Assembly (NCBI GenBank): GCA_963702845.1
Contig: OY969763.1
Location: forward strand, 5,312,001-5,376,000
Reading direction: 5' to 3'
Origin: an uncultured Verrucomicrobiae bacterium
GTDB lineage: Bacteria > Verrucomicrobiota > Verrucomicrobiia > Limisphaerales > Palsa-1400
Length of the DNA: 64,000 nt
The notes beneath the pieces are model-generated. The model saw only the letters and a list, made by a program, of their open reading frames with translations, did no database searches and was not told the origin of the DNA. A program made the position numbers and the translations under genes. Of this stretch, positions 1 through 64,000 are shown one piece after another (position 1 is the stretch's first letter; each line of letters begins with the position of its first letter).

Positions 1-3000
1 CCGATGAGCAAGGCATTTTGGCGTTCGGATTGCAGGGCTTCGCGGCTGGCATCAACCACATCGAGGTAATTGACAATGCCGGAGCGGTAACGTTCAGTTG
101 CCAGTTCAACGGCGCGATTGGCGTTTTTGACCGCGCGTTCCTGGGCTTCCGATTGCTGGGCTAAAAAGTGAAGGCCACTCAAGCTGTTCTCCACATCGCC
201 GAACGCAACGAGGATGCGTTGGCGGTAGTTAGCGATCGCTTCCTGATAAACAGCTTTCGAACGTTGCAAGTTCGCGCGATTGCGGCCACCGGCAAAAATC
301 GGCAGCGAAATGCTCGGACCGATCGACCACGTGTGGCTGTCCCAATTGAACAGCGTATTGATATCGCCGCTGAGAAAACCACCGGAGGAGGTCAGCGTGA
401 TGACAGGAAAAAATGCAGCTTTCGCAACGCCGATGCGAGCATTGGCGGAAGCGAGAGCGCGTTCGGCTTCGGAAACGTCGGGACGACGTTCCAAAAGTTC
501 TCCTGGCAACCCGGCGGGAATCGTGGGCGGAATCGGATGCCATTTGGGATCATTCAACGTCGCGATTTTGAAATTGGACGGATTCGAACCGCTCAAAATC
601 GCGATCGCATTCTCCAGTTCCGCGCGACGTTTCGCGATCGCTGCGTAGTCAGCTTCAGTGGTTGCCAACTCAGTCTCTGCACGCGAGACGTCGAGTTCAT
701 TGCCGATGCCGCCTTCAAAACGGCTCCGCACGAGTCGCACCTGCTCTTTACGCAAATCGACGGTGCCGCCAACGGTCGCCATCTCCGCATCGAGCGCGCG
801 CAGCGTGAAATAATTTTCCGCTACGTCGGATTCGAGCGTGAGCATCACGTTGTAATAGTTCGCGAGCGCAGATTGCGCATCCGCGCGTGAGCTTTCAAAG
901 CCACGGCGGACGCGTCCCCACAAATCGATTTCGTAACTCAGGTCGAGCGGCGTACTGAACGTATTTGCAGTGATCGCGCCAAAGCTTGGGTCTGCGTTGG
1001 GCGAATAACGTTGGCGGTTCCAACTGGGGTCCAGTGATAACGTCGGCATCAAATCGCCGCGAGCCACACGCGCGGTCGCGCGGGACTGGTCAACACGAGA
1101 CACAGCTGCACGCAGTTGTTGGTTCGCGCCGAGCGCTTTCGATTCGAGTTCGTTCAGCTTCGTATCGCCGAACACTTCCCACCAGTTACCTTTCGGCACC
1201 GTGTCGAGCGGTTGGCCTTGTTTCCAGGAACCAAGTTCTTCTGCTTTATAAGCCTGCGGCGCGGGTGTAGCCGGTTTTTTGTAATCAGGACCGACTTTGA
1301 ACCAGCCCGCGTGGGCTGACGAACTGGAGAGCATCAACGCGATGATCGCGATACCTGTCGCCGCAGCCGCGCCACCGAGAATCGGTTTGTGCGCAGGTTT
1401 GTGCGACCAGCCGAGCTTCATCAACACGACATAAAACACCGGCGTTAGGAACAGGCCGAACAACGTCACGCCAATCATTCCTGAGAATACGGCGACGCCC
1501 ATGGCCTGGCGCATTTCAGCACCGGCTCCGCGCGCGACGACGAGCGGGAATACACCCGCGATAAACGCAATGGACGTCATCAAGATCGGGCGCAAACGCA
1601 AACGGCACGCTTCGATGGCCGCATCAAATGGCGTCATGCCGTGGTCTTGTTTTTGTTTCGCAAATTCGACGATCAAAATCGCGTTCTTACACGCTAGTCC
1701 GACGAGCACGATCAAACCGATCTGCGTGAAAATGTTGTTATCACTGCCTTTGAGCCACACGCCCGCAATCGCGAACAGCAAGCACATCGGCACTATCAGG
1801 ATGATCGCGAGCGGAAGTCGCAAGCTTTCGAACTGCGCCGCGAGCACGAGGAACACCAGCAGGAGACAAAGCGGATATATATAGATCGCCGTGTTGCCCG
1901 CGAGGATTCGTTGATAGGTCAAATCCGTCCATTCGTATTGCAGCCCTTTCGGCAATTTGTCGTCCATGATTTTGCTCATGATCGCTTCGGCCTGTCCGGA
2001 ACTGTAACCGGGCGCGGGTCCGCCGTTCAGTTCGGCTGCGGGATAGCCGTTGTAACGCGTGGCCCGATCAGGACCGTGCGTTTCGTTCACGCGCACGAGC
2101 GTCCCCAACGGAACCATCTGGCCTTTTTCATTGCGGGTTTTCAGGCGCGTGATTGCTTCGGGATGTTCGCGATATTGTGAGTCCGCTTGCGCAATCACTT
2201 GATAGGTGCGGCCGAAACGATTGAAGTCATTCACGTAGAGCGATCCCAAATAGATCTGCATCGTGTCGAAAATATTCTGCAGCGGCACGCCTTGTTGTTT
2301 CGCTTTCACGCGGTCCACATCCGCATCGAGCTGCGGAACGTTGACGGTGTAAGTCGAGAACGTTCCGGCAAGTCCAGGCGTCTGATAACTTTGCCCAACG
2401 ATTTGTTGGATTGTTCCAAACAGCGCGTCGCTCCCGAGATCTGCGCGGTCTTCAATGAACAATTTAAATCCACCAATCGCGCCAATGCCCATGACAGGCG
2501 GCGGCATGACGGAGAGCACGAACGCTTCCTGGATGCTGCTGAATTTTTGGTTGAGCGCGGCCGAGATCGCCGGGCCGCTCAAGTTTTCCGTTGTTCGGTC
2601 ATCAAACGGTTTCAAACAGAAGAATACGATGCCCGCATTCGGAGCGACGCTGAATCCGCTGATGCTCAAGCCAGGGAAAGCAACGGCGCTTTCCACGCCG
2701 GGCGTTTGCAGACCAAGATCTGACATGCGACGAATGACGGCTTCAGTGCGATCCAGCGATGAACCGTCAGGCAATTGCGCGAACGCGACGAGGTATTGCT
2801 TGTCCTGTGTTGGCACAAAACCGGTCGGAACTTTGTTGAAGCTCCAGCCAGTGAGCACAACGAGCCCCGCGTAAACGACGAGCGCGATAGCACTTTTGCG
2901 GAGGACACTGCCCACGCCGGCAGAATATTTATCGCCAGCCCATGCAAACACTTTGTTGAACGGGCGGAAGAACCAACCAAGCACGCGGTCCATGACGCGA

Positions 3001-4529
3001 CCAAACCAATCTTTCGGTGCGTTGTGGTCCTTAAGCAACACTGCGCACAACGCCGGCGAAAGCGTCAGCGAATTGAAAGCGGAAATGACTGTCGAAATCG
3101 CGATCGTGATTGCGAACTGCTTATAGAATTGGCCGGTTAAACCGTTGATGAACGCCGTCGGCACGAATACCGCGCACAAAACCAGCGCCGTCGCGATAAT
3201 TGGATTCGTTACTTCGCTCATCGCGCGTTTAGCTGCATCAGTGGGCGACAACCCAAGCGCGATATTGCGCTCCACGTTTTCGACGACAACGATGGCGTCA
3301 TCGACGACAATACCAATCGCCAACACCAATCCGAACAACGTCAGGTTGTTGATCGAGAAACCAAGCCCGAGCATCACGGCGAACGTTCCAACCAGTGACA
3401 CCGGCACAGCAGCAAGCGGAATGAGCGACGCGCGCCACGTCTGCAAAAAGAGAATCACGACTAGAACAACCAGCAGCGTCGCCTCGAGCAATGTGTGGAC
3501 GACGGCCTCGATTGAGTGCCGCACGAATACAGTCGGGTCGTAAACGACGGCGTAGTCGATGCCATCAGGAAAGCCCTTCTTCAACTCGTCCATTTTCGTG
3601 CGGACATCTTCCGAGAGCTGAAGCGCGTTGGCGCCCGGCGTTTGGAAAATGGGCAACGCTACGGCGGACTTGTTGTTCAACAACGACCGCAATGCGTAAC
3701 TGCCCGCGCTCATCTCGACACGCGCCACATCCTTGAGCACCGTCTTCTCGCCGTTCGGACCGGTCTTGACGATGATTTGTCCAAATTCCTCAGGCGTAAT
3801 CAAACGGCCTTTGGTGTTGATCTGATATTCGAAATTCACCGGATTGCCGACCGGCTGTTGGCCGATCGCACCAGCGGCGACTTGCACGTTCTGCTCGCGA
3901 ATCGCGTTCACCACGTCGCTCGCCGTCAAATTGCGCGACGCGACTTTGTCCGGATTGAGCCACACGCGCATGGCGTAGTCACCAGACCCGAACACTTCCA
4001 CGTCACCCGCGCCAGGAATACGCGCAAGCGAGTCTTTCACCTGCAACGTCGCATAATTGCGCAGGTAAACTTCGTCGTAGCGTCCATTCGGCGAGAACAA
4101 ATGCACAACCATTGTCAGGTCGGGCGATTGTTTGAGCGTGGTCACACCAAGCCGGCGAACTTCTTCCGGCAACTTAGGCAACGATTGCGAGACGCGGTTC
4201 TGCACCTGCACCTGCGCTTTGTCGATGTCGGTGCCGAGTTTGAACGTGATGGTCAACGTCATCACGCCATCGCCCGTCGCCTGCGAATACATATAGAGCG
4301 AGTCCTCAACGCCGTTGATTTCCTGCTCCAATGGTGAGGCGACTGTTTCCGAAATTGTTTTCGGATTTGCGCCCGGATACATCGCGCGCACGACAATCGT
4401 CGGCGGCACAATTTCGGGATATTCACTGATCGGCAATCGCTTCACCGCGATCAAGCCGACCACGAAAATTAAAATCGACAACACACCGGCAAAGATCGGT
4501 CGTCGAATAAAGAAATGAGAAAAATTCAT
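1..4529 (-). CDS. HAE1-family RND efflux permease (MexF/OqxB-like) fused in frame to a NodT/OprM-type outer membrane factor; partial, runs off the left edge
   Basis: Hand translation from ATG 4529: MNFSHFFIRRPIFAGVLS..., VVDDAIVVVENVER, ACKNAILIVEFA, GLFLTPVFYVV. It then continues in the same frame to GWFKVGPDYKKP...NWWEVFGD...SYEIDLWGRVRR...RYRSGIVNYLDVVDA. Its absence from the ORF track fits the lack of an in-frame stop before position 1. Confidence 0.9.
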   Translation of the reverse strand, partial: MNFSHFFIRRPIFAGVLSILIFVVGLIAVKRLPISEYPEIVPPTIVVRAMYPGANPKTISETVASPLEQEINGVEDSLYMYSQATGDGVMTLTITFKLGTDIDKAQVQVQNRVSQSLPKLPEEVRRLGVTTLKQSPDLTMVVHLFSPNGRYDEVYLRNYATLQVKDSLARIPGAGDVEVFGSGDYAMRVWLNPDKVASRNLTASDVVNAIREQNVQVAAGAIGQQPVGNPVNFEYQINTKGRLITPEEFGQIIVKTGPNGEKTVLKDVARVEMSAGSYALRSLLNNKSAVALPIFQTPGANALQLSEDVRTKMDELKKGFPDGIDYAVVYDPTVFVRHSIEAVVHTLLEATLLVVLVVILFLQTWRASLIPLAAVPVSLVGTFAVMLGLGFSINNLTLFGLVLAIGIVVDDAIVVVENVERNIALGLSPTDAAKRAMSEVTNPIIATALVLCAVFVPTAFINGLTGQFYKQFAITIAISTVISAFNSLTLSPALCAVLLKDHNAPKDWFGRVMDRVLGWFFRPFNKVFAWAGDKYSAGVGSVLRKSAIALVVYAGLVVLTGWSFNKVPTGFVPTQDKQYLVAFAQLPDGSSLDRTEAVIRRMSDLGLQTPGVESAVAFPGLSISGFSVAPNAGIVFFCLKPFDDRTTENLSGPAISAALNQKFSSIQEAFVLSVMPPPVMGIGAIGGFKLFIEDRADLGSDALFGTIQQIVGQSYQTPGLAGTFSTYTVNVPQLDADVDRVKAKQQGVPLQNIFDTMQIYLGSLYVNDFNRFGRTYQVIAQADSQYREHPEAITRLKTRNEKGQMVPLGTLVRVNETHGPDRATRYNGYPAAELNGGPAPGYSSGQAEAIMSKIMDDKLPKGLQYEWTDLTYQRILAGNTAIYIYPLCLLLVFLVLAAQFESLRLPLAIILIVPMCLLFAIAGVWLKGSDNNIFTQIGLIVLVGLACKNAILIVEFAKQKQDHGMTPFDAAIEACRLRLRPILMTSIAFIAGVFPLVVARGAGAEMRQAMGVAVFSGMIGVTLFGLFLTPVFYVVLMKLGWSHKPAHKPILGGAAAATGIAIIALMLSSSSAHAGWFKVGPDYKKPATPAPQAYKAEELGSWKQGQPLDTVPKGNWWEVFGDTKLNELESKALGANQQLRAAVSRVDQSRATARVARGDLMPTLSLDPSWNRQRYSPNADPSFGAITANTFSTPLDLSYEIDLWGRVRRGFESSRADAQSALANYYNVMLTLESDVAENYFTLRALDAEMATVGGTVDLRKEQVRLVRSRFEGGIGNELDVSRAETELATTEADYAAIAKRRAELENAIAILSGSNPSNFKIATLNDPKWHPIPPTIPAGLPGELLERRPDVSEAERALASANARIGVAKAAFFPVITLTSSGGFLSGDINTLFNWDSHTWSIGPSISLPIFAGGRNRANLQRSKAVYQEAIANYRQRILVAFGDVENSLSGLHFLAQQSEAQERAVKNANRAVELATERYRSGIVNYLDVVDASREALQSERQNALLI

Positions 4530-4566
4530 GGGGTATTCAAAATCGAAGCCGAAGCTTCGGTCGTCG

Positions 4567-5745
4567 TTAGTTTCGTTTCGCGACTTTGGTTGCGTCGGTG
4601 GATTCCGCGACCTGTTCCTGCGGCGACACCGGCATGCCGGGACGCACACGTTGCAGGCCGTTTACGACGATCTTTTCGCCCGGCTGCAAACCGGCGCGAA
4701 TAACGCGCATGCCGTTGATGACTGGACCAAGCTTCACCGCGCTATAAGCAACAGTGTTCGATGGCGTCAGTGTCAGCACGTATTTCTGCGCCTGATCGGT
4801 GCCGATCGCCCGTTCGCTCACGAGCACCGCTGGATGTTTTTCGCTCAACGGCACACGAATGCGCGCAAACAATCCGGGCACAATCCGACCGTCCGCATTA
4901 TCAAACACCGCGCGCAGCAAAATGCTTCCGGTATTCGGATCGAGTTTGTTATCGAATGATTCGATATGGCCGCGATGCGCGAAACCGTCCTCGTCGCCTA
5001 ATTGCAGTTCGACCGGCACTTTGCCGTCGGCATCTAAATCGAGTTTTTTGGTCACCGCGAGGGTGTTGTATTTGAGCAATGTAGCTTCATCGACGTCCAC
5101 GTAGACGTAAACCGGGCTGACCGACACAATGGTGGTGAGCATGGTCGATGCGCCCGCGATGCCGCTGACGTAATTACCTTCCGTCAACAACGCGCGGCTG
5201 ACACGGCCATCGATCGGCGCACGAACCTGCGTGTAATCAAGGTCGAGTTTCGCGAAATCACGCGACGCTTCGGCCGAAAGCAACGCCGCTTTGGCCCCAT
5301 TGAAGCGAGCAATCCGAGCATCGGATTCTTCGGTTGAAATCGCCTTATTCTCGAGCAGTTGCGCACTGCGATCGGCTTCGCGTTTCGAATTTTCAAACTG
5401 CACTTTGGCGCGTTCGGCGTCGGCGGCGAGTTTGTCAAATTCGGCCTGGTGCCAACGCGGATCGATCACGAACAACGCGTCGCCTTTTTTAACCAACTGC
5501 CCGGACTGAAAACGGACTTCCTGGATATAGCCGGAAACGCGCGGCCGCACTTCAACGGAGCTCACCGGCTCAGTGCGTCCGGTGAATTCGTCCCATTCGA
5601 CGACTTCCTGTTGTTGAACTGGCGCGATCGTGACCGCTGGGGCCGGCATTTGTTGTTGTTGCGGCGCATGCTGGTTGCAACCTGTGACAACCGCGGCGAG
5701 TCCGCCGATGGCAATAGCTGTAGCGAGTATGAACTTTTGTTTCAT
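4567..5745 (-). CDS. RND efflux periplasmic adaptor (membrane fusion protein, MexE-like), lipoprotein
   Basis: Lipobox VVTGC; motifs VEVRPRVSGYI, VRAPIDGRVS, DPNTGSILLRA; lies directly upstream of the RND permease. Confidence 0.95.
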   Translation of the reverse strand: MKQKFILATAIAIGGLAAVVTGCNQHAPQQQQMPAPAVTIAPVQQQEVVEWDEFTGRTEPVSSVEVRPRVSGYIQEVRFQSGQLVKKGDALFVIDPRWHQAEFDKLAADAERAKVQFENSKREADRSAQLLENKAISTEESDARIARFNGAKAALLSAEASRDFAKLDLDYTQVRAPIDGRVSRALLTEGNYVSGIAGASTMLTTIVSVSPVYVYVDVDEATLLKYNTLAVTKKLDLDADGKVPVELQLGDEDGFAHRGHIESFDNKLDPNTGSILLRAVFDNADGRIVPGLFARIRVPLSEKHPAVLVSERAIGTDQAQKYVLTLTPSNTVAYSAVKLGPVINGMRVIRAGLQPGEKIVVNGLQRVRPGMPVSPQEQVAESTDATKVAKRN

Positions 5746-5763
5746 GTGGTTTATAAAAATCAG

Positions 5764-6090
5764 TTAGTCGCGCGCAAAAACGTTGCGGCGTGCGTTGTTA
5801 CGGACCTGCCGCTGGTGGGCCGCCCAATTCGCGACCGAGGTCGCTTTCTCTTGTGCGAGCGTGGGGAATACGAGATATGGAAATTCCGTATCCCATGCGA
5901 TTGCTTCGGCTTCATTGACGGCCAATTGCAGCATGTGTTCGCGTCCTTTCAAGGCAGCGCTGAACTCCGCGATGACGTTGGCCTTGGCCTGTTCGATGCG
6001 GCCTAACAGTTTCTTGCACGCCGCAATGCAAATTTTGGTGAACCCACCTGTTTTCGAGGTTGTAGTTCTCGTCTGATATGTCGTTTTCAT
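5764..6090 (-). CDS. Small hypothetical protein inside the efflux operon
   Basis: 108-aa ORF filling the gap between the TetR and MFP genes on the same strand; helical, LQLAVNEAEAIAW...FPYLVFP. Confidence 0.7.
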   Translation of the reverse strand: MKTTYQTRTTTSKTGGFTKICIAACKKLLGRIEQAKANVIAEFSAALKGREHMLQLAVNEAEAIAWDTEFPYLVFPTLAQEKATSVANWAAHQRQVRNNARRNVFARD

Positions 6091-6145
6091 GAGATTTCTT
6101 TCTTCTAGTAGTCGCCTGTTTAGTCAACTAAGTCGTCAAAATTTT

Positions 6146-6760
6146 TTAAGCCGCCGCCATCGTCGCGCTCTTTACGCCGAGCAACGCCGAAATCCCGCTA
6201 AACCCGTCGCGCAGAACCTCCACCGTGTTCTGAATCCGTGCCTGGGTCATTAAGCCGTGCAGATATATCTGCAACATCCGTGCTTTCGCGTCCGCATCGG
6301 GCGCATCAATCAATCCTTCCGCATGCGCGTCGCGGATTGCTGACTCCAAATACTTCCGCTGTTGATCAAAAATCTGTTCAATCCGCTCGCGCAGTTTCTG
6401 CTCCTGCGTGCTGACTTCCGAACCCAACGTGCAGAGCGGACACCCTAGCACGGACCCGTATTTCGCCTGCATTTCAATCTGCTTTTGGTAACCGAACTCG
6501 CAATACTTGCGGATTCGGTCCAGAGGCGGGACGGTAGCTGAAAAGATTTTGTCCATCTCCACCTGTTTTTTTCCACAGCCTACATCGAGAGCGGCGACGG
6601 CCAGATCAGCCTTTGATTCGAAAAAATAATAGAAGCTGCCCTTCTTCACCTCGGCTTTATCACAAATCTGATCGATCGTGGTGCTGCCGTAGGATCCGGT
6701 CCAGATCAGTTCTAAAACCGCATCCATCAACTTCTCTTTAGCATCGCTAACTCGGCCCAT
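6146..6760 (-). CDS. TetR/AcrR family transcriptional regulator (NemR-like)
   Basis: N-terminal HTH TTIDQICDKAEVKKGSFYYFFESK; C-terminal GCPLCTLGSE. Confidence 0.95.
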   Translation of the reverse strand: MGRVSDAKEKLMDAVLELIWTGSYGSTTIDQICDKAEVKKGSFYYFFESKADLAVAALDVGCGKKQVEMDKIFSATVPPLDRIRKYCEFGYQKQIEMQAKYGSVLGCPLCTLGSEVSTQEQKLRERIEQIFDQQRKYLESAIRDAHAEGLIDAPDADAKARMLQIYLHGLMTQARIQNTVEVLRDGFSGISALLGVKSATMAAA

Positions 6761-6778
6761 GAACGTAGTCTATGCAAT

Positions 6779-6794
6779 TTGACTAAAAGGTCAA
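6779..6794. promoter_or_regulatory. Putative TetR operator palindrome TTGACT-AAAA-GGTCAA
   Basis: Inverted repeat about 20 bp upstream of the TetR start, similar to NemR-type TAGACC-N4-GGTCTA operators. A related TTGACTAAA half-site is on the minus strand at 6119-6127. Confidence 0.55.
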
Positions 6795-6876
6795 CAATAA
6801 TTGTGTAAAAGAGGGCAGCTTTGCTGATCAGCAGACGGAACATGCGAGAAACGAACTGTTTACAACTCGAAAAATT

Positions 6877-8070
6877 TTATAATTCTTTCGAGAAAACCAT
6901 CGTAACGCCGTTGCGCGGCATTAACAGTTGGTCGTCGCCTTTGATGACCACTTCGGCGTTGTCGGGCTGATTCCCTGGTAGATTGATTGTGTAACCGTCG
7001 CCTTCTTTCTTCCATGTGCCGGTGCCGATCGCTTGCAAACCGTTCCCGGTATCTTTTTTGATGATGAAGTTATGGTCGGTGGTCACAGTGATATTCAGGC
7101 CGGCCATCATTGGCATGAGGCTGTTGCGGAGTTTGTTGATGTTCAGCGGTGTCGGGTTCTGTAATTTTCTTTTTTCCTGCGCGAACGTGGCGTCGCGGTC
7201 AATTTTCCAAAGGCCAAGAATGGACTGCGGATCGTATTTAGCCGAGTGGCCAGTCTTTAAATATTCGCTCAAGTCGTCGAGATCGCTGCTGACGAGTTGG
7301 GTGATTTCCTGCGTAATGGCCGTATTCGTAACGAGCGCCTGCACTTTCGCGTTCTTCAGGATATCACCAATGCTGGCCTGTGATTGTATCATCTGTTGAA
7401 GCTGAACGTCGTTCCCCAGCTCTTTGAATTCCGCTCGCTCGCCTAGAGTGAGAAAGGGCGGATAGTGCGCAAGACGGCTTTCGAGAAGCGGATTGTGTAT
7501 GACGAGCCCAACGATGTCGGCGGCCTGATAGGTTTGTTTCGGAGTCGGATCATAACCCGCGAGCACATGATCAAGTTTCATGCTGTGCATTTCCTCGCGC
7601 AGCTTGGTGATGTTTTGCACCGAACTTGGGTCCTGTGCGCCTTGCGCGACTTCGGTCGTGAAATAGCCCGCAATATAAACAGGTAACATCAACAGCAGGA
7701 AATAGACAGCGCCGTTCAAGAGGCCGAGGCACAAACCGACGCGCGAATACATCCGGCTCCAACGATAGTAAGCTTTGTCGTCCTTTTTGTATTTGTAGAA
7801 GATGCTCATTTTGCGGTGCAGAACATGGCCGAGGACTTTGAAGGCAAGCAGGATGATGAGGAACGCGATCAATGCCGGGACGAAAAGCTCCCATCCCGGA
7901 TGTTGAAGACCGAGGACAGGCAGGAGTTTTTTCGTGAGCGGCGACAGTGGCACAGCGAGGAGTGATCCGAAAACCAATCCGAGCAGCGAAGCGGCTACGC
8001 GAATCGGTCCCTGATAATATCCAATGGCGCCAACAATGCCCAGGCACAGCAATGCGATTATCCAAAGCAT
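6877..8070 (-). CDS. CvpA-family membrane protein with a large C-terminal soluble domain
   Basis: N-terminal hydrophobic helices with GYYQGPIR and SRVGLCLGLLNG (CvpA-like), followed by about 250 aa of hydrophilic sequence. Confidence 0.6.
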   Translation of the reverse strand: MLWIIALLCLGIVGAIGYYQGPIRVAASLLGLVFGSLLAVPLSPLTKKLLPVLGLQHPGWELFVPALIAFLIILLAFKVLGHVLHRKMSIFYKYKKDDKAYYRWSRMYSRVGLCLGLLNGAVYFLLLMLPVYIAGYFTTEVAQGAQDPSSVQNITKLREEMHSMKLDHVLAGYDPTPKQTYQAADIVGLVIHNPLLESRLAHYPPFLTLGERAEFKELGNDVQLQQMIQSQASIGDILKNAKVQALVTNTAITQEITQLVSSDLDDLSEYLKTGHSAKYDPQSILGLWKIDRDATFAQEKRKLQNPTPLNINKLRNSLMPMMAGLNITVTTDHNFIIKKDTGNGLQAIGTGTWKKEGDGYTINLPGNQPDNAEVVIKGDDQLLMPRNGVTMVFSKEL

Positions 8071-8119
8071 AAGATGGTTAAAGTAAAAGGCGCGTTGTCA
8101 AAAAGCACGCGGGAAAATG

Positions 8120-9775
8120 CTAAATGGGTTCCTCAGGGTTTTCCGCTATTTCCCCAACGGCAGGTTCGTCGGGCGATGTCGGCCTGCTGACCGATCGCGC
8201 CTGCAAGAACGTTTTCAACTCGGCCGCCGCTTTTCCGCCGAACCCGGGGACTTCCGCAATTTGCTCAACGGTGGCCAAGCGCAGGCGCTGCACCGACCCG
8301 AACTTTTTCAACAAGCGCGCTTTGCGTTGTTCGCCGATGCCGGGGAATTCGTCGAGGATGCTTTCGGAAATTTTCTTCAACCGCAGTTGCGCGTTGTAAG
8401 TGTTGGCGAAACGATGCGATTCATCGCGCACACGCTGCAAGAGTTTCAACGCGCCACAATCGTGGCTCAGCCGCAACGGCTCGCTTTGACCGGGCTGATA
8501 AATCTCCTCGAACTCCTTCGCCAAGCCAATGATCGGAATGTTTTGCAAACCGAGTTTCGCCAGTTCGGCGCAGGCCGCATTCAATTGCCCCTTGCCACCA
8601 TCAATGACAATCAGATCCGGAAATATTTTGCGAAGAGGCGCAGGCGCGGAGGCAATTGTCTTCTCCCTCTCCTCCTCGGGAGGAGGGGGCTGGGGAGAGG
8701 AGGCCTCGGCAGTGGAGACTTCACCCGGCTGTTGTTCGGTCGATTCCTTCAACAACCGCGAATACCGCCGGTGCACTGTCTCCGCCATGCACGCGAAGTC
8801 ATCCTGTCCAACCACTGTCTTCATCCGAAACCGCCGATAGTTCGACCGATCCGGTTTACCATCCCAAAAGCTAACCATCGACGCCACCGCAAACGTCCCA
8901 CTGATGTTCGAAATATCGAACCCTTCGATCCGCTCTGGATTCGCAGGCAGGTTCAACACTTTGGCGAGTTCAGCTACGTCACGATGCGGTTCGATTGCGA
9001 CTGGCAGCGTATAGGGCTGACGTTTGAAAGTGCGAATGCGCCCGGTCGTCTTTCGCAAGTCATTCAACGCATCCCGGTAATCGGCTGCTTTTTCGAAATC
9101 TTGAGCGCCAGCCGCCTTGCGCATCTGCGCCTCCAATTCCTGTTCCATTTCTTCGGTTTGGCCGGCGAGAAATTCACAGGCGGCCAGAACCTGTTGTTTG
9201 TAGGCTTCGAGTGGCACGTTGCCGATGCAGGGCGCAGTGCAATACTTGAGGTGACCGTAGAGACAATGTTTGTAGTCGTCCTCACCCGGCGTGAGCGGGC
9301 GACAGCCGCGCAAATTAAATTTGCGCCGTGCCAGCGTGAGCGTGTGGCGCGCGGCGGCTGAATGTGCGAACGGTCCAAAATATCGCGCCCCATCTTCCTG
9401 ACGCAAACGGGTCATCGTAAAGCGCGGAATCGGATCATTGAGATTCACCTTCAACAACAGGAATCGTTTATCGTCGCGAAAACTAATGTTATAGCGCGGC
9501 TGATATTCCTTAATCAGTTTGCCTTCGAGCAAAATGGCCTCGGGTTCGTTGCGGACGACGTGGACGTCGAAATCGTAAATCGAATCAACGAGCGCATTGA
9601 ACTTCAAGTCCCAACCCATACGCCGCGACGGCTGGAAATAGGTGCTGACACGCTTGCGCAAGTCGCGAGCTTTCCCGACGTAAATCACCGTCCCAAACCG
9701 ATCCTTCATCAGATAGATGCCCGGCTTGTGCGGCAGTTCACTGACTTTTTTGCGAATTAGGTCGGTCGCTGGCAC
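8120..9775 (-). CDS. uvrC: Excinuclease ABC subunit C
   Basis: GIY-YIG (PGIYLMKD...YVGKARDL), RIEGFDISN, IDGGKGQL, LQRVRDESHRFA, C-terminal HhH. GTG at 9775 is the likely start. Confidence 0.96.
   Translation of the reverse strand: MPATDLIRKKVSELPHKPGIYLMKDRFGTVIYVGKARDLRKRVSTYFQPSRRMGWDLKFNALVDSIYDFDVHVVRNEPEAILLEGKLIKEYQPRYNISFRDDKRFLLLKVNLNDPIPRFTMTRLRQEDGARYFGPFAHSAAARHTLTLARRKFNLRGCRPLTPGEDDYKHCLYGHLKYCTAPCIGNVPLEAYKQQVLAACEFLAGQTEEMEQELEAQMRKAAGAQDFEKAADYRDALNDLRKTTGRIRTFKRQPYTLPVAIEPHRDVAELAKVLNLPANPERIEGFDISNISGTFAVASMVSFWDGKPDRSNYRRFRMKTVVGQDDFACMAETVHRRYSRLLKESTEQQPGEVSTAEASSPQPPPPEEEREKTIASAPAPLRKIFPDLIVIDGGKGQLNAACAELAKLGLQNIPIIGLAKEFEEIYQPGQSEPLRLSHDCGALKLLQRVRDESHRFANTYNAQLRLKKISESILDEFPGIGEQRKARLLKKFGSVQRLRLATVEQIAEVPGFGGKAAAELKTFLQARSVSRPTSPDEPAVGEIAENPEEPI
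8663..8703. repeat. Purine/pyrimidine palindromic element embedded in uvrC
   Basis: CCCTCTCCTCC-TCG-GGAGGAGGGGG forms an 11-bp stem (one G-T pair), followed by GGGGAGAGG; it encodes SPQPPPPEEERE in a non-conserved loop. Confidence 0.55.
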
Positions 9776-9848
9776 GTTAAAATTTTCGCGCAAAGAAGGC
9801 GCGAGTTCAAACTTTCAACCACATTGGTCTTATGTGCAATCTTCGGTA

Positions 9849-12800
9849 ATGAGTCTAGCGCGAACATTCATTTTGCGCAGCCTGCGTTTTCACGCGCGCA
9901 GCCACGCCGGCACGATGCTCGGCGTCGCGGTGGCTACGGCGGTGCTCGTCGGCGCGCTCGCGGTGGGCGACTCGATGCGGGAAAGCTTGCGTGAGCTGAA
10001 TCTGCAACGCATCGGCCAAACGGATTTCGCTCTGCCCGGCAAAGACCGGCTGTTTCGCGCAGAGTTGGCGCGCGACTTTTCAGACGCTCAAATTTCAGCG
10101 GCTCCAGTTTTGTTTCTTCCGGGCACGGCGAGTAATCCAGACGCCTCCGCCCGTGCCAATCATGTCCAAATCCTCGGTGTCGACGAACAGTTTTGGTCGA
10201 TGGCTCCGTCCCCGTCGAATTTGAAACTCGACGGCGTGATGTTGAATGCCGCGCTCGCCGAGCAATTGCGCATCAAAGCTGGCGATTCGATCGTCCTGCG
10301 CATTCACAAACCGTCACTGGTTTCCGGCGAGGCTCCTGTTTCGCCGCGCGAACAGACATCTGTTTCGTTGCGCGTCCCGGTTGCAGGGATCGTTCGTGGA
10401 GATCGTTTCGGCGCATTCGGTTTGCAGGCGAGTCAAACCACCCCACTGAACGTCTACTGTACCGCTCGCCACCTTGCAGGCGGCCATCGAGCAACCGGGC
10501 AAAGCGAACTTGCTGCTGGTCCATGCGCCATCGGCAACTGTTCCTGAACTAACATCCCGGTTGCAAAAAACCTGGCGGCTCGCCGACGCGGAGGTGTCCA
10601 CACGCGAAGTTCCGGGCGGTGCGGAATTGCGGACCGATCGCGTCTTCATTGATCCGCCGGTGGTTCAAACGGTTTTGAAAACCGTCACAAACGCACAACT
10701 CGTCTCGACATATTTCGTCAACGAGTTACGCGCAGGCACGAACAGCACGCCCTATTCGATGGTCGCTGGAATTGGTGAGCCGATCGTCCAGCGCGATACG
10801 GCGGGTGACGAAATAATCATCAATCAATGGCTCGCCGATGATTTACACGTGAAGGCGGGCGATGAGTTGCAACTGACTTACCTCGTCCTCGCGGATTCTC
10901 AACGACTCGAAGAAAAACATAATCGATTCAAGATCCGCCAAATTGTGCCGTTGGAAGGCGCTGCCGCAGACAAAACGTTAATGCCCGACTTCCCCGGAAT
11001 CGCCAAGGCGGAGAAGACCGAAAATTGGGACGCTGGTTTCGCCATCGACATGAAGAAGATTCGTCCGAAAGACGAAGTGTATTGGAAACAGTTTCGCGGC
11101 ACACCGAAGGCATTCGTTACGTTGAAAACTGCGCAGAACATGTGGGGCAATCGATTCGGCGATTTTACGGCCATCCGGTTTCCGACGAACGACGTGGCGG
11201 CTGTCTCGGCGGCGGTGACAAAAAACCTCCAACCGTCAGCGTTCGGGTTCGCTTTCGAACCGATCAGACAACGCGCTCTCAACGCCGCGTCGCAATCCGA
11301 AGATTTCGGACAACTGTTTCTCGCGTTTAGTTTTTTTCTGATTGTTGCCGCGCTTATTTTGATGGCGTTGTTGTTCCAATTCGGCTTGGAACAACGCGCC
11401 ACTGAAACAGGAACGCTGCTGGCGATTGGATGGCGTGCGCCACAGGTGCGGCGCTTTGTTTTGATTGAAGGCGTCTTCGTCGCAGTCATCGGTGCGATCC
11501 TTGGCGTCATCGGCGGTTTGGTTTATGCCAACGCAATTTTATACGGACTGAAAACAATCTGGCGCGGCGCAGTTGGAACGTCTGCGCTCCAATTTCATGT
11601 TTCGATTTTGACGATTGTCATCGGATTGTTCGCATCCGCCCTACTTGCGCTGCTAGTGATCTGGTTTGTGCTCAAACGACAATCGAAACGACCTGCGCGT
11701 GAACTCCTGGAGAGAGGTTCGGAAAACGAACTCGTGGTTGTCGAACAGAAGCGCGCTTGGTCGAAATGGATCGCGATCGGCTCGCTGGTCGCAGCTATTG
11801 CACTGATTGGAACGGCGCTGGCGCAAAAACAATCGTCGTCGGCCGAAACATTTTTTGGCAGCGGTGCGCTACTCTTGATCGCTGGGCTTGCGGCGGTCAT
11901 GGTTTGGCTGCGAAAGCTCGGGGCCGTGGCACATACCACAGCACTCGATGTGCGTTCATTGGCGGTCCGAAGTTGCGCGCGCCGACGAAAGCGCAGTCTG
12001 GCCACTATCACCCTGCTCGCTTGCGGCACGTTTTTGATTGTGGCAGTTGAGGCGAATAAGTTGAGCGCCAATTCCGAAACTGGACGATCTTCGGGCGTCG
12101 GCGGCTTTTTGCTCATCGGCGAATCGTCACTGCCAATCGTCCAGGATCTGAACACCAAAGCCGGACGCGAATTTTTCGGATTGGATGAAGCACCGATGCG
12201 CGACACTTCCGTCGTGCAACTGCGCGTGCGTGATGGTGACGACGCGAGCTGCCTCAATCTCAATCATCCGCAATCGCCGCGCATCCTCGGCGTGAATTCC
12301 AAGACCTTGGAACAATTGCACGCATTCACGTTCAGCAAGGCGCTGAAAGGTGTTCAGCCATCATGGGCTTTATTGCGCGGTCAGGACTACGCCGTCCCTG
12401 CTATCGCGGATGAGAATTCTCTCGAGTGGTCGCTGCACAAAAGCGTCGGCGACGTTTTGGATTACACGGACCAACGCGGGCGCCCGTTCAAAATCCGCAT
12501 CGTCGGCTCTATCGCCAATTCCATCCTCCAAGGCAATCTCATCATCGACGAATCAGAGTTCATCAAACATTTCCCGGACGAGAGCGGTTATCGAATGATC
12601 CTTATCGACACACCGTCGAATAATGCAGCAGCCGTTGCCACCGCCTTGTCCCGTGGACTCGAAGATCGCGGTCTCGAAGTCACCAGCACCACGCAACGGC
12701 TCGACGCCTATAACGCCGTGCAGAATACATATCTAAACACGTTTCAGATTTTGGGCGGGCTCGGCCTTTTGCTCGGAACCGCAGGGCTTGGGGTTGTTGT

Positions 12801-13107
12801 TTTGAGGAATGTTTTGGAACGCCGGGCTGAACTCGCGCTGTTTACAGCCGTCGGCCTGCGCAGGCGGGTCCTCCGCAAACTAATCATCATGGAACACGGC
12901 GCACTTTTGTTGGTTGGTCTCTTGATTGGCATAGCGGCCGCACTTGTCGCAATCGTGCCGGTATTGCGCGGACCGATGCAGCAGGTAAATTATCGTGGGC
13001 TGTCAATCACGCTCGCAGTCGTCTGCGTCAGCGGATTGATTTGGACGTGGGTCGCGGCGCGCATTGCGTTGCGAGGTGAATTGTTAAAGGCGTTGAGAAA
13101 CGAATGA
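9849..13107 (+). CDS. FtsX/MacB-type ABC transporter permease (duplicated domains); apparent +1 frameshift near 10458
   Basis: ORF 9717-10547 gives the N-terminus (GVAVATAVLVGALAVGDS) and ORF 10474-13107 the rest (EQRATETGTLLAIGW, ERRAELALFTAVG). Removing one T at about 10458 gives the continuous NVYVPLATLQAA. Confidence 0.85.
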
Positions 13108-13829
13108 GTATGAAAGTTCCAAGCTCCAACATCCAAGCTCCAGGGAAACTTCAAATCTCAAACTCCAAATGGCGCACTCCGATACTTGGTGCTCGGTCAT
13201 TGGTGCTTCTCTGGAGCTTGGTGCTTGGATCTTGGAGCTTCGCCTCCCCTGCTCCTCTCTACACCAACAATTTCGAATCCGCCGAACTCGACAAAGTCCC
13301 CGATGACATGCTCGTTCTCGATGGCGCGTTTGCGGTGAAGCAAGACGGCTCAAACAAATTCCTCGAACTTCCCGGTGCTCCGTTGGACACGTTCGGCGTG
13401 CTCTTTGGTCCGACGACGAATGCCAACGTCACTGTAACCGCAAAAATATTCGGCTCCGGCAAAGGCCGCCGTTACCCGACATTTGGAGTGGGCATCAACG
13501 GCGCTGGCGGTTACAAACTCAAAGTCGCGCCATCCAAGGACAAGCTGGAGTTGTATAAAGGCGACGACGTGCTTATGACTGCGCCGTTCAAATGGAAGAG
13601 CGGAACGTGGACAACGTTTCGTCTGCAAGTGCGGCCGGCTGATGCGGGACAATGGGTCGTGGAAGGCCGCGCCTGGGATAGCTCTGGCAAAGAACCCGAA
13701 AAGTGGGATATCAGCTACAACGAAACTAAAGAACCGCCCCCCGGCCGCGCGTCCGTCGCCGGAAGCCCTTACTCCGGCACGCCAATTCGATTCGACGACT
13801 TGTCGGTAACGGCAATCACGCAAAAATAG
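13104..13829 (+). CDS. Secreted hypothetical protein, probable beta-sandwich (ConA-like) fold
   Basis: ATGA overlap with the permease stop; hydrophobic signal-like segment, then beta-rich W/Y-containing sequence. Confidence 0.7.
   Translation: MSMKVPSSNIQAPGKLQISNSKWRTPILGARSLVLLWSLVLGSWSFASPAPLYTNNFESAELDKVPDDMLVLDGAFAVKQDGSNKFLELPGAPLDTFGVLFGPTTNANVTVTAKIFGSGKGRRYPTFGVGINGAGGYKLKVAPSKDKLELYKGDDVLMTAPFKWKSGTWTTFRLQVRPADAGQWVVEGRAWDSSGKEPEKWDISYNETKEPPPGRASVAGSPYSGTPIRFDDLSVTAITQK
13114..13240. repeat. Imperfect palindrome of heptamer repeats (CCAAGCT / AGCTTGG)
   Basis: Left arm AAGTTCCAAGCTCCAACATCCAAGCTCCAGGGAA pairs with right arm TTCTCTGGAGCTTGGTGCTTGGATCTTGGAGCTT. Confidence 0.85.
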
Positions 13830-13839
13830 CGGCCGCTCG

Positions 13840-14730
13840 CTAAAGCTCTTTGCCCGTCAGTTTGCGATACGCCTCCAAATACTTGTCGGTCGTTTTCGCG
13901 ACCACGTCCGACGGTAGCTTCGGTCCCGGCGGTTTCTTGTCCCAGGTGAGTGTTTCGAGATAGTCGCGCACGAATTGCTTGTCGAAACTCGGTTGACCGC
14001 GCCCTTCTTTATATTGGTCGGCGGGCCAGAACCGAGACGAATCAGGCGTGAGCACTTCGTCGATGAGGATAAGCTTACCGTTTTCCAAACCGAATTCGAA
14101 TTTCGTGTCGGCGATGATAATCCCGCGCTTGAGTGCGTATTCCACCGCGAACGAATAAATCTTCAGGCTCAAATCGCGCGCTTGTTCGGCGATGTCGCGC
14201 CCAGTGATTTTGCACGCTTCTTCAAACGAAATGTTCTCGTCGTGACCGGTTTCAGCTTTTGTTGCGGGTGTGAAAATAGGTTCCGGCAAACGGGACGATT
14301 CTTTCAAGCCAGCAGGCAAATTGATTCCGCAGATCGCGCCGGTTTTCTGATAATCCTTCCAACCCGAACCGCACAAGTAACCCCGCACGACACATTCAAT
14401 GGCCAGCGGCTGCGTCTTTTTCACGACCATGCTGCGACGTCCGAGTTGCGCGGAATAGTTTTGCAACTGCGCAGGCAACGGATCGTTCGCGCGAGAGACG
14501 AGATGGTTCGGCACGAGCTGCTCGGTTTGGGAAAACCAGAAGTAAGAAATTTGCGTGAGTACCTCGCCTTTGCGCGGGATGCCGTTGGGCATAATCACGT
14601 CGAAAGCAGAGATGCGATCGCTCGCAACGAAAAGGAGATTGGGGCCGAGGTCGAAGATTTCGCGGACCTTGCCACTGCGGACTTTCGGAATCCTTGGCAA
14701 ATCCAAGTTTAACAGCGGCTCGTTTGGCAT
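13840..14730 (-). CDS. purC: SAICAR synthetase
   Basis: [54 protein letters not shown]. Confidence 0.97.
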
Positions 14731-14820
14731 CACGCTTGAATAAACGCCTTACAGCCATTGTCAAGAACGCGGAGATTTTCCGTCGTGTTAAATCAGGGAA
14801 TTCATGTCTACATTGCTTCA

Positions 14821-15549
14821 GTGTCCGAGACTTTAGTCATCAACGAAATCTACATCAGCCTGCAGGGCGAAAGCACTTTTGCCGGGTTGCCGTGCATTTT
14901 TGTGCGGCTGACGGCCTGTAATTTGCGCTGCTCGTATTGCGATACAGCCTACGCGTTCAAAGAAGGTTCGAAGACGGCGCTCGGTGATGTGCTTGTGCGC
15001 ATCGACGATCTGGCGAAACCTTATGCCGAAAGAAAACCGCGCCTGCCAATGGTTGAACTCACTGGCGGCGAACCGCTGCTGCAAAAGGCGTCGCTGCCGT
15101 TGATGAAGGAATTGTGTGATCGCGGATTCACGGTATTGATTGAAACGAGCGGCGCGTTAGATATTTCGCAAGTTGACCCACGCGTTCATCGCATCATGGA
15201 TTTGAAATGTCCGAGCAGCGGCGAGGTGGAGCGCAATCGGTTTGAAAACATTCCTCAGTTGAAATCAACAGACGAAATCAAATTCGTCATCGGCACACAA
15301 CAGGATTACGACTGGGCCAAGGACCAACTCGCCAAATATAAATTGGCTGAAATTTGTCCGCTTCTTTTTTCCTGGGTCAGCCCCTTGCTGCCGCATCAGC
15401 AGGACAAAGCGTTGAAGCCGGTGCCGGCGAACCAAACTGCGATTTCCCGGCTTGAGCTCGTTGAGAAAATTGTCGCGGACGCGCTGCCGGTGCGTTTCCA
15501 ATTGCAGATGCACAAGTTCATTTGGCCGTCCGACCAAAAAGGCGTGTGA
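14821..15549 (+). CDS. queE: 7-carboxy-7-deazaguanine synthase (radical SAM)
   Basis: EIYISLQGE, FVRLTACNLRCSYCDT, TGGEPLLQ, RFQLQMHKFIW. Confidence 0.9.
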   Translation: MSETLVINEIYISLQGESTFAGLPCIFVRLTACNLRCSYCDTAYAFKEGSKTALGDVLVRIDDLAKPYAERKPRLPMVELTGGEPLLQKASLPLMKELCDRGFTVLIETSGALDISQVDPRVHRIMDLKCPSSGEVERNRFENIPQLKSTDEIKFVIGTQQDYDWAKDQLAKYKLAEICPLLFSWVSPLLPHQQDKALKPVPANQTAISRLELVEKIVADALPVRFQLQMHKFIWPSDQKGV

Positions 15550-15550
15550 C

Positions 15551-16831
15551 GTGAAGAGTAAAACACAACGCGTTCTCAATCTGCTCCGCGAGTTCGAATC
15601 GCCGAACGTCACGTTCATCGACCCCGAAGGCGGTTGGCCCATCGTGTGGGAACGCGCCCGCGGGACGTATGTGTGGGACGTCGAAGGAAAACGTTACCTC
15701 GATTTAACCGCGGCGTTCGGCGTTGCAGCTGCTGGCCATGCCAACCCGCGCGTGGTTGCAGCCGGTCAACGGCAAATGGCGAAACTCTCGCACGCTATGG
15801 GCGACGTTCATCCGCACGCGCTCAAGGCGCAACTCGCGCGCGAACTCAGTCGCATCACTTTCAAGCGATGGAATTCATCAGGCGCAAAAACAGTATTTAC
15901 CAACTCGGGTTTCGAAGCAGTCGAGGCGGCCCTGAAGACGGCCATGCTCGCCACCGGCAAGTCGGGTGTGATTGCGTTTCAGGACGCCTACCATGGACTC
16001 GGTTACGGCGCGCTCTCCGCAACCCATCGCGCCCATTTTCGTTCGCCATTCAAATCACAACTCGGCGGGTTCGGACACTTCGCTGCATTTCCAAAAACCA
16101 GCGCTGCATTGGCCGAGACCGAACGGCAGCTTCAAAAACTCTTTCGCTCGCGAAAAATCGGCGCGCTTTTGGTGGAACCAATTCAAGTCCGTGGCGGCGT
16201 GAATGTCCCTCCTGCCAGATTTCTGCCGATGTTGCGCAAGCTGTGCGATAGGCACAAAGCGTTGCTCGTGCTGGACGAGATTTACACCGGGTTCGGTCGC
16301 ACCGGAAGATGGTTCGCTTGCGAACACGCGCGCGTTGTTCCCGATATTATCTGCTTGGGCAAAGCGCTGACCGGTGGGTTTCCGCTCTCAGCCTGTGTTG
16401 GGCGCGCAGAAATGATGGATCGCGCGTGGCCCGTTTCGACCGGCGAAGCGATTCATACCAGCACGTTCCTTGGAAATCCCGTCGGCTGTGCGATGGCGCT
16501 GGCGCAGATTCAGGAGATTGAAAAGAAACGCTTAGTCGATCACAGCGCGAACGTCGGTGAATTCGCGCTGAAACTATTGCGATCGGAATTTCGCGATTTG
16601 AAAATTCGCGGCAAAGGTTTGCTCATCGGCCTCGAACTCACCAGGAACGACGGCTCTCCCGATACGAACCGGTCGCTCGCCGTGATCAAGCGCATGCTCG
16701 CGCGCGGGTTCGTTCTTTTACCCGAAGGCGAGCACGCCAACGTCATCAGCCTCACTCCACCACTAATTATTTCCGAAGCACAGATTCGCGCGACCGCGAC
16801 AGCGTTGCGCAAGGAATTGGAGATCGCCTGA
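15551..16831 (+). CDS. Class III PLP-dependent aminotransferase (GabT/ArgD-like)
   Basis: SGFEAVEAALK, AYHG, LDEIYTGFGRTG, PDIICLGKALTGG (PLP lysine), HTSTFLGNP. Confidence 0.92.
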   Translation: MKSKTQRVLNLLREFESPNVTFIDPEGGWPIVWERARGTYVWDVEGKRYLDLTAAFGVAAAGHANPRVVAAGQRQMAKLSHAMGDVHPHALKAQLARELSRITFKRWNSSGAKTVFTNSGFEAVEAALKTAMLATGKSGVIAFQDAYHGLGYGALSATHRAHFRSPFKSQLGGFGHFAAFPKTSAALAETERQLQKLFRSRKIGALLVEPIQVRGGVNVPPARFLPMLRKLCDRHKALLVLDEIYTGFGRTGRWFACEHARVVPDIICLGKALTGGFPLSACVGRAEMMDRAWPVSTGEAIHTSTFLGNPVGCAMALAQIQEIEKKRLVDHSANVGEFALKLLRSEFRDLKIRGKGLLIGLELTRNDGSPDTNRSLAVIKRMLARGFVLLPEGEHANVISLTPPLIISEAQIRATATALRKELEIA

Positions 16832-17655
16832 TGAAGTTATCGGAGATGAAATCCATTATCGCTGAGCACAACCTCACGCTGACCAAGTCGCTCGGGCAAA
16901 ACTTTCTCCACGATCGCAATCAGCTCATTCGCATCGCCGCTGCGGCTGAGTTGTCGAAAGCGGACAAAGTTCTGGAGATCGGTCCAGGGCTCGGACCGCT
17001 CACGGAATTATTGTTGGAACAATCCGGACATGTGCTCGCCATAGAAAAAGACCAGCGTCTGTTTCTGTTGTTGCAGCAGCGCTTTGGTGAAAACACTGCA
17101 ATCGAATTGCTCCACGCCGATGCATTGGACTATGTGAAAGAGCATCGTGAATGGGCCGGTTGGAAATTGGTTTCCAACCTCCCCTACTCTGTTGCCTCAC
17201 CCATCCTGGTCGAGTTGGCACAAGCTGCGAATCCTCCAGAGCGCATCGTCGCGACATTGCAGATTGAAGTCGCGCTACGGATTTGCGCGGAGCCCGACAC
17301 GGATCATTACGGTTTGCTGACGTTGCTGTTACAAGCGGTGTATGAACCGCGCGAATGGTTCAAGATTCCGGCCGTGTGTTTTTTTCCGTCGCCCGATGTG
17401 GATTCAGCATGCATCACCCTGGTGCGACGCCCGGAGCCATTGCTCACGCCCGAACAGCTCAAGCTCTTCACACGCATTGTGAAGCTGGCCTTCTCGCAAC
17501 GTCGCAAAATGATGCATAAACTGCTCAAGAGCCAATGGCCGGTCGAAAAGCTAACTGCCGCGCTGAACACGCTGGGCATTTCCCTCCAGATCCGCGCCGA
17601 AAAACTTTCGCTCCTGCAATTTGTCGAACTAACGAAACTTTTGACCGCGCCATGA
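16831..17655 (+). CDS. rsmA: 16S rRNA m6,2A1518/1519 dimethyltransferase
   Basis: KSLGQNFL, VLEIGPGLG, SNLPY, FFPSPDVDS, AFSQRRK. Confidence 0.96.
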   Translation: MKLSEMKSIIAEHNLTLTKSLGQNFLHDRNQLIRIAAAAELSKADKVLEIGPGLGPLTELLLEQSGHVLAIEKDQRLFLLLQQRFGENTAIELLHADALDYVKEHREWAGWKLVSNLPYSVASPILVELAQAANPPERIVATLQIEVALRICAEPDTDHYGLLTLLLQAVYEPREWFKIPAVCFFPSPDVDSACITLVRRPEPLLTPEQLKLFTRIVKLAFSQRRKMMHKLLKSQWPVEKLTAALNTLGISLQIRAEKLSLLQFVELTKLLTAP

Positions 17656-18161
17656 GCGAAGAGATTTTTGATATCGTTGATGATCGCGACCAGGTGATCG
17701 GTCAATGCCCGCGAAGCGAGGTGCATCGCGTCGGGCACAAACATCGCGCCATTCACGTGCTGGTGTTTAATTCGCGCGGTGAAGTGTTTTTGCAGAAACG
17801 CTCGATGAGCAAAGACACGCATCCCGGCGTGTGGGATTCGTCGTCGTCGGGGCACTTGGATTGCGGTGAAGATTACGATGCGTGCGCCATTCGCGAATTG
17901 CGCGAGGAAATCGGGCTCGTCATCGACAAGGCTCCGCAACGGTTGTTCAAGATCGACGCGTGCGTTAAAACCGGCCAGGAATTTGTCTGGGTCTATAAAC
18001 GCCATTCCGATGGACCATTCACGTTGCACCCTGAAGAGATTGAGCGCGGCGATTGGTTCAGTCCTGCTTACGTGACCGAATGGATCGCACGCGCTCCGCA
18101 GGACTTCGCACCGGCGTTTGTTTTGATTTGGCAATTACTGCACAAACTATTAGTGACGTAG
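17652..18161 (+). CDS. Nudix hydrolase (YfcD/Idi-like)
   Basis: ATGA overlap with rsmA; HRAIHVLVFN, LQKRS, Nudix box GEDYDACAIRELREEIG. Confidence 0.88.
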   Translation: MSEEIFDIVDDRDQVIGQCPRSEVHRVGHKHRAIHVLVFNSRGEVFLQKRSMSKDTHPGVWDSSSSGHLDCGEDYDACAIRELREEIGLVIDKAPQRLFKIDACVKTGQEFVWVYKRHSDGPFTLHPEEIERGDWFSPAYVTEWIARAPQDFAPAFVLIWQLLHKLLVT

Positions 18162-18203
18162 CTGCTCTACAACAAACTTGCTACCCAGCCCAGCGCATCA
18201 CCC

Positions 18204-20150
18204 TTACTGACAACCGCCATTTTCCGACTCTGTTTCAGCGGCAGGCGGCGGCCCCTGTTTCAGCCAAACCATCAGCAAACCGACGTCCGACGGCGTCACG
18301 CCCGAGATGCGCGAGGCCTGGCCTAGGGTGGCTGGCTGGATTTTGGCCAGCTTTTGGCGGGCTTCGGTGCGCAGGCTGGGGACTTTAGCGTAGTCGATCC
18401 AGTTAGGAATTTGCTTGTCTTCCAAGTTCTTTAGTTTAGCCACTTCACTTTCCTGCCGGACAATATAGCCTTCGTATTTGAGAGCGATCTCCACCTGCTC
18501 TACCACATCCAGCGGCAGATCGGTCCGGGCGCACGGCATGGTGGCGTAGGTCGATTCGGGCCGACGAAGAATTTGGGCCAGAGAATCTTGGCCGACGCGG
18601 GTCTTTTCCAGGCGATCCAACTCGGTCTCAAAAGCCTCTTTCTTAGCCACGAACGTCTTGTAATTCCGCGCGGGCAACAGGCCGAGGTCGTAACCGGTCT
18701 GGCTCAGGCGCATGTCGGCGTTGTCCTGGCGCAGGAGTAAGCGATACTCCGCGCGCGAGGTGAACATACGATAAGGCTCGACCGTCCCCTTGGTAACAAG
18801 ATCGTCGATGAGCACGCCTATATATGCTTCGTTGCGTCGGAGGATCATCGGATCCTTTTGCTGAACCCGGCGGGAAGCGTTGATGCCGGCAACGAGACCT
18901 TGCGCACCGGCTTCTTCGTAGCCGGAGGTGCCATTAATTTGGCCGGCCAAAAACAGGTTCCGGCAAACCTTAGTTTCCAACGACGAATGCAGTTGGGTAG
19001 GGAATGCGAAGTCGTATTCGACCGCGTACGCTGGGCGCATGATCTCGGCATTCTCACAACCAATGATCGTGCGGACCATGTCGTGTTGGACCTCGAACGG
19101 CAGGCAGGTCGAGAAACCGTTGACGTAAATTTCGTCGGTGGCGATGCCCTCCGGTTCCAGAAAAATTTGCTGCCGCTCCTTGTCCGGAAACTTCACGATT
19201 TTGTCTTCGATGGACGGACAATAGCGCGGGCCGACGCCTTCGATCACGCCGGAATACATCGGCGACTTGTGCAGGTTCTTGCGGATAATCTCGACCGTAG
19301 CATCGGTCGTATAAGTGATATAGCACGGGAGCTGACCATTGATTTGGTCAACGATCGAGCCGGGTGGATACTTGCGTTGGGGGACCGCCTGTTCCACATG
19401 GAACAACTGTGGCGGCTGCGGTTCACCCGATTGTTCCACGTGGAACAAATCGTCTTTCCAGTAAGTGAACCAGGGAACAGGATCGTCGCCCGGTTGCTCC
19501 TGCGTTCTAGAAAAATCGATGCTCTTGCGAACAAGGCGGGGTGGGGTGCCGGTCTTGAGTCGGCCGAGTTCCAAACCGAGTTCCGCCAGCGAACCAGACA
19601 ACCCCATCGCAGCCGCCTCCCCTGCCCGTCCGCCGGATTGCTGATTTTGGCCGATGTGCATCAGGCCACGCAAAAACGTCCCGGTCGTGATTACAACCGT
19701 GCTGGAATGATACTGCACTTCGAGCGTCGTCTCGACCCCATAAGCCTCACCATTCTTGTGCAGGATTTTGGCGGTCTGGCCCTGTTTGCAATCCAGATGT
19801 TCCTGACGTTCGCAAATCCATTTAAGTCGAAATTGGTATGCCTTCTTATCGCACTGTGCGCGCGGCGCCCAAACGGACGGACCCTTCTTGGTGTTCAGCA
19901 TCCGGAACTGCAGACCGGTCATGTCCGTTACTTTGCCCATCTCGCCACCCAAAGCGTCGATCTCGCGGGTGAGGTGGCCCTTGGCCAAACCGCCGATGGC
20001 CGGGTTGCACGACATCTGTCCGATGGTGTCGAGATTGGTGGTCAGGAGCAACGTCTCACAACCCATACGGGCGGCGGAGAGAGCGGCTTCGACCCCGGCA
20101 TGGCCGGCGCCAACGACGATAACATCATACTTTTTTGGATAGATAAACAT
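18204..20150 (-). CDS. mnmG: tRNA uridine-5-carboxymethylaminomethyl(34) synthesis enzyme MnmG (GidA)
   Basis: GAGHAGVEAA, MSCNPAIGG, RLKTGTPPR, GPRYCPSIEDK, GQINGTSGYEEA, YRMFTSRAEYRL. Confidence 0.98.
   Translation of the reverse strand: MFIYPKKYDVIVVGAGHAGVEAALSAARMGCETLLLTTNLDTIGQMSCNPAIGGLAKGHLTREIDALGGEMGKVTDMTGLQFRMLNTKKGPSVWAPRAQCDKKAYQFRLKWICERQEHLDCKQGQTAKILHKNGEAYGVETTLEVQYHSSTVVITTGTFLRGLMHIGQNQQSGGRAGEAAAMGLSGSLAELGLELGRLKTGTPPRLVRKSIDFSRTQEQPGDDPVPWFTYWKDDLFHVEQSGEPQPPQLFHVEQAVPQRKYPPGSIVDQINGQLPCYITYTTDATVEIIRKNLHKSPMYSGVIEGVGPRYCPSIEDKIVKFPDKERQQIFLEPEGIATDEIYVNGFSTCLPFEVQHDMVRTIIGCENAEIMRPAYAVEYDFAFPTQLHSSLETKVCRNLFLAGQINGTSGYEEAGAQGLVAGINASRRVQQKDPMILRRNEAYIGVLIDDLVTKGTVEPYRMFTSRAEYRLLLRQDNADMRLSQTGYDLGLLPARNYKTFVAKKEAFETELDRLEKTRVGQDSLAQILRRPESTYATMPCARTDLPLDVVEQVEIALKYEGYIVRQESEVAKLKNLEDKQIPNWIDYAKVPSLRTEARQKLAKIQPATLGQASRISGVTPSDVGLLMVWLKQGPPPAAETESENGGCQ
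19390..19405. other. parS site (one mismatch) inside mnmG
   Basis: TGTTCCACATGGAACA, compared with the parS palindrome TGTTCCACGTGGAACA. Confidence 0.8.
19432..19447. other. parS site (perfect palindrome) inside mnmG
   Basis: TGTTCCACGTGGAACA. Confidence 0.88.
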
Positions 20151-20189
20151 GTGCTAAAAACTAGAACGCCGGACGGCATCTGACAGAAT

Positions 20190-20205
20190 TGTTCCACGTG
20201 GAACA
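20190..20205. other. parS site (perfect palindrome) between pgi and mnmG
   Basis: TGTTCCACGTGGAACA within the 20-bp perfect palindrome ATTGTTCCACGTGGAACAAT. Confidence 0.9.
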
Positions 20206-20216
20206 ATGGATCGTGA

Positions 20217-21791
20217 CTACGCGGCCGAATACTTTGCTTCGAACGGCGTCGGTCCCTTCGACCTATTCAGGCGTCCGTTCGCAGCTAGATGTTCGCAAAC
20301 CTTGAAGAGGGTTTCAAGGTCATCGCTACCGATTTTTTTGGCTAAATCGGAAACGGTCATTGGCGTGCCACTAACAGCATTAACCAACTTGAGCTGCAAA
20401 TCAATGACGACACCTGCAGCTTTTTTACCGGCTTCAACACCGGGCTGATGATAAGCGTTAACATTGATAAGGGAAGCGTAGAAACCAACGGTGCGCTCGA
20501 ACAGCGCGATTAAGACGCCAACAGCAGAAGCATTCACAACCTGTAGCGTTAACGTAACCGATTCACGCCCATTTTCACCCAAAGCGGCGCGCGTTCCGAG
20601 GTAAAACCCTTGTAAATAGTCCCCGGCGGTCACCTGTTCTTCCACGAAAAAAGGCTTGGCTTGGGCCCGATCCTTTAAAACCTCAATGAATGTCACGAAG
20701 AAGTTATTGACCCCCTCGCGCAGTTGCTGGACGTAAGCATGTTGGTCAGTTGAACCTTTGTTGCCGTAAACAGCAATCCCTTGATTAACCACAACCCCAG
20801 CACGATCCACACCTTTACCCAACGATTCCATGACAAGTTGTTGCAAATACCTGGAAAACAGCTCCAAACGATCTTTATAAGGCAAAACGACCATATCTCG
20901 GGATCCTTTACCGTTACCGGAAGCAAACCAAGCCAGTGCGAGCAGGGCGGCAGGGTTTGATTGGACCGTCCAATCTCGAGTAATCAAGTCGCTAGCGGCA
21001 GCTCCATTGAGAAGCAAATCAATGTCAAAGCCTTGCAACGCAGCGGGTAACAATCCGACAGCGGAAGTTTCGCTAGTGCGACCACCAACCCAATCCCACA
21101 TCGGGAACTGCTTCATCCATTTCTCACGATCGGCGACTTTGCTCAGTTCACTTCCGATCTGGGTAATGGCGACTGCGTGCTTACCGAAATCCAATCCAGC
21201 TGATTTATAGGCCGATTGGGCCTCTAACATGCCATTTCTGGTCTCTTTCGTGCCGCCAGACTTAGAGATAACGATAACGAGAGTCTGACCGAGCTCTTTT
21301 CCGATATCTGCCAGAACCCGGTCAAATCCGTCGGGATCAGTGTTATCAAAGAAGAAAGCGCGGAGCTTGTCCGTTTCAGGGTTGCTGAGGGCTCGCGTCA
21401 CGAACTGCGGCCCCAAAGCCGAGCCGCCGATGCCTATGAGCAGGAGATTAGTAAACACGCCGCGCTCGCCTCGAATCGTGCCGCTATGGACCTTGGCCGC
21501 GAACTCGTTAATGGCGGCGAGTGTCTTTGTGATTTCCTCCCGGATTTCAGCGGTCGGCGCCAGGTCGGGGCGACGGAGCCAATAATGACCAACCATCCGC
21601 TTCTCGTCAGGATTGGCGATCGCGCCTTTCTCCAGCTCGCGCATTTCGGCGAAGGCTTGCTGCATCCGGGGCTTCATCGTTTCGAAGAAGCCGGCCGGGA
21701 AATTCATTTTGCTCAGGTCAACCGACAGGCCGATGGACGGGAAATCAAAATAGAACTTTTTGAAATGCTCCCAGTTATTGCGCGCGCTCAT
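20217..21791 (-). CDS. pgi: Glucose-6-phosphate isomerase
   Basis: [49 protein letters not shown]. Confidence 0.97.
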
Positions 21792-22029
21792 AATAAGGAG
21801 CTGAACCTAAACGGTATTGTGCAAAATCGACAGTAGTAAAATCGTTGATACGAAAACTACTACTTCATAACAATATAAGCCGTAGCTAACTCCGGTTACT
21901 ACATTCCGTCACGTTTCATGTAGTACATGCCGCTTCTTTGTACCGATCAGCGGTTCCACTTGCTGCCGAGTCAGGGTTTGACCGGCCTGCCTCGGTTGAT
22001 TTATGCGGGAGGCGTGGGACATTATTGAC

Positions 22030-22554
22030 ATGCGAAAGAAGGGTAAAGCGAAAACCAAAGCGCGCACCGTCAGACGCCCCGCGCGTGCAAAAGACATTCT
22101 TGGACCGCCCACCCTCCGCGAGCGCATCCCGGCTAAGTGGCAGTCGCACTACAACCATCTCCTCGAGCTGCATAATAATTTACGCATGAGCAAAGGCGAC
22201 TTGCAACAACAGGCGCGCGAGGAGAAGCCGGTCTGGAGCGAACACATGGCCGACGCGGGCACGGACAATTACGACCAGGATTTCGCATTGAGCATGGCCT
22301 CCAGTGAGCAGGATGCGATTTACGAAATCGAAGAGGCGATGCGCCGGATCAAGGCTGGCACGTACGGCATTTGTGAAATGACCGGCAAACCGATCGAACC
22401 GGCGCGATTGAACGCTATTCCGTGGACGCGTTTTTCCGCCAAGGCGGAACGCGAGCTCGAACAACGCGGGGAGATCGCCCACACACGGCTCGGCGACCGG
22501 ACCCACGTCGCGCGCAATCAACCGGAAGAAGAACCGGACGAAGAGACGGAGTAG
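22030..22554 (+). CDS. dksA: DksA/TraR family transcription factor
   Basis: HMADAGTD coiled-coil tip; EIEEAMRRIKAGTYGICEMTGKPIEPARLNAIPW. Confidence 0.85.
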   Translation: MRKKGKAKTKARTVRRPARAKDILGPPTLRERIPAKWQSHYNHLLELHNNLRMSKGDLQQQAREEKPVWSEHMADAGTDNYDQDFALSMASSEQDAIYEIEEAMRRIKAGTYGICEMTGKPIEPARLNAIPWTRFSAKAERELEQRGEIAHTRLGDRTHVARNQPEEEPDEETE

Positions 22555-22562
22555 GGGAGGGG

Positions 22563-22660
22563 AAAGCTCCAACGTCCAAGCTCCAACGCCCTAAAAGTCC
22601 CATACGATGAACCGGATTACTAGCGTGTTGGACGCCGGCCTTCGCACGGCGGCGGCTACA
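22563..22660. repeat. Intergenic heptamer repeats plus a GTAG-type REP-like hairpin
   Basis: AAGCTCCAACGTCCAAGCTCCAACGCC at 22564-22590; GTAGCCGCCGCCGTGCGAAGGCCGG on the minus strand ending at 22659. Confidence 0.55.
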
Positions 22661-22712
22661 CTACTTCAGAAATTTACTTTTTAATTGGGCCTTCTTTCCC
22701 CTTAATTGAGTT

Positions 22713-23657
22713 GTGGAAAGTTTGCCGAACGTGACCGTCATCATCGCTGCCCCTCCCGGCATGAACGATATTGCGGCGGTCGCTGGCGCAAAGAAGCTGG
22801 ATTATCCCGCTGATAAAGTCGAAATTCTGGTCGCGCGCGGCAAGCAGCCTTCGGTGCAGCGCAATGTGGCGATGCGCGCGGCTCGCGGTGAAATCCTTTA
22901 TTTTCTTGATGACGATTCGGTGCCGCAGCCAGACACGTTGCGGCGCGCGGTCGAACAATTCCGTCGGCCGGAAGTGAAGATGGTGGGTGGGCCGAATCTG
23001 TGTCCGCCCGAATCGACCAAACTGCAACAAGCGTTTTCGCTGACGATGGGGACAATGCTCGCGTTCGGCCCGAGCAGCGCGCGTTATCGCAGCGTGGGTA
23101 AGTTGCGCGAGAGCAGCGAAAAGGAACTCATCCTTTGCAACCTGCTGGCGCGTCGCGAGGCCATGCTTGAGTTGGACGGGTTCAACGAAAAGCTTTATCC
23201 AAACGAAGAAAACGCGCTGATGGACGAACTGCAAAAACGCCGCGGCAAATTGATTTATGATCCGAACCTGATCGTCCACCGGCACCCGCGCGCGACCCTG
23301 CGGGCGTTCTGCGGGATGTTGCGGACTTACGGCCGCGGCCGCGCGGAACAGTTCCGTTTGCATCCGACTGCGAATTCGATCGTGAACTTCGTCCCGCCGC
23401 TGTTCCTGATTTACCTCCTGGCGGTTGGATTTCTGCCGAGATTTTGTCTATGGCCATTGGCGGTGTATGGAGTGGCGGTTTTGTTGCAGGCGCTGGCCGT
23501 CGTTCCGCTGAAGAAGCTTTTGTGGGTGCCCGAGGTTATGGGACTGATTTTTCTCAGCCATATATTATATGGCTTTGGTTTCTGGCGCGGTTGTTTCAGC
23601 CGGCCGCAATCGCCCACGCCAGCACTGGCGGCGGAGATTAAATTGGAGCGACCCTAA
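22713..23657 (+). CDS. GT2 family glycosyltransferase with C-terminal membrane helices
   Basis: QRNVAMRAARGEILYFLDDD (DxD), LDGFNEKLYPNEE, YGRGRA, hydrophobic C-terminus. Confidence 0.9.
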   Translation: MESLPNVTVIIAAPPGMNDIAAVAGAKKLDYPADKVEILVARGKQPSVQRNVAMRAARGEILYFLDDDSVPQPDTLRRAVEQFRRPEVKMVGGPNLCPPESTKLQQAFSLTMGTMLAFGPSSARYRSVGKLRESSEKELILCNLLARREAMLELDGFNEKLYPNEENALMDELQKRRGKLIYDPNLIVHRHPRATLRAFCGMLRTYGRGRAEQFRLHPTANSIVNFVPPLFLIYLLAVGFLPRFCLWPLAVYGVAVLLQALAVVPLKKLLWVPEVMGLIFLSHILYGFGFWRGCFSRPQSPTPALAAEIKLERP

Positions 23658-23663
23658 CGCGGC

Positions 23664-24584
23664 ATGCAAAACCTAGTTGAAGATTTTTTGTTCTATTTGC
23701 GCCATGAGAAGGGGCAATCGGAGAAAACTCAGAAGACCTACTCAGCGCAGTTGAATTCATTTTTGCAATGGGCGGCAAAACGCGGGCTCACCGATTGGAA
23801 AGCGGTCACGTTATCGGACTTGATGGCGTTCGTGGAGGACGAGACCAAACGACCGCTGAAAAACGACAAAAAGGATTCCGCGCGAAAGCCGAGTTCGGAA
23901 ACGATTTATCTCGAGATCGCGGCGCTGCGCGCGTTCTACAAATTTGCCGAGAACGAAAAACTTCTGCCGGCCAACATTGCGGAGAACCTGAGTTTGCCAC
24001 GGCGTTGGAAGCGCTTGCCCAAAAACATGTCCACGCGCGAAGTGGAGAATTTGTTGAAACCAGAAATACCGGCGACACCGCAAACGTTGTGCGACCAGGC
24101 GATTATCGAATTGGCGTATGCGTCGGGTTTGCGCCTGGCGGAGCTGCGCGGGATTCGACTGGAGCAACTGCACCTGGAAGCGGGATTCGTCAACGTGGTA
24201 GGGAAGGGGAACAAAGAACGGGTCGTGCCGGTCGGCAAAAAGGCGGTGGAAGCGATCGAGCGCTATCTCGCGTCGGGCCGACCGAAACTGATCACGCCCA
24301 AGTCGCCGGCAAACCTGTTTCTAACGCAACGCGGAACTCCCTTTGCGGCGGTGACAATGTGGAAACGCGTCAAGCGCCGCGCCAAATACGCGGGCATAGC
24401 GCGCAACATCACCCCGCACATGTTACGACATAGTTTTGCCACGCACTTGCTCGAGAACGGCGCGGATTTACGCGTGATTCAGGAATTGCTCGGGCACGCC
24501 AACATCAGCACGACGGAGGTTTATACGCACGTTGCTGGAGAGCGGCTGCGCGATATTCACCGGAAATTTCACCCGCGCGCGTGA
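23664..24584 (+). CDS. xerD: Chromosomal tyrosine recombinase (XerD/XerC)
   Basis: YASGLRLAEL, GKGNKERVVP, TPHMLRHSFATHLL, LLGHANISTTEVY, FHPRA end. The XerD versus XerC assignment is uncertain. Confidence 0.85.
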   Translation: MQNLVEDFLFYLRHEKGQSEKTQKTYSAQLNSFLQWAAKRGLTDWKAVTLSDLMAFVEDETKRPLKNDKKDSARKPSSETIYLEIAALRAFYKFAENEKLLPANIAENLSLPRRWKRLPKNMSTREVENLLKPEIPATPQTLCDQAIIELAYASGLRLAELRGIRLEQLHLEAGFVNVVGKGNKERVVPVGKKAVEAIERYLASGRPKLITPKSPANLFLTQRGTPFAAVTMWKRVKRRAKYAGIARNITPHMLRHSFATHLLENGADLRVIQELLGHANISTTEVYTHVAGERLRDIHRKFHPRA

Positions 24585-24693
24585 CGCTACGGTAGCGCTG
24601 CGCTGCTCGAAAACCGCTGGACTGTTTGGTAAAAACCGGCGACAGTGGGCGCCGGCCTAACAAAGGAGGCCAAAGAATTTTTCGCATTTAGCC

Positions 24694-26829
24694 ATGGCAA
24701 AACGCAAAAATAGCGCTGCTCAACCAGAATTAAAAATCGAACTCCCAGTTAACACTGACGGCGTTCAGACGACCAAGCCGCTCAATGAAGCCGACGGCGC
24801 CAAGCCGAACGGCAACGGCAACGACTCGACCCATGTCCTCGCCGAGGCCGTCGCATTGCCACCGCCGCGTCCGTTCGAGCCCCGCAAGATCGAGCTGCCG
24901 ATCCATTCGCGCGTTAACAAAAGCTTCATGGAATACGCGTCGTATGTCATTCGCGACCGCGCCATTCCGCACCTTATCGATGGTTTGAAACCGGTGCAGC
25001 GCCGTATTTTGTGGGCTTTGCACGAGAAGGATGACGGGCGTTTTATCAAAGTGGCCAACGTCACCGGGCATTGCATGCAGTATCATCCGCATGGCAATGC
25101 TTCCATCGACGACGCGCTCGTCGTCCTGACCAACAAGCGTTACTTGATCGAAGGGCAGGGGAACTTCGGAAATATTTTCACGGGCGACCCGGCGGCGGCC
25201 GCGCGTTACATCGAATGCCGATTGACCCCGCTGGCGCGCGAAGAAGTTTTCAACGACGAGATCACCGATTTCGTTCCGAGCTACGACGGTCGTAACAAGG
25301 AACCGATCACGCTGCCATGCAAGTTGCCGCTTCTGCTGATGCTCGGCACCGAAGGCATCGCCGTCGGCATGGCCTGCCGCATTTTGCCGCATAATTTTCC
25401 TGAATTGCTCGCGGCGCAGATCGCGATTCTCAAGAAGCAACCGTTCAAGGTGCTGCCGGATTTCGTAACCGGCGGATTGATGGACGCGCGCGGTTACAAG
25501 GACGGCACCGGCGAAATCAAAGTTCGCGCGAAGATGAAAGTCAAAGACGACTCGACCGTCAGCATCATCGAAATTCCGCCGACGACCACAACCGATTCGT
25601 TGATGTCGTCGATCGAAGAGGCTTCGCGCAAAGGCAAACTCAAGGTCAAGACCGTCAACGATTTCACGTCGGAAGAAGTGGAAATCGAAGTCAAAGCGCC
25701 GAGCGGCGTAAGCGCAGAGAAATTGATGGATGCGCTTTACGCTTTCACCGATTGCGAAATTACGATTTCCAGCCGCATCGTCGTTATTAAGGAAAATCGG
25801 CCGGTCGAGATGACCGTGTCGCAGGTGTTGGAAGAAAACACCAAGCAACTTCTCACGACGCTGAAGCGCGAGTTGGAGCTGAAGCAGCAGAAACTCGAAA
25901 ACGAACTGCACGCTCGCACTCTCGTCCGCATCTTCATTGAGGAACGCATCTACAAAAAGATCGAGTCCTGCCGCACCGCTGAAGCAGTGAACGAAGCGAT
26001 CGTCAAAGGTTTCGAGCCGTTCAAGCGCCAACTCTATCGCGAGCTCGTCCAGGACGACGTTGACATGCTCCTGCGCGTTGCCATCCGCCGCATTTCGCTC
26101 TTCGACATCAACAAGCATCGCGAAGAGATGGACAAGGTCAAAGCCGACCTGAAAGAAACTCAGGGGCACCTGAAAAATGTCACCAAATATGCCATCGTCC
26201 GTCTCGAAGCTTTGATCGAGAAATACGGCCCGATGTATCCGCGCCTGACCAAGTCGAGCCGTTACGACGAAGTGGATGCCCGCGAAGTGGCGTTTAAGGC
26301 GTTCAAGGTTGCATACGATCGCGAGTCCGGTTACGTCGGCTACAAAGTTTCCGGTGAAGAATTCAAGAGCGAGTGCACGAAGTTCGACAAGCTGCTGCTC
26401 GTGTTCCGCGATGGCCATTACAAAGTCACCGAGTTGCCCGAGAAAATGTTCGTCGGGCCCGACTTGGAATACTGCGCCATTCCCGACCGCGACAAGGTCA
26501 TGACCTGTGTTTACACCGATCGCGACGCAACGTATCTGAAGCGTTTCACGTTCGGCGGCACGATCATGAACAAGGAATATTTCTGCATTCCGGAGAAGTC
26601 GCGCATTTTATATCTGGAACCGGAAACGCCGAAGCAATTGTACATCCGCTACAAACCGGCGGCCTACCAAAAGATCAATCAACAGACGTGCGACCCGTCG
26701 CAGATTGAAATCAAAGGCCCGAAAACACGCGGCCGCCAGATCTCGATCAAGGAAGTCGCCGCCGTGAACAGTAAACCCCCGCGCGGCTGGGACGAAGCCG
26801 CACCGACAACGAAGCTGGCGTTTACGTAA
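24694..26829 (+). CDS. parC: DNA topoisomerase IV subunit A
   Basis: DGLKPVQRRIL, YHPHG, AAARYIECRL (catalytic Tyr); short C-terminal domain with no GyrA-box. Confidence 0.88.
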   Translation: MAKRKNSAAQPELKIELPVNTDGVQTTKPLNEADGAKPNGNGNDSTHVLAEAVALPPPRPFEPRKIELPIHSRVNKSFMEYASYVIRDRAIPHLIDGLKPVQRRILWALHEKDDGRFIKVANVTGHCMQYHPHGNASIDDALVVLTNKRYLIEGQGNFGNIFTGDPAAAARYIECRLTPLAREEVFNDEITDFVPSYDGRNKEPITLPCKLPLLLMLGTEGIAVGMACRILPHNFPELLAAQIAILKKQPFKVLPDFVTGGLMDARGYKDGTGEIKVRAKMKVKDDSTVSIIEIPPTTTTDSLMSSIEEASRKGKLKVKTVNDFTSEEVEIEVKAPSGVSAEKLMDALYAFTDCEITISSRIVVIKENRPVEMTVSQVLEENTKQLLTTLKRELELKQQKLENELHARTLVRIFIEERIYKKIESCRTAEAVNEAIVKGFEPFKRQLYRELVQDDVDMLLRVAIRRISLFDINKHREEMDKVKADLKETQGHLKNVTKYAIVRLEALIEKYGPMYPRLTKSSRYDEVDAREVAFKAFKVAYDRESGYVGYKVSGEEFKSECTKFDKLLLVFRDGHYKVTELPEKMFVGPDLEYCAIPDRDKVMTCVYTDRDATYLKRFTFGGTIMNKEYFCIPEKSRILYLEPETPKQLYIRYKPAAYQKINQQTCDPSQIEIKGPKTRGRQISIKEVAAVNSKPPRGWDEAAPTTKLAFT

Positions 26830-27008
26830 GCGGTTGTTGCTATCGAGACCAGAGAACCGATTTCGGCGCAACGGATTCTCCACAGATCTCGATGGACGCG
26901 GATTTCAACAGAAGGGAACAAAGATAACGAAGGGCTGGGAACACGAACGCCCAACATTGAACGGATAACGCACGGGACGGATTCTTTTTCGTAATCGGTT
27001 ATCAAAAT

Positions 27009-27057
27009 GAACCCGCGCAAATCCCAGCCGGATTAGCTGAGCATTTGCGCGGGTTTT
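27009..27057. terminator. Long hairpin between the convergent parC and GH25 genes
   Basis: AACCCGCGCAAAT...ATTTGCGCGGGTT inverted repeat followed by TT. Confidence 0.6.
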
Positions 27058-27085
27058 GAATTGAATATCCCGTCAGCGGATGTTG

Positions 27086-27862
27086 TTAATCTCCCACGAG
27101 GTCGTTGGCGACCATGTGGGACAACGTGCTGAAGTAAGCATCAAAGTCGCAGTTGCCTGAGACGCCACCGATGCTGCCGGTGGAGCTGACCTGCCACCAG
27201 ACCCAATATTGGCCGCCGGGTTGCTTATAATTGCAGCTAGCGCACGAGGTCCACGGATGGCCGGTGTAGAGGTTCTGACCGTTGTAAATGGCGACCCAAG
27301 CCTCGAGCGTGCAGGCAGTGGTCATGTCGCACATGCCGTTGCAAGCGCTGGCGTAGAGGATAGGATGCATGCTGGCCGAAGTTTTGCCCTGCACATAGCC
27401 ACCCCAGGCGTTAATCCAATCCGTATAGCTGGGCTGGCAGGAGTGACCAAACACCTCGAAATCAACCACTGGGAAGATGGTTTTTCCGTCGGCAACAATC
27501 TTACTTCCCGCAAAGGCCCAGAAGTAATTCGCTTCAACGCTGGCGCAGTTCTGGTCAGGCCGGGCGAAGTCATAGGCACCCATCTTTAGGCCCGCTGACT
27601 TGCCGTTGCTCATGTTGGCGCTGTAAGTGCCATCGTGGAAGTAATTCCCTTCCGTCGCCTTGCAAAAGGCGAAATCCGCGCCATTGGCATGCACGCTCGA
27701 CCAATTGACCGTGCCGTTATTGTTCGACACATCAATGCCGAACAGGTTGTTGGCCTGGGCGGAGGTGGCGGCTAAGCCGAGGGTGGTCAAGGCGACAGCA
27801 GGTAAGGCGAGACGTTTTTTCGCTTTCGAAATAACTCGCGCTAAGGATAGTACTATTTTCAT
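27086..27862 (-). CDS. Secreted GH25 muramidase (lysozyme M1-like)
   Basis: Signal peptide ending AQA; FGIDVS, KATEG, GAYDFARP, VVDFE (DxE), WWQVSSTG...CDFD. Confidence 0.9.
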   Translation of the reverse strand: MKIVLSLARVISKAKKRLALPAVALTTLGLAATSAQANNLFGIDVSNNNGTVNWSSVHANGADFAFCKATEGNYFHDGTYSANMSNGKSAGLKMGAYDFARPDQNCASVEANYFWAFAGSKIVADGKTIFPVVDFEVFGHSCQPSYTDWINAWGGYVQGKTSASMHPILYASACNGMCDMTTACTLEAWVAIYNGQNLYTGHPWTSCASCNYKQPGGQYWVWWQVSSTGSIGGVSGNCDFDAYFSTLSHMVANDLVGD

Positions 27863-28175
27863 TTTTATGCTTTCTGGTTTGTTTCTTTCTGGTTTGTTTT
27901 TTGTTTGTTGGATTTTTTGCTTTGAGGCAGAACACGCCGCATTGTTGACAGATATCGCTTTCGACAACGTTCCGTACGCGGCTTCTGCAAGCACGCGCGG
28001 ACATGGCGCTTTGCACTCAAATTTAGAGCAGTGGGAACGGGGTCGAGTCTGAACTATCTACAAACCAGCGCAATGGGGGTTCGGCTGTTTGATTGATAGG
28101 GGGTTATATCAGTAAGCTTTAGGGCTATCCCCTAAAACTCCGACGCGGAGACGTGTTATTTTTCACGGCCCGGTG

Positions 28176-29126
28176 CTATCTGGGGAAAAACGCATATAAA
28201 TCAAATATCACGTGGGCAATAAAAAGAGGCCAGAGACGACGCCATTTCCAATAGATAAATCCGAAGATCAACCCCAGCGGGAAAATGATCAGGAGCGCAG
28301 TGATACCATGATACGAGTGCAGGAACGTGCGAAACAAAGCGCTCGCCAATATTGCGGCCCACATGCCGTAGCGCTGCAACGATTGGACAAAGTAACCCGT
28401 TTCCAGCGCCTCTTCCCAAATAGGATTGATCACTCCCAGGAGGAGTAGAACGGGCAATGACAAATCACTGACTGAGTGACTACGCACCATTCCCGGAAAA
28501 ATTACGTTGGCGGTCGAGGCTAGGGCTGCGATCACCAAAATCGACACCAAACCCAAAAGAACTCCGGCTCCGGTAAGTTTCCAGGTCGGTTGGAAACCCC
28601 ACGTTCCAAGCGGCCAATTACGGGTGCGGGCAATCCAGAACGCCACAACCAAGCCGAACAATTCAAGGATGACCACTGTGAGCGCGCTCCTGTCGGTGGT
28701 GTGAGGCTTGGGCGTGCTCCCTATGCTTCCTCTGGTTACCTCGACGGTATTGGTTTTGAGATTGGTCGTGTCAACCAGCTCAAGTGTCACCTTGCTGCCG
28801 GCTGGGCCACGTATCATATCAGCGCAGTCCTTCAATGACTTGCCGTCGGTGGTCGTGCCGTCAATCTTCTGGATAACCAAGCCGCTGGATAATCCTGCTT
28901 TTGACGCGGGTGCATTGGGCAATACCTGTCTAATGAATATCTTGTGGTCCTTCGCGTTTAGCTCGACGCCGATCCCCGCGATAACCTGCTGAGGCGGACT
29001 GGTGGCGCTCCAGGAATGATTGGTAATCGCCACAATGCTCGCGTAAATCGCCCACCAAGAACAGATGAACACGACCAGACAGAATTCGGCCGGAAGGGGG
29101 AGTTTGCGGATGATTGTTTTAAGCAT
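28176..29126 (-). CDS. CPBP (Abi/CAAX) intramembrane metalloprotease with an inserted PDZ domain
   Basis: PDZ: AGIGVEL...VLPNAPASKAGL...IQKIDG...IRGPAGSKVTL. CPBP motifs: WEEALE, FRTFLH, AHVIFD. Confidence 0.85.
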   Translation of the reverse strand: MLKTIIRKLPLPAEFCLVVFICSWWAIYASIVAITNHSWSATSPPQQVIAGIGVELNAKDHKIFIRQVLPNAPASKAGLSSGLVIQKIDGTTTDGKSLKDCADMIRGPAGSKVTLELVDTTNLKTNTVEVTRGSIGSTPKPHTTDRSALTVVILELFGLVVAFWIARTRNWPLGTWGFQPTWKLTGAGVLLGLVSILVIAALASTANVIFPGMVRSHSVSDLSLPVLLLLGVINPIWEEALETGYFVQSLQRYGMWAAILASALFRTFLHSYHGITALLIIFPLGLIFGFIYWKWRRLWPLFIAHVIFDLYAFFPR

Positions 29127-29157
29127 TTAGTGTGGCCCGCAGTCCGCTGCTGCGCCG

Positions 29158-29442
29158 TTACCCTAAAATCCGTCCATTCTCTTGAAAGCGAGCTGCAATT
29201 TTCAGCAGCTTCACATCGGAGTCGAATTTAAGAGCAATTATCCATTGCATCGTCGCCACCAATGCGAGACCCAATTCGGCGGTACGGTGAGAACCGTAAC
29301 TCGCGACGAGCATCATGGCCGACATAACGCAGGCGCTGCAGAACATTACTGCCCTCGTCTTCGAACGGCTCGAAATGGCAATCGCACGAAGTTCTGGGCT
29401 TACGGCCGCATCAGCGAACTTGTTGTCGTATTTGTTGAACAT
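29158..29442 (-). CDS. Small hypothetical membrane protein (two helices)
   Basis: 94-aa ORF with two hydrophobic segments, 31 bp upstream of the CPBP gene on the same strand. Confidence 0.55.
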   Translation of the reverse strand: MFNKYDNKFADAAVSPELRAIAISSRSKTRAVMFCSACVMSAMMLVASYGSHRTAELGLALVATMQWIIALKFDSDVKLLKIAARFQENGRILG

Positions 29443-29824
29443 AACGCACGATGGCTATTATTTAATATTCGAACAAGCCCTGTTTGTTTGGTTTACAAGC
29501 GCGATTTGGCGGGCGTTCGCGGTTTTTTTGGGTTACGGTGTTGGTCGGATTCAACCGGGCACATGAAAGCTACCGCTATCGTCAAAAATCACGTCTCTTG
29601 TCGACGAGACCTACCCGTTCTGAGGATGTCTCGGATATGCTTTTGATACTTGAGACGTCTAAGACGTCTGAGACTCGATGCCAACCCGCTTCGAAATCGC
29701 GTTTCACCATATGCCGTGGCTGCTTCTGCCGCCCAACGCGCAATCTCTGCCTGTTAATAATGTGGGAACAACGAAGAATATCATTCCATTGCTACGGGGT
29801 GGTAACTCTCTATTCTAGCGGCCA

Positions 29825-31282
29825 ATGATCGATAATGCCCGAGCTGGTGCCGCTATGGCGGACTTGAAGAATGCGCCGAGACGAGTTTCTGAGATTACTC
29901 CCAAGATCGATCGTTTGCCGCCGCACTCGATCGAAGCGGAACAAGGCGTCCTCGGATGTTTATTGTTGTCGCCTAATGATTGTATCGGTCAATGCATCGA
30001 GAAACTGAAGCCGGGCGCGGAGGTTTTCTATGATCTGCGGCATCGCGAGCTTTATTCCACGTTGGTCGAGATGTTCGACGAGAAGCATGCGATCGATCAG
30101 CTCACGGTGGCGCAACGGTTGAAGGACCGGCAGCAATTGGATGGGATGGGCGGGCTTGGTTATTTGGCGTCGTTGCCGGATATGGTGCCTTCGGCGGCGA
30201 ACATGGAGTATTACGTCGATATCGTTTGGGAGAAGTATCTGCTTCGCAAGATGCTCCATACTTGCACGGATATCGCGGGCCGGGTTTATGAGTTTGAAGG
30301 GGAAATCGATGCGCTGCTCGATGAGGCGGAAAAGGACATTTTAAAGATCAGCGAGTCGCGCATGGAAGGCCAGAACCTGACGATGAAGGAGCTGGTCAAT
30401 AGCGCGATCAATAAGATCGAGGAGTTTCACCAGAACCAGGGGCAGCTTACCGGTATCGGGACCGGGTTTTTGGATTTGGACAGGATGACGACGGGGTTGC
30501 ACGCAGGGGAAATGGTGGTGATCGCGGCCCGTCCGTCGGTGGGTAAGACGTCGTTGGCGATGAATATTGCGGAGTATGTGTCGCTGGAGCTGAAGCAGCC
30601 GGTGGGGGTGTTCAGCCTGGAAATGACGGCGGAGTCGCTGGTGTTGCGTATGCTTTGTTCGCGGGCACGGGTGAATATGCGCAAGATTCGGGATGGATTC
30701 CTCGCGGAACGAGATTTTCCAAAGCTGACGGGCACGGCCGGGAAGTTGACAAGCGCGCCGTTGTTTATTGATGACAGTTCAGGGATGTCTGTATTACAGC
30801 TTCGGGCCAAGGCGCGGCGGATGTGGCAGCAGTACGGTATCAAGTTGTTTGTCATTGACTACCTCCAGCTACTCCATTCTACTTCGCGACGAGCTGAGAA
30901 CCGGCAACAGGAAATTGCCGAAATCTCTGGTGGTATCAAGGCTTTGGCGAAGGAACTGAAGGTTCCGGTCATCGTGCTTGCCCAGTTGAATCGTGACCTG
31001 GAAAAACGCGGGCCCGGAGAACGTCCGCGCTTGTCCGATTTGCGCGAATCCGGCTCAATTGAACAGGATGCGGACCTGGTTTGTTTGCTGTATCGAGAAT
31101 CGAAAAAAGAAGCCGAAGAAGAAGGCAGTGAATTTGAACAGGACGCAATATCCGTGAAACTTTTTGTCGCCAAACAACGTAACGGCCCGGTCGGCGAAGT
31201 CGACCTGACTTTCTTGAAGAGCATCACGCGCTTCGAAAGTGCCGCGCGAGTCGATGCGGGAGACGTCCCGGCGGAAGGCTGA
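29825..31282 (+). CDS. dnaB: Replicative DNA helicase
   Basis: PPHSIEAEQGVLG, AARPSVGKT (Walker A), FSLEM, IDYLQL, SDLRESGSIEQDAD, KQRNGP; no intein. Confidence 0.98.
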   Translation: MIDNARAGAAMADLKNAPRRVSEITPKIDRLPPHSIEAEQGVLGCLLLSPNDCIGQCIEKLKPGAEVFYDLRHRELYSTLVEMFDEKHAIDQLTVAQRLKDRQQLDGMGGLGYLASLPDMVPSAANMEYYVDIVWEKYLLRKMLHTCTDIAGRVYEFEGEIDALLDEAEKDILKISESRMEGQNLTMKELVNSAINKIEEFHQNQGQLTGIGTGFLDLDRMTTGLHAGEMVVIAARPSVGKTSLAMNIAEYVSLELKQPVGVFSLEMTAESLVLRMLCSRARVNMRKIRDGFLAERDFPKLTGTAGKLTSAPLFIDDSSGMSVLQLRAKARRMWQQYGIKLFVIDYLQLLHSTSRRAENRQQEIAEISGGIKALAKELKVPVIVLAQLNRDLEKRGPGERPRLSDLRESGSIEQDADLVCLLYRESKKEAEEEGSEFEQDAISVKLFVAKQRNGPVGEVDLTFLKSITRFESAARVDAGDVPAEG

Positions 31283-33834
31283 TGACGTTGTCCCCTCATA
31301 AAGCCAAGTGGTTTTGTAGAACCGGCGCCCGCAATGTTAACCGCTTGCTTACGCGCGCGGCTCTGCTGCTGTGTTTGTTCCTCGCGGCTTTCTCCTCCAA
31401 CGCGCAACAGAAGATTTCCAAGATTGTCGTCGAAAACATCGGTCCTCCGGCGGCCAGTGAATCGCTGGTTCGTTCCAATATTCGCAGCAAGGACGGCGAG
31501 GATTATTCGCGCCTGACGCTGGACCAGGATATCAAGAATCTTTACGGGACGGGTTTGTTCTACAACGTGCGCGCGGCGGGGCAGAATTCGCCGCAGGGTT
31601 TCGTGATCACGTTCGTGCTCGAAGGCAAGCCGCGCCTGACGGACATCAAATTTGCGGGGAACAAAAAGTATAGCAACAGCCGGCTGAAGAAGAAGCTTAA
31701 GTCCAAGGTCGGTGAGCCATTGAATGAGCAGAAGCTGTTTGCGGATGCGCAGGCGATCCAAGAGATGTACGAGAAGGCGGGCTATCAGAAGACGACGGTG
31801 CGTTACGAGACGAGCATCGACGAAGCGAACGGGACGGGCACCGCGACGTTTGTGGTGCGGGAGACGCCGAAGATTAAAATTAAGGACATCGTTTTTGAGC
31901 ACGCGACGGCGTTTAAGCAACGGCAATTGCGCAAGGTGCTTAAAACGAAACGGAGTTGGATGTTTTCCTGGCTGACAGGTTCGGGTGTCGTGAAAGAGGA
32001 GGAATTTGAGGACGATAAGGATCGGCTGATCGAGCATTACCAGGACGCGGGCTACATCGATTTTGTCATCAAAGACATTCGGACGAATCAAGTCAGCCCC
32101 AATAAAATCATTTTGACGTTCGACCTGTCAGAGGGGCGGCAATACAAGGTTGGATCGGTGGAGTTTAAGGGCAACGCGCTTTTCACCACGAATGATTTTC
32201 TCAAGGGCGTGCAAGAGGTTACGAATAGCAAGCCGCAGTCGGTGTGGGTCCGGTGGTTTAGCCCGAACCGGCCGAAAACTTCGTTGCATCTGAAGATGGT
32301 GTCTGGTCAGACGTTCACGCCGGTGGGTTTGAGTCGTGACCTCGATGCGTTGCGCGATATTTACGGCACGCGTGGGTATGTGGATGTGCAACACGGCGGC
32401 GCGACGCGCATTATTGCCCGGCAGATTCCAAATCCGACGACGGGCACGATGGACCTTGTTTACGACATCGAAGAAGGCGACAAGCTTTACATCGAAAAGA
32501 TCGAGATTAAAGGGAACACCAAGACGAAAGATCGCGTGATCCGACGCGAGTTGGCCGTGTCGCCCGGTGAAGTTTACGACATGGTGCGGGTGAAGTTGAG
32601 CGAGCAACGTTTGAAGAACCTCGATTATTTCGAGAAGGTTGAATCGACACCGGAAGACACGGACGTCGGCCCGACGCACAAGAATCTCGTGATCGGCGTG
32701 GATGAAAAGAGCACGGGTAATTTGGTCGTCGGCGCGGGGTTCAGCTCGGTGGATGCGATTGTTGGATTTGCAGAAGTTTCGGAAGGCAACTTTGATTTGT
32801 TCAAGCCGCCGACGTTCCGCGGTGGCGGGCAGAAGTTCCGGTTGCGCGCGCAATTGGGAACGGAACGGCAGGACTATGAACTGACGTTTATTGAACCATG
32901 GCTGTTCGGCCGGAAGCTATCGCTGGGCGTGAACCTGTTTCATCGCGATCTCGGATTCGTCAGCTTGAACGACATGTATGACGAAATCCACAGCGGCGGC
33001 ACATTGAGCCTGACGCGCGCGTTGGGTACCGATTTCCTCATCGGCAAGGTGAGCTACACGTTCGACGCGGTTGATACGAAGATCAACTCTGGTTTCCATA
33101 CCAACACCCTTTTGGTTCCAACCGTGGACCCGCAGCATCCCGGTTTCAATCCCGTAACGTCAGTTCCACCAAATATTTCACAGGAGATTTGGAACCAGCG
33201 TGGCAATCGAACCGTTTCGAAAATTGGAACGTCAATCGCGTATGACACGGCAAATTCGCCGTTGCTGCCGACGCGCGGTCAGCACACCGAGTTTTTGACG
33301 GAAGTGGCTGGCGGACCTTTCGGTGGCGACACGGAATTTTATAAGCTTGAACTGCGCACGGCGTGGTTCTTCCGCGGCTTCCGCACAGGACATGTGTTGG
33401 AGTTCGACGGGCGTACAGGCGTGGTGGCCGGTTTCGGCGCGCCGAATCAAGTGCCGATTTCGGACCGGTTTTTCCTCGGCGGTTTGGAATCGTTGCGCGG
33501 CTATCGTTATCGGCAGGTTGGCCCGACGGATCAGTTCGGCGAACCGCTGGGTGGCAGCACTTATTGGTACGGGACGGTCGAATATAGCATCCCAGTGATT
33601 GAACGAATTCGGGTGGCGGCGTTCTATGATATTGGAAATGTTTACGCTTCACCATATAGCTTCAGCTCTGGTCCAAATCGCGGGCTATACAGCGACAACT
33701 GGGGCCTTGGGTTGCGCCTCGACTTGCCAATCGGTCCGCTTCGGCTGGACTATGGCATCCCGATTACGCATGATGCCAATATTAGCGGCAGCGGTCGCTT
33801 CCAGTTCGGCGTGGGATATCGTCATTCGTTCTAA
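31282..33834 (+). CDS. bamA: Outer membrane protein assembly factor BamA
   Basis: POTRA repeats (GNTKTKDRVIRREL), FFLGGLESLRGY, GPLRLDYG, C-terminal Phe. Confidence 0.96.
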   Translation: MTLSPHKAKWFCRTGARNVNRLLTRAALLLCLFLAAFSSNAQQKISKIVVENIGPPAASESLVRSNIRSKDGEDYSRLTLDQDIKNLYGTGLFYNVRAAGQNSPQGFVITFVLEGKPRLTDIKFAGNKKYSNSRLKKKLKSKVGEPLNEQKLFADAQAIQEMYEKAGYQKTTVRYETSIDEANGTGTATFVVRETPKIKIKDIVFEHATAFKQRQLRKVLKTKRSWMFSWLTGSGVVKEEEFEDDKDRLIEHYQDAGYIDFVIKDIRTNQVSPNKIILTFDLSEGRQYKVGSVEFKGNALFTTNDFLKGVQEVTNSKPQSVWVRWFSPNRPKTSLHLKMVSGQTFTPVGLSRDLDALRDIYGTRGYVDVQHGGATRIIARQIPNPTTGTMDLVYDIEEGDKLYIEKIEIKGNTKTKDRVIRRELAVSPGEVYDMVRVKLSEQRLKNLDYFEKVESTPEDTDVGPTHKNLVIGVDEKSTGNLVVGAGFSSVDAIVGFAEVSEGNFDLFKPPTFRGGGQKFRLRAQLGTERQDYELTFIEPWLFGRKLSLGVNLFHRDLGFVSLNDMYDEIHSGGTLSLTRALGTDFLIGKVSYTFDAVDTKINSGFHTNTLLVPTVDPQHPGFNPVTSVPPNISQEIWNQRGNRTVSKIGTSIAYDTANSPLLPTRGQHTEFLTEVAGGPFGGDTEFYKLELRTAWFFRGFRTGHVLEFDGRTGVVAGFGAPNQVPISDRFFLGGLESLRGYRYRQVGPTDQFGEPLGGSTYWYGTVEYSIPVIERIRVAAFYDIGNVYASPYSFSSGPNRGLYSDNWGLGLRLDLPIGPLRLDYGIPITHDANISGSGRFQFGVGYRHSF

Positions 33835-33837
33835 AGT

Positions 33838-34488
33838 ATGAAAAATATCGTTAAGAAAGTGGTTTTGGCGGGTGTGGTGTGTTCGGTGATTGCATACGGC
33901 GGCATGGCACGCGCGGAAGTTAAAATCGCGACCATTGACCTGCGCAAAGTGTTCGATAGCTATTACAAGACCAAACAGGCCGACCAGATTCTCAAGAAGG
34001 AAGCAGATGACGTCCAGAAGGAACGTAAGGATGTCATCGATAAATATAAAAAGCTTGAGGAGGATTGGAAAGGTTTGATCAACCGCGCGAATGACCAGGC
34101 GCTCTCATCCGAAGAACGCGACAAGGCGAAGCAACAGGCTGAACGCAAGTTGGTCGAACTGCGCGAGACGGAACAGGCCGTGAACGACTACGATCGTGTG
34201 GCGCAACAGAAGCTTTTTGAGAAGAAGAAATTGAAATGGGACGCCATCGTCACCGAAATCCGCCAAGTCGTAAACACCAAGTGTAAAGGCGCTGGATACA
34301 ATCTGGTTTTGGATTCATCGGGCGACACGATGAATAACACGCCGATGGTGCTCTATACCGATGGCCAGAACGACGTGACTGATATGATTTTGAAGGAGCT
34401 CAATGCGACTGCGCCGACGTCGACCAAGTCTGACACCAGCTCCGATGCAAAGACGGGCAGTGCACTGACACAGCCTGCATCGAAATAA
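33838..34488 (+). CDS. skp: OmpH/Skp periplasmic chaperone
   Basis: Signal peptide, KIATIDLRKVF, coiled coil, YNLVLD, DVTDMILKELN; follows bamA. Confidence 0.9.
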   Translation: MKNIVKKVVLAGVVCSVIAYGGMARAEVKIATIDLRKVFDSYYKTKQADQILKKEADDVQKERKDVIDKYKKLEEDWKGLINRANDQALSSEERDKAKQQAERKLVELRETEQAVNDYDRVAQQKLFEKKKLKWDAIVTEIRQVVNTKCKGAGYNLVLDSSGDTMNNTPMVLYTDGQNDVTDMILKELNATAPTSTKSDTSSDAKTGSALTQPASK

Positions 34489-34511
34489 CGGTTCATCTCG
34501 CGAAAGTTTTC

Positions 34512-34548
34512 AGGCGCACCGGTTCACGCTGGTGCGCCTTTCGCTTTT
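34512..34548 (+). terminator. Intrinsic terminator after skp (possibly bidirectional)
   Basis: AGGCGCACCGG-TTCACG-CTGGTGCGCCT followed by TTCGCTTTT. Confidence 0.75.
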
Positions 34549-34558
34549 CGGAGGGTGC

Positions 34559-36604
34559 CTACTTCGCTGCGGCGCGGAGGAGTTGCAGTTGGTTGGCAGC
34601 TTCGGCGTAGTTGGGGCGTTGCTGGAGGGCGCTTAGATATTCAGCTTTGGCTTCCTCCATTTTGCCTTGCTTGAATAACGCGAAACCGAGGTTGAAATGC
34701 GCTTCGGGGTTGTCGTTTTTAATTTGAATCGCTTTACGGTATTCGGCGATGGCTTCCGCGAGCTTTTCGCGTTGGGCGAAGACGTTGCCTAGGTTGTTGT
34801 GGGCTTGAGGGTCTTCGGGACTGATGCGCAGGCACGCATCGTATTCAGCGATGGCCTGGTCGAATTTCGCTTCGGCCTCGGCGGTTTTGCTTTGGGTGAG
34901 AAGATTATTGCCTTGGGCGGCGTAGGCGTTGCCCAAATTGCTGTGGGCGCTGGCGTAATTGTCTTTATAACGCTCGGCTGATTGGAACTGCTCAATGGCT
35001 TCGTCCAAGTGGCCTTTCATGGCGAGTGCGATGCCGTAGTTATTGTGGGCATCGGCATGGGCAGGGTCTTCTTCGAGAGCGACCCGGTATTCGTGAATGG
35101 CGGCGTCAATTTCGCCGATGTTCGAAAGCGCATTGCCCAGGTTGTTGTGCGCTTCGGTCAGCTTGCGATTAATGCCGAGCGCTTTTTTGTATTCTTCGAT
35201 TGCCTCTTGGTAACGGCCCATACCGGCCAGGCAATAGCCGAAATTATTATGCGCGTCTTCGTAGGTGGGTTTGATCTCGATGGCTTTTTTGTAGAACTCC
35301 ATGGCGCGTTGCGGTTCGCCTTTGTTGGAAAGGTAATAACCAAGATTGTTATAGGCGAGGTAGTTGTCGTGCGTGACGTCTACGGCATGTAAGAAAAGCG
35401 TTTCGCTGTTTTTCCAGTAGCCGGCCTGGATAGGTGTGAGCACGCAGCAGCTACCAATCGCAATTACTGCCATTGTTGTGAGCGCCGCGCGAACGCGCAC
35501 GAACTCCATCGCCGCCCACGTCACCGCGATGAACAAACCAATCATCGGCACGTAGCTGTAGCGATCCGCCATGGATTGAATGCCGACCTGCACGATACCA
35601 ATAACCGGAATAAGCATTCCCAAAAACCAAAACCAGCCCACAGCCAAATACGGGCGCGGACGGATTTGCCGAATCACTAGTGTGGTGAGCGCGGCGAGAA
35701 TGACAATCGACATGATGATCAACCACCACGGCCATTGGCCGGGATGTGGGTAGAGAATGGAAAGATTGGTTGGCCAAAGTGTTTTACCGACGTAGCGCAC
35801 GTAGGCTACGAACATGTTCTCGACGCGTTGGGCAATTGTTAAACTACTCAATGACGAGACCGCGCCGCCGAGTTGCTGGACGGAAAACGTCACGACGCTG
35901 GAGGTGATCGCGAGCACTATGTAGGGGATCTTTTCAAGAACAGGACGCCGCACGTTGCGAAGGCTGAGTTGCGAAATGTCGATTCGCTTGAGCGGCCAAA
36001 CATCGAGCAGCAAGAGGATGAACGGTAACGTCACGACCATTGGCTTGCTCATCAGCGCGAGCGCAAAGAAAATGAGTGAAGCGGCGAACCACTTCGCCCG
36101 TTGGGCCGGCGTTTGCACATAGCGGGCATAAGCACCCACGGTCAGAATCCAGAAAAACGTGCTCAGCACATCTTTGCGTTCCGAAACCCACGCGACCGAT
36201 TCGACGCGCATCGGATGCAACGCAAACAACGCTGCCACGAATGCGCTTGCCCAAATCGCGCCGGTCATTCGACGCAACAGCAGGAACATCAAAACCGAAT
36301 TGGCGGCATGAAAAAGCAGGTTCGTGAGGTGATGGCCCATTGGCTTGAGACCGTAGAGCTGAATGTCGAGCATGTGGGAAATCCACGTAAGCGGATGCCA
36401 GTTGCTCGAGTGCCCCGTCGTCAATGCCCACTTCAAGCTTTCGGCGGTGATGCCGTGATGAATGTTCTGGTTGTTGGTGATGTAGCCGAGGTCGTCGTAA
36501 TTGACGAAGTCGGAATTCAGCACCGGCCAGAAAACACCGAAGACGGCCAACACCAGTCCGAGGCAAATCAGGATTGTGAAATTTGTGCTCTTCGACTGCA
36601 CCAT
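34559..36604 (-). CDS. TMTC-like GT-C membrane glycosyltransferase with C-terminal TPR repeats
   Basis: FVNYDD, WHPLTWISH, LFALHPMRVESVAWVSERKD, ADRYSY, WKNSETLF, then about 7 TPRs (AHNNLGNAL). Confidence 0.88.
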   Translation of the reverse strand: MVQSKSTNFTILICLGLVLAVFGVFWPVLNSDFVNYDDLGYITNNQNIHHGITAESLKWALTTGHSSNWHPLTWISHMLDIQLYGLKPMGHHLTNLLFHAANSVLMFLLLRRMTGAIWASAFVAALFALHPMRVESVAWVSERKDVLSTFFWILTVGAYARYVQTPAQRAKWFAASLIFFALALMSKPMVVTLPFILLLLDVWPLKRIDISQLSLRNVRRPVLEKIPYIVLAITSSVVTFSVQQLGGAVSSLSSLTIAQRVENMFVAYVRYVGKTLWPTNLSILYPHPGQWPWWLIIMSIVILAALTTLVIRQIRPRPYLAVGWFWFLGMLIPVIGIVQVGIQSMADRYSYVPMIGLFIAVTWAAMEFVRVRAALTTMAVIAIGSCCVLTPIQAGYWKNSETLFLHAVDVTHDNYLAYNNLGYYLSNKGEPQRAMEFYKKAIEIKPTYEDAHNNFGYCLAGMGRYQEAIEEYKKALGINRKLTEAHNNLGNALSNIGEIDAAIHEYRVALEEDPAHADAHNNYGIALAMKGHLDEAIEQFQSAERYKDNYASAHSNLGNAYAAQGNNLLTQSKTAEAEAKFDQAIAEYDACLRISPEDPQAHNNLGNVFAQREKLAEAIAEYRKAIQIKNDNPEAHFNLGFALFKQGKMEEAKAEYLSALQQRPNYAEAANQLQLLRAAAK

Positions 36605-36660
36605 GAATCACCCATTTTGGCCGGAAATCGCGCCTGAAGAAATAAATTTTTGGCGTGCCG

Positions 36661-37456
36661 CTATTTTACGGCTACCGAAATTGATGCGGCTGTGGCGCGC
36701 GCCGGGAGGTTTTTCGGGAACAGAGATGAGTTGCTCATGTTCCACTTGGCGAGGCGGAACTTTGCGGCGGTACCGAGGCAGCCGAAGCCGTATTTGACGC
36801 TGCGGCGGAAATTAATTGAGGAGGCTTCTTTGAAATATTTCGTGGGGCAACTGATCTCGGCGATGGTGTAGCCGAACCACAAAATCTGCGCGAGCATCTG
36901 ATTGTCAAAAACGAAGTCGTTAGAGTTTTCGGTCAAAGGAAGGCGCTCCAGAATTTCACGGGAGAACGCGCGATAGCCAGTGTGATACTCGGACAAGTTT
37001 TGCGCCGAGCAGGATGTTTTCGGCAGCGGTGAGAAAACGATTGGCGACGTATTTCCATGCCGGCATTCCGCCCTGCAAAGCGTAGCCGCCGAGAATGCGA
37101 GAGCCGAGGACGCACGGATACAAACCACTGGCGATGAGCGAGGCCATCGCGGGAATGAGGTGCGGTGTGTACTGCGAGTCCGGATGGACCATGATGACGA
37201 TGTCGGCGTCTTCTTGCAGCGCGAGGCGATAGCAGCTTTTTTGGTTTCCGCCGTAGCCGAGGTTTTTCTCGTGGGTGAAAACGATTGTGTTCGGAAGTGT
37301 TTTTGCGATCGCAGTCGTTTCGTCGCGGCTGCAGTCGTCCACGATGATGACTTTGTCGACCACGCCTTGCTGCATCACTTCGTCGTACGTGCGCACGAGC
37401 GTTTTGGCCGCGTTGTAGGCGGGCATGACGACGATGACTTTTTTATCGCGGAACAT
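36661..37456 (-). CDS. GT2 polyprenol-phosphate glycosyltransferase (DPM1-like); apparent +1 frameshift near 36996
   Basis: [31 protein letters not shown] in ORF 36956-37456. It continues [14 protein letters not shown]...FVFDNQML in the frame of ORF 36661-37128. Confidence 0.85.
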
Positions 37457-37537
37457 ATTTTCGCTGCGTCGGATTGTTCAGAACAGCGTGCGTGAAAAAT
37501 GTGGTGAACTCAAGAAATTCGGGAGAAAAACGGACTG

Positions 37538-39154
37538 CTATTCGCTCTTCTTTCGACTGGCTTTGACTTGCGCGGAGAAGAGTTCCATCTGGCGTTGCCA
37601 CTCGCGCTCCAGGGATTTCACCTTGTCAGGATTTTTTGCGGCAAGGTTGCTCGATTCGGCACGGTCGGTGCGAAGGTCGTAGAGTTCCCATGGGTTTTCG
37701 TGATCGGCGACGAGTTTCCAATCGCCGACGCGAATGGCGCGGTTGCCTTCGTGATACCACCAAAAGCTGTCATGTTTCACGGTGTCGTCGTGTTTAAAGA
37801 CGGGAACAAGACTTTTGCCGGGTGCCACGGGCGCAGATTTCGGATGCTCGGGTTTCTTTTGGCCAGCGAGTTCAAGAATCGTTGGGACGAGGTCGATGAC
37901 GTGACCGGGATTTTCGCGCAATTCGCCGCGTGCGTGAATGCCTTGTGGCCAATGGACGATCAATGGTGTCGTGATTCCGCCTTCGTGCACCCAACTTTTG
38001 TGAAGGCGAAAGGGCGTGTTGGCGGCGCTCGCCCAACCCGGGCCGATGGAGAGGAATGATTTCGCTGAACCGGGCACGGCGTTTTTGTCATTGCCGTCGC
38101 CGCGAATCATTTGCTCGGCGCTAGCGCCATTGTCGGACAGAAAGAAAACGATCGTGTTGTCGAACGCGCCAATGGTTTTGAGGCGGTCAATGACTCGACC
38201 GATTTCGATGTCCATGCGATGGACCATTGCGGCGTGCACGGACATTTTGATCGGTTGAAATTGTTTTTGTACGGAAGTCAGAGTGTCCCATGGAAGCGCG
38301 TGGGCGACTTCGCCGGGGCCGACCATGTCGCGTAACTTTGCTTCGGGGAAATTCCAGGATGGGATGATGTCGGGATCAAGCTTGGACAATTCGCAATGCA
38401 CCAAGCCCATGTTTTTCATCCGGTCGTAACGTTCGGCGCGTAATGCGTCCCATCCTTCGACGTAGCGGTCTTTGTAAACGGCGATGTCTTCAGGTGGCGC
38501 CTGCACTGGCCAATGAGGACAGGTGAACGCGAGATAGAGAAAGAACGGCTCGTTGCTGTGTTGGTCTTTGTGGGCACTGAGCATGTCCATCGCGTGTTGG
38601 GCGATGGCGGTGGTTGTGTAGAAGCCGGAGTTTGGTTTGAAGGGCGGCAGCGGCTTGTCGTCGAGCGTGTGATGTTTTGGGTTGAAGTTGTGGTCGTAGT
38701 CGTAGAGCGCGTAAGAGTGCTCAAACCCGCCTGCGAGCACGGGGCCATCGACATGCCATTTGCCGGAGTGATAGGAGCGGTAGCCGAGTGGTTTCAACAT
38801 TTGCGGGAGCAGCTTCGCCCATTCGGGTCGCTTGCCATTTGAACCGCCGCCGAGGCCGGGCAACCCATCGCGGCTGACTTGTTGCGCGTAATAGCCGGTC
38901 AAAATCGCGGCGCGCGAGGGCCAGCAACGGGCGGTGTTGTAAAACTGGGTGAATCGCAATCCGCCTTGGGCGAGTTTGTCGAGATTTGGGGTGTGAATTT
39001 CTCCGCCATAACAACCGGCGTCGGAGAAACCCATGTCGTCGGCGAGGATGATGACGACGTTTGGTTTGACGGGCGCAGCTTGGAGAGACGAAGCGATAAC
39101 TACGAATATCGCCAATGTGATTCGCAGTAGCAGATTCGTTATTCTGTCGTGCAT
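37538..39154 (-). CDS. Arylsulfatase (formylglycine-dependent), secreted
   Basis: Signal peptide, ILADDMGFSD, CWPSRA (CxPxR), SGKWH, LSDNG, WELYDL. Confidence 0.95.
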   Translation of the reverse strand: MHDRITNLLLRITLAIFVVIASSLQAAPVKPNVVIILADDMGFSDAGCYGGEIHTPNLDKLAQGGLRFTQFYNTARCWPSRAAILTGYYAQQVSRDGLPGLGGGSNGKRPEWAKLLPQMLKPLGYRSYHSGKWHVDGPVLAGGFEHSYALYDYDHNFNPKHHTLDDKPLPPFKPNSGFYTTTAIAQHAMDMLSAHKDQHSNEPFFLYLAFTCPHWPVQAPPEDIAVYKDRYVEGWDALRAERYDRMKNMGLVHCELSKLDPDIIPSWNFPEAKLRDMVGPGEVAHALPWDTLTSVQKQFQPIKMSVHAAMVHRMDIEIGRVIDRLKTIGAFDNTIVFFLSDNGASAEQMIRGDGNDKNAVPGSAKSFLSIGPGWASAANTPFRLHKSWVHEGGITTPLIVHWPQGIHARGELRENPGHVIDLVPTILELAGQKKPEHPKSAPVAPGKSLVPVFKHDDTVKHDSFWWYHEGNRAIRVGDWKLVADHENPWELYDLRTDRAESSNLAAKNPDKVKSLEREWQRQMELFSAQVKASRKKSE

Positions 39155-39167
39155 TGGTGCAATTTTA

Positions 39168-39191
39168 GAGACTCGTCACCTCGTCTCCTAC
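39168..39191 (-). repeat. GTAG-type REP-like palindrome
   Basis: GTAG-GAGAC-GAGGTGACGA-GTCTC in a 42-bp intergenic gap. Confidence 0.5.
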
Positions 39192-39196
39192 AAAAA

Positions 39197-40040
39197 TTAT
39201 GGGCGGAAGCCGAAGGACAGTTTTACGGCGCGATATTCCGGATGCACTTCGCCGGTTTTTGTCCTGATGATCAACTGAGGCTCGGTCCACGTGCGGTCGC
39301 GCATGTCTGGCGGGATGTCGCTCGAACGAACCATCGCAAAGAGACCGAGCAACGGTGGTTCGCCTTCGCGTAATGTGACTGGACGCCAACGAATGATGGT
39401 AAATCCGGATTGTCTCGCGGCCTCGCGGACGCGTTCGTGTTGTGGATTCTGGATTCACCGGGAATACACAGGCAAACCAACCGGCGGGAGCCAGATGTTC
39501 GGAGGCGGTTTTGCAGTAGTCGGCGATGTTTCCGCGCATTTCGAAACGGCACGCGACTTTTTGGGGATGTTCGCTTTGAATGCCGGAGCCGGGCGGGAAA
39601 TACGGTGGGCTGCCGAGAATGAGATCAAATTTTTCGTCCGGACGAAGAGCGGTTGGCTCGCGGAAGTCGCCAGTGCGGATGTCGAAACGGTCCTGCACGC
39701 CGTTCCACTGCGCCGATTTTTTTGCGAGCGCGACGCTCTCGGTTTGTGCTTCAACGGTGACGAATCGCGCGGCTGGCAAACGCCAGGCGGCGATCATGGC
39801 GACGGTTCCGATGCCGCTGCCGAGGTCGAGAACGGTTCGGGCAGTCGCGCACCACGTCGTTCCATACCAAGCGGTCAGAAGGTCGTCGGTGGAAAAGCGG
39901 TGGCCTTTCTCCAGTTGGAACAAGCGAAAGAAACCGCTGATCGCGTCCAAGGTTTCGCCGACGGCGGCTGGTTCCTGCGCCTGTGCGCCCGGCGGAATCG
40001 GTCCCGGTTTAGTCCAACCTTTGAAAGTCGCCTCAATCAC
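39197..40040 (-). CDS. SAM-dependent methyltransferase (TrmN6/YfiC-like); apparent frameshift near 39445
   Basis: GHRFSTDDLL, VLDLGSGIG, GSPPY. After the GAATCCAGAATCCA duplication a plausible C-terminus (QHERVREAARQSG...LSFGFRP*) lies in another frame ending at 39197. Confidence 0.75.
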
Positions 40041-40114
40041 TGGCGCACATTACCGGAACAGTTGTGTGTTCGTAAGTTTGAACTTTCAGGACGGCCACTT
40101 AAACTGAATCCGTC

Positions 40115-40805
40115 GTGAGAACGAATTGGTATCTACTGCAATCCGGGCCGTGCGCCTACGACTACAACATGGCGCTCGACGAAGCGCTGATGGATTGCGC
40201 GGCGGAAATCGGAGCGCCGGTGTTGCGGTTTTATGGGTGGACGGAACCGGCGGCGAGCTTCGGGTATTCGCAACGATACGCTGAGATTGAACACGCGACG
40301 ATGTTGCGTCCTCTCGTGCGACGTCCGACTGGTGGCGGGCTTGTGCCGCATGATGTGGATTGGACTTATAGCCTGACGTTTCCGCCGGAGCACTATTGGT
40401 ATCATCTCAAAGCCATCGAAAGTTACGAGCGCGTGCATGAATGGATTTGTGACGCGTTCGCGCGAATGAAGGTCGTGACGACGCTTTCGCCCGGGAACTC
40501 CGAAGGCATTGCCCGGACAATGTTTTATTGGTTCGGAAAAGTTCGATGTGCTTTGGTTTGGAAAGAAAATCGCGGGCGCTGCGCAACGGCGGTCGCGCAA
40601 AGGATTGTTGATCCAGGGATCCATTCAACCGCCGCCAGATTTCACTGGCCCAGAATGGAATGGCAGACGGCGATGTGCCAATCAGCACACGAGAAATACG
40701 ACGCAGATTGGGCTCCACTACAGGTGCAAGGGCATCTCGCGGAGGTGACGGAGGCGCTTGCGAACCTCAAAGTATTCGCAAAACAGCTTCAACAAAAGCC
40801 GCTAG
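40115..40805 (+). CDS. Lipoate-protein ligase/octanoyltransferase (LipM/LplA-like); several apparent frameshifts
   Basis: [22 protein letters not shown]. The conserved [10 protein letters not shown]...IQGSI is in the frame of ORF 40509-40748, and the likely true end [11 protein letters not shown] is at 40805. Confidence 0.8.
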
Positions 40806-40861
40806 TTTCAAGGGCCTTACGCCGCAATAGACACCCGGTTGCCACAGGGTTAGTTTGTAGG

Positions 40862-42022
40862 GTGAGAACGGTTGAGGAAGTCACTAGACCAGTGACTCGC
40901 CAGCGTGCTGTAAAAAGCTACGTCGGTCGGGTGGTCTACATGTACGCCTTTGACCTCGCGTACGAAATGGAGCGGCTTCCTATCACTCACCTGCTCGGCC
41001 AACCGGTTGCGCAGTATTCGGTCGATTCGAGTAAGCGCAACCCGAGGCACCTCTTTTTTTATCGACCGCAGATGGTGCGTTTACCGCTAACGGAGCGCGT
41101 TGGCCCGCACGGAAGAATTCGCATGGAACGCGCGGTGAAACTTTTGCCGGTCGGCGCAGTGAGCATCACGGTGTCCGTTCCATTCAACGTTCGGTCGATT
41201 GAGGACCTCGTTGTTTACCACGATCTCGAGTTCACCAATGGCGTACTCAACTACGAAGTGCGAGAAATGGCCGAAGAGATTCGCACCGAGCTCGCCCCGT
41301 ATCTGATCAGGCCGGTACCGAAGTTGGCCGACGAGGAGGCGTATACAGTTTTTTGCATCGATGCGCCGCTGGTGACGGAAGACAGCTTGCCGCTGAGCGC
41401 GGAGGATTTGTTGCACGAGCATCGGCGCGAGGTGGCGGCGCTGTTAACCCAGGAAACAGATCCGGGACAGTTGTCGCGTCAGGAAGCCGATGAATCGACC
41501 GGTCGATATCTCAGTTATTACGAGAACGACTTAATCGTTATCGACTGGGACGCCGCGCTCGTCGTGCAGGAGCCGATGCAGATCGACGAGACGCTTTACG
41601 TGTTGGAATTGGCGAATCTGCAACTCGCAGAACTGGAAGCTTACGATCGCATTCTCGACACCGCACTGGAGCGGTCCTATCGCGATTTGTCTAACAAGGG
41701 GAATCGACGCGGACGCGGCGGCGTGTTGCGCGAACTGCGGGAGATTCGGATTGATCTGGCGCGGTTCAGCGATGAGCTGTCGAACATCACGAAGTTTTTC
41801 GGTGATTGGCATCTCGCCCGCATTTACGAAAACATCGCCGCTCGTTTTCATCTGGCGGATTGGCATCGCACGATTGACGAGAAGCTCGAGACGCTCGACA
41901 ACCTCTACCAAATGTTAAACCAGGATCGCATGAATCGTTACATGCTGATGTTGGAAGTGACGATTGTGCTGCTGTTCGTCATTGATCTGATATTGCTGGT
42001 GATGGGCTTTAAGCGCCCGTGA
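40862..42022 (+). CDS. Hypothetical protein with a C-terminal membrane helix (RMD1/DUF155-like)
   Basis: C-terminal half of ORF 40115-42022: [36 protein letters not shown]. Confidence 0.65.
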
Positions 42023-42083
42023 CCCCCTCACTTCGGCCCGCAACCTTGTTGCTTTGCCGGTGTTTAGGTTAAAGTTGCTCAAG

Positions 42084-42722
42084 ATGGCCATAGCCACGTC
42101 TCCAGACCCCGATGCTGAGTTGATGCTCCGTGTGAAAGACGGGGACGTGCAGGCTTTTGAGTCGTTGGTGGACAAATACAAGCAGCCAATCATCAACCTG
42201 ATCTATCGCATGCTGCACGACCTCGAGGAGGCCGAGGACCTTGCCCAAAATGTTTTCGTTCGCGCCTATCAATCGGCTAATCGCTACGAGGTTTCAGCGA
42301 AGTTTTCCACGTGGTTATTCACCATTGCACGACGCCTTTGCCTGAATGAATTGCGTCGAAGGAGTCGCCACCCGGCTGAATCGCTGGAAGCCAGCCAGGA
42401 CGACGAGCACGCGCCCCGCCAATACCGGGATGCGAAGACGTTTTCGCCGCCGGACCAATTTCTCCATCGCGAACTCGAGCAGAAGATTCAGGAAGCGTTG
42501 GACGAACTTCCTGAGAAGCAACGTCTTGCGATTTTGATGTGCCGGGCGGACGAACATTCTTACGACGAGATTGCCAAGTCGCTGGATTGCTCCGTTTCGG
42601 CGACCAAATCTTTGATTCATCGCGGCCGCGAAACGTTAAAAGAAAAGCTCAAGCCATACCTGCAAACAGGGGCTTGGGACGAGGATTCTACGGAAACTTT
42701 ACCATTAAAACGGTGTTTATGA
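42084..42722 (+). CDS. ECF RNA polymerase sigma-70 factor
   Basis: AEDLAQNVF, FSTWLFTIARR, LPEKQR...SYDEIA...KSLIHRGR. Confidence 0.95.
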   Translation: MAIATSPDPDAELMLRVKDGDVQAFESLVDKYKQPIINLIYRMLHDLEEAEDLAQNVFVRAYQSANRYEVSAKFSTWLFTIARRLCLNELRRRSRHPAESLEASQDDEHAPRQYRDAKTFSPPDQFLHRELEQKIQEALDELPEKQRLAILMCRADEHSYDEIAKSLDCSVSATKSLIHRGRETLKEKLKPYLQTGAWDEDSTETLPLKRCL

Positions 42723-43228
42723 ATAATGAGAGTATGAATAAACCCACCTACAACCAGATGAAGGAAAAAAGCTGGGTGGAACCATTGTCCGCCCAGGAAA
42801 GCGATGAGCTGCGGCAGTTGCTCGCGGCCAACCCGGAACAGCAACAGGATTGGGACGAGGAAGCTTCTTTGACGACCGCGCTCAACCGGCTGCCGGATGC
42901 TCCCGTGTCATCGAACTTCACGTCGCGCGTCATGCAAGCGGTGCAACGCGCACACGCGGAGACCGAACGCAAGCATACGCCATGGCAGGAGTTCTGGCGC
43001 TATGGTTGGGCGGCGAAATTCGGCGTCGTGATCGCGATGCTTTGCCTGGGGACATTTTCGTTTCGTGAATATCAGGCCAACGCGCGGGCGAAGCTTGCTG
43101 CTGACGTAAAGGCGTTCGCCGAAACGGCACCGATTCCGCAGGTCGATTGGCTCAAGAACTTCGACACCATTGAGCAAATGAGCAAAGTCCAGGTCGCTGA
43201 TAATGAACTGATGATGGCCCGACAATAA
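42719..43228 (+). CDS. Putative membrane-anchored anti-sigma factor
   Basis: Overlaps the sigma stop codon; PVSSNFTSRVM followed by a single transmembrane helix. Confidence 0.7.
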   Translation: MNNESMNKPTYNQMKEKSWVEPLSAQESDELRQLLAANPEQQQDWDEEASLTTALNRLPDAPVSSNFTSRVMQAVQRAHAETERKHTPWQEFWRYGWAAKFGVVIAMLCLGTFSFREYQANARAKLAADVKAFAETAPIPQVDWLKNFDTIEQMSKVQVADNELMMARQ

Positions 43229-44241
43229 TGCGCATTCATTTTCAAATTAAATGCTGGCGGGCCGTGGGTGTGGTCAGCGCTGTGGCGACGATCACGGTGA
43301 TGGGCGAACCGTTGCATGTGCCGATGCCGCCATTGCCGCCCGGTGCTGCAGTGCGGGCGAGCACCGAAGTGTCCGCCCCTGTGCCGCCGCCTTTGCCATC
43401 GCCGGTGGAGAATTTCCGTTTTTGGCTAGGTCTTTCACCAGCGGAACGCGCGCCTTTGCTGGCCAGTATGCCAGACGCGCAACGCAAAGCACTCGAAGCA
43501 AAGCTGGCGAATTACGAAGTGCTGTCGCCAGACGCGCAAGAACTGCGCTTACGTGAGACACAACTTCATTGGCAGCTCCTCGCGCTGATGAAGCTCCCGG
43601 CCAATCAACGCAAGGAACGACTGGCGCACATGTCGTCGGCTAATCGCGCGTTGGCCTTAGAACGTTTGCAGCAATGGGACGCGCTGCCGGTCGCGAAACA
43701 GAAAACGTTTTTGGAAAATGAAGAGGTGATCAACGTTTACCTGGAACTGCAGGAAACCCCACAGCACGAGCGCGGCAAAGTGTTGGCCGGCATGGCGCCG
43801 GAGGTGCGGTTCCCGCTGGAGCAGCGTTTGCAAAAGTGGAACGGCATGCCCGCGCCGCAACGACAGGAGCTGTCGGACCGCTTCTCGCAATTGTTCCAAT
43901 TGCCCGATCGCGACAAGGACAACATCGTGGCCGCTTTGCCCGAGGCCACTCGCAAACAATTCGCGATGTTGACCGATTCGTTGAAGAATTTGCCGCTGGA
44001 TGAGCGGAAGCGTTGCTCGGCTGCGTTGAATAAGTTTTTGAAGATGTCGCCCGACGAGCAAAACCGATTCCTGCAAAACGCAGTGCGCTGGCAGAAGATG
44101 AGCGAGAAAGAACACAACGCCTGGCGGCAGGTTATTCACTCCGCGCCGACGTTGCCGCCACTTCCAAACGGTGTGGAAATGCCGCCTATGCCGCCGTTGA
44201 TAGCCGGGACTAACAGCGTCGTGCCGGCCAACACCCCGTAA
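43228..44241 (+). CDS. DUF3106-like periplasmic helical repeat protein
   Basis: Signal-like N-terminus; repeated W/F-x-x-L/M-P/S-x-x-Q/E-R units; Pro-rich ends; third gene of the ECF operon. Confidence 0.7.
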   Translation: MRIHFQIKCWRAVGVVSAVATITVMGEPLHVPMPPLPPGAAVRASTEVSAPVPPPLPSPVENFRFWLGLSPAERAPLLASMPDAQRKALEAKLANYEVLSPDAQELRLRETQLHWQLLALMKLPANQRKERLAHMSSANRALALERLQQWDALPVAKQKTFLENEEVINVYLELQETPQHERGKVLAGMAPEVRFPLEQRLQKWNGMPAPQRQELSDRFSQLFQLPDRDKDNIVAALPEATRKQFAMLTDSLKNLPLDERKRCSAALNKFLKMSPDEQNRFLQNAVRWQKMSEKEHNAWRQVIHSAPTLPPLPNGVEMPPMPPLIAGTNSVVPANTP

Positions 44242-44323
44242 CTCTTTCTTGCCCAGCAATTCGCTACCCTCGTTGAATTTGATTTTGACCGCAGCCGTCA
44301 GATTTGGAACTATCGCCACTTAT

Positions 44324-44737
44324 ATGTCATTAAAACTTTATGTTTGTGCAGCGTTGTCAGCTTGTGCGGTAACCGCCTTCGCCGCCGGAATCGATGCGAG
44401 CAAGTTGCCGCCGGCCTCCGACCAGAAGGATGTCACCTACGACAAGGACATTAAACCGATCTTCGAAACGTCATGCTTCCATTGCCACAGCGCAAAAGCT
44501 GAGAAGCTCAAAGGCAAGCTGAAGCTCGATACGTTGGCCGGTGCGCTCAAGGGTGGCGCCAACGGCAAAGACATCATCCCGGGCGACAGCGCCAAGAGCC
44601 CGCTCGTAGCGGCTGTGTCACACGTCGGCGATGAAGACGATTTCATGCCGCCCAAGAAAGCCGAAGCGAAGAATCCTCCTTTGACTCCCGCGCAAATCGG
44701 CCTGATCCGCGCGTGGATCGATCAAGGCGCGAAATAA
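44324..44737 (+). CDS. Planctomycete-type monoheme cytochrome c
   Basis: Signal peptide, DIKPIFETSCFHCH, IIPGDSAKS, MPP, LIRAWIDQGA. Confidence 0.9.
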   Translation: MSLKLYVCAALSACAVTAFAAGIDASKLPPASDQKDVTYDKDIKPIFETSCFHCHSAKAEKLKGKLKLDTLAGALKGGANGKDIIPGDSAKSPLVAAVSHVGDEDDFMPPKKAEAKNPPLTPAQIGLIRAWIDQGAK

Positions 44738-44756
44738 CGGCCTGAAGTTTTTCCGA

Positions 44757-44786
44757 AGCCGCTCGTTCACGCGAGCGGCTTTTTTA
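44757..44786 (+). terminator. Intrinsic terminator
   Basis: AGCCGCTCG-TTCACG-CGAGCGGCT followed by TTTTT. Confidence 0.8.
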
Positions 44787-46067
44787 TTTCTGCCATGGCA
44801 GCTCGCGGATGTAGATGTTTTTGAACCAGAGCTGGCTGTTGTGATTTTGCAATTCGATCGTGCCGAATGCATACAGAGGATTGCCGGGCTCAATCGAATT
44901 CTCGAACGTGACGTGGTTCACCACCACTTCGCCGTTGAGGTAAACGGTTACTTTATCACCGACGAGCAAGATCTGAAACTGGTTCCATTCGCCGATCGGC
45001 TTGTCCTCGCGTTTGGTTGGGACATTCGAGTTTTTGGTGTTGTTATGAATGCCACCTGAGCCGACTGAATGGTCGCGCTTGCCCTTCTTGCTCGCCGGAT
45101 CCCAAATTTGCACTTGCGGACAACCGCGCAGGTAAATGCCGCTGTCGCCGTCTTTGGTAATTTTCCAATCGACCCACAATTCGTAATCGCCGTAATCCTT
45201 GGCGGTGCAGAGATTTTTTCCTTTGCCGTCGAACGCAATTGCGCCGTCCCCTACGCGCCAATGTTGTTTCATGCTTTGATCCGCTTTCTTTTGTGCAGCG
45301 GCTAATTCTTCAGCGGACATTTTCGCTCGTTGCGCAGGGCTGCCAACGAAGCCTTTCCAACCGTTGAGGTTTTTCCCATTGAACAAGGTTTTGAAGCCCG
45401 AAGGCGGGGTGTTGTCTTTGTGTTTTGTAGGAAGTTCTTTAACGCGCAGGTTGCGGAATTCGGCGTAGTCATCGTGGCCAAGAAAACCGATGTGCCCGCG
45501 AGGACGAAGCATGCCGGGATGATGGGCGAGGGTTTCGGCGTTGGTGACGTCGTTGAGATTCGCGTCAACAATGGCGTGGCCGTTGAGGACGACTTTGATG
45601 TGACGACCATCGGCGGTGATTTCTTCCTGGTTCCATTCACCGACTGGTTTTTGAAAACCAACTTTCGGAGCGACGATGTTGTAGATGGCACCGTGATGTT
45701 GCCAAGGTTGGAGCGGCCCGTATTTTTTCTCGTTGTCGTCGATCACCTGAATTTCCATGCCCATATAAGCCGCGTCATTTTCGAACGGCGCACGGATTCC
45801 GATACCGTTATTGGAGTCCGGTTCGAGTCGAAACTCAAAACGCAGCACGAAATTTTCGTATTCCTTTTCGGTGAACAAATTTCCGCCGCCGCCGTGCTCG
45901 CAAAAAACGATTCCGTCTTTCACACCGTAACCGCGGCCATTGCGATTCATCAGCTTCCAACCGTCTAGAGTTTTGCCGTCGAAAATGGAAACGAACCCGC
46001 GTTCGACAGCGGCGAACGATGTGATGCATGACAGCAGGACAAACGAGAAAAGAAAAACGCGGCGCAT
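44784..46067 (-). CDS. Secreted protein with two DUF1080 (3-keto-disaccharide hydrolase-like) domains
   Basis: Two copies of FDGKTLDGW/FNGKNLNGW...NNGI/DSGI...KPxGEWN...GHI/GTI...FRN/FKNI. Confidence 0.9.
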   Translation of the reverse strand: MRRVFLFSFVLLSCITSFAAVERGFVSIFDGKTLDGWKLMNRNGRGYGVKDGIVFCEHGGGGNLFTEKEYENFVLRFEFRLEPDSNNGIGIRAPFENDAAYMGMEIQVIDDNEKKYGPLQPWQHHGAIYNIVAPKVGFQKPVGEWNQEEITADGRHIKVVLNGHAIVDANLNDVTNAETLAHHPGMLRPRGHIGFLGHDDYAEFRNLRVKELPTKHKDNTPPSGFKTLFNGKNLNGWKGFVGSPAQRAKMSAEELAAAQKKADQSMKQHWRVGDGAIAFDGKGKNLCTAKDYGDYELWVDWKITKDGDSGIYLRGCPQVQIWDPASKKGKRDHSVGSGGIHNNTKNSNVPTKREDKPIGEWNQFQILLVGDKVTVYLNGEVVVNHVTFENSIEPGNPLYAFGTIELQNHNSQLWFKNIYIRELPWQK

Positions 46068-46138
46068 TGCTGTATTCAGTAGTCAGCCGGGAAATGCCAG
46101 TCAATCGCTATTGTCAGCACGCTTACTCAGGCGAGCGG

Positions 46139-47011
46139 TTAAACCAATTGCTTCGCGCGCTTTTGCAGTTCGTCGATAAAAGCCTGCGCGAGCGGGGTGG
46201 CTTTGCCGCGCCACATCGCGCCCACGTTCATCGATGGAAATTCGGGCAATGGAATTACTCGCACTTCAGGCGGCAACGGCGTGTTCGGCACGAGGACGGA
46301 GAGCCCGATTCCGTAGCCGCTTTTGACGTAGGCCGTGACGAGGTTTAGCGTGCTGACTTCTATGCTCGGGAACCAGTCGATACCCATTTTCGCGAGCTGT
46401 GCCTGAAATACGCGACAGACGATTTCATTCGGCGCGAGGCAAATCAGTGGTTCATCCAAGCGGTCGCGCTTCCACAATTCGCATGCAGCTTTGATTGGGC
46501 TGTTCTTGGAGACAAGCAGGATGAGCGGCAAATTCAGCAGCGGTTCCGAGTGAATGCCTGCGAGCGTCTTGCCGTTGACCAGGGTCACTGCAAGATCGAT
46601 TTCCCCACTGTGCAGCCATGATTCCAATTGCGGCTGATGCGATTCGCGCAACGTGATTTTTAGTTTTGGAAATTTCTTCCGAACGTTCTGCACTAGTTCC
46701 GGCAAATGATCGCGCAAGACGATTTCAGACGCGCCAATGCGAATGTGATGCGCGGTGCCGCCCTGGAGTTTTGTCGCGACGACATCGAGCCTGCTGAAGA
46801 ACGGTTCGATAAAATCGAAAAGCGCTTTGCCCGCCGCCGTGAGCGCAAAGGGCCGGCGCTGGAACAACGGCGTGCCGAGGTATTCTTCGAGTTGGATGAT
46901 TTGGCCGCTCACCGCTGGTTGTTGAATGCCGTAGGGAATATTGCGCACAGCTTCACTGATGCCCCCGTGACGCGCGACGTAATAGAACAACTCGAGGTGA
47001 TGAACGTTCAT
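46139..47011 (-). CDS. LysR family transcriptional regulator
   Basis: HHLELFYYVARHGGISEA...QPAVSGQIIQLEEYLG...LFQR. Confidence 0.95.
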   Translation of the reverse strand: MNVHHLELFYYVARHGGISEAVRNIPYGIQQPAVSGQIIQLEEYLGTPLFQRRPFALTAAGKALFDFIEPFFSRLDVVATKLQGGTAHHIRIGASEIVLRDHLPELVQNVRKKFPKLKITLRESHQPQLESWLHSGEIDLAVTLVNGKTLAGIHSEPLLNLPLILLVSKNSPIKAACELWKRDRLDEPLICLAPNEIVCRVFQAQLAKMGIDWFPSIEVSTLNLVTAYVKSGYGIGLSVLVPNTPLPPEVRVIPLPEFPSMNVGAMWRGKATPLAQAFIDELQKRAKQLV

Positions 47012-47012
47012 T

Positions 47013-47027
47013 ATCAGTCTAATCGAT
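47013..47027. promoter_or_regulatory. LysR recognition box (T-N11-A)
   Basis: ATC-AGTCTAATC-GAT next to the LysR start codon in the divergent promoter region. Confidence 0.6.
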
Positions 47028-47084
47028 GGTCAGGAGAGTTTTATCAATTAACCGGCTGCAAGCAAGGCGAGTTACAAATCGTAC

Positions 47085-47573
47085 ATGAACACTATCAATT
47101 TACTGGTGGCGTGGATCTGGATCGGACTGGGGTTCCTGTCCGGCCTGCTCCTCGGGTTTTGGTTCAATCGCGAGCAATGGCTCGGTGGTTACGCGAGTTG
47201 GAAGCGCCGATTGTATCGGCTCGGCCACATTTCCTTTTTCGGTTTGGGCATGGTGAACCTGATGTTCTACTTCACCGCGCGGGTGATTCCATCGGGCGAT
47301 TCGTTCGCTGCGATCGCCTCGATCGGGTTTGTCGCGGGAGCGTTCACCATGCCCGTGTGTTGTCTCGTGATGGCGCATTTTCCCAAAGCCAAGGCGCTGT
47401 TTGCGGTGCCGGTTATCAGCTTGTTGATTGCCGGTGGGTTTACGGTCGCGGCTCTGGTGCGAAGCGCTAGTTCCCTCGGAAAAGCGGCAGCGGCCATGCC
47501 CGAGCACCCTCACGCGCCGAAAGATGCGGAAGCGGATACAGCAACAACGGCCCTCGCGGCTAATGGATTATGA
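47085..47573 (+). CDS. Hypothetical membrane protein (about 4 TM)
   Basis: Hydrophobic helices with WLGGYASWKRRLYRLGH; overlaps the radical SAM start. Confidence 0.75.
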   Translation: MNTINLLVAWIWIGLGFLSGLLLGFWFNREQWLGGYASWKRRLYRLGHISFFGLGMVNLMFYFTARVIPSGDSFAAIASIGFVAGAFTMPVCCLVMAHFPKAKALFAVPVISLLIAGGFTVAALVRSASSLGKAAAAMPEHPHAPKDAEADTATTALAANGL

Positions 47574-48928
47574 AAACGATTGGTTTCATTGCAATGAGCG
47601 GGGTGCGTGCGCACAACGAAGAACTGACTAAACTCGGACTGACCCTGCCCGGCTTTGTGGAACGAAACAAAACGATCGCTTCCCTGCCGAGCCTCGGCCT
47701 GCTCACGTTGGCGGGGATGACGCCGCGCGATCGTTTCAAGGTCAAATACTGTGAGATCGACGACCTGCGCAAATCTCCCGCGTTGCCGGAGCACTTTGAC
47801 ATGGTCGCTATTAGCACTTTCACGGCGCAGATTTTTGAGGCTTACGAAGTCGCTGATTTTTATCAGTCGCGAAACATTCCGGTGGTGATGGGCGGCATTA
47901 CGGTTTCATCTTTGGCCGAAGAGGCGAAGGCTCATTGCACGAGCGTGGTCATTGGTGAAGGCGAACCGCTTTGGCCGCTGGTACTGTACGACTTTGAGAA
48001 TGCCTCACTGAAACCGTTCTACCGACATGTTGCACATGGTTCGTTCGATTTACGCGATGCGCCGATGCCGCTCTTCGATTTGTTGGACCCGGAGAAATAC
48101 AATCGCATCACTGTCCAAACCAGTCGCGGTTGTCCGCACAAGTGTGAGTTCTGCGCCAGTTCAATTCTGATCACGCCACGTTACAAACTGAAACCGGTCG
48201 ACAAAGTCATCGACGAAATTCATGCCATCAAGCGCATTTGGCCGCGCCCGTTCATCGAGTTCGCCGACGACAACAGTTTCGTCAACGTCCGCCACTACAA
48301 AGAATTATTGCGCGCGCTCGAAAAAGAAAATCTGCGCTGGTTTACCGAAGCCGATTTGAATGTCGCCAAGGATGACGATCTGCTCGGTTTGATGCGTGAC
48401 TCAGGATGTCAGCAGATTCTGATTGGTTTGGAGAGCCCGCGCGTCGGAAGCCTCAACGGTATCGAGCTCAACGGCAATTGGAAGGCGCGCCAGCAAGACC
48501 ATTACAAAGCCGCCATTGCCAAGATTCAAAGCTACGGCATCACCGTGAACGGTTGTTTCATTCTCGGCCTCGACGGCGACACGCCGGATGTTTTTGAGCA
48601 GGTGCACGATTTCGTGCGCGACTCCGGATTGTATGAAGTTCAGATCACGTTTTTGACCGCTTTCCCAGGCACGCCGTTGTACGGAAGACTAAACGAGGAG
48701 GACCGAATCATCCGCGACCGTGCCTGGGAGCTTTGCACTTTGTTCGACATCAACATCCGTCCCAAAAATATGTCGGTGGAGCAATTGCAATCGGGCTTCC
48801 TCCAGCTCGCTAAACAATTGTACTCCGCCGAGGAGACGAATGAACGTCGTCTCGGGTTCCGGCAACGACTGAAAGCGTCTCCTCACTTTGGTGTTCGCGC
48901 GCGAACCGAAATGAAATTGGCCGCATAG
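47570..48928 (+). CDS. B12-binding-domain radical SAM protein
   Basis: PSLGLLTLAG, VVMGG, VIGEGE, QTSRGCPHKCEFC, FADDN, IGLES, FPGTPLY. Confidence 0.92.
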   Translation: MKTIGFIAMSGVRAHNEELTKLGLTLPGFVERNKTIASLPSLGLLTLAGMTPRDRFKVKYCEIDDLRKSPALPEHFDMVAISTFTAQIFEAYEVADFYQSRNIPVVMGGITVSSLAEEAKAHCTSVVIGEGEPLWPLVLYDFENASLKPFYRHVAHGSFDLRDAPMPLFDLLDPEKYNRITVQTSRGCPHKCEFCASSILITPRYKLKPVDKVIDEIHAIKRIWPRPFIEFADDNSFVNVRHYKELLRALEKENLRWFTEADLNVAKDDDLLGLMRDSGCQQILIGLESPRVGSLNGIELNGNWKARQQDHYKAAIAKIQSYGITVNGCFILGLDGDTPDVFEQVHDFVRDSGLYEVQITFLTAFPGTPLYGRLNEEDRIIRDRAWELCTLFDINIRPKNMSVEQLQSGFLQLAKQLYSAEETNERRLGFRQRLKASPHFGVRARTEMKLAA

Positions 48929-49026
48929 ACGTCACGTGGAATCCTTGATTCAATCGTTCAGGGGTCGAGTCCGTTGAAGTTCCTTTGGCCACGAGTTACC
49001 TTAACTCAGCGGGCGAAAGGAACTTT

Positions 49027-50682
49027 ATGAAATTCTCGGGTCATCACCTCAAGCGCTACAAAGACCTCGGTTTGCTCTACTTTCGCTACGGCCGTCCTGT
49101 GATGTCGTCGCCGATCGTTAATGGAGACGCCGATAACGACGAACATCCCGGCGCTGATCCCGACAAACTGCCGAATGATCTGGAGCGTCTCGGGCCGACG
49201 TTCGTGAAACTCGGCCAGCTCCTCTCCAGCCGGCCCGACCTGATGCCGCAGCGCTACATTCGTGCGCTGTCGCGCTTGCAGGATGATGTTGCGCCGTTTT
49301 CTTCCGAAGAAGCCGAACGAATCATCGAAGAGGAACTCGGCGGCAAGGTGTCGAAATTGTTTTCGGAGTTTAATCCAATTCCTACTGCGGCGGCTTCGCT
49401 CGGGCAAGTTCACAAGGCGCGCCTGCGCGATGGTCGCGAGGTCGTCGTGAAAGTGCAGCGTCCCAATATTCGCCAGCAGATTGCGGAAGATTTCGATGCG
49501 TTGCGGCAATTGGCGAGGTTCCTTTCGCGCCATACTGAATTTGGTTCGCGCTACGACTTGCAGGCGACGGTTGCGGAACTGGAGCAAACGCTCGCGCATG
49601 AACTGGACTACTGCCGGGAAGCGGCGAATTTACGCGCGCTCGGCCGGAACCTCGCCGAGTTCCCGCACATCGTTATTCCGCAACCAATCGACGATTACGT
49701 CACGCACCGAGTGCTCACGATGGAGTTTGTCGACGGCTCGAAGATCACCAGCTTGAATCCGGTCGTGCGCACAGATCTCGACGGCCTGGCGCTTGCCGGT
49801 GAATTGTTCCGCGCGTATTTGAAGCAAGTGCTGGTCGACGGTTTGTTCCATGCGGACCCGCATCCGGGCAACGTTTTCCTGACGCTGGATAACCGCATCG
49901 CGCTGTTGGATGTCGGGATGGTTGGTCATACTTCAGTTTCAATCCAGGAGGCGCTCTTGAAAATCCTGCTCGCGGTCGCGGAAGGCAACGGCGACGAGGC
50001 AGCGGACGTCGCCATTCGCATCAGCGAACAAAAGAATAATTTCGACGAAATGGTTTTCCGCCACAAAATCGCCCAGCTGGTGGCAGACCAGCATGACGCG
50101 CATCTTGGCCAAATGGATGTCGGCAAAATGGTGCTCACCGTCAGCTCGGCGGCGGCTGATTCCGGATTGCGCGTGCCTACGGAGTTGACGTTACTTGGCA
50201 AAACGCTGCTGCAGTTGGATGAAGTCGGCCGAATTCTCGCGCCGAACTTTGATCCGAACGCCTCCATCCGAAAACACGCGACGGAACTTCTCAGTCGGCG
50301 CATGAAAGAAACGCTAACCGAAGGCCGCGCTTACGCCGCGCTGCTGGAGGGTAAGGAATTCTTTAGCGCTTTGCCGTCACGCCTGAACAAAATTCTCGAT
50401 GCCGTCGGCAACGCTGAGTTGAACGTTAATGTTAAACCGGCGGAAACGCAGTTTGTCATGGAAGGATTTCAGAAGGTGGCGAACCGGATTTCAATCGGGC
50501 TCGTTCTCGCCGCGCTCATTATCGGCGCTGCGTTGCTCATGCAGGTCGACACTCCTTTCACCCTTTTCGGTTATCCCGGTCTTGCGATTGTTTTGTTTCT
50601 TGCCGCCGCCGCTGGTGGGTTCTGGTTTTTGATGAACGTGCTTTGGAGTGATCACAACCAACGGCACGCGGATCGCGATTAA
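49027..50682 (+). CDS. ABC1/UbiB family atypical kinase
   Basis: LGPTFVKLGQLLSSRPDL, AAASLGQVH, VKVQRP, FHADPHPGN, LLDVGMVG; two C-terminal TM helices. Confidence 0.93.
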   Translation: MKFSGHHLKRYKDLGLLYFRYGRPVMSSPIVNGDADNDEHPGADPDKLPNDLERLGPTFVKLGQLLSSRPDLMPQRYIRALSRLQDDVAPFSSEEAERIIEEELGGKVSKLFSEFNPIPTAAASLGQVHKARLRDGREVVVKVQRPNIRQQIAEDFDALRQLARFLSRHTEFGSRYDLQATVAELEQTLAHELDYCREAANLRALGRNLAEFPHIVIPQPIDDYVTHRVLTMEFVDGSKITSLNPVVRTDLDGLALAGELFRAYLKQVLVDGLFHADPHPGNVFLTLDNRIALLDVGMVGHTSVSIQEALLKILLAVAEGNGDEAADVAIRISEQKNNFDEMVFRHKIAQLVADQHDAHLGQMDVGKMVLTVSSAAADSGLRVPTELTLLGKTLLQLDEVGRILAPNFDPNASIRKHATELLSRRMKETLTEGRAYAALLEGKEFFSALPSRLNKILDAVGNAELNVNVKPAETQFVMEGFQKVANRISIGLVLAALIIGAALLMQVDTPFTLFGYPGLAIVLFLAAAAGGFWFLMNVLWSDHNQRHADRD

Positions 50683-50775
50683 GCATTCGCTTGATTGGCT
50701 GTTTCCGCACGACCTGAATGCGTTTTACGCTCTGCTCCGATTTTAAAAGTCGCCACGCCGTTCACAATCTTTCAC

Positions 50776-53073
50776 GTGCGCGTACCCGTCGTTTGCCGTC
50801 TGTTTATCGTCGTTGTAACGGTGCTGCGTCTTTGCGCTTCAGCTCAAAATTCGAACGTTGCGCGGCCCGCGTTCTGGGCTGCCGACGCTCCGGTCCGTTG
50901 TATCACTGAAGCGAACGGCCTCGTTTACATCGGCGGCGATTTCCATTATCTCGGATATAATGCCGGCGGCGGCTGGACGTTTGATTCAAGCTCTGGCGCG
51001 CCTGCTCCTTCGTTCCCTAAAATCGATGGTCGAGTCCTGGCCGCTATCGATGACCAAGCTGGCGGTTGGTTTCTAGGCGGCGAGTTCACCCACATCGGCA
51101 CCAACTCTTGTTCCTACATCGCACATCTGAAGGCGGACGGTTCACTCGATCCCGCGTGGCATTTCGGCGCGAACAATCCTGTGAATGTCCTTTTGCTCAA
51201 TGGTGGCACGTTGTTCGCTGGCGGTTCATTCACGCTGATCGGCGGCGCGACGCACAATCGTTTGGCCGCGCTGAACACCAATAACGGATTCGCGACATCT
51301 TGGTCGCCAAATTTGAACGACGCTGTTTACGCGATGGCGATAGGTTCGAACAATCTGATGTATATCGGTGGCGTTTTCACCAACATCAATGCCTCGTTGA
51401 AACGCCGCTGCGGTGCGATTGATCTTACCACTGGCATTTTGATCACGGGTTTTACGCCGACTCCAAATGCGCCGGTTGAAGCTCTCGCTTACGCGCCGGA
51501 TCGTTTGCTGGTTGGCGGCTCCTTTACGACAATCGGCGGCGCTACCCGGACTTATTTGGCTGCGGTGAATCCTACGAATGGCACCGCGCTGTCGTGGAAT
51601 CCTCATCCCGATAATTTGGTTCACGCCGTCTGCCTGAGCAGCAACATCGTTTACGTCGGCGGTGCTTTCGCCAATGTGGGCGGTCAAGCGCGCGCTTCAA
51701 TCGCTGCTCTATCGCTGACCAACAATCTCGCCACCGCTTGGAATCCCAGCGCTAACGACCAGGTCTTTGCTCTGAAAGTATTTTCCAACTCGATTTATGC
51801 GAGTGGTCTGTTCACTAAAGTCGGCATCCAAAGCAGATATGGCGTCGCTTGCCTCGATACCAATCTCGGCCTACCGACGAGCTGGGTTGCCGACGCTGGA
51901 GGTCGCGGGTTCGCCGTCGGTGTTTCATCTTCGAATGTTTTTTTCGGCGGCAACATTCTGCTTCAAGGCAGCGGGCGAGAGCGCCTGGCAGCGATTGACG
52001 AATTAACTGGTCATGCCACTGCTTGGTCCCCTAACCCGAACTTTCCGGTTTTCACTTTAGCTGTCGCCAGCAATCTCGTTTATGCGGGCGGTGAATTTTC
52101 CAGTGTTGGCAACTTCACTCGCCTACACGTCGCGGCCATCGATTCAACAACCGGCATCCCCACTGCTTGGGCTCCAGATCCCGACAATGCCGTTTATTCC
52201 ATCCTGCCTACTCCATCCAAAATCTACATTGGTGGTCTATTTGCGAACATCGGCGGCCGACCTCGTGGTTTTTTGGCGGCTGTTGACCGAATTACCGGCA
52301 CTGCAACCACTTGGGACCCGGGAATGAATGGGAATGTCTACGTCTTGGGATTGCGCGGAAACTCACTCTATTGTGGCGGTTTTTTTACCTCTGCTGCCGG
52401 AATCAGCCGAAACTATATGGCTTCTTTTGACTCGCTTTCAGGTGATTTACTGCCTTTTAATGCGAACTGTAGCGATAAAGTTTACAATTTACTACTAAAT
52501 AACGGTCTGCTCTACATATCGGGTAATTTCGATTCCGTGGGCGGTGCAAACCAAAAGAAAGTCGCCGCTGTCGATCCTGTTTCGGGTTCCTTGGTTGATT
52601 GGAATCCTAATGCTACTGGAGTAGGCATCTACGCTTTGGCGGCCAGCCGATACTACTTTTTTGTCGGTGGCGACTCGCTTTTTATTAATGGCGATGCCCG
52701 CCAATTGGGCGCTTTTTCCGCTCGCTCGTCGATCGCCACAGCTTGGAATCCAGGTGCTGATGGTGGCCCGGTGGATCAATTTGCTTTGGGCGCGGATGGG
52801 ACTTTGTTTGTCGCCGGTGAATTCACAAGTATCGCTGGCGAAAATCGACCTTACCTGGCTGCTTTCGATCGCACCGGTCCACCTGATTTCGAAATTCCAA
52901 AAACTTCCTCACCACCCGTGTTCACGTTAACCGGAAATCCTGGTCAAAGTTACGTCATCGAAGCCTCACCGGATTTTATTTCGTGGTCTCCTGTCGTCAC
53001 CAACGTCGGTTGTTTTTCATTTTCAGTTACAAATTTTTCTTCGTCTTTATACTACCGATCTCGTAGCCCGTAA
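50776..53073 (+). CDS. Secreted beta-propeller repeat protein with a short C-terminal domain
   Basis: About 13 repeats of V-x-A/L...Y-x-GGxF...R..LAA.D...G....W.P; C-terminal FTLTGNPGQSYVIEAS...W...YYR. The start is uncertain. Confidence 0.8.
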   Translation: MRVPVVCRLFIVVVTVLRLCASAQNSNVARPAFWAADAPVRCITEANGLVYIGGDFHYLGYNAGGGWTFDSSSGAPAPSFPKIDGRVLAAIDDQAGGWFLGGEFTHIGTNSCSYIAHLKADGSLDPAWHFGANNPVNVLLLNGGTLFAGGSFTLIGGATHNRLAALNTNNGFATSWSPNLNDAVYAMAIGSNNLMYIGGVFTNINASLKRRCGAIDLTTGILITGFTPTPNAPVEALAYAPDRLLVGGSFTTIGGATRTYLAAVNPTNGTALSWNPHPDNLVHAVCLSSNIVYVGGAFANVGGQARASIAALSLTNNLATAWNPSANDQVFALKVFSNSIYASGLFTKVGIQSRYGVACLDTNLGLPTSWVADAGGRGFAVGVSSSNVFFGGNILLQGSGRERLAAIDELTGHATAWSPNPNFPVFTLAVASNLVYAGGEFSSVGNFTRLHVAAIDSTTGIPTAWAPDPDNAVYSILPTPSKIYIGGLFANIGGRPRGFLAAVDRITGTATTWDPGMNGNVYVLGLRGNSLYCGGFFTSAAGISRNYMASFDSLSGDLLPFNANCSDKVYNLLLNNGLLYISGNFDSVGGANQKKVAAVDPVSGSLVDWNPNATGVGIYALAASRYYFFVGGDSLFINGDARQLGAFSARSSIATAWNPGADGGPVDQFALGADGTLFVAGEFTSIAGENRPYLAAFDRTGPPDFEIPKTSSPPVFTLTGNPGQSYVIEASPDFISWSPVVTNVGCFSFSVTNFSSSLYYRSRSP

Positions 53074-53337
53074 TCAGCCTGATGGCCTATCAGGCCTTCA
53101 CTTAAGGCGGTCTCAGTAACTACGCCAACAGTGTGTTAATGGTATGTGAATGAGTTGTGCCGAGTGCGAACAACTATGAGTTTGGACTTTTCTCAAAGAC
53201 GATCCGTCGTTGTATACCCACAAGATTTTTGTTCTAAGTGGTTGTGCCAACCTTGACAGGGTGAGTTGTTTGCCTTATTCACACGGCTTAATAATAGTGA
53301 TTCTTTCAGGTACAGAAAGAGTACTATTAAGAGCGCC
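53074..53337. other. Candidate replication origin (oriC)
   Basis: AT-rich gap before dnaN with DnaA-box-like 9-mers at 53145-53153 (TGTGAATGA), 53214-53222 (ATACCCACA) and 53275-53283 (TTATTCACA), then CGGC and six consecutive NTN triplets (53288-53305). Confidence 0.6.
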
Positions 53338-54447
53338 ATGAATTTATCCATCTCCAAGGAACAACTGATCCACGGTTTGCAGTCAGTTCAAAACATCGTA
53401 AGCTCGCGCTCGACGCTGCCGATTCTGTCGAACGTGCTTCTGCGCGCGGAAGGAAACCGCCTGGAGCTGACCGCAACCGATCTCGATGTCACCGTCAGTT
53501 GCTCAGTGGAAGCGAACGTCAAGAAACCCGGCGCAACCACTGTGCCGGTGAAAAAGCTGTTCGGGATTGTCAAAGAATTGACCAGTCCGGAGATTGAATT
53601 TGAAGTGGACGATAAGAACGCAGCATCGATTCGCGCGGGAGCGTCGTTCTACAAAATTCACGGCTTGAGCGCTGATGAATTTCCGCCCATCCAGAAGTTC
53701 AAAGAAAATAAAAAAATCGCTCTGCCGCAGGACAAGTTGAAGAACATGCTGCGCAAGACTTCGTTCGCCATTTCGACCGACGAATCGCGCTACGTCTTGA
53801 ACGGAATTTACCTCAGCCTCAAAGATCACAAGGTCACGATGGTCGCTACCGATGGCCGTCGTTTGGCGCTGGTCGACGAGGAAGCAGATGTGCCGGCGGA
53901 TAGCCAGGGCGAGTTCATCATTCCCACCAAAGCCGTCAACGAACTGAATCGCTTGTTGCAAGGCAAAGGCGAAGTGGAATTGAAGTTCACTCAGAACCAG
54001 GTCGCATTGACGCTGAAGGATGAAAAAGGTTTTTCGATCCTGATTATTTCCAAGCTGGTAGAAGGCAATTACCCGAACTATCGCCAGGTCATCCCGACGG
54101 AAACAAAAGAACGCGTTCCATTGCCGCGAGAAGAATTTTTGGCTGCTCTGCGTCGCGCTCAAATCATGACGAGCGACAAGGCGAACTCGGTCAAACTGAA
54201 CCTGACGAAAAACAATCTCGCGATTACGGCCAATTCACCAGACGTCGGTGAAGCTCGTGAAAGCATGGCGATCAACTACAAGGGTCCCGACATGGCGATC
54301 GCTTTCAATCCCGCCTACATGATCGATCCGCTGAATGCCTTGAGCGAAGACGAAGTTTACCTCGAAGTGATTGACGAACTGAGCCCCGGCGTGTTGAAAA
54401 TCAACGGCCCGTTCCTTTACGTCGTGATGCCGATGCGCTTGAGCTAA
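53338..54447 (+). CDS. dnaN: DNA polymerase III beta sliding clamp
   Basis: TLPILSNVL, ATDLD, DESRYVLNG, VATDGRRLA, EGNYPNYRQVIP, YVVMPMR. Confidence 0.98.
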   Translation: MNLSISKEQLIHGLQSVQNIVSSRSTLPILSNVLLRAEGNRLELTATDLDVTVSCSVEANVKKPGATTVPVKKLFGIVKELTSPEIEFEVDDKNAASIRAGASFYKIHGLSADEFPPIQKFKENKKIALPQDKLKNMLRKTSFAISTDESRYVLNGIYLSLKDHKVTMVATDGRRLALVDEEADVPADSQGEFIIPTKAVNELNRLLQGKGEVELKFTQNQVALTLKDEKGFSILIISKLVEGNYPNYRQVIPTETKERVPLPREEFLAALRRAQIMTSDKANSVKLNLTKNNLAITANSPDVGEARESMAINYKGPDMAIAFNPAYMIDPLNALSEDEVYLEVIDELSPGVLKINGPFLYVVMPMRLS

Positions 54448-54606
54448 CGCTCGGACAAGACTTTGATTCACTGAAGAAGACTCGGATCCGGCGAACCGTC
54501 CTAAGACGAAACTGCGCGTCTGGTGAACAACCGGTGAACGGCCGGTGAAGAACTTCCAACAACATTAGCGTGAGCATCGGGCCAAGCCCGATAAACTCGC
54601 TCCGCT

Positions 54607-55485
54607 ATGTCAGAAAACTATCAACGGCTGCTCGACTCTACGATCGAACACCTCAAGTGGCTCAAAGCGTCCGGACGCCAATTTGTCGTGGTGCAGTCAC
54701 AGACGTTGAAAGACCTACAAGCGCCACCGCCATTGCCCCGAGTCCAATTTCGACCCGAACAACCGAAGCAGGAGGCACAACCAACCGCAGCACAACCAAA
54801 GCTGGCGGCTACGACTGGGGAACTCGTAGCCGCCAGGGTGACGAGCGACATCGAATCACCTCGGGCAAAAGCAATCGCTGAAATTCAAACGCGCGCGATG
54901 GCGTGTGTGAAGTGCCCGAACCTCGCGACGTCGCGCAAGAACGTGGTGTTCGGTGTTGGGAACGCAGATGCGGAACTGATGTTCGTTGGTGAAGCACCAG
55001 GAGCGGACGAAGACGCGCAGGGCGAACCGTTTGTCGGAGCAGCGGGACAGTTGCTCACGAAAATTATCAAAGCCATGGGACTGAGCCGCGAGACGGTTTA
55101 CATCGCGAACATTTTGAAATGCCGCCCGGATATGCCGCCACAAACTCCGGGAAATCGCAAGCCGACTGCGGACGAGATGAAGACGTGTATGCCGTATTTA
55201 CTGGAGCAGATCGACGTGATCAAACCGAAAGTTATCGTGGCACTAGGCGCGACGGCTGTGGAAGGGTTGCTCGGAAAAACGGAAGGCATCACGAAGCTGC
55301 GCGGCAGTTTTAAATCGTTTCGCGACACGCCGCTCATGCCGACGTTTCACCCCGCCTACTTGTTGCGCAATCAAGCTATGAGCGAGAAGCGCAAGGTTTG
55401 GGAGGATATGCTGCAAGTGATGGAAAAACTCAACCTGTCCGTCACGGAGAAGCAGCGCGGCTATTTCTTGAACGCTAGCGCTTGA
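54607..55485 (+). CDS. Family-4 uracil-DNA glycosylase ([4Fe-4S])
   Basis: CVKCPNL, FVGEAPGADED, PFVGAAGQLL, NILKCRP, TFHPAYLLR. Confidence 0.93.
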   Translation: MSENYQRLLDSTIEHLKWLKASGRQFVVVQSQTLKDLQAPPPLPRVQFRPEQPKQEAQPTAAQPKLAATTGELVAARVTSDIESPRAKAIAEIQTRAMACVKCPNLATSRKNVVFGVGNADAELMFVGEAPGADEDAQGEPFVGAAGQLLTKIIKAMGLSRETVYIANILKCRPDMPPQTPGNRKPTADEMKTCMPYLLEQIDVIKPKVIVALGATAVEGLLGKTEGITKLRGSFKSFRDTPLMPTFHPAYLLRNQAMSEKRKVWEDMLQVMEKLNLSVTEKQRGYFLNASA

Positions 55486-56866
55486 ACTTCCGGAACGTCC
55501 GGGCAAGACGACGGCGTGCGATCCCCTTCCAGAAACTGAATCGGCTCGGTCCAAACAGAACCGTCGGCGTGCCCGCGAAAAAGCTGCTGCGAATGTAACC
55601 GCGTCGACGCAGTTGGTCTTCCACAACACGCAAAGGCTCAGCATCACAAGCTCGCACCATCACGAAAGGCCGATCACGTTCAATCGTGCCGATGACGCCA
55701 AGCGAAAGTTCGGTTTGGGTATCACACTCGATTTTAATCAACGAGACGCGTTCACTGAGCAAGACTGGTGCGTCCTCTCGCACGGTCGCGTTCTGCGCCA
55801 AACCGTTCTCGGCAATGTTCAATTTCAACAAGCGCACGCTCTCCGGATGCGATTCGAACGCGACGACTTTCGCGCCAACAATCTTGCCAAAGAAAACGGA
55901 GTCGTTGCCGAACCGCGCGCCGACGTCCATGACAACGCAATAGCGAGGCAGCAGGAACGAGACGAATTCAAGCAGGTCCACGTCATAAAATGCGCGTGAG
56001 CGACGCACCTTATCGAACAGACGATCTCCTTCGAGACCGTGCAGAACGACGTCGGTTTGAGAGTTATCGACGGGTGAACGAAAGGTGAAACGGGCAGCGC
56101 CGGACGTCGTCGGTTCGACTGGCACGCAATCGGTTTCGAGCGCGCGTTTCCAATCTTCGCCCAATGTAAAACTGTTCAGATGCTGAGCATCGATGCGGCG
56201 CGATTTCCGATTCACCTCATTCGCGTAATTGGTGTCGTGAATGACTTGCAACCAACTGAACGACTGCCCAAAGCGGTCGGGTTCAAAGACGGGCGCGACC
56301 TCGTCCATTCTGCCGTGTTCAGCGTGCAAACAGGTTTTCAGGTCGCAGACCGGCGAAACCATGCTCAGAAACGCATTCACTTTGAACGACACCGCGAACA
56401 GCCCGTCTTTGCGGAGCTGACAGCCGTTACGGAAGTTGATGACACAATGTTTGTCGGGCGCTTGCTTTAACGCACACGAGAGAATGTTCGCCATGTAATC
56501 ATTGGCAATGGCATCGTCGTTATCCAAACGTGTGGTGACAACGCGCGCGATGGAAAGCTCCGCAGCGATGCGCTTGATTTCGTTGACGTAGATTTCTCCG
56601 GAATAACGCTCGGCCGTGAGCACGCGCGTAAGAGGAAATGGCTTGAGGCCTTCTCTCAATCGATCCATCCAGCGCGTCGGCGTCCGCGCGTCCATCAAGA
56701 TGAGCCAATAAAAGTTGAGCTGACGTTGAGCGAGGACCGACGGCAAACAAAAGTTTTCGAACAACGCAAACCGGTGCTCGAGCCATTTCGCGTTCAGCCC
56801 GAGAGGATCCGGCACAAAACCCGATGTGATGTTGAATCGGGTCAGGAGAAAGTGTGCCGTGTCCAT
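55475..56866 (-). CDS. Putative rhamnosyltransferase-like domain fused to a degenerate FkbM-type methyltransferase
   Basis: N-terminal HFLLTRFN...FCLPSV...TTRLDNDDA; C-terminal MDVGARFGNDSVFF...AFE...LIKIE. Confidence 0.7.
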   Translation of the reverse strand: MDTAHFLLTRFNITSGFVPDPLGLNAKWLEHRFALFENFCLPSVLAQRQLNFYWLILMDARTPTRWMDRLREGLKPFPLTRVLTAERYSGEIYVNEIKRIAAELSIARVVTTRLDNDDAIANDYMANILSCALKQAPDKHCVINFRNGCQLRKDGLFAVSFKVNAFLSMVSPVCDLKTCLHAEHGRMDEVAPVFEPDRFGQSFSWLQVIHDTNYANEVNRKSRRIDAQHLNSFTLGEDWKRALETDCVPVEPTTSGAARFTFRSPVDNSQTDVVLHGLEGDRLFDKVRRSRAFYDVDLLEFVSFLLPRYCVVMDVGARFGNDSVFFGKIVGAKVVAFESHPESVRLLKLNIAENGLAQNATVREDAPVLLSERVSLIKIECDTQTELSLGVIGTIERDRPFVMVRACDAEPLRVVEDQLRRRGYIRSSFFAGTPTVLFGPSRFSFWKGIARRRLARTFRKFKR

Positions 56867-56883
56867 GATGGGACGCGCTAAGA

Positions 56884-57651
56884 TTATTTGGCGACCGCTC
56901 CAAAAACCTTTTGCAAGAGATCGCTCGTGCGTGCGGCGGGATTTTGGCGAATGGCCGCTTCCTCGTTCGCGATCATCTTGAACAAGCCGTCGAGCGCTTT
57001 GGTCGTGACGTAAGCGTCGACGTCGAGCGACTCGGTTTTAGTGAAGCTACTCGCAAGCGAACCGAAGGAACCCAGGGAACCGGTGTAATCGCCCGCCTTC
57101 GACATGAACTTCTTATAGGCTGCCGTCGTGCCCGCTTTGTCGGTGGCGGCTTTGACAATCGGCGCGAATTTCTGCTGCAACGCCGCGCGCGTCTTCTTTT
57201 GAAAGTATAAAGTAGCGGCATTGGTGCTGCTGCTCAAAATGCTTTTGGCGTCATCGATCGACATCGAGCTGACCGCGTCACCGAAGACGCTAGCCGCTTC
57301 GGGTATAGCTGCTTCGGCGGCATGATTCATCGTGGCGATAAAGTTGTCAGCCAACGTGTCCTGCTTGGCTGCGCGCAGGCCTTTTTCGACGCTCTTTAGT
57401 TTGTCGGGGATCAAAATCTTCACGCTCGTATTGGTGAGGAATCCGCTGTCGTGTCCTAATTGCGCGATGGCGTTCTGAACGCCTTTGCCGAGCGCCTCTT
57501 TCAGACCTTGGACAAGCTGGTCCTGGCGAAGCGAAGCCGCCGCGCTTTTAGCGGTGGCGTTGTCGATAAGGGGAGTGAGCAGGTCGGTGTCGGCACGGAC
57601 ACCGGCGGTGAGGGCCAACGTTGCGAGGACGACAGCAAGGCGTATCTTCAT
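56884..57651 (-). CDS. DUF4197 family secreted protein
   Basis: GLKEALGKG, MNHAAEAA, AATLYF, YVTTKALDGLFKMIANEE..IRQNP, LLQKVFG. Confidence 0.88.
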   Translation of the reverse strand: MKIRLAVVLATLALTAGVRADTDLLTPLIDNATAKSAAASLRQDQLVQGLKEALGKGVQNAIAQLGHDSGFLTNTSVKILIPDKLKSVEKGLRAAKQDTLADNFIATMNHAAEAAIPEAASVFGDAVSSMSIDDAKSILSSSTNAATLYFQKKTRAALQQKFAPIVKAATDKAGTTAAYKKFMSKAGDYTGSLGSFGSLASSFTKTESLDVDAYVTTKALDGLFKMIANEEAAIRQNPAARTSDLLQKVFGAVAK

Positions 57652-57696
57652 CAGCCTGGGACTATGCCACGAACAACTTGTTGAAACAGCCAAAAA

Positions 57697-58473
57697 TCAA
57701 AGCTGCAACAGCCTCTCCGCATTTTTCGCGCGAATGGCCGCGAGCTGCGCGTCGTTCATGGCCGATTCCTTCAACTTCAACACAGCCGATTCGAAATAGT
57801 AAAACGGCGCGTGCGAACCGAACAGAATTCGGTCGAAGGGAATCTTTTCAGCAAGCGTGTTGATCCCGCCGACGCCTTCGCGCGTGGCGATATCGAAGCA
57901 AACATTTTTACTCGCGACCAGATGTTGCAGGTTCTTCATGCCGGTCCCGCGAAAGGTGTTGAGGATGACCACGCGCAGGTCCGGATGAGTTTTGAGCAAA
58001 CCAGCCAGAGGCGCGGTATCGACGTCTTTGACCTGCATGAGCGGATGTTGGGTGCGCTCATCTTCGATGCTGACGGCGACTTGCAGGATGATCCGGTGCT
58101 CGTCGCACAAGGCGAGCAGGCGCGCGAAATCCGGATGGTCGAGCTTGTAGCCGTGATAATTCGGGAACACGCGCAGGCCGCGCATCTGATGCTCTTCAAC
58201 GCAGCGGCGCACGTCGTCATCCCACGCGGGCAAGGTGATGTTCACCGTGCCGAACGGCAACAGGATGCCGTGACCGTGCTTGTGACATTCGTCGACCAGC
58301 CGCGCGTTGGCCCCGGCGATGTCTTTGTGCAACACACCATCGAACGTCCCGGCCCACGCTTGTGTGACGCCGTGATGACGCAGGATTTTGACGAGGTCTG
58401 CGGTGTCGTCGCCGTTCAATCGGCGAAAGGACCAGCGCGCGAGCGTGACGTTGGTGTCGATGAGATGCGTCAT
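57697..58473 (-). CDS. Amidohydrolase family 2 protein
   Basis: IDTN, GLRVFPNYHGY, RILFGSHAPF. Confidence 0.85.
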   Translation of the reverse strand: MTHLIDTNVTLARWSFRRLNGDDTADLVKILRHHGVTQAWAGTFDGVLHKDIAGANARLVDECHKHGHGILLPFGTVNITLPAWDDDVRRCVEEHQMRGLRVFPNYHGYKLDHPDFARLLALCDEHRIILQVAVSIEDERTQHPLMQVKDVDTAPLAGLLKTHPDLRVVILNTFRGTGMKNLQHLVASKNVCFDIATREGVGGINTLAEKIPFDRILFGSHAPFYYFESAVLKLKESAMNDAQLAAIRAKNAERLLQL

Positions 58474-59252
58474 GCCTGCATGCCTTTCGCGTGTAGTATC
58501 GGCAACATCATGCGCCGCAGGTTTGGGCCGAGGATAAGTTTCTTGGCCGATTCAGGAATGTCCGCCGCGTAAACTTTGGCCAGTTGCGACGCGAAACTGC
58601 GTCCGCCGGCGTCGCTGCCGTAAATGATTCGTTCCGCGCCGAGCTCGCGATAGGCCATTTCGGTGACGCCCGCCGTCGGATCGAATCCAGCGAGATCGAC
58701 CGAAACATTTTTCGAAGCGCGAATGGCGCGAATGCCCAGCTCCCAATCGCCGCCGGTATGGCCAAGAATCATCGGCACATTCGGATAACGACCCGCGAGC
58801 GCGGCCATGTCCAGCGGAGTGGATGAGCCGGGCCGATTGCCGGAAACAACCACCCACGTGTGTTGGAAAATGATCGCTTTCAACTCGGCGCAGCGTTCGA
58901 CAATCGGATCCAGATCGGGCGAATTGCAGCGCTCAGCCACCCACAGTTTGATGCCGACCATTGGACCGTCGCGAATGCAGCGGTTGATTTCGTCGAGACT
59001 TTCTTTGACGTATTTCGGATTGATGTAGGCAAACCCGAACGCGCGATGATGCCAATGGCTCAGTGCCTGGATGACTTCATCGTTCTGATTGCGAAAATCG
59101 GTCGGCGTCGGGTCATCGGACCATTTCATGCCCATGTAAACGCAGAGGCGATCGATGCCCATGCGATCGGCGTATTGGACGAGCGAATACATGCGCTCAT
59201 CCGGCGTGCGTCCGGGCACGGTAGCGATGTGGCAATGCAAATCCCAAATCAT
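58470..59252 (-). CDS. Amidohydrolase family 2 protein
   Basis: WDLHCH, GIKL, FQH, ILGHTGG, RIIYGSD; overlaps the next gene by 4 bp. Confidence 0.88.
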   Translation of the reverse strand: MIWDLHCHIATVPGRTPDERMYSLVQYADRMGIDRLCVYMGMKWSDDPTPTDFRNQNDEVIQALSHWHHRAFGFAYINPKYVKESLDEINRCIRDGPMVGIKLWVAERCNSPDLDPIVERCAELKAIIFQHTWVVVSGNRPGSSTPLDMAALAGRYPNVPMILGHTGGDWELGIRAIRASKNVSVDLAGFDPTAGVTEMAYRELGAERIIYGSDAGGRSFASQLAKVYAADIPESAKKLILGPNLRRMMLPILHAKGMQA

Positions 59253-59270
59253 CGGGGCAAGGCTACGCGC

Positions 59271-59440
59271 TAAACCCCAAAGGCTAAAAGGCAAAACCAC
59301 ACTCCGTAATTCACCACGGAACGCGGAAACACAGAGAAAAGGAGGAGAACCACACGCCGCGCCGACTTTATTTTCCCTCTCTGTGTCTTTATGGCCCCGA
59401 TGGTTTCTCGCCCAGTTTCAAATTTTAAATTTTAAATCCA
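59271..59440. repeat. Cluster of intergenic short repeats and palindromes
   Basis: AAGGCTA-like units near 59260-59295; ACACAGAGA (59329-59337) / TCTCTGTGT (59378-59386) inverted pair; AAATTTT heptamer units near 59419-59437. Confidence 0.5.
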
Positions 59441-59795
59441 AAACTGTTTGCTGCCACCCTGTTTCCACAGGCTCCAGGCGGCCTGCCGGAACGCCGAACT
59501 CCGATTCGGAGCGCCCAATTGTTCTTTGACAGATGCTCAAGGGTCAGCCGTCAATAAATCACTCAGTTAGGGCCTATTTCGAGTAATTTCGAACTAATTG
59601 GACCTGTTTCGACCTGGATTTTTAACCGGGAGCGGGCCAAACAGCGGCGTTTTGAGGCGAAGTGGACATTACCCATCCCCGTGTCCAATTCCCGCGTAAC
59701 TCAACTGAGAGTAGCGGCGGCCCAAAAACTGTCCTATTCGTCGCCGCGGGCCAGCCCCTATGGATATGTTTGATTGATTGGGCGATATTCCCACT

Positions 59796-60239
59796 ATGCA
59801 AGTGGTGAAGTGGATGAGTGTAGGATTGTTGTCTGTCGGGTTAGGAGCGGTGAGTGCGGATGCTTCGGACCAATTGAAGCCATCGAACTCTGCGGGAAAA
59901 ATCTCTGAACCTGCCGGGGCCGCGTCCAGTTCAGACGCGAATGCAGATAACACCGTGGAGAATAAACGCGATCGCGACGACGCAACGTTAACGCCGGGAG
60001 ACCAAGGCCACAGCAAAGCGGATCGGCAAATCACGGCGAAAATTCGGCGGGCGATCACGAAAGACAAGCAGCTCTCGACCACGGCGAAGAACATCAAAAT
60101 CATCACCGTCGATGGCAAGGTGACGTTGCGTGGCGCGGTCAAGACGGCAGAGGAACGTTCGACGATTGATAGCATCGTGCAACAGGCTGGCCCGAGTTCG
60201 TTGGATAACCAATTGGAAGTGGAACCACCAAAAAAATAG
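59796..60239 (+). CDS. BON domain protein (OsmY-like), secreted
   Basis: Signal peptide; ADNT..NKRDR, DRQITAKIRRAI, GKVTLRGAV, DNQLEV. Confidence 0.9.
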   Translation: MQVVKWMSVGLLSVGLGAVSADASDQLKPSNSAGKISEPAGAASSSDANADNTVENKRDRDDATLTPGDQGHSKADRQITAKIRRAITKDKQLSTTAKNIKIITVDGKVTLRGAVKTAEERSTIDSIVQQAGPSSLDNQLEVEPPKK

Positions 60240-60246
60240 GAATGTT

Positions 60247-60789
60247 ATGGCGAACAAATCAGTGTTTTGTCTCTCGATGGATGAAGGACAGGCAATTCGC
60301 ATCGTCGATCGTTTGAAGAACGCCGGCTTTGGGAATAACGATATTTCAGTGCTGTTGCCGGACAAGAGCAGCACGCGCGAGTTCGCCCACGAAAAAGGAA
60401 CGAAAGCTCCGGAAGGCGCGATTACTGGCGTCGGTGCCGGTGGTGTGCTTGGTGGGGCCCTCGGATGGCTGGCAGGAATTGGCGCTTTGGCGATTCCCGG
60501 CGTTGGACCATTGATCGCGGCAGGGCCAATCATGGCGGCGCTGAGCGGAGCGGCGGTGGGTGCGGCGACCGGCGGTATTGTTGGTAGTCTCGTTGGAATG
60601 GGCATTCCCGAATACGAAGCCAAGCGTTACCAGAATCGCGTGCGCGAAGGCAGAATCCTGATTGCGGTGCACTCGGAAAATGCCGACCAAACCCGCAGCG
60701 CGAAGCAGATTTTCGAAGACTCGGGCGCGGAAGATATCGCAACGGCAGGTGAACAAGCGGTCCCCGATCGCGAATCCGTCCGGCGCTAA
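60247..60789 (+). CDS. General-stress-type membrane protein (glycine zipper)
   Basis: LKNAGF..NDISVL, GGVLGGALGWLAGIGALAIPGVGP, GIPEYEAKRY. Confidence 0.8.
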   Translation: MANKSVFCLSMDEGQAIRIVDRLKNAGFGNNDISVLLPDKSSTREFAHEKGTKAPEGAITGVGAGGVLGGALGWLAGIGALAIPGVGPLIAAGPIMAALSGAAVGAATGGIVGSLVGMGIPEYEAKRYQNRVREGRILIAVHSENADQTRSAKQIFEDSGAEDIATAGEQAVPDRESVRR

Positions 60790-60839
60790 GCGCGAACCGA
60801 TTTAGATGACTCTGCCGTTTAAGCGGCGTAATCGCCGTC

Positions 60840-62075
60840 TTAAACGTATTCCGCTTCTTCGACTTTCAGCGCCTTAACAGTTGGGGTTCCATCGGCGGCT
60901 TCCGGATATTCGAAAATCTTGCCTTCGAAATTCCGCAGCACGATGCGGTCATTGTTGTGGCTGAGCACGTACTCCGGATTGACGGGGATTTTTCCGCCCC
61001 CGCCAGGCGCGTCGATGACGTATTGGGGAACGGCATAGCCGGTCGTGTGGCCGCGCAGTTCCTGCATGATCTCGAGACCTTTGCGGACGCTGGCGCGAAG
61101 ATGCGCAGAGCCGCTGATCAAGTCGCATTGATATAAATAGTACGGCTTCACGCGACAGAGCAGCAGCTTCTGAACCTGTGCGCGCATCGTAACCGGGTCG
61201 TCGTTGACGTTGCGCAGCAGGACAGACTGGTTGCCCATCGGAATGCCGGCATCGGCGAGACGGCCAAGCGCGTCGCGGACTTCGGTCGTCAATTCGCGCG
61301 GGTGATTTGAGTGAACGCTGACGAAGAGCGGATGAAATTTTTTCAAGGTCGCGCAAAGCTCAGGCGTGATGCGTTGCGGCAGGAAAATCGGAATGCGCGT
61401 TCCGATGCGGATAAACTCCAAGTGCGGGATTTGTCTTAAGCGGCTCAGCAAATACTCGATCTTTTCGTCATTGAAGAGCAACGGGTCGCCGCCGCTCAAG
61501 AGGACGTCGCGCACAGTTTTGGTGCGCGCGATATAATCGAGTTGCCGATCAAACTCAGGATGGAAATCGTAACCACTGGCATTGCTGACCAGGCGCGAAC
61601 GCGTGCAATACCGACAATACGACGCGCAACGGTCGGTAACGAGCATCAGGACGCGGTCGGGATAGCGGTGGACCAGACCAGGAACCGGCGAGTGCGAATC
61701 CTCGCCGCACGGATCGCTCATTTCCCAGGGCGCGGTGTTCGCTTCGCCTTCGCGCGGGATGACTTGCCAGCGAATGGGGCAATTTTCGTCCGCTGCATCG
61801 ATCAGGTTGAAAAAGTAAGGCGTGATCGCGATGGACAGTTTGTTGCTGGCAAACAAAGCGCCAGCGTGTTCGTCCGGAGTCAGCGTCGGCAGAAACTTTT
61901 GCAGTTGCGCCAAAGACGTGATTCGATTGCGAAGTTGCCACTTCCAGTCGTTCCAGTCGGTGTCCGAAACGTCGGACCAGAACCCGCGACCGGCAGAACG
62001 GAACTGCTTTAAACTGTTGAGTTTAGCGGAATCAGCCTGGCTGCGGGCCTGAGCCGCGGTACTGTGACTGCTCAT
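60840..62075 (-). CDS. kamA: Lysine 2,3-aminomutase (KamA-family radical SAM)
   Basis: WNDWKWQ, HRYPDR, CASYCRYCTR, SGGDPL, YLYQCD, VIDAPGGGGK (PLP lysine). Confidence 0.88.
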   Translation of the reverse strand: MSSHSTAAQARSQADSAKLNSLKQFRSAGRGFWSDVSDTDWNDWKWQLRNRITSLAQLQKFLPTLTPDEHAGALFASNKLSIAITPYFFNLIDAADENCPIRWQVIPREGEANTAPWEMSDPCGEDSHSPVPGLVHRYPDRVLMLVTDRCASYCRYCTRSRLVSNASGYDFHPEFDRQLDYIARTKTVRDVLLSGGDPLLFNDEKIEYLLSRLRQIPHLEFIRIGTRIPIFLPQRITPELCATLKKFHPLFVSVHSNHPRELTTEVRDALGRLADAGIPMGNQSVLLRNVNDDPVTMRAQVQKLLLCRVKPYYLYQCDLISGSAHLRASVRKGLEIMQELRGHTTGYAVPQYVIDAPGGGGKIPVNPEYVLSHNNDRIVLRNFEGKIFEYPEAADGTPTVKALKVEEAEYV

Positions 62076-62142
62076 TTTCGTTAATGCGACTATCTAACCT
62101 CAGGTGGCAGGTGTCAAGTTGAGGGAAAAGAGGATTCGGACG

Positions 62143-62224
62143 AAAGGCTAAAGGCTAAAGGCAGAAAAAAGCGAACGTCCAACGTCCAGCGTTCATGATT
62201 GAACGTGGAACGCTGGACGTTCGC
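62143..62224. repeat. Heptamer-repeat palindrome
   Basis: AAAGGCT x2-3, then the hairpin GCGAACGTCCAACGTCCAGCGTTCA...TGAACGTGGAACGCTGGACGTTCGC. Confidence 0.7.
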
Positions 62225-62231
62225 GCGAATT

Positions 62232-63893
62232 CTATTGTGATTCAGGTGCCGTCACTGCTGGTTCGGCGGCTGTTTCCGCTGGTGCGGATTGTTCAGGCGC
62301 GGCTTCGGTTGTAGCAACGGCCAGTGATTCGGTTGGAACCTCGACCGGTGCGGCATCGGTTTCCGCATTCGCTTGAGGCGCGGCCTCAGCTGCGGGCGCT
62401 TCTGTGGGTACAGGAGCAGGGGCAGCTTTTTCCGGCTTCGGCGGTTTCACGACGGGCTTTTTGGCCGTTTCGACAATGCCGTTGGCGAATTCGATGACGT
62501 GGCCCTGATGAATCAACCAGTGCAAGTCCGCCACGAGCACGGCTTGTTCGGGCGTCGGTTCGGGATTCGCAGCCGGTGCGGCCTGTTGTGCCGGTTGGTC
62601 GCCGTTGGCAGCGGGGGCTTCGGCAGCGGGGGCCGGTGCTGGTGTCGGCGAAGGTGCCAACGCCTGGATCAATTTGCGACGGGTACACTTCGAGTTCTTG
62701 TTGATGAACTCGACGATTTTGCGAACGCCTTCGGAAACGGGCGTTGCTTCGAGATCTAGATAATGCGGACGCGCAACGGACACGTGCGTGACCGTTTTGT
62801 TGACCTTGAAGAACTGCAGGCCTTCCGCAGCAAGTTTTTGGCTCAGGGTAGTCGCGAGTTTCAGTGGGAAACGGCGTTGATCTTCCCAGGCGGCGCGCAT
62901 CGCGCGTTGCAAGTTGGCCGATTTAAGTTCGCGGCTGGCCGGACCACCCATCGTATGGGTCTCGACCTGCTTGATGATGTTCGATAAATGCGTTTCGCGG
63001 AAATGTTTTTCGACCTCTTCGCGACTGGTCAGGCGCTTAGGCTCGGGGACATTGAGGCAATCGAATTCGGTGCGAAAACTGCGGTCTTCGATCCACTTTT
63101 TGACGACCGCTTCGTCCTTCACGATTTTGACGCGGGCCTTGAACATGTCGAAGGGCATGCGCGCGAAACGTTCCTGGTGCAGCTTGTGCAACTGGTTCTG
63201 GTAATCGTGATAATTGGGCGGGCCGAGAATGGCACCGCTCATGCCGCATTGGGCCACGAACGTGTAAACACCCTTAGGCGGCTCGATGGCGGTGCGTTCA
63301 GCTTTGTAGAACGTGTCGAAATGTTTCTGCAGAACGTGACTCACGGCTTCCTGTTCGCTCAGCCAAAGGGTGTCGTCGAGCGCGCAAAGGAAGAGCGGTT
63401 GAACAACCTTGCCGTCTTTCTTCTCGGTATCGAATCGGACGAGCTGGCGCTCCGGCTTCTGCAAAATCAATTGTGCGATGTCGAACAATGGATATGCGCG
63501 GCCGGTAGTGCGGATCTGGCGCGCGAGCACGTCGATAGCCGTCGTGTCGGGCAGAAAGGTGATTTCGATTTCCGGAAGCGGCAATGGCTCACGGCGTTCG
63601 AAACGGTCGCCGGCAGGACGACCGCCTCCATCTGGACGGGGGCCGCGTGGGCCGCCGCGTTGGTCGCCACCCGGACGAGAACCGGACGGACGATTGCCGC
63701 GAGCTTGCGGGCCGCGAGGGCCCCCGCTATCGCGTTGGCCAGGCGGACGATCACGGCGCGGACCACGACCACGTTCAGGACGATCTTCGCCGCTGTGGCC
63801 GGCGTATTTATTAAGGGATGGAGAGACTTGAGCCCAAGCGGGCAGAAAAAGCTTCTCTAAATCCAATTCGGAATCTGGCGACACACTACTCAT
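62232..63893 (-). CDS. Hypothetical protein with R/G/P-rich N-terminal and A/P/E-rich C-terminal disordered tails
   Basis: 553-aa ORF; globular core with GRAYPLFDIA, CGMSGAILGPPNYH, DLHWLIHQGHVIEF. Confidence 0.8.
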   Translation of the reverse strand: MSSVSPDSELDLEKLFLPAWAQVSPSLNKYAGHSGEDRPERGRGPRRDRPPGQRDSGGPRGPQARGNRPSGSRPGGDQRGGPRGPRPDGGGRPAGDRFERREPLPLPEIEITFLPDTTAIDVLARQIRTTGRAYPLFDIAQLILQKPERQLVRFDTEKKDGKVVQPLFLCALDDTLWLSEQEAVSHVLQKHFDTFYKAERTAIEPPKGVYTFVAQCGMSGAILGPPNYHDYQNQLHKLHQERFARMPFDMFKARVKIVKDEAVVKKWIEDRSFRTEFDCLNVPEPKRLTSREEVEKHFRETHLSNIIKQVETHTMGGPASRELKSANLQRAMRAAWEDQRRFPLKLATTLSQKLAAEGLQFFKVNKTVTHVSVARPHYLDLEATPVSEGVRKIVEFINKNSKCTRRKLIQALAPSPTPAPAPAAEAPAANGDQPAQQAAPAANPEPTPEQAVLVADLHWLIHQGHVIEFANGIVETAKKPVVKPPKPEKAAPAPVPTEAPAAEAAPQANAETDAAPVEVPTESLAVATTEAAPEQSAPAETAAEPAVTAPESQ

Positions 63894-64000
63894 GAGAAAT
63901 CGATTTTGTGGGTTCTTTCCGTTTGGCTGGAAGCCATCCCCGAAAGCATCGGGGCTGAGGAAAACACCGCTGTATTTTCATATAGCATGGGCGGGCTTTG

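Follow-up and report, generated by a model that had tools for sequence, protein, structure and literature searches.

How can a permease of the inner membrane and a channel of the outer membrane be made from one chain? The question is raised by a reading frame at the left edge of the window, the 64,000-nucleotide stretch of DNA from an uncultured Verrucomicrobiae bacterium that was analyzed as a whole, in which an RND permease continues into an outer-membrane factor (OMF). The C-termini of RND permeases are cytoplasmic, and the usual HAE1-type chain ends with a short cytoplasmic tail after TM12; here the frame runs 506 residues further. The comparisons considered below suggest that permease and channel are joined via the channel's own export signal and that the one chain is therefore most likely cut into two proteins. 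Coordinates of the features are given in Table 1.

Table 1. Features of the fused locus and its neighbors (nucleotide positions in the window)
Feature	Position	Strand	Basis or remark
Fused RND-OMF reading frame	1..4529	-	Codons 1-1509 of 1545; genome G000:C1:5311892-5316529
HAE1-type RND permease, residues 1-1039	1413..4529	-	Profile matches; nearest to OqxB/MexF-like models, at scores under the cut-offs of these
Last permease helix	1413..1520	-	Predicted helix 1004-1039, holds TM12
Basic loop, residues 1038-1051	1377..1418	-	Permease cytoplasmic tail; putative n-region
Uncharged hydrophobic stretch, residues 1052-1067	1329..1376	-	Predicted h-region
c-region, residues 1068-1074, ending A-H-A	1308..1328	-	Predicted signal peptidase I cut Ala1074/Gly1075
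Predicted mature NodT/OprN-like OMF, residues 1075-1545 (471 aa)	1..1307, continues past window	-	Profiles, model, fold search
Periplasmic adaptor, 392 aa	4567..5745	-	TIGR01730; best named model MexE, below cut-off
108-aa protein	5764..6090	-	Conserved upstream of adaptor in related loci
Operator-like 16-mer between tetR and 108-aa gene	6124..6139	-	Sequence pattern
TetR-family regulator, 204 aa	6146..6760	-	Profile matches
Operator-like palindrome upstream of tetR	6779..6794	-	Sequence pattern

An Open Junction

Translation of the minus strand from 4529 to 1 gives 1509 codons and zero stops, as the preliminary description had claimed in reporting an uninterrupted frame of at least 1509 codons. 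In the genome the full frame has 1545 codons; the final 36 codons and the stop lie outside the left edge of the window, with the stop 108 bases past that edge. The codon for Ala1074 ends at nt 1308 and that for Gly1075 begins at nt 1307, in agreement with the first reading of the junction, which had placed residue 1074 at nt 1308.

Other RND genes of the same assembly look frameshifted, so a test for an artefact was worthwhile; their presence is the point in favor of regarding the open junction as an assembly or sequencing error in the source genome. Against an error, 119 of the best 120 long relatives (849-2704 aa) are likewise fused and contain both ACR_tran and OEP, so that the search for homologues of roughly 1500 aa, proposed at the outset, finds them mostly fused and not always split. 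The junction is also bridged gap-free by contigs of two sequencing runs: one of run X1, which may be the source sample, covers 1198-1422 without a difference, and a run X2 contig spans 1278-1462 with 1 difference. Across 1250-1450, where mapping had been called for, these sequences, which are contigs at a depth of about 2 and not raw reads, have no stop or indel between the domains. The fused relatives and gap-free contigs together rule out an assembly artefact, and an error has next to no probability.

The Permease and Channel Parts

The permease part matches NF000282 over residues 4-1037 (1455 bits; cut-off 1250), TIGR00915 (1168 bits; cut-off 940), and Pfam ACR_tran. The score with the OqxB model is 1458 against a cut-off of 2200, and that of the adjacent adaptor with the MexE model is 406 against 714; because these scores fall under the cut-offs of the named models, the pump is not an OqxB/MexE orthologue. 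Residues 1-1040 are confidently modeled as 12 helices with two periplasmic domains. D410, D411, K948, R978, and T985 are invariant in 75 aligned rows and stand where the proton-relay residues of AcrB lie.

The channel part contains two OEP stretches and matches the NodT profile TIGR01845 over residues 1079-1526 with 422 bits (cut-off 210), against only 119 bits for TIGR01844. Its AlphaFold2 model has the OprN/OprM fold, and Foldseek finds OprN and OprM as the closest structures (E 1.7e-29, TM-score 0.87 on the target). OprM's cysteine at the N-terminus is anchored in the outer membrane (PMC4790312). Phe1077 aligns with the first residue of mature OprM, leaving two residues between Ala1074 and that register, and the channel's predicted mature start has no cysteine. 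The three separate NodT genes of the genome do have an N-terminal lipobox cysteine.

The Linker as a Probable Internal Signal

The preliminary description had proposed a polyprotein with an internal signal of n-region, h-region, and A-x-A, cut after residue 1074 to release a non-lipidated channel; this putative processing fits all of the comparative tests. The principal comparison covers 113 unique linkers of close relatives, which as kin are not independent, and in which linker length and sequence drift (spacer length 51-64): identity falls from 92% for the last permease helices to 33% for the loop and 40% across the hydrophobic stretch, and is 74% at the start of the channel. Within this drift the pattern whose conservation was in question persists. 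The loop has a net charge of +2 to +6 and positions -18 to -4 are uncharged in 113/113 linkers; position -1 is alanine in 112/113 and glycine in 1/113, and position -3 is small in 111 (alanine in 100), while position -2 is free (K36 Q33 H14 N14 R13 T3). By sequence the linkers thus look like signal peptidase I substrates, with an n-region that is basic, an h-region free of charge, and small -3 and -1 residues; the motif classes used for the linkers are permissive. Among 100 full-length proteins, residues 1072-1074 form the sole triplet of conserved alanine, variable residue, and conserved alanine in 1545 columns, by criteria that were chosen after the pattern had been seen.

A signal matrix was built from positions -15 to -1 of 33 hand-picked, separate, Met-initiated channel proteins. 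It places site 1074 at the top of the whole protein with 14.7 bits, against 8.4 for the best site outside the linker, and ranks the junction site first in 81/100 relatives, with a better site elsewhere in 19/100; because its training proteins were homologous channels aligned on that very motif, the matrix is not independent support. AlphaFold2 gives no confident placement of the linker beside the permease (pLDDT <50 for residues 1041-1088), which is weak evidence because unfused sequences make up about half of the rows in the alignment and the modeled chain ended at residue 1100.

Separate channel genes of the same clade have Met-initiated signal peptides that end at the same register, A-x-A|G-x-x-x-VGP. 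Because separate genes bear the same site on ordinary signal peptides, the linker is, by sequence comparison, made up of the pump's tail and the signal that belongs to the channel. Counting against the polyprotein, one relative, P0273 (480 aa, same 90% cluster), is called as a separate protein with a start within the hydrophobic stretch, as judged from its protein record. Signal peptidases I and II and BamA are all encoded in the genome. Taken with the linker pattern, signal peptidase I very probably cuts after Ala1074, freeing the channel.

The proposed route would begin with co-translational insertion of the permease by SecYEG, its tail remaining cytoplasmic. The hydrophobic stretch would then enter as a thirteenth, N-in/C-out signal, driving the 471-residue channel into the periplasm, where LepB would cleave at A-x-A. 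The unlipidated channel would reach the outer membrane with the help of chaperones in the periplasm and of BAM, trimerize, and meet the permease trimer via the adaptor encoded upstream; the spent signal may stay on the permease or be trimmed.

Fused and Separate Relatives

The 80 related loci have 82 channel records, of which 39 are fused and 27 separate, and 5 of the 39 fused records have a lipobox; fused relatives with a lipobox include L053, L050, L033, L039, and L040. The 182 unique in-frame junctions of the lineage comprise 171 with a long signal peptidase I site, 8 with a lipobox (4 called by script and 4 by eye), 1 with a short signal peptidase I site, and 2 less typical. One channel family therefore displays four states, fused or separate with A-x-A or lipobox. 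The preliminary description had the lipobox cysteine as lost: it is absent here, but its absence is no mark of fusion. Because separate relatives are also cysteine-free and some fused ones keep the lipobox, as read by eye from their N-termini, cysteine loss is not tied to fusion, and the common separate cysteine-free channels rule out that fusion brings it about.

In P0094/P0274 this channel with its signal follows an MFS transporter in one fused chain, and unrelated permeases are joined via a lipobox in P0144, P0169 (an Acidobacteriota-labelled cluster), P0228, L141, L142, L150, and L155. It is likely that, as a matter of routine, bacteria produce outer-membrane channels at the C-terminal end of polytopic transporters of the inner membrane, with an internal signal after 12 helices that is processed by signal peptidase I or by Lgt and signal peptidase II, and that a single family moves freely from one peptidase to the other and from fused to split genes and back.

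Among close relatives fused and separate forms coexist, and relatives manage without the join. JGI automatic names give both domains for many relatives; NCBI names give one of the two. In the plasmid collection no fusion occurs among the matches listed (the best 10, all two-piece; 1987 records lie beyond them).

Alternative Readings of the Join

The linker might instead be a permanent thirteenth transmembrane helix that tethers the channel to the pump, with the N-terminal arm stretched across the periplasm. Residues 1054-1073 are helical in one model (pLDDT ~65) and hydrophobic enough to span the membrane, the first helix of the channel comes in that model after about 40 non-helical residues, and OprM C18G/F/W mutants are functional, yet improperly targeted to the outer membrane (PMC4486845). 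A tether has no need, however, for small residues at -1 and -3 around a free -2, nor for the swapping of A-x-A and lipobox; linker conservation is 0.57 against 0.80-1.00 for the 12 permease helices, and the channel arm retains the motif that in OprM comes after the outer-membrane anchor. The assembled MexAB-OprM pump is ~320 Å long, with OprM making no contact to MexB (PMC6447562). A tethered channel is accordingly very unlikely. Translation restarting at Met1037, near the end of the last permease helix, would give a normal channel precursor and leave the full-length chain a by-product: this methionine is present in 113/113 linkers, and from it the sequence resembles an ordinary 38-residue signal peptide. 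The same methionine is, however, found in unfused permeases of the subfamily whose channels have a start of their own downstream (L054, L057, L064, L066, L074, and others), 11/22 Met-majority columns are invariant anyway, and methionine is missing at this place from the lipobox fusions L039, L040, and L050. No purine-rich site precedes Met1037, which is a weak point because the genome shows little Shine-Dalgarno signal (on a rough start set), and in the absence of a stop each permease chain would still bear a channel. The internal start, weakened by the unfused permeases and Met-less lipobox fusions, has a slim probability of being the explanation.

Cleavage at the internal signal is compatible with a further reading, namely that the join is a tolerated and reversible accident, not selected for 1:1 output, and retained since a signal peptide remains functional when the helices before it are even in number; we give this an even chance. 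The mixture of fused and separate channel records speaks for it, as do split loci, in which the permease ends with a stop and the channel after it starts independently, and G039, where the junction has apparently been entered by a small pair of genes and the channel once more has a separate start. Grouping of the fused permeases in a single clade is rejected (AU p 1e-39, 9 fused vs. 12 unfused rows), and with it, on this quick tree of 21 hand-picked rows, a single origin of the fusions. On the other side, a fused state of close type is kept across many genera (an in-frame junction in 11/24 same-family genomes and in the window's own), and repeated origin may equally reflect benefit. The ratio OprM:MexA:MexB in the solved pump is 1:2:1 (PMC6447562), and a polyprotein would supply two of these three parts. 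A fusion may have arisen by loss of the permease stop and channel start, joining the permease tail to the h- and c-regions of the channel signal, and such joins may have been made or undone several times.

Neighboring Genes

The adaptor upstream of the fused frame has an ordinary N-terminal lipobox (Cys23). The 108-aa protein has zero Pfam or NCBIfam matches. The TetR-family regulator is probably a local repressor; the operator-like pattern was derived from the same two sites listed in Table 1. A scan for promoters and terminators gave no signal above shuffles. Among the sequencing runs listed for this DNA none is of RNA; runs with a small share were set aside. The pump's substrate is probably ordinary.

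Implications

If the cleavage is true, bacterial polyprotein processing by signal peptidase extends to products in different membranes. The family provides a natural test of whether LepB (or Lgt/LspA in lipobox relatives) acts on signals deep within a polytopic protein, and its four natural states are ready-made controls, also for the need for an OprM-type lipid anchor. Signal predictors that consider only the N-terminus and annotation by a single name miss such channels, so efflux inventories undercount them. If the general reading is true, inner-to-outer-membrane polyproteins would represent an overlooked but general pathway in envelope biogenesis.

Comparison with Known Systems

In the openly accessible literature searched, which included passages of PMC10434189, PMC8277102, PMC4790312, PMC4486845, PMC4827864, PMC6281302, PMC5837995, and PMC6447562, neither a fusion of RND permease and OMF nor the processing of one is described. 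In the same sources no paper was found behind the earlier remark on RND-TolC fusions in heavy-metal pumps, and the search returned no experimental study of the other RND-OMF fusions in databases. The gene order of regulator, adaptor, permease, and channel is that of HAE1 pumps of the MexEF-OprN/OqxAB type (also MexAB-OprM and AcrAB-TolC). The best named models here are MexE, OqxA, and OqxB, and the charged membrane residues are retained; in contrast to these pumps, permease and channel share one frame and the channel has no lipidated cysteine.

TolC is exported via a signal peptidase I signal and has no lipid anchor. The channel described here is likewise predicted to be non-lipidated with a signal peptidase I signal, but is NodT/OprN-like by sequence and fold, and its signal is internal. 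In the polyproteins of Flaviviridae, host signal peptidase is said to cut at internal signals between membrane proteins, although in the eukaryotic ER membrane and a viral context. Closest to the mechanism proposed here is FbcH of Bradyrhizobium japonicum, a cytochrome b-c1 precursor reportedly split at an internal signal sequence: after a polytopic inner-membrane protein come a cleavable signal within the chain and then another protein. Both products of FbcH reportedly stay in the inner membrane, whereas the second product here must reach the outer membrane and, unlike in FbcH, the internal site of some relatives calls for lipidation and signal peptidase II.

The fused gene and its operon

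Read on the minus strand, the fused frame is free of stops from window position 4529 to the window edge and, followed into the genome, comprises 1545 codons and ends 108 bases past that edge. Residues 1-1039 match HAE1-type RND permeases and residues 1079-1526 match NodT-type outer-membrane factors, both above curated cut-offs, which bears out the preliminary description of a single stop-free ORF joining an RND pump to its channel. The nearest relatives are labelled Limisphaerales and Pedosphaera, which suggests Verrucomicrobiota. In locus L001, a gene resembling a sigma-70-family sigma factor by eye (6850-7866) lies on the same strand and starts 25 bases past the stop of the fused gene.

Features of the window around the fused gene
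Feature	Window position	Context
RND permease-channel fusion	4529-1 (minus strand)	
Adaptor lipoprotein	4567-5745	upstream of fused gene
108-aa protein, no Pfam/NCBIfam match	5764-6090	between tetR and adaptor gene
16-mer, likely TetR operator	6124-6139	before 108-aa gene
TetR regulator	6146-6760	upstream of fused gene
16-mer, likely TetR operator	6779-6794	before tetR
ABC-permease-like gene, apparently frameshift-split	9762-13107	

The 108-aa protein recurs in 20 other fetched loci of the same operon (tblastn; 39-58% identity over 36-73 aa) and has one weak paralogue in its own genome (tblastn). The two similar 16-mers are the only matches to their pattern in the window, against a chance mean of 0.07 for a pattern derived from these same two sites.

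Several RND genes of the assembly appear frameshift-split (contig C1 of the window's own genome, near 3.04, 3.13, 5.23, 5.38, and 5.89 Mb), as does the ABC-permease-like gene; these are probably assembly errors, and for this reason the fusion was itself tested as an artefact. The C-terminal part of the fused protein was compared with 8000 candidate proteins of 849-2704 aa and matched 577; both domains are present in 119 of the best 120 of these matches, the remaining one being an MFS-channel fusion. Contigs from two sequencing runs span the junction gap-free, and no stop or indel separates the domains. Together the two-domain relatives and the contigs rule out an assembly artefact; the RND-channel fusion is real.

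The linker as a probable internal signal

Linkers were delimited in the window protein and its best 120 matches by two anchors, the TM12 end and the VGP motif. Of these 121 proteins, 119 could be parsed (two lacked the TM12 motif), which gave 113 unique linkers of 51-64 residues. Identity is 92% across the final permease helices, drops to 33% in the loop, stands at 40% over the hydrophobic stretch, and recovers to 74% in the channel. Numbered back from the predicted cut between Ala1074 and Gly1075, positions -18 to -4 are uncharged and position -1 is Ala or Gly in all 113, the loop is net positive in all 113, position -3 is a small residue in 111, and position -2 takes six different polar residues. 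Small residues at -3 and -1 are the rule for signal peptidase I (SPase I, LepB), and this is the pattern seen in the linkers; the n-, h-, and A-x-A regions first described in the window protein are thus kept across its homologues. Among 100 full-length proteins, the A-x-A at the junction is the sole triplet of conserved Ala, variable residue, and conserved Ala (by criteria set post hoc). The permease model adds weak evidence: there, residues 1041-1088 score pLDDT <50 versus 80-95 for the permease itself. In the model with the channel, the hydrophobic stretch forms a helix (pLDDT ~65) followed by the OprN/OprM fold. Palindromic, REP-like short repeats are found in frame within the n-region of a fused gene (locus L189), and also in the n-region, here a long one, of an unfused channel gene (L220): insertions are tolerated in this region.

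Separate channels as natural controls

A channel-alone search among proteins of 259-825 aa returned fusion fragments and many Met-initiated proteins at ~70% identity. The latter have ordinary signal peptides that terminate in the same A-x-A|G-x-x-x-VGP register; others carry a lipobox (the signal peptidase II site with Cys). One near-identical channel, P0273, is annotated as a 480-aa protein of its own whose start lies within the hydrophobic stretch; it may be a fragment, the product of a frameshift, or a true split. A matrix of the 15 residues before the site, built from 33 hand-picked Met-initiated proteins (a homologous training set known as proteins only), ranks Ala1074 first within the fused protein; among 100 relatives, the junction site comes out on top in 81.

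For DNA context, 80 metagenome loci, some near-duplicates, were fetched using one separate channel. Their 82 channel records comprise 39 fused (32 of A-x-A type, five lipobox, two with a small-residue site of another kind), 27 separate (13 with cysteine, 11 of A-x-A type, three other), seven cut at the contig start, and nine without an N-terminus. In split loci a stop closes the permease after a short tail that is basic, rich in Pro and Ala, and begins like the n-region of fused genes, while the channel starts independently; the linker is therefore the permease tail combined with the h/c portion of the channel signal. Records from other Verrucomicrobiota likewise show, by eye, cysteine-free channels standing separately behind related permeases. 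Separate NodT-type channels of other Verrucomicrobiota with plain signal peptides and no lipobox Cys occur in loci L060, L063, L064, L066, L073, L074, L100, L129-L131, L135, L138, and L152, and make up a natural set of OprN-like channels that are unlipidated.

Spread and origin

A survey of 40 relatives showed in-frame junctions within the same genus, within the family, and within the order. A junction profile at E 1e-40 matched 32 of 401 genomes in a phylum-wide sample, most via the permease half only; 110 loci held 10 fused frames (one the window's own), four being lipobox fusions with a different permease type. Searching 1.84 billion representatives with a profile yielded five more full-length fusions; their permeases are unrelated, and each has a lipobox. 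Fused permeases require at least five changes of state in a 30-row tree, grouping nine of them together is rejected (AU test, p 1e-39, 21 hand-picked rows), and fused and separate channels interleave in a FastTree tree.

P0094 and P0274, which come from different sources and share a cluster, carry the same channel (71% identity) and A-x-A internal signal behind an MFS transporter (913-915 aa). In locus L041 (G039:C232), a small antisense gene pair resembling a PIN-domain toxin and antitoxin by eye occupies the junction (3900-4560); part of the hydrophobic stretch survives at the permease, and the channel gene brings a start and a lipobox of its own. This may be a split that arose secondarily.

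Proposed processing

The 12 permease helices would be inserted by SecYEG and the basic tail kept in the cytoplasm; the hydrophobic stretch would then act as internal signal, threading the channel into the periplasm, and LepB would cut after Ala1074. The window's own genome encodes LepB, LspA, and BamA. Across 182 unique in-frame junctions of the lineage from all sources, 171 are of the long SPase I type, eight lipobox, one a short site, and two atypical; because the junction swaps one peptidase motif for the other and is hardly seen without either, selection for cleavage is most simply suggested.

Alternatively, translation could restart at Met1037, which is invariant; however, the same Met is common to unfused permeases and invariance is seen in half of the Met columns, which weakens this explanation. 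A permanent tether would leave the channel attached to the permease. Release is favoured because the OprM first residue, with which Phe1077 is in register, is anchored in the outer membrane (PMC4790312), and assembled MexAB-OprM, ~320 A long, is described without OprM-MexB contact (PMC6447562). Speculatively, the hydrophobic residues at +2/+3 of the linker alignment might stand in for the lipid. Caution on mechanism comes from cysteine mutants, which are reported (PMC4486845) as functional though mislocalised for OprM and misfolded for CusC. Cleavage of an internal signal after residue 1074, as first suggested, is the best-supported reading, given the -3/-1 residues of the 113 linkers and the matrix rank of Ala1074; the conserved fusion is very probably a signal-peptidase-processed polyprotein.

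Comparison with known systems

Taken singly, the components are well known, and both domains are already named by automatic annotation. No study of an RND-channel fusion was found in the searched literature, which includes few subscription journals. The additions here are a four-state comparison in one family, a weakened restart explanation, a fusion of the channel to an MFS transporter, and a split locus carrying an inserted gene pair; the mechanistic precedent is FbcH of Bradyrhizobium.
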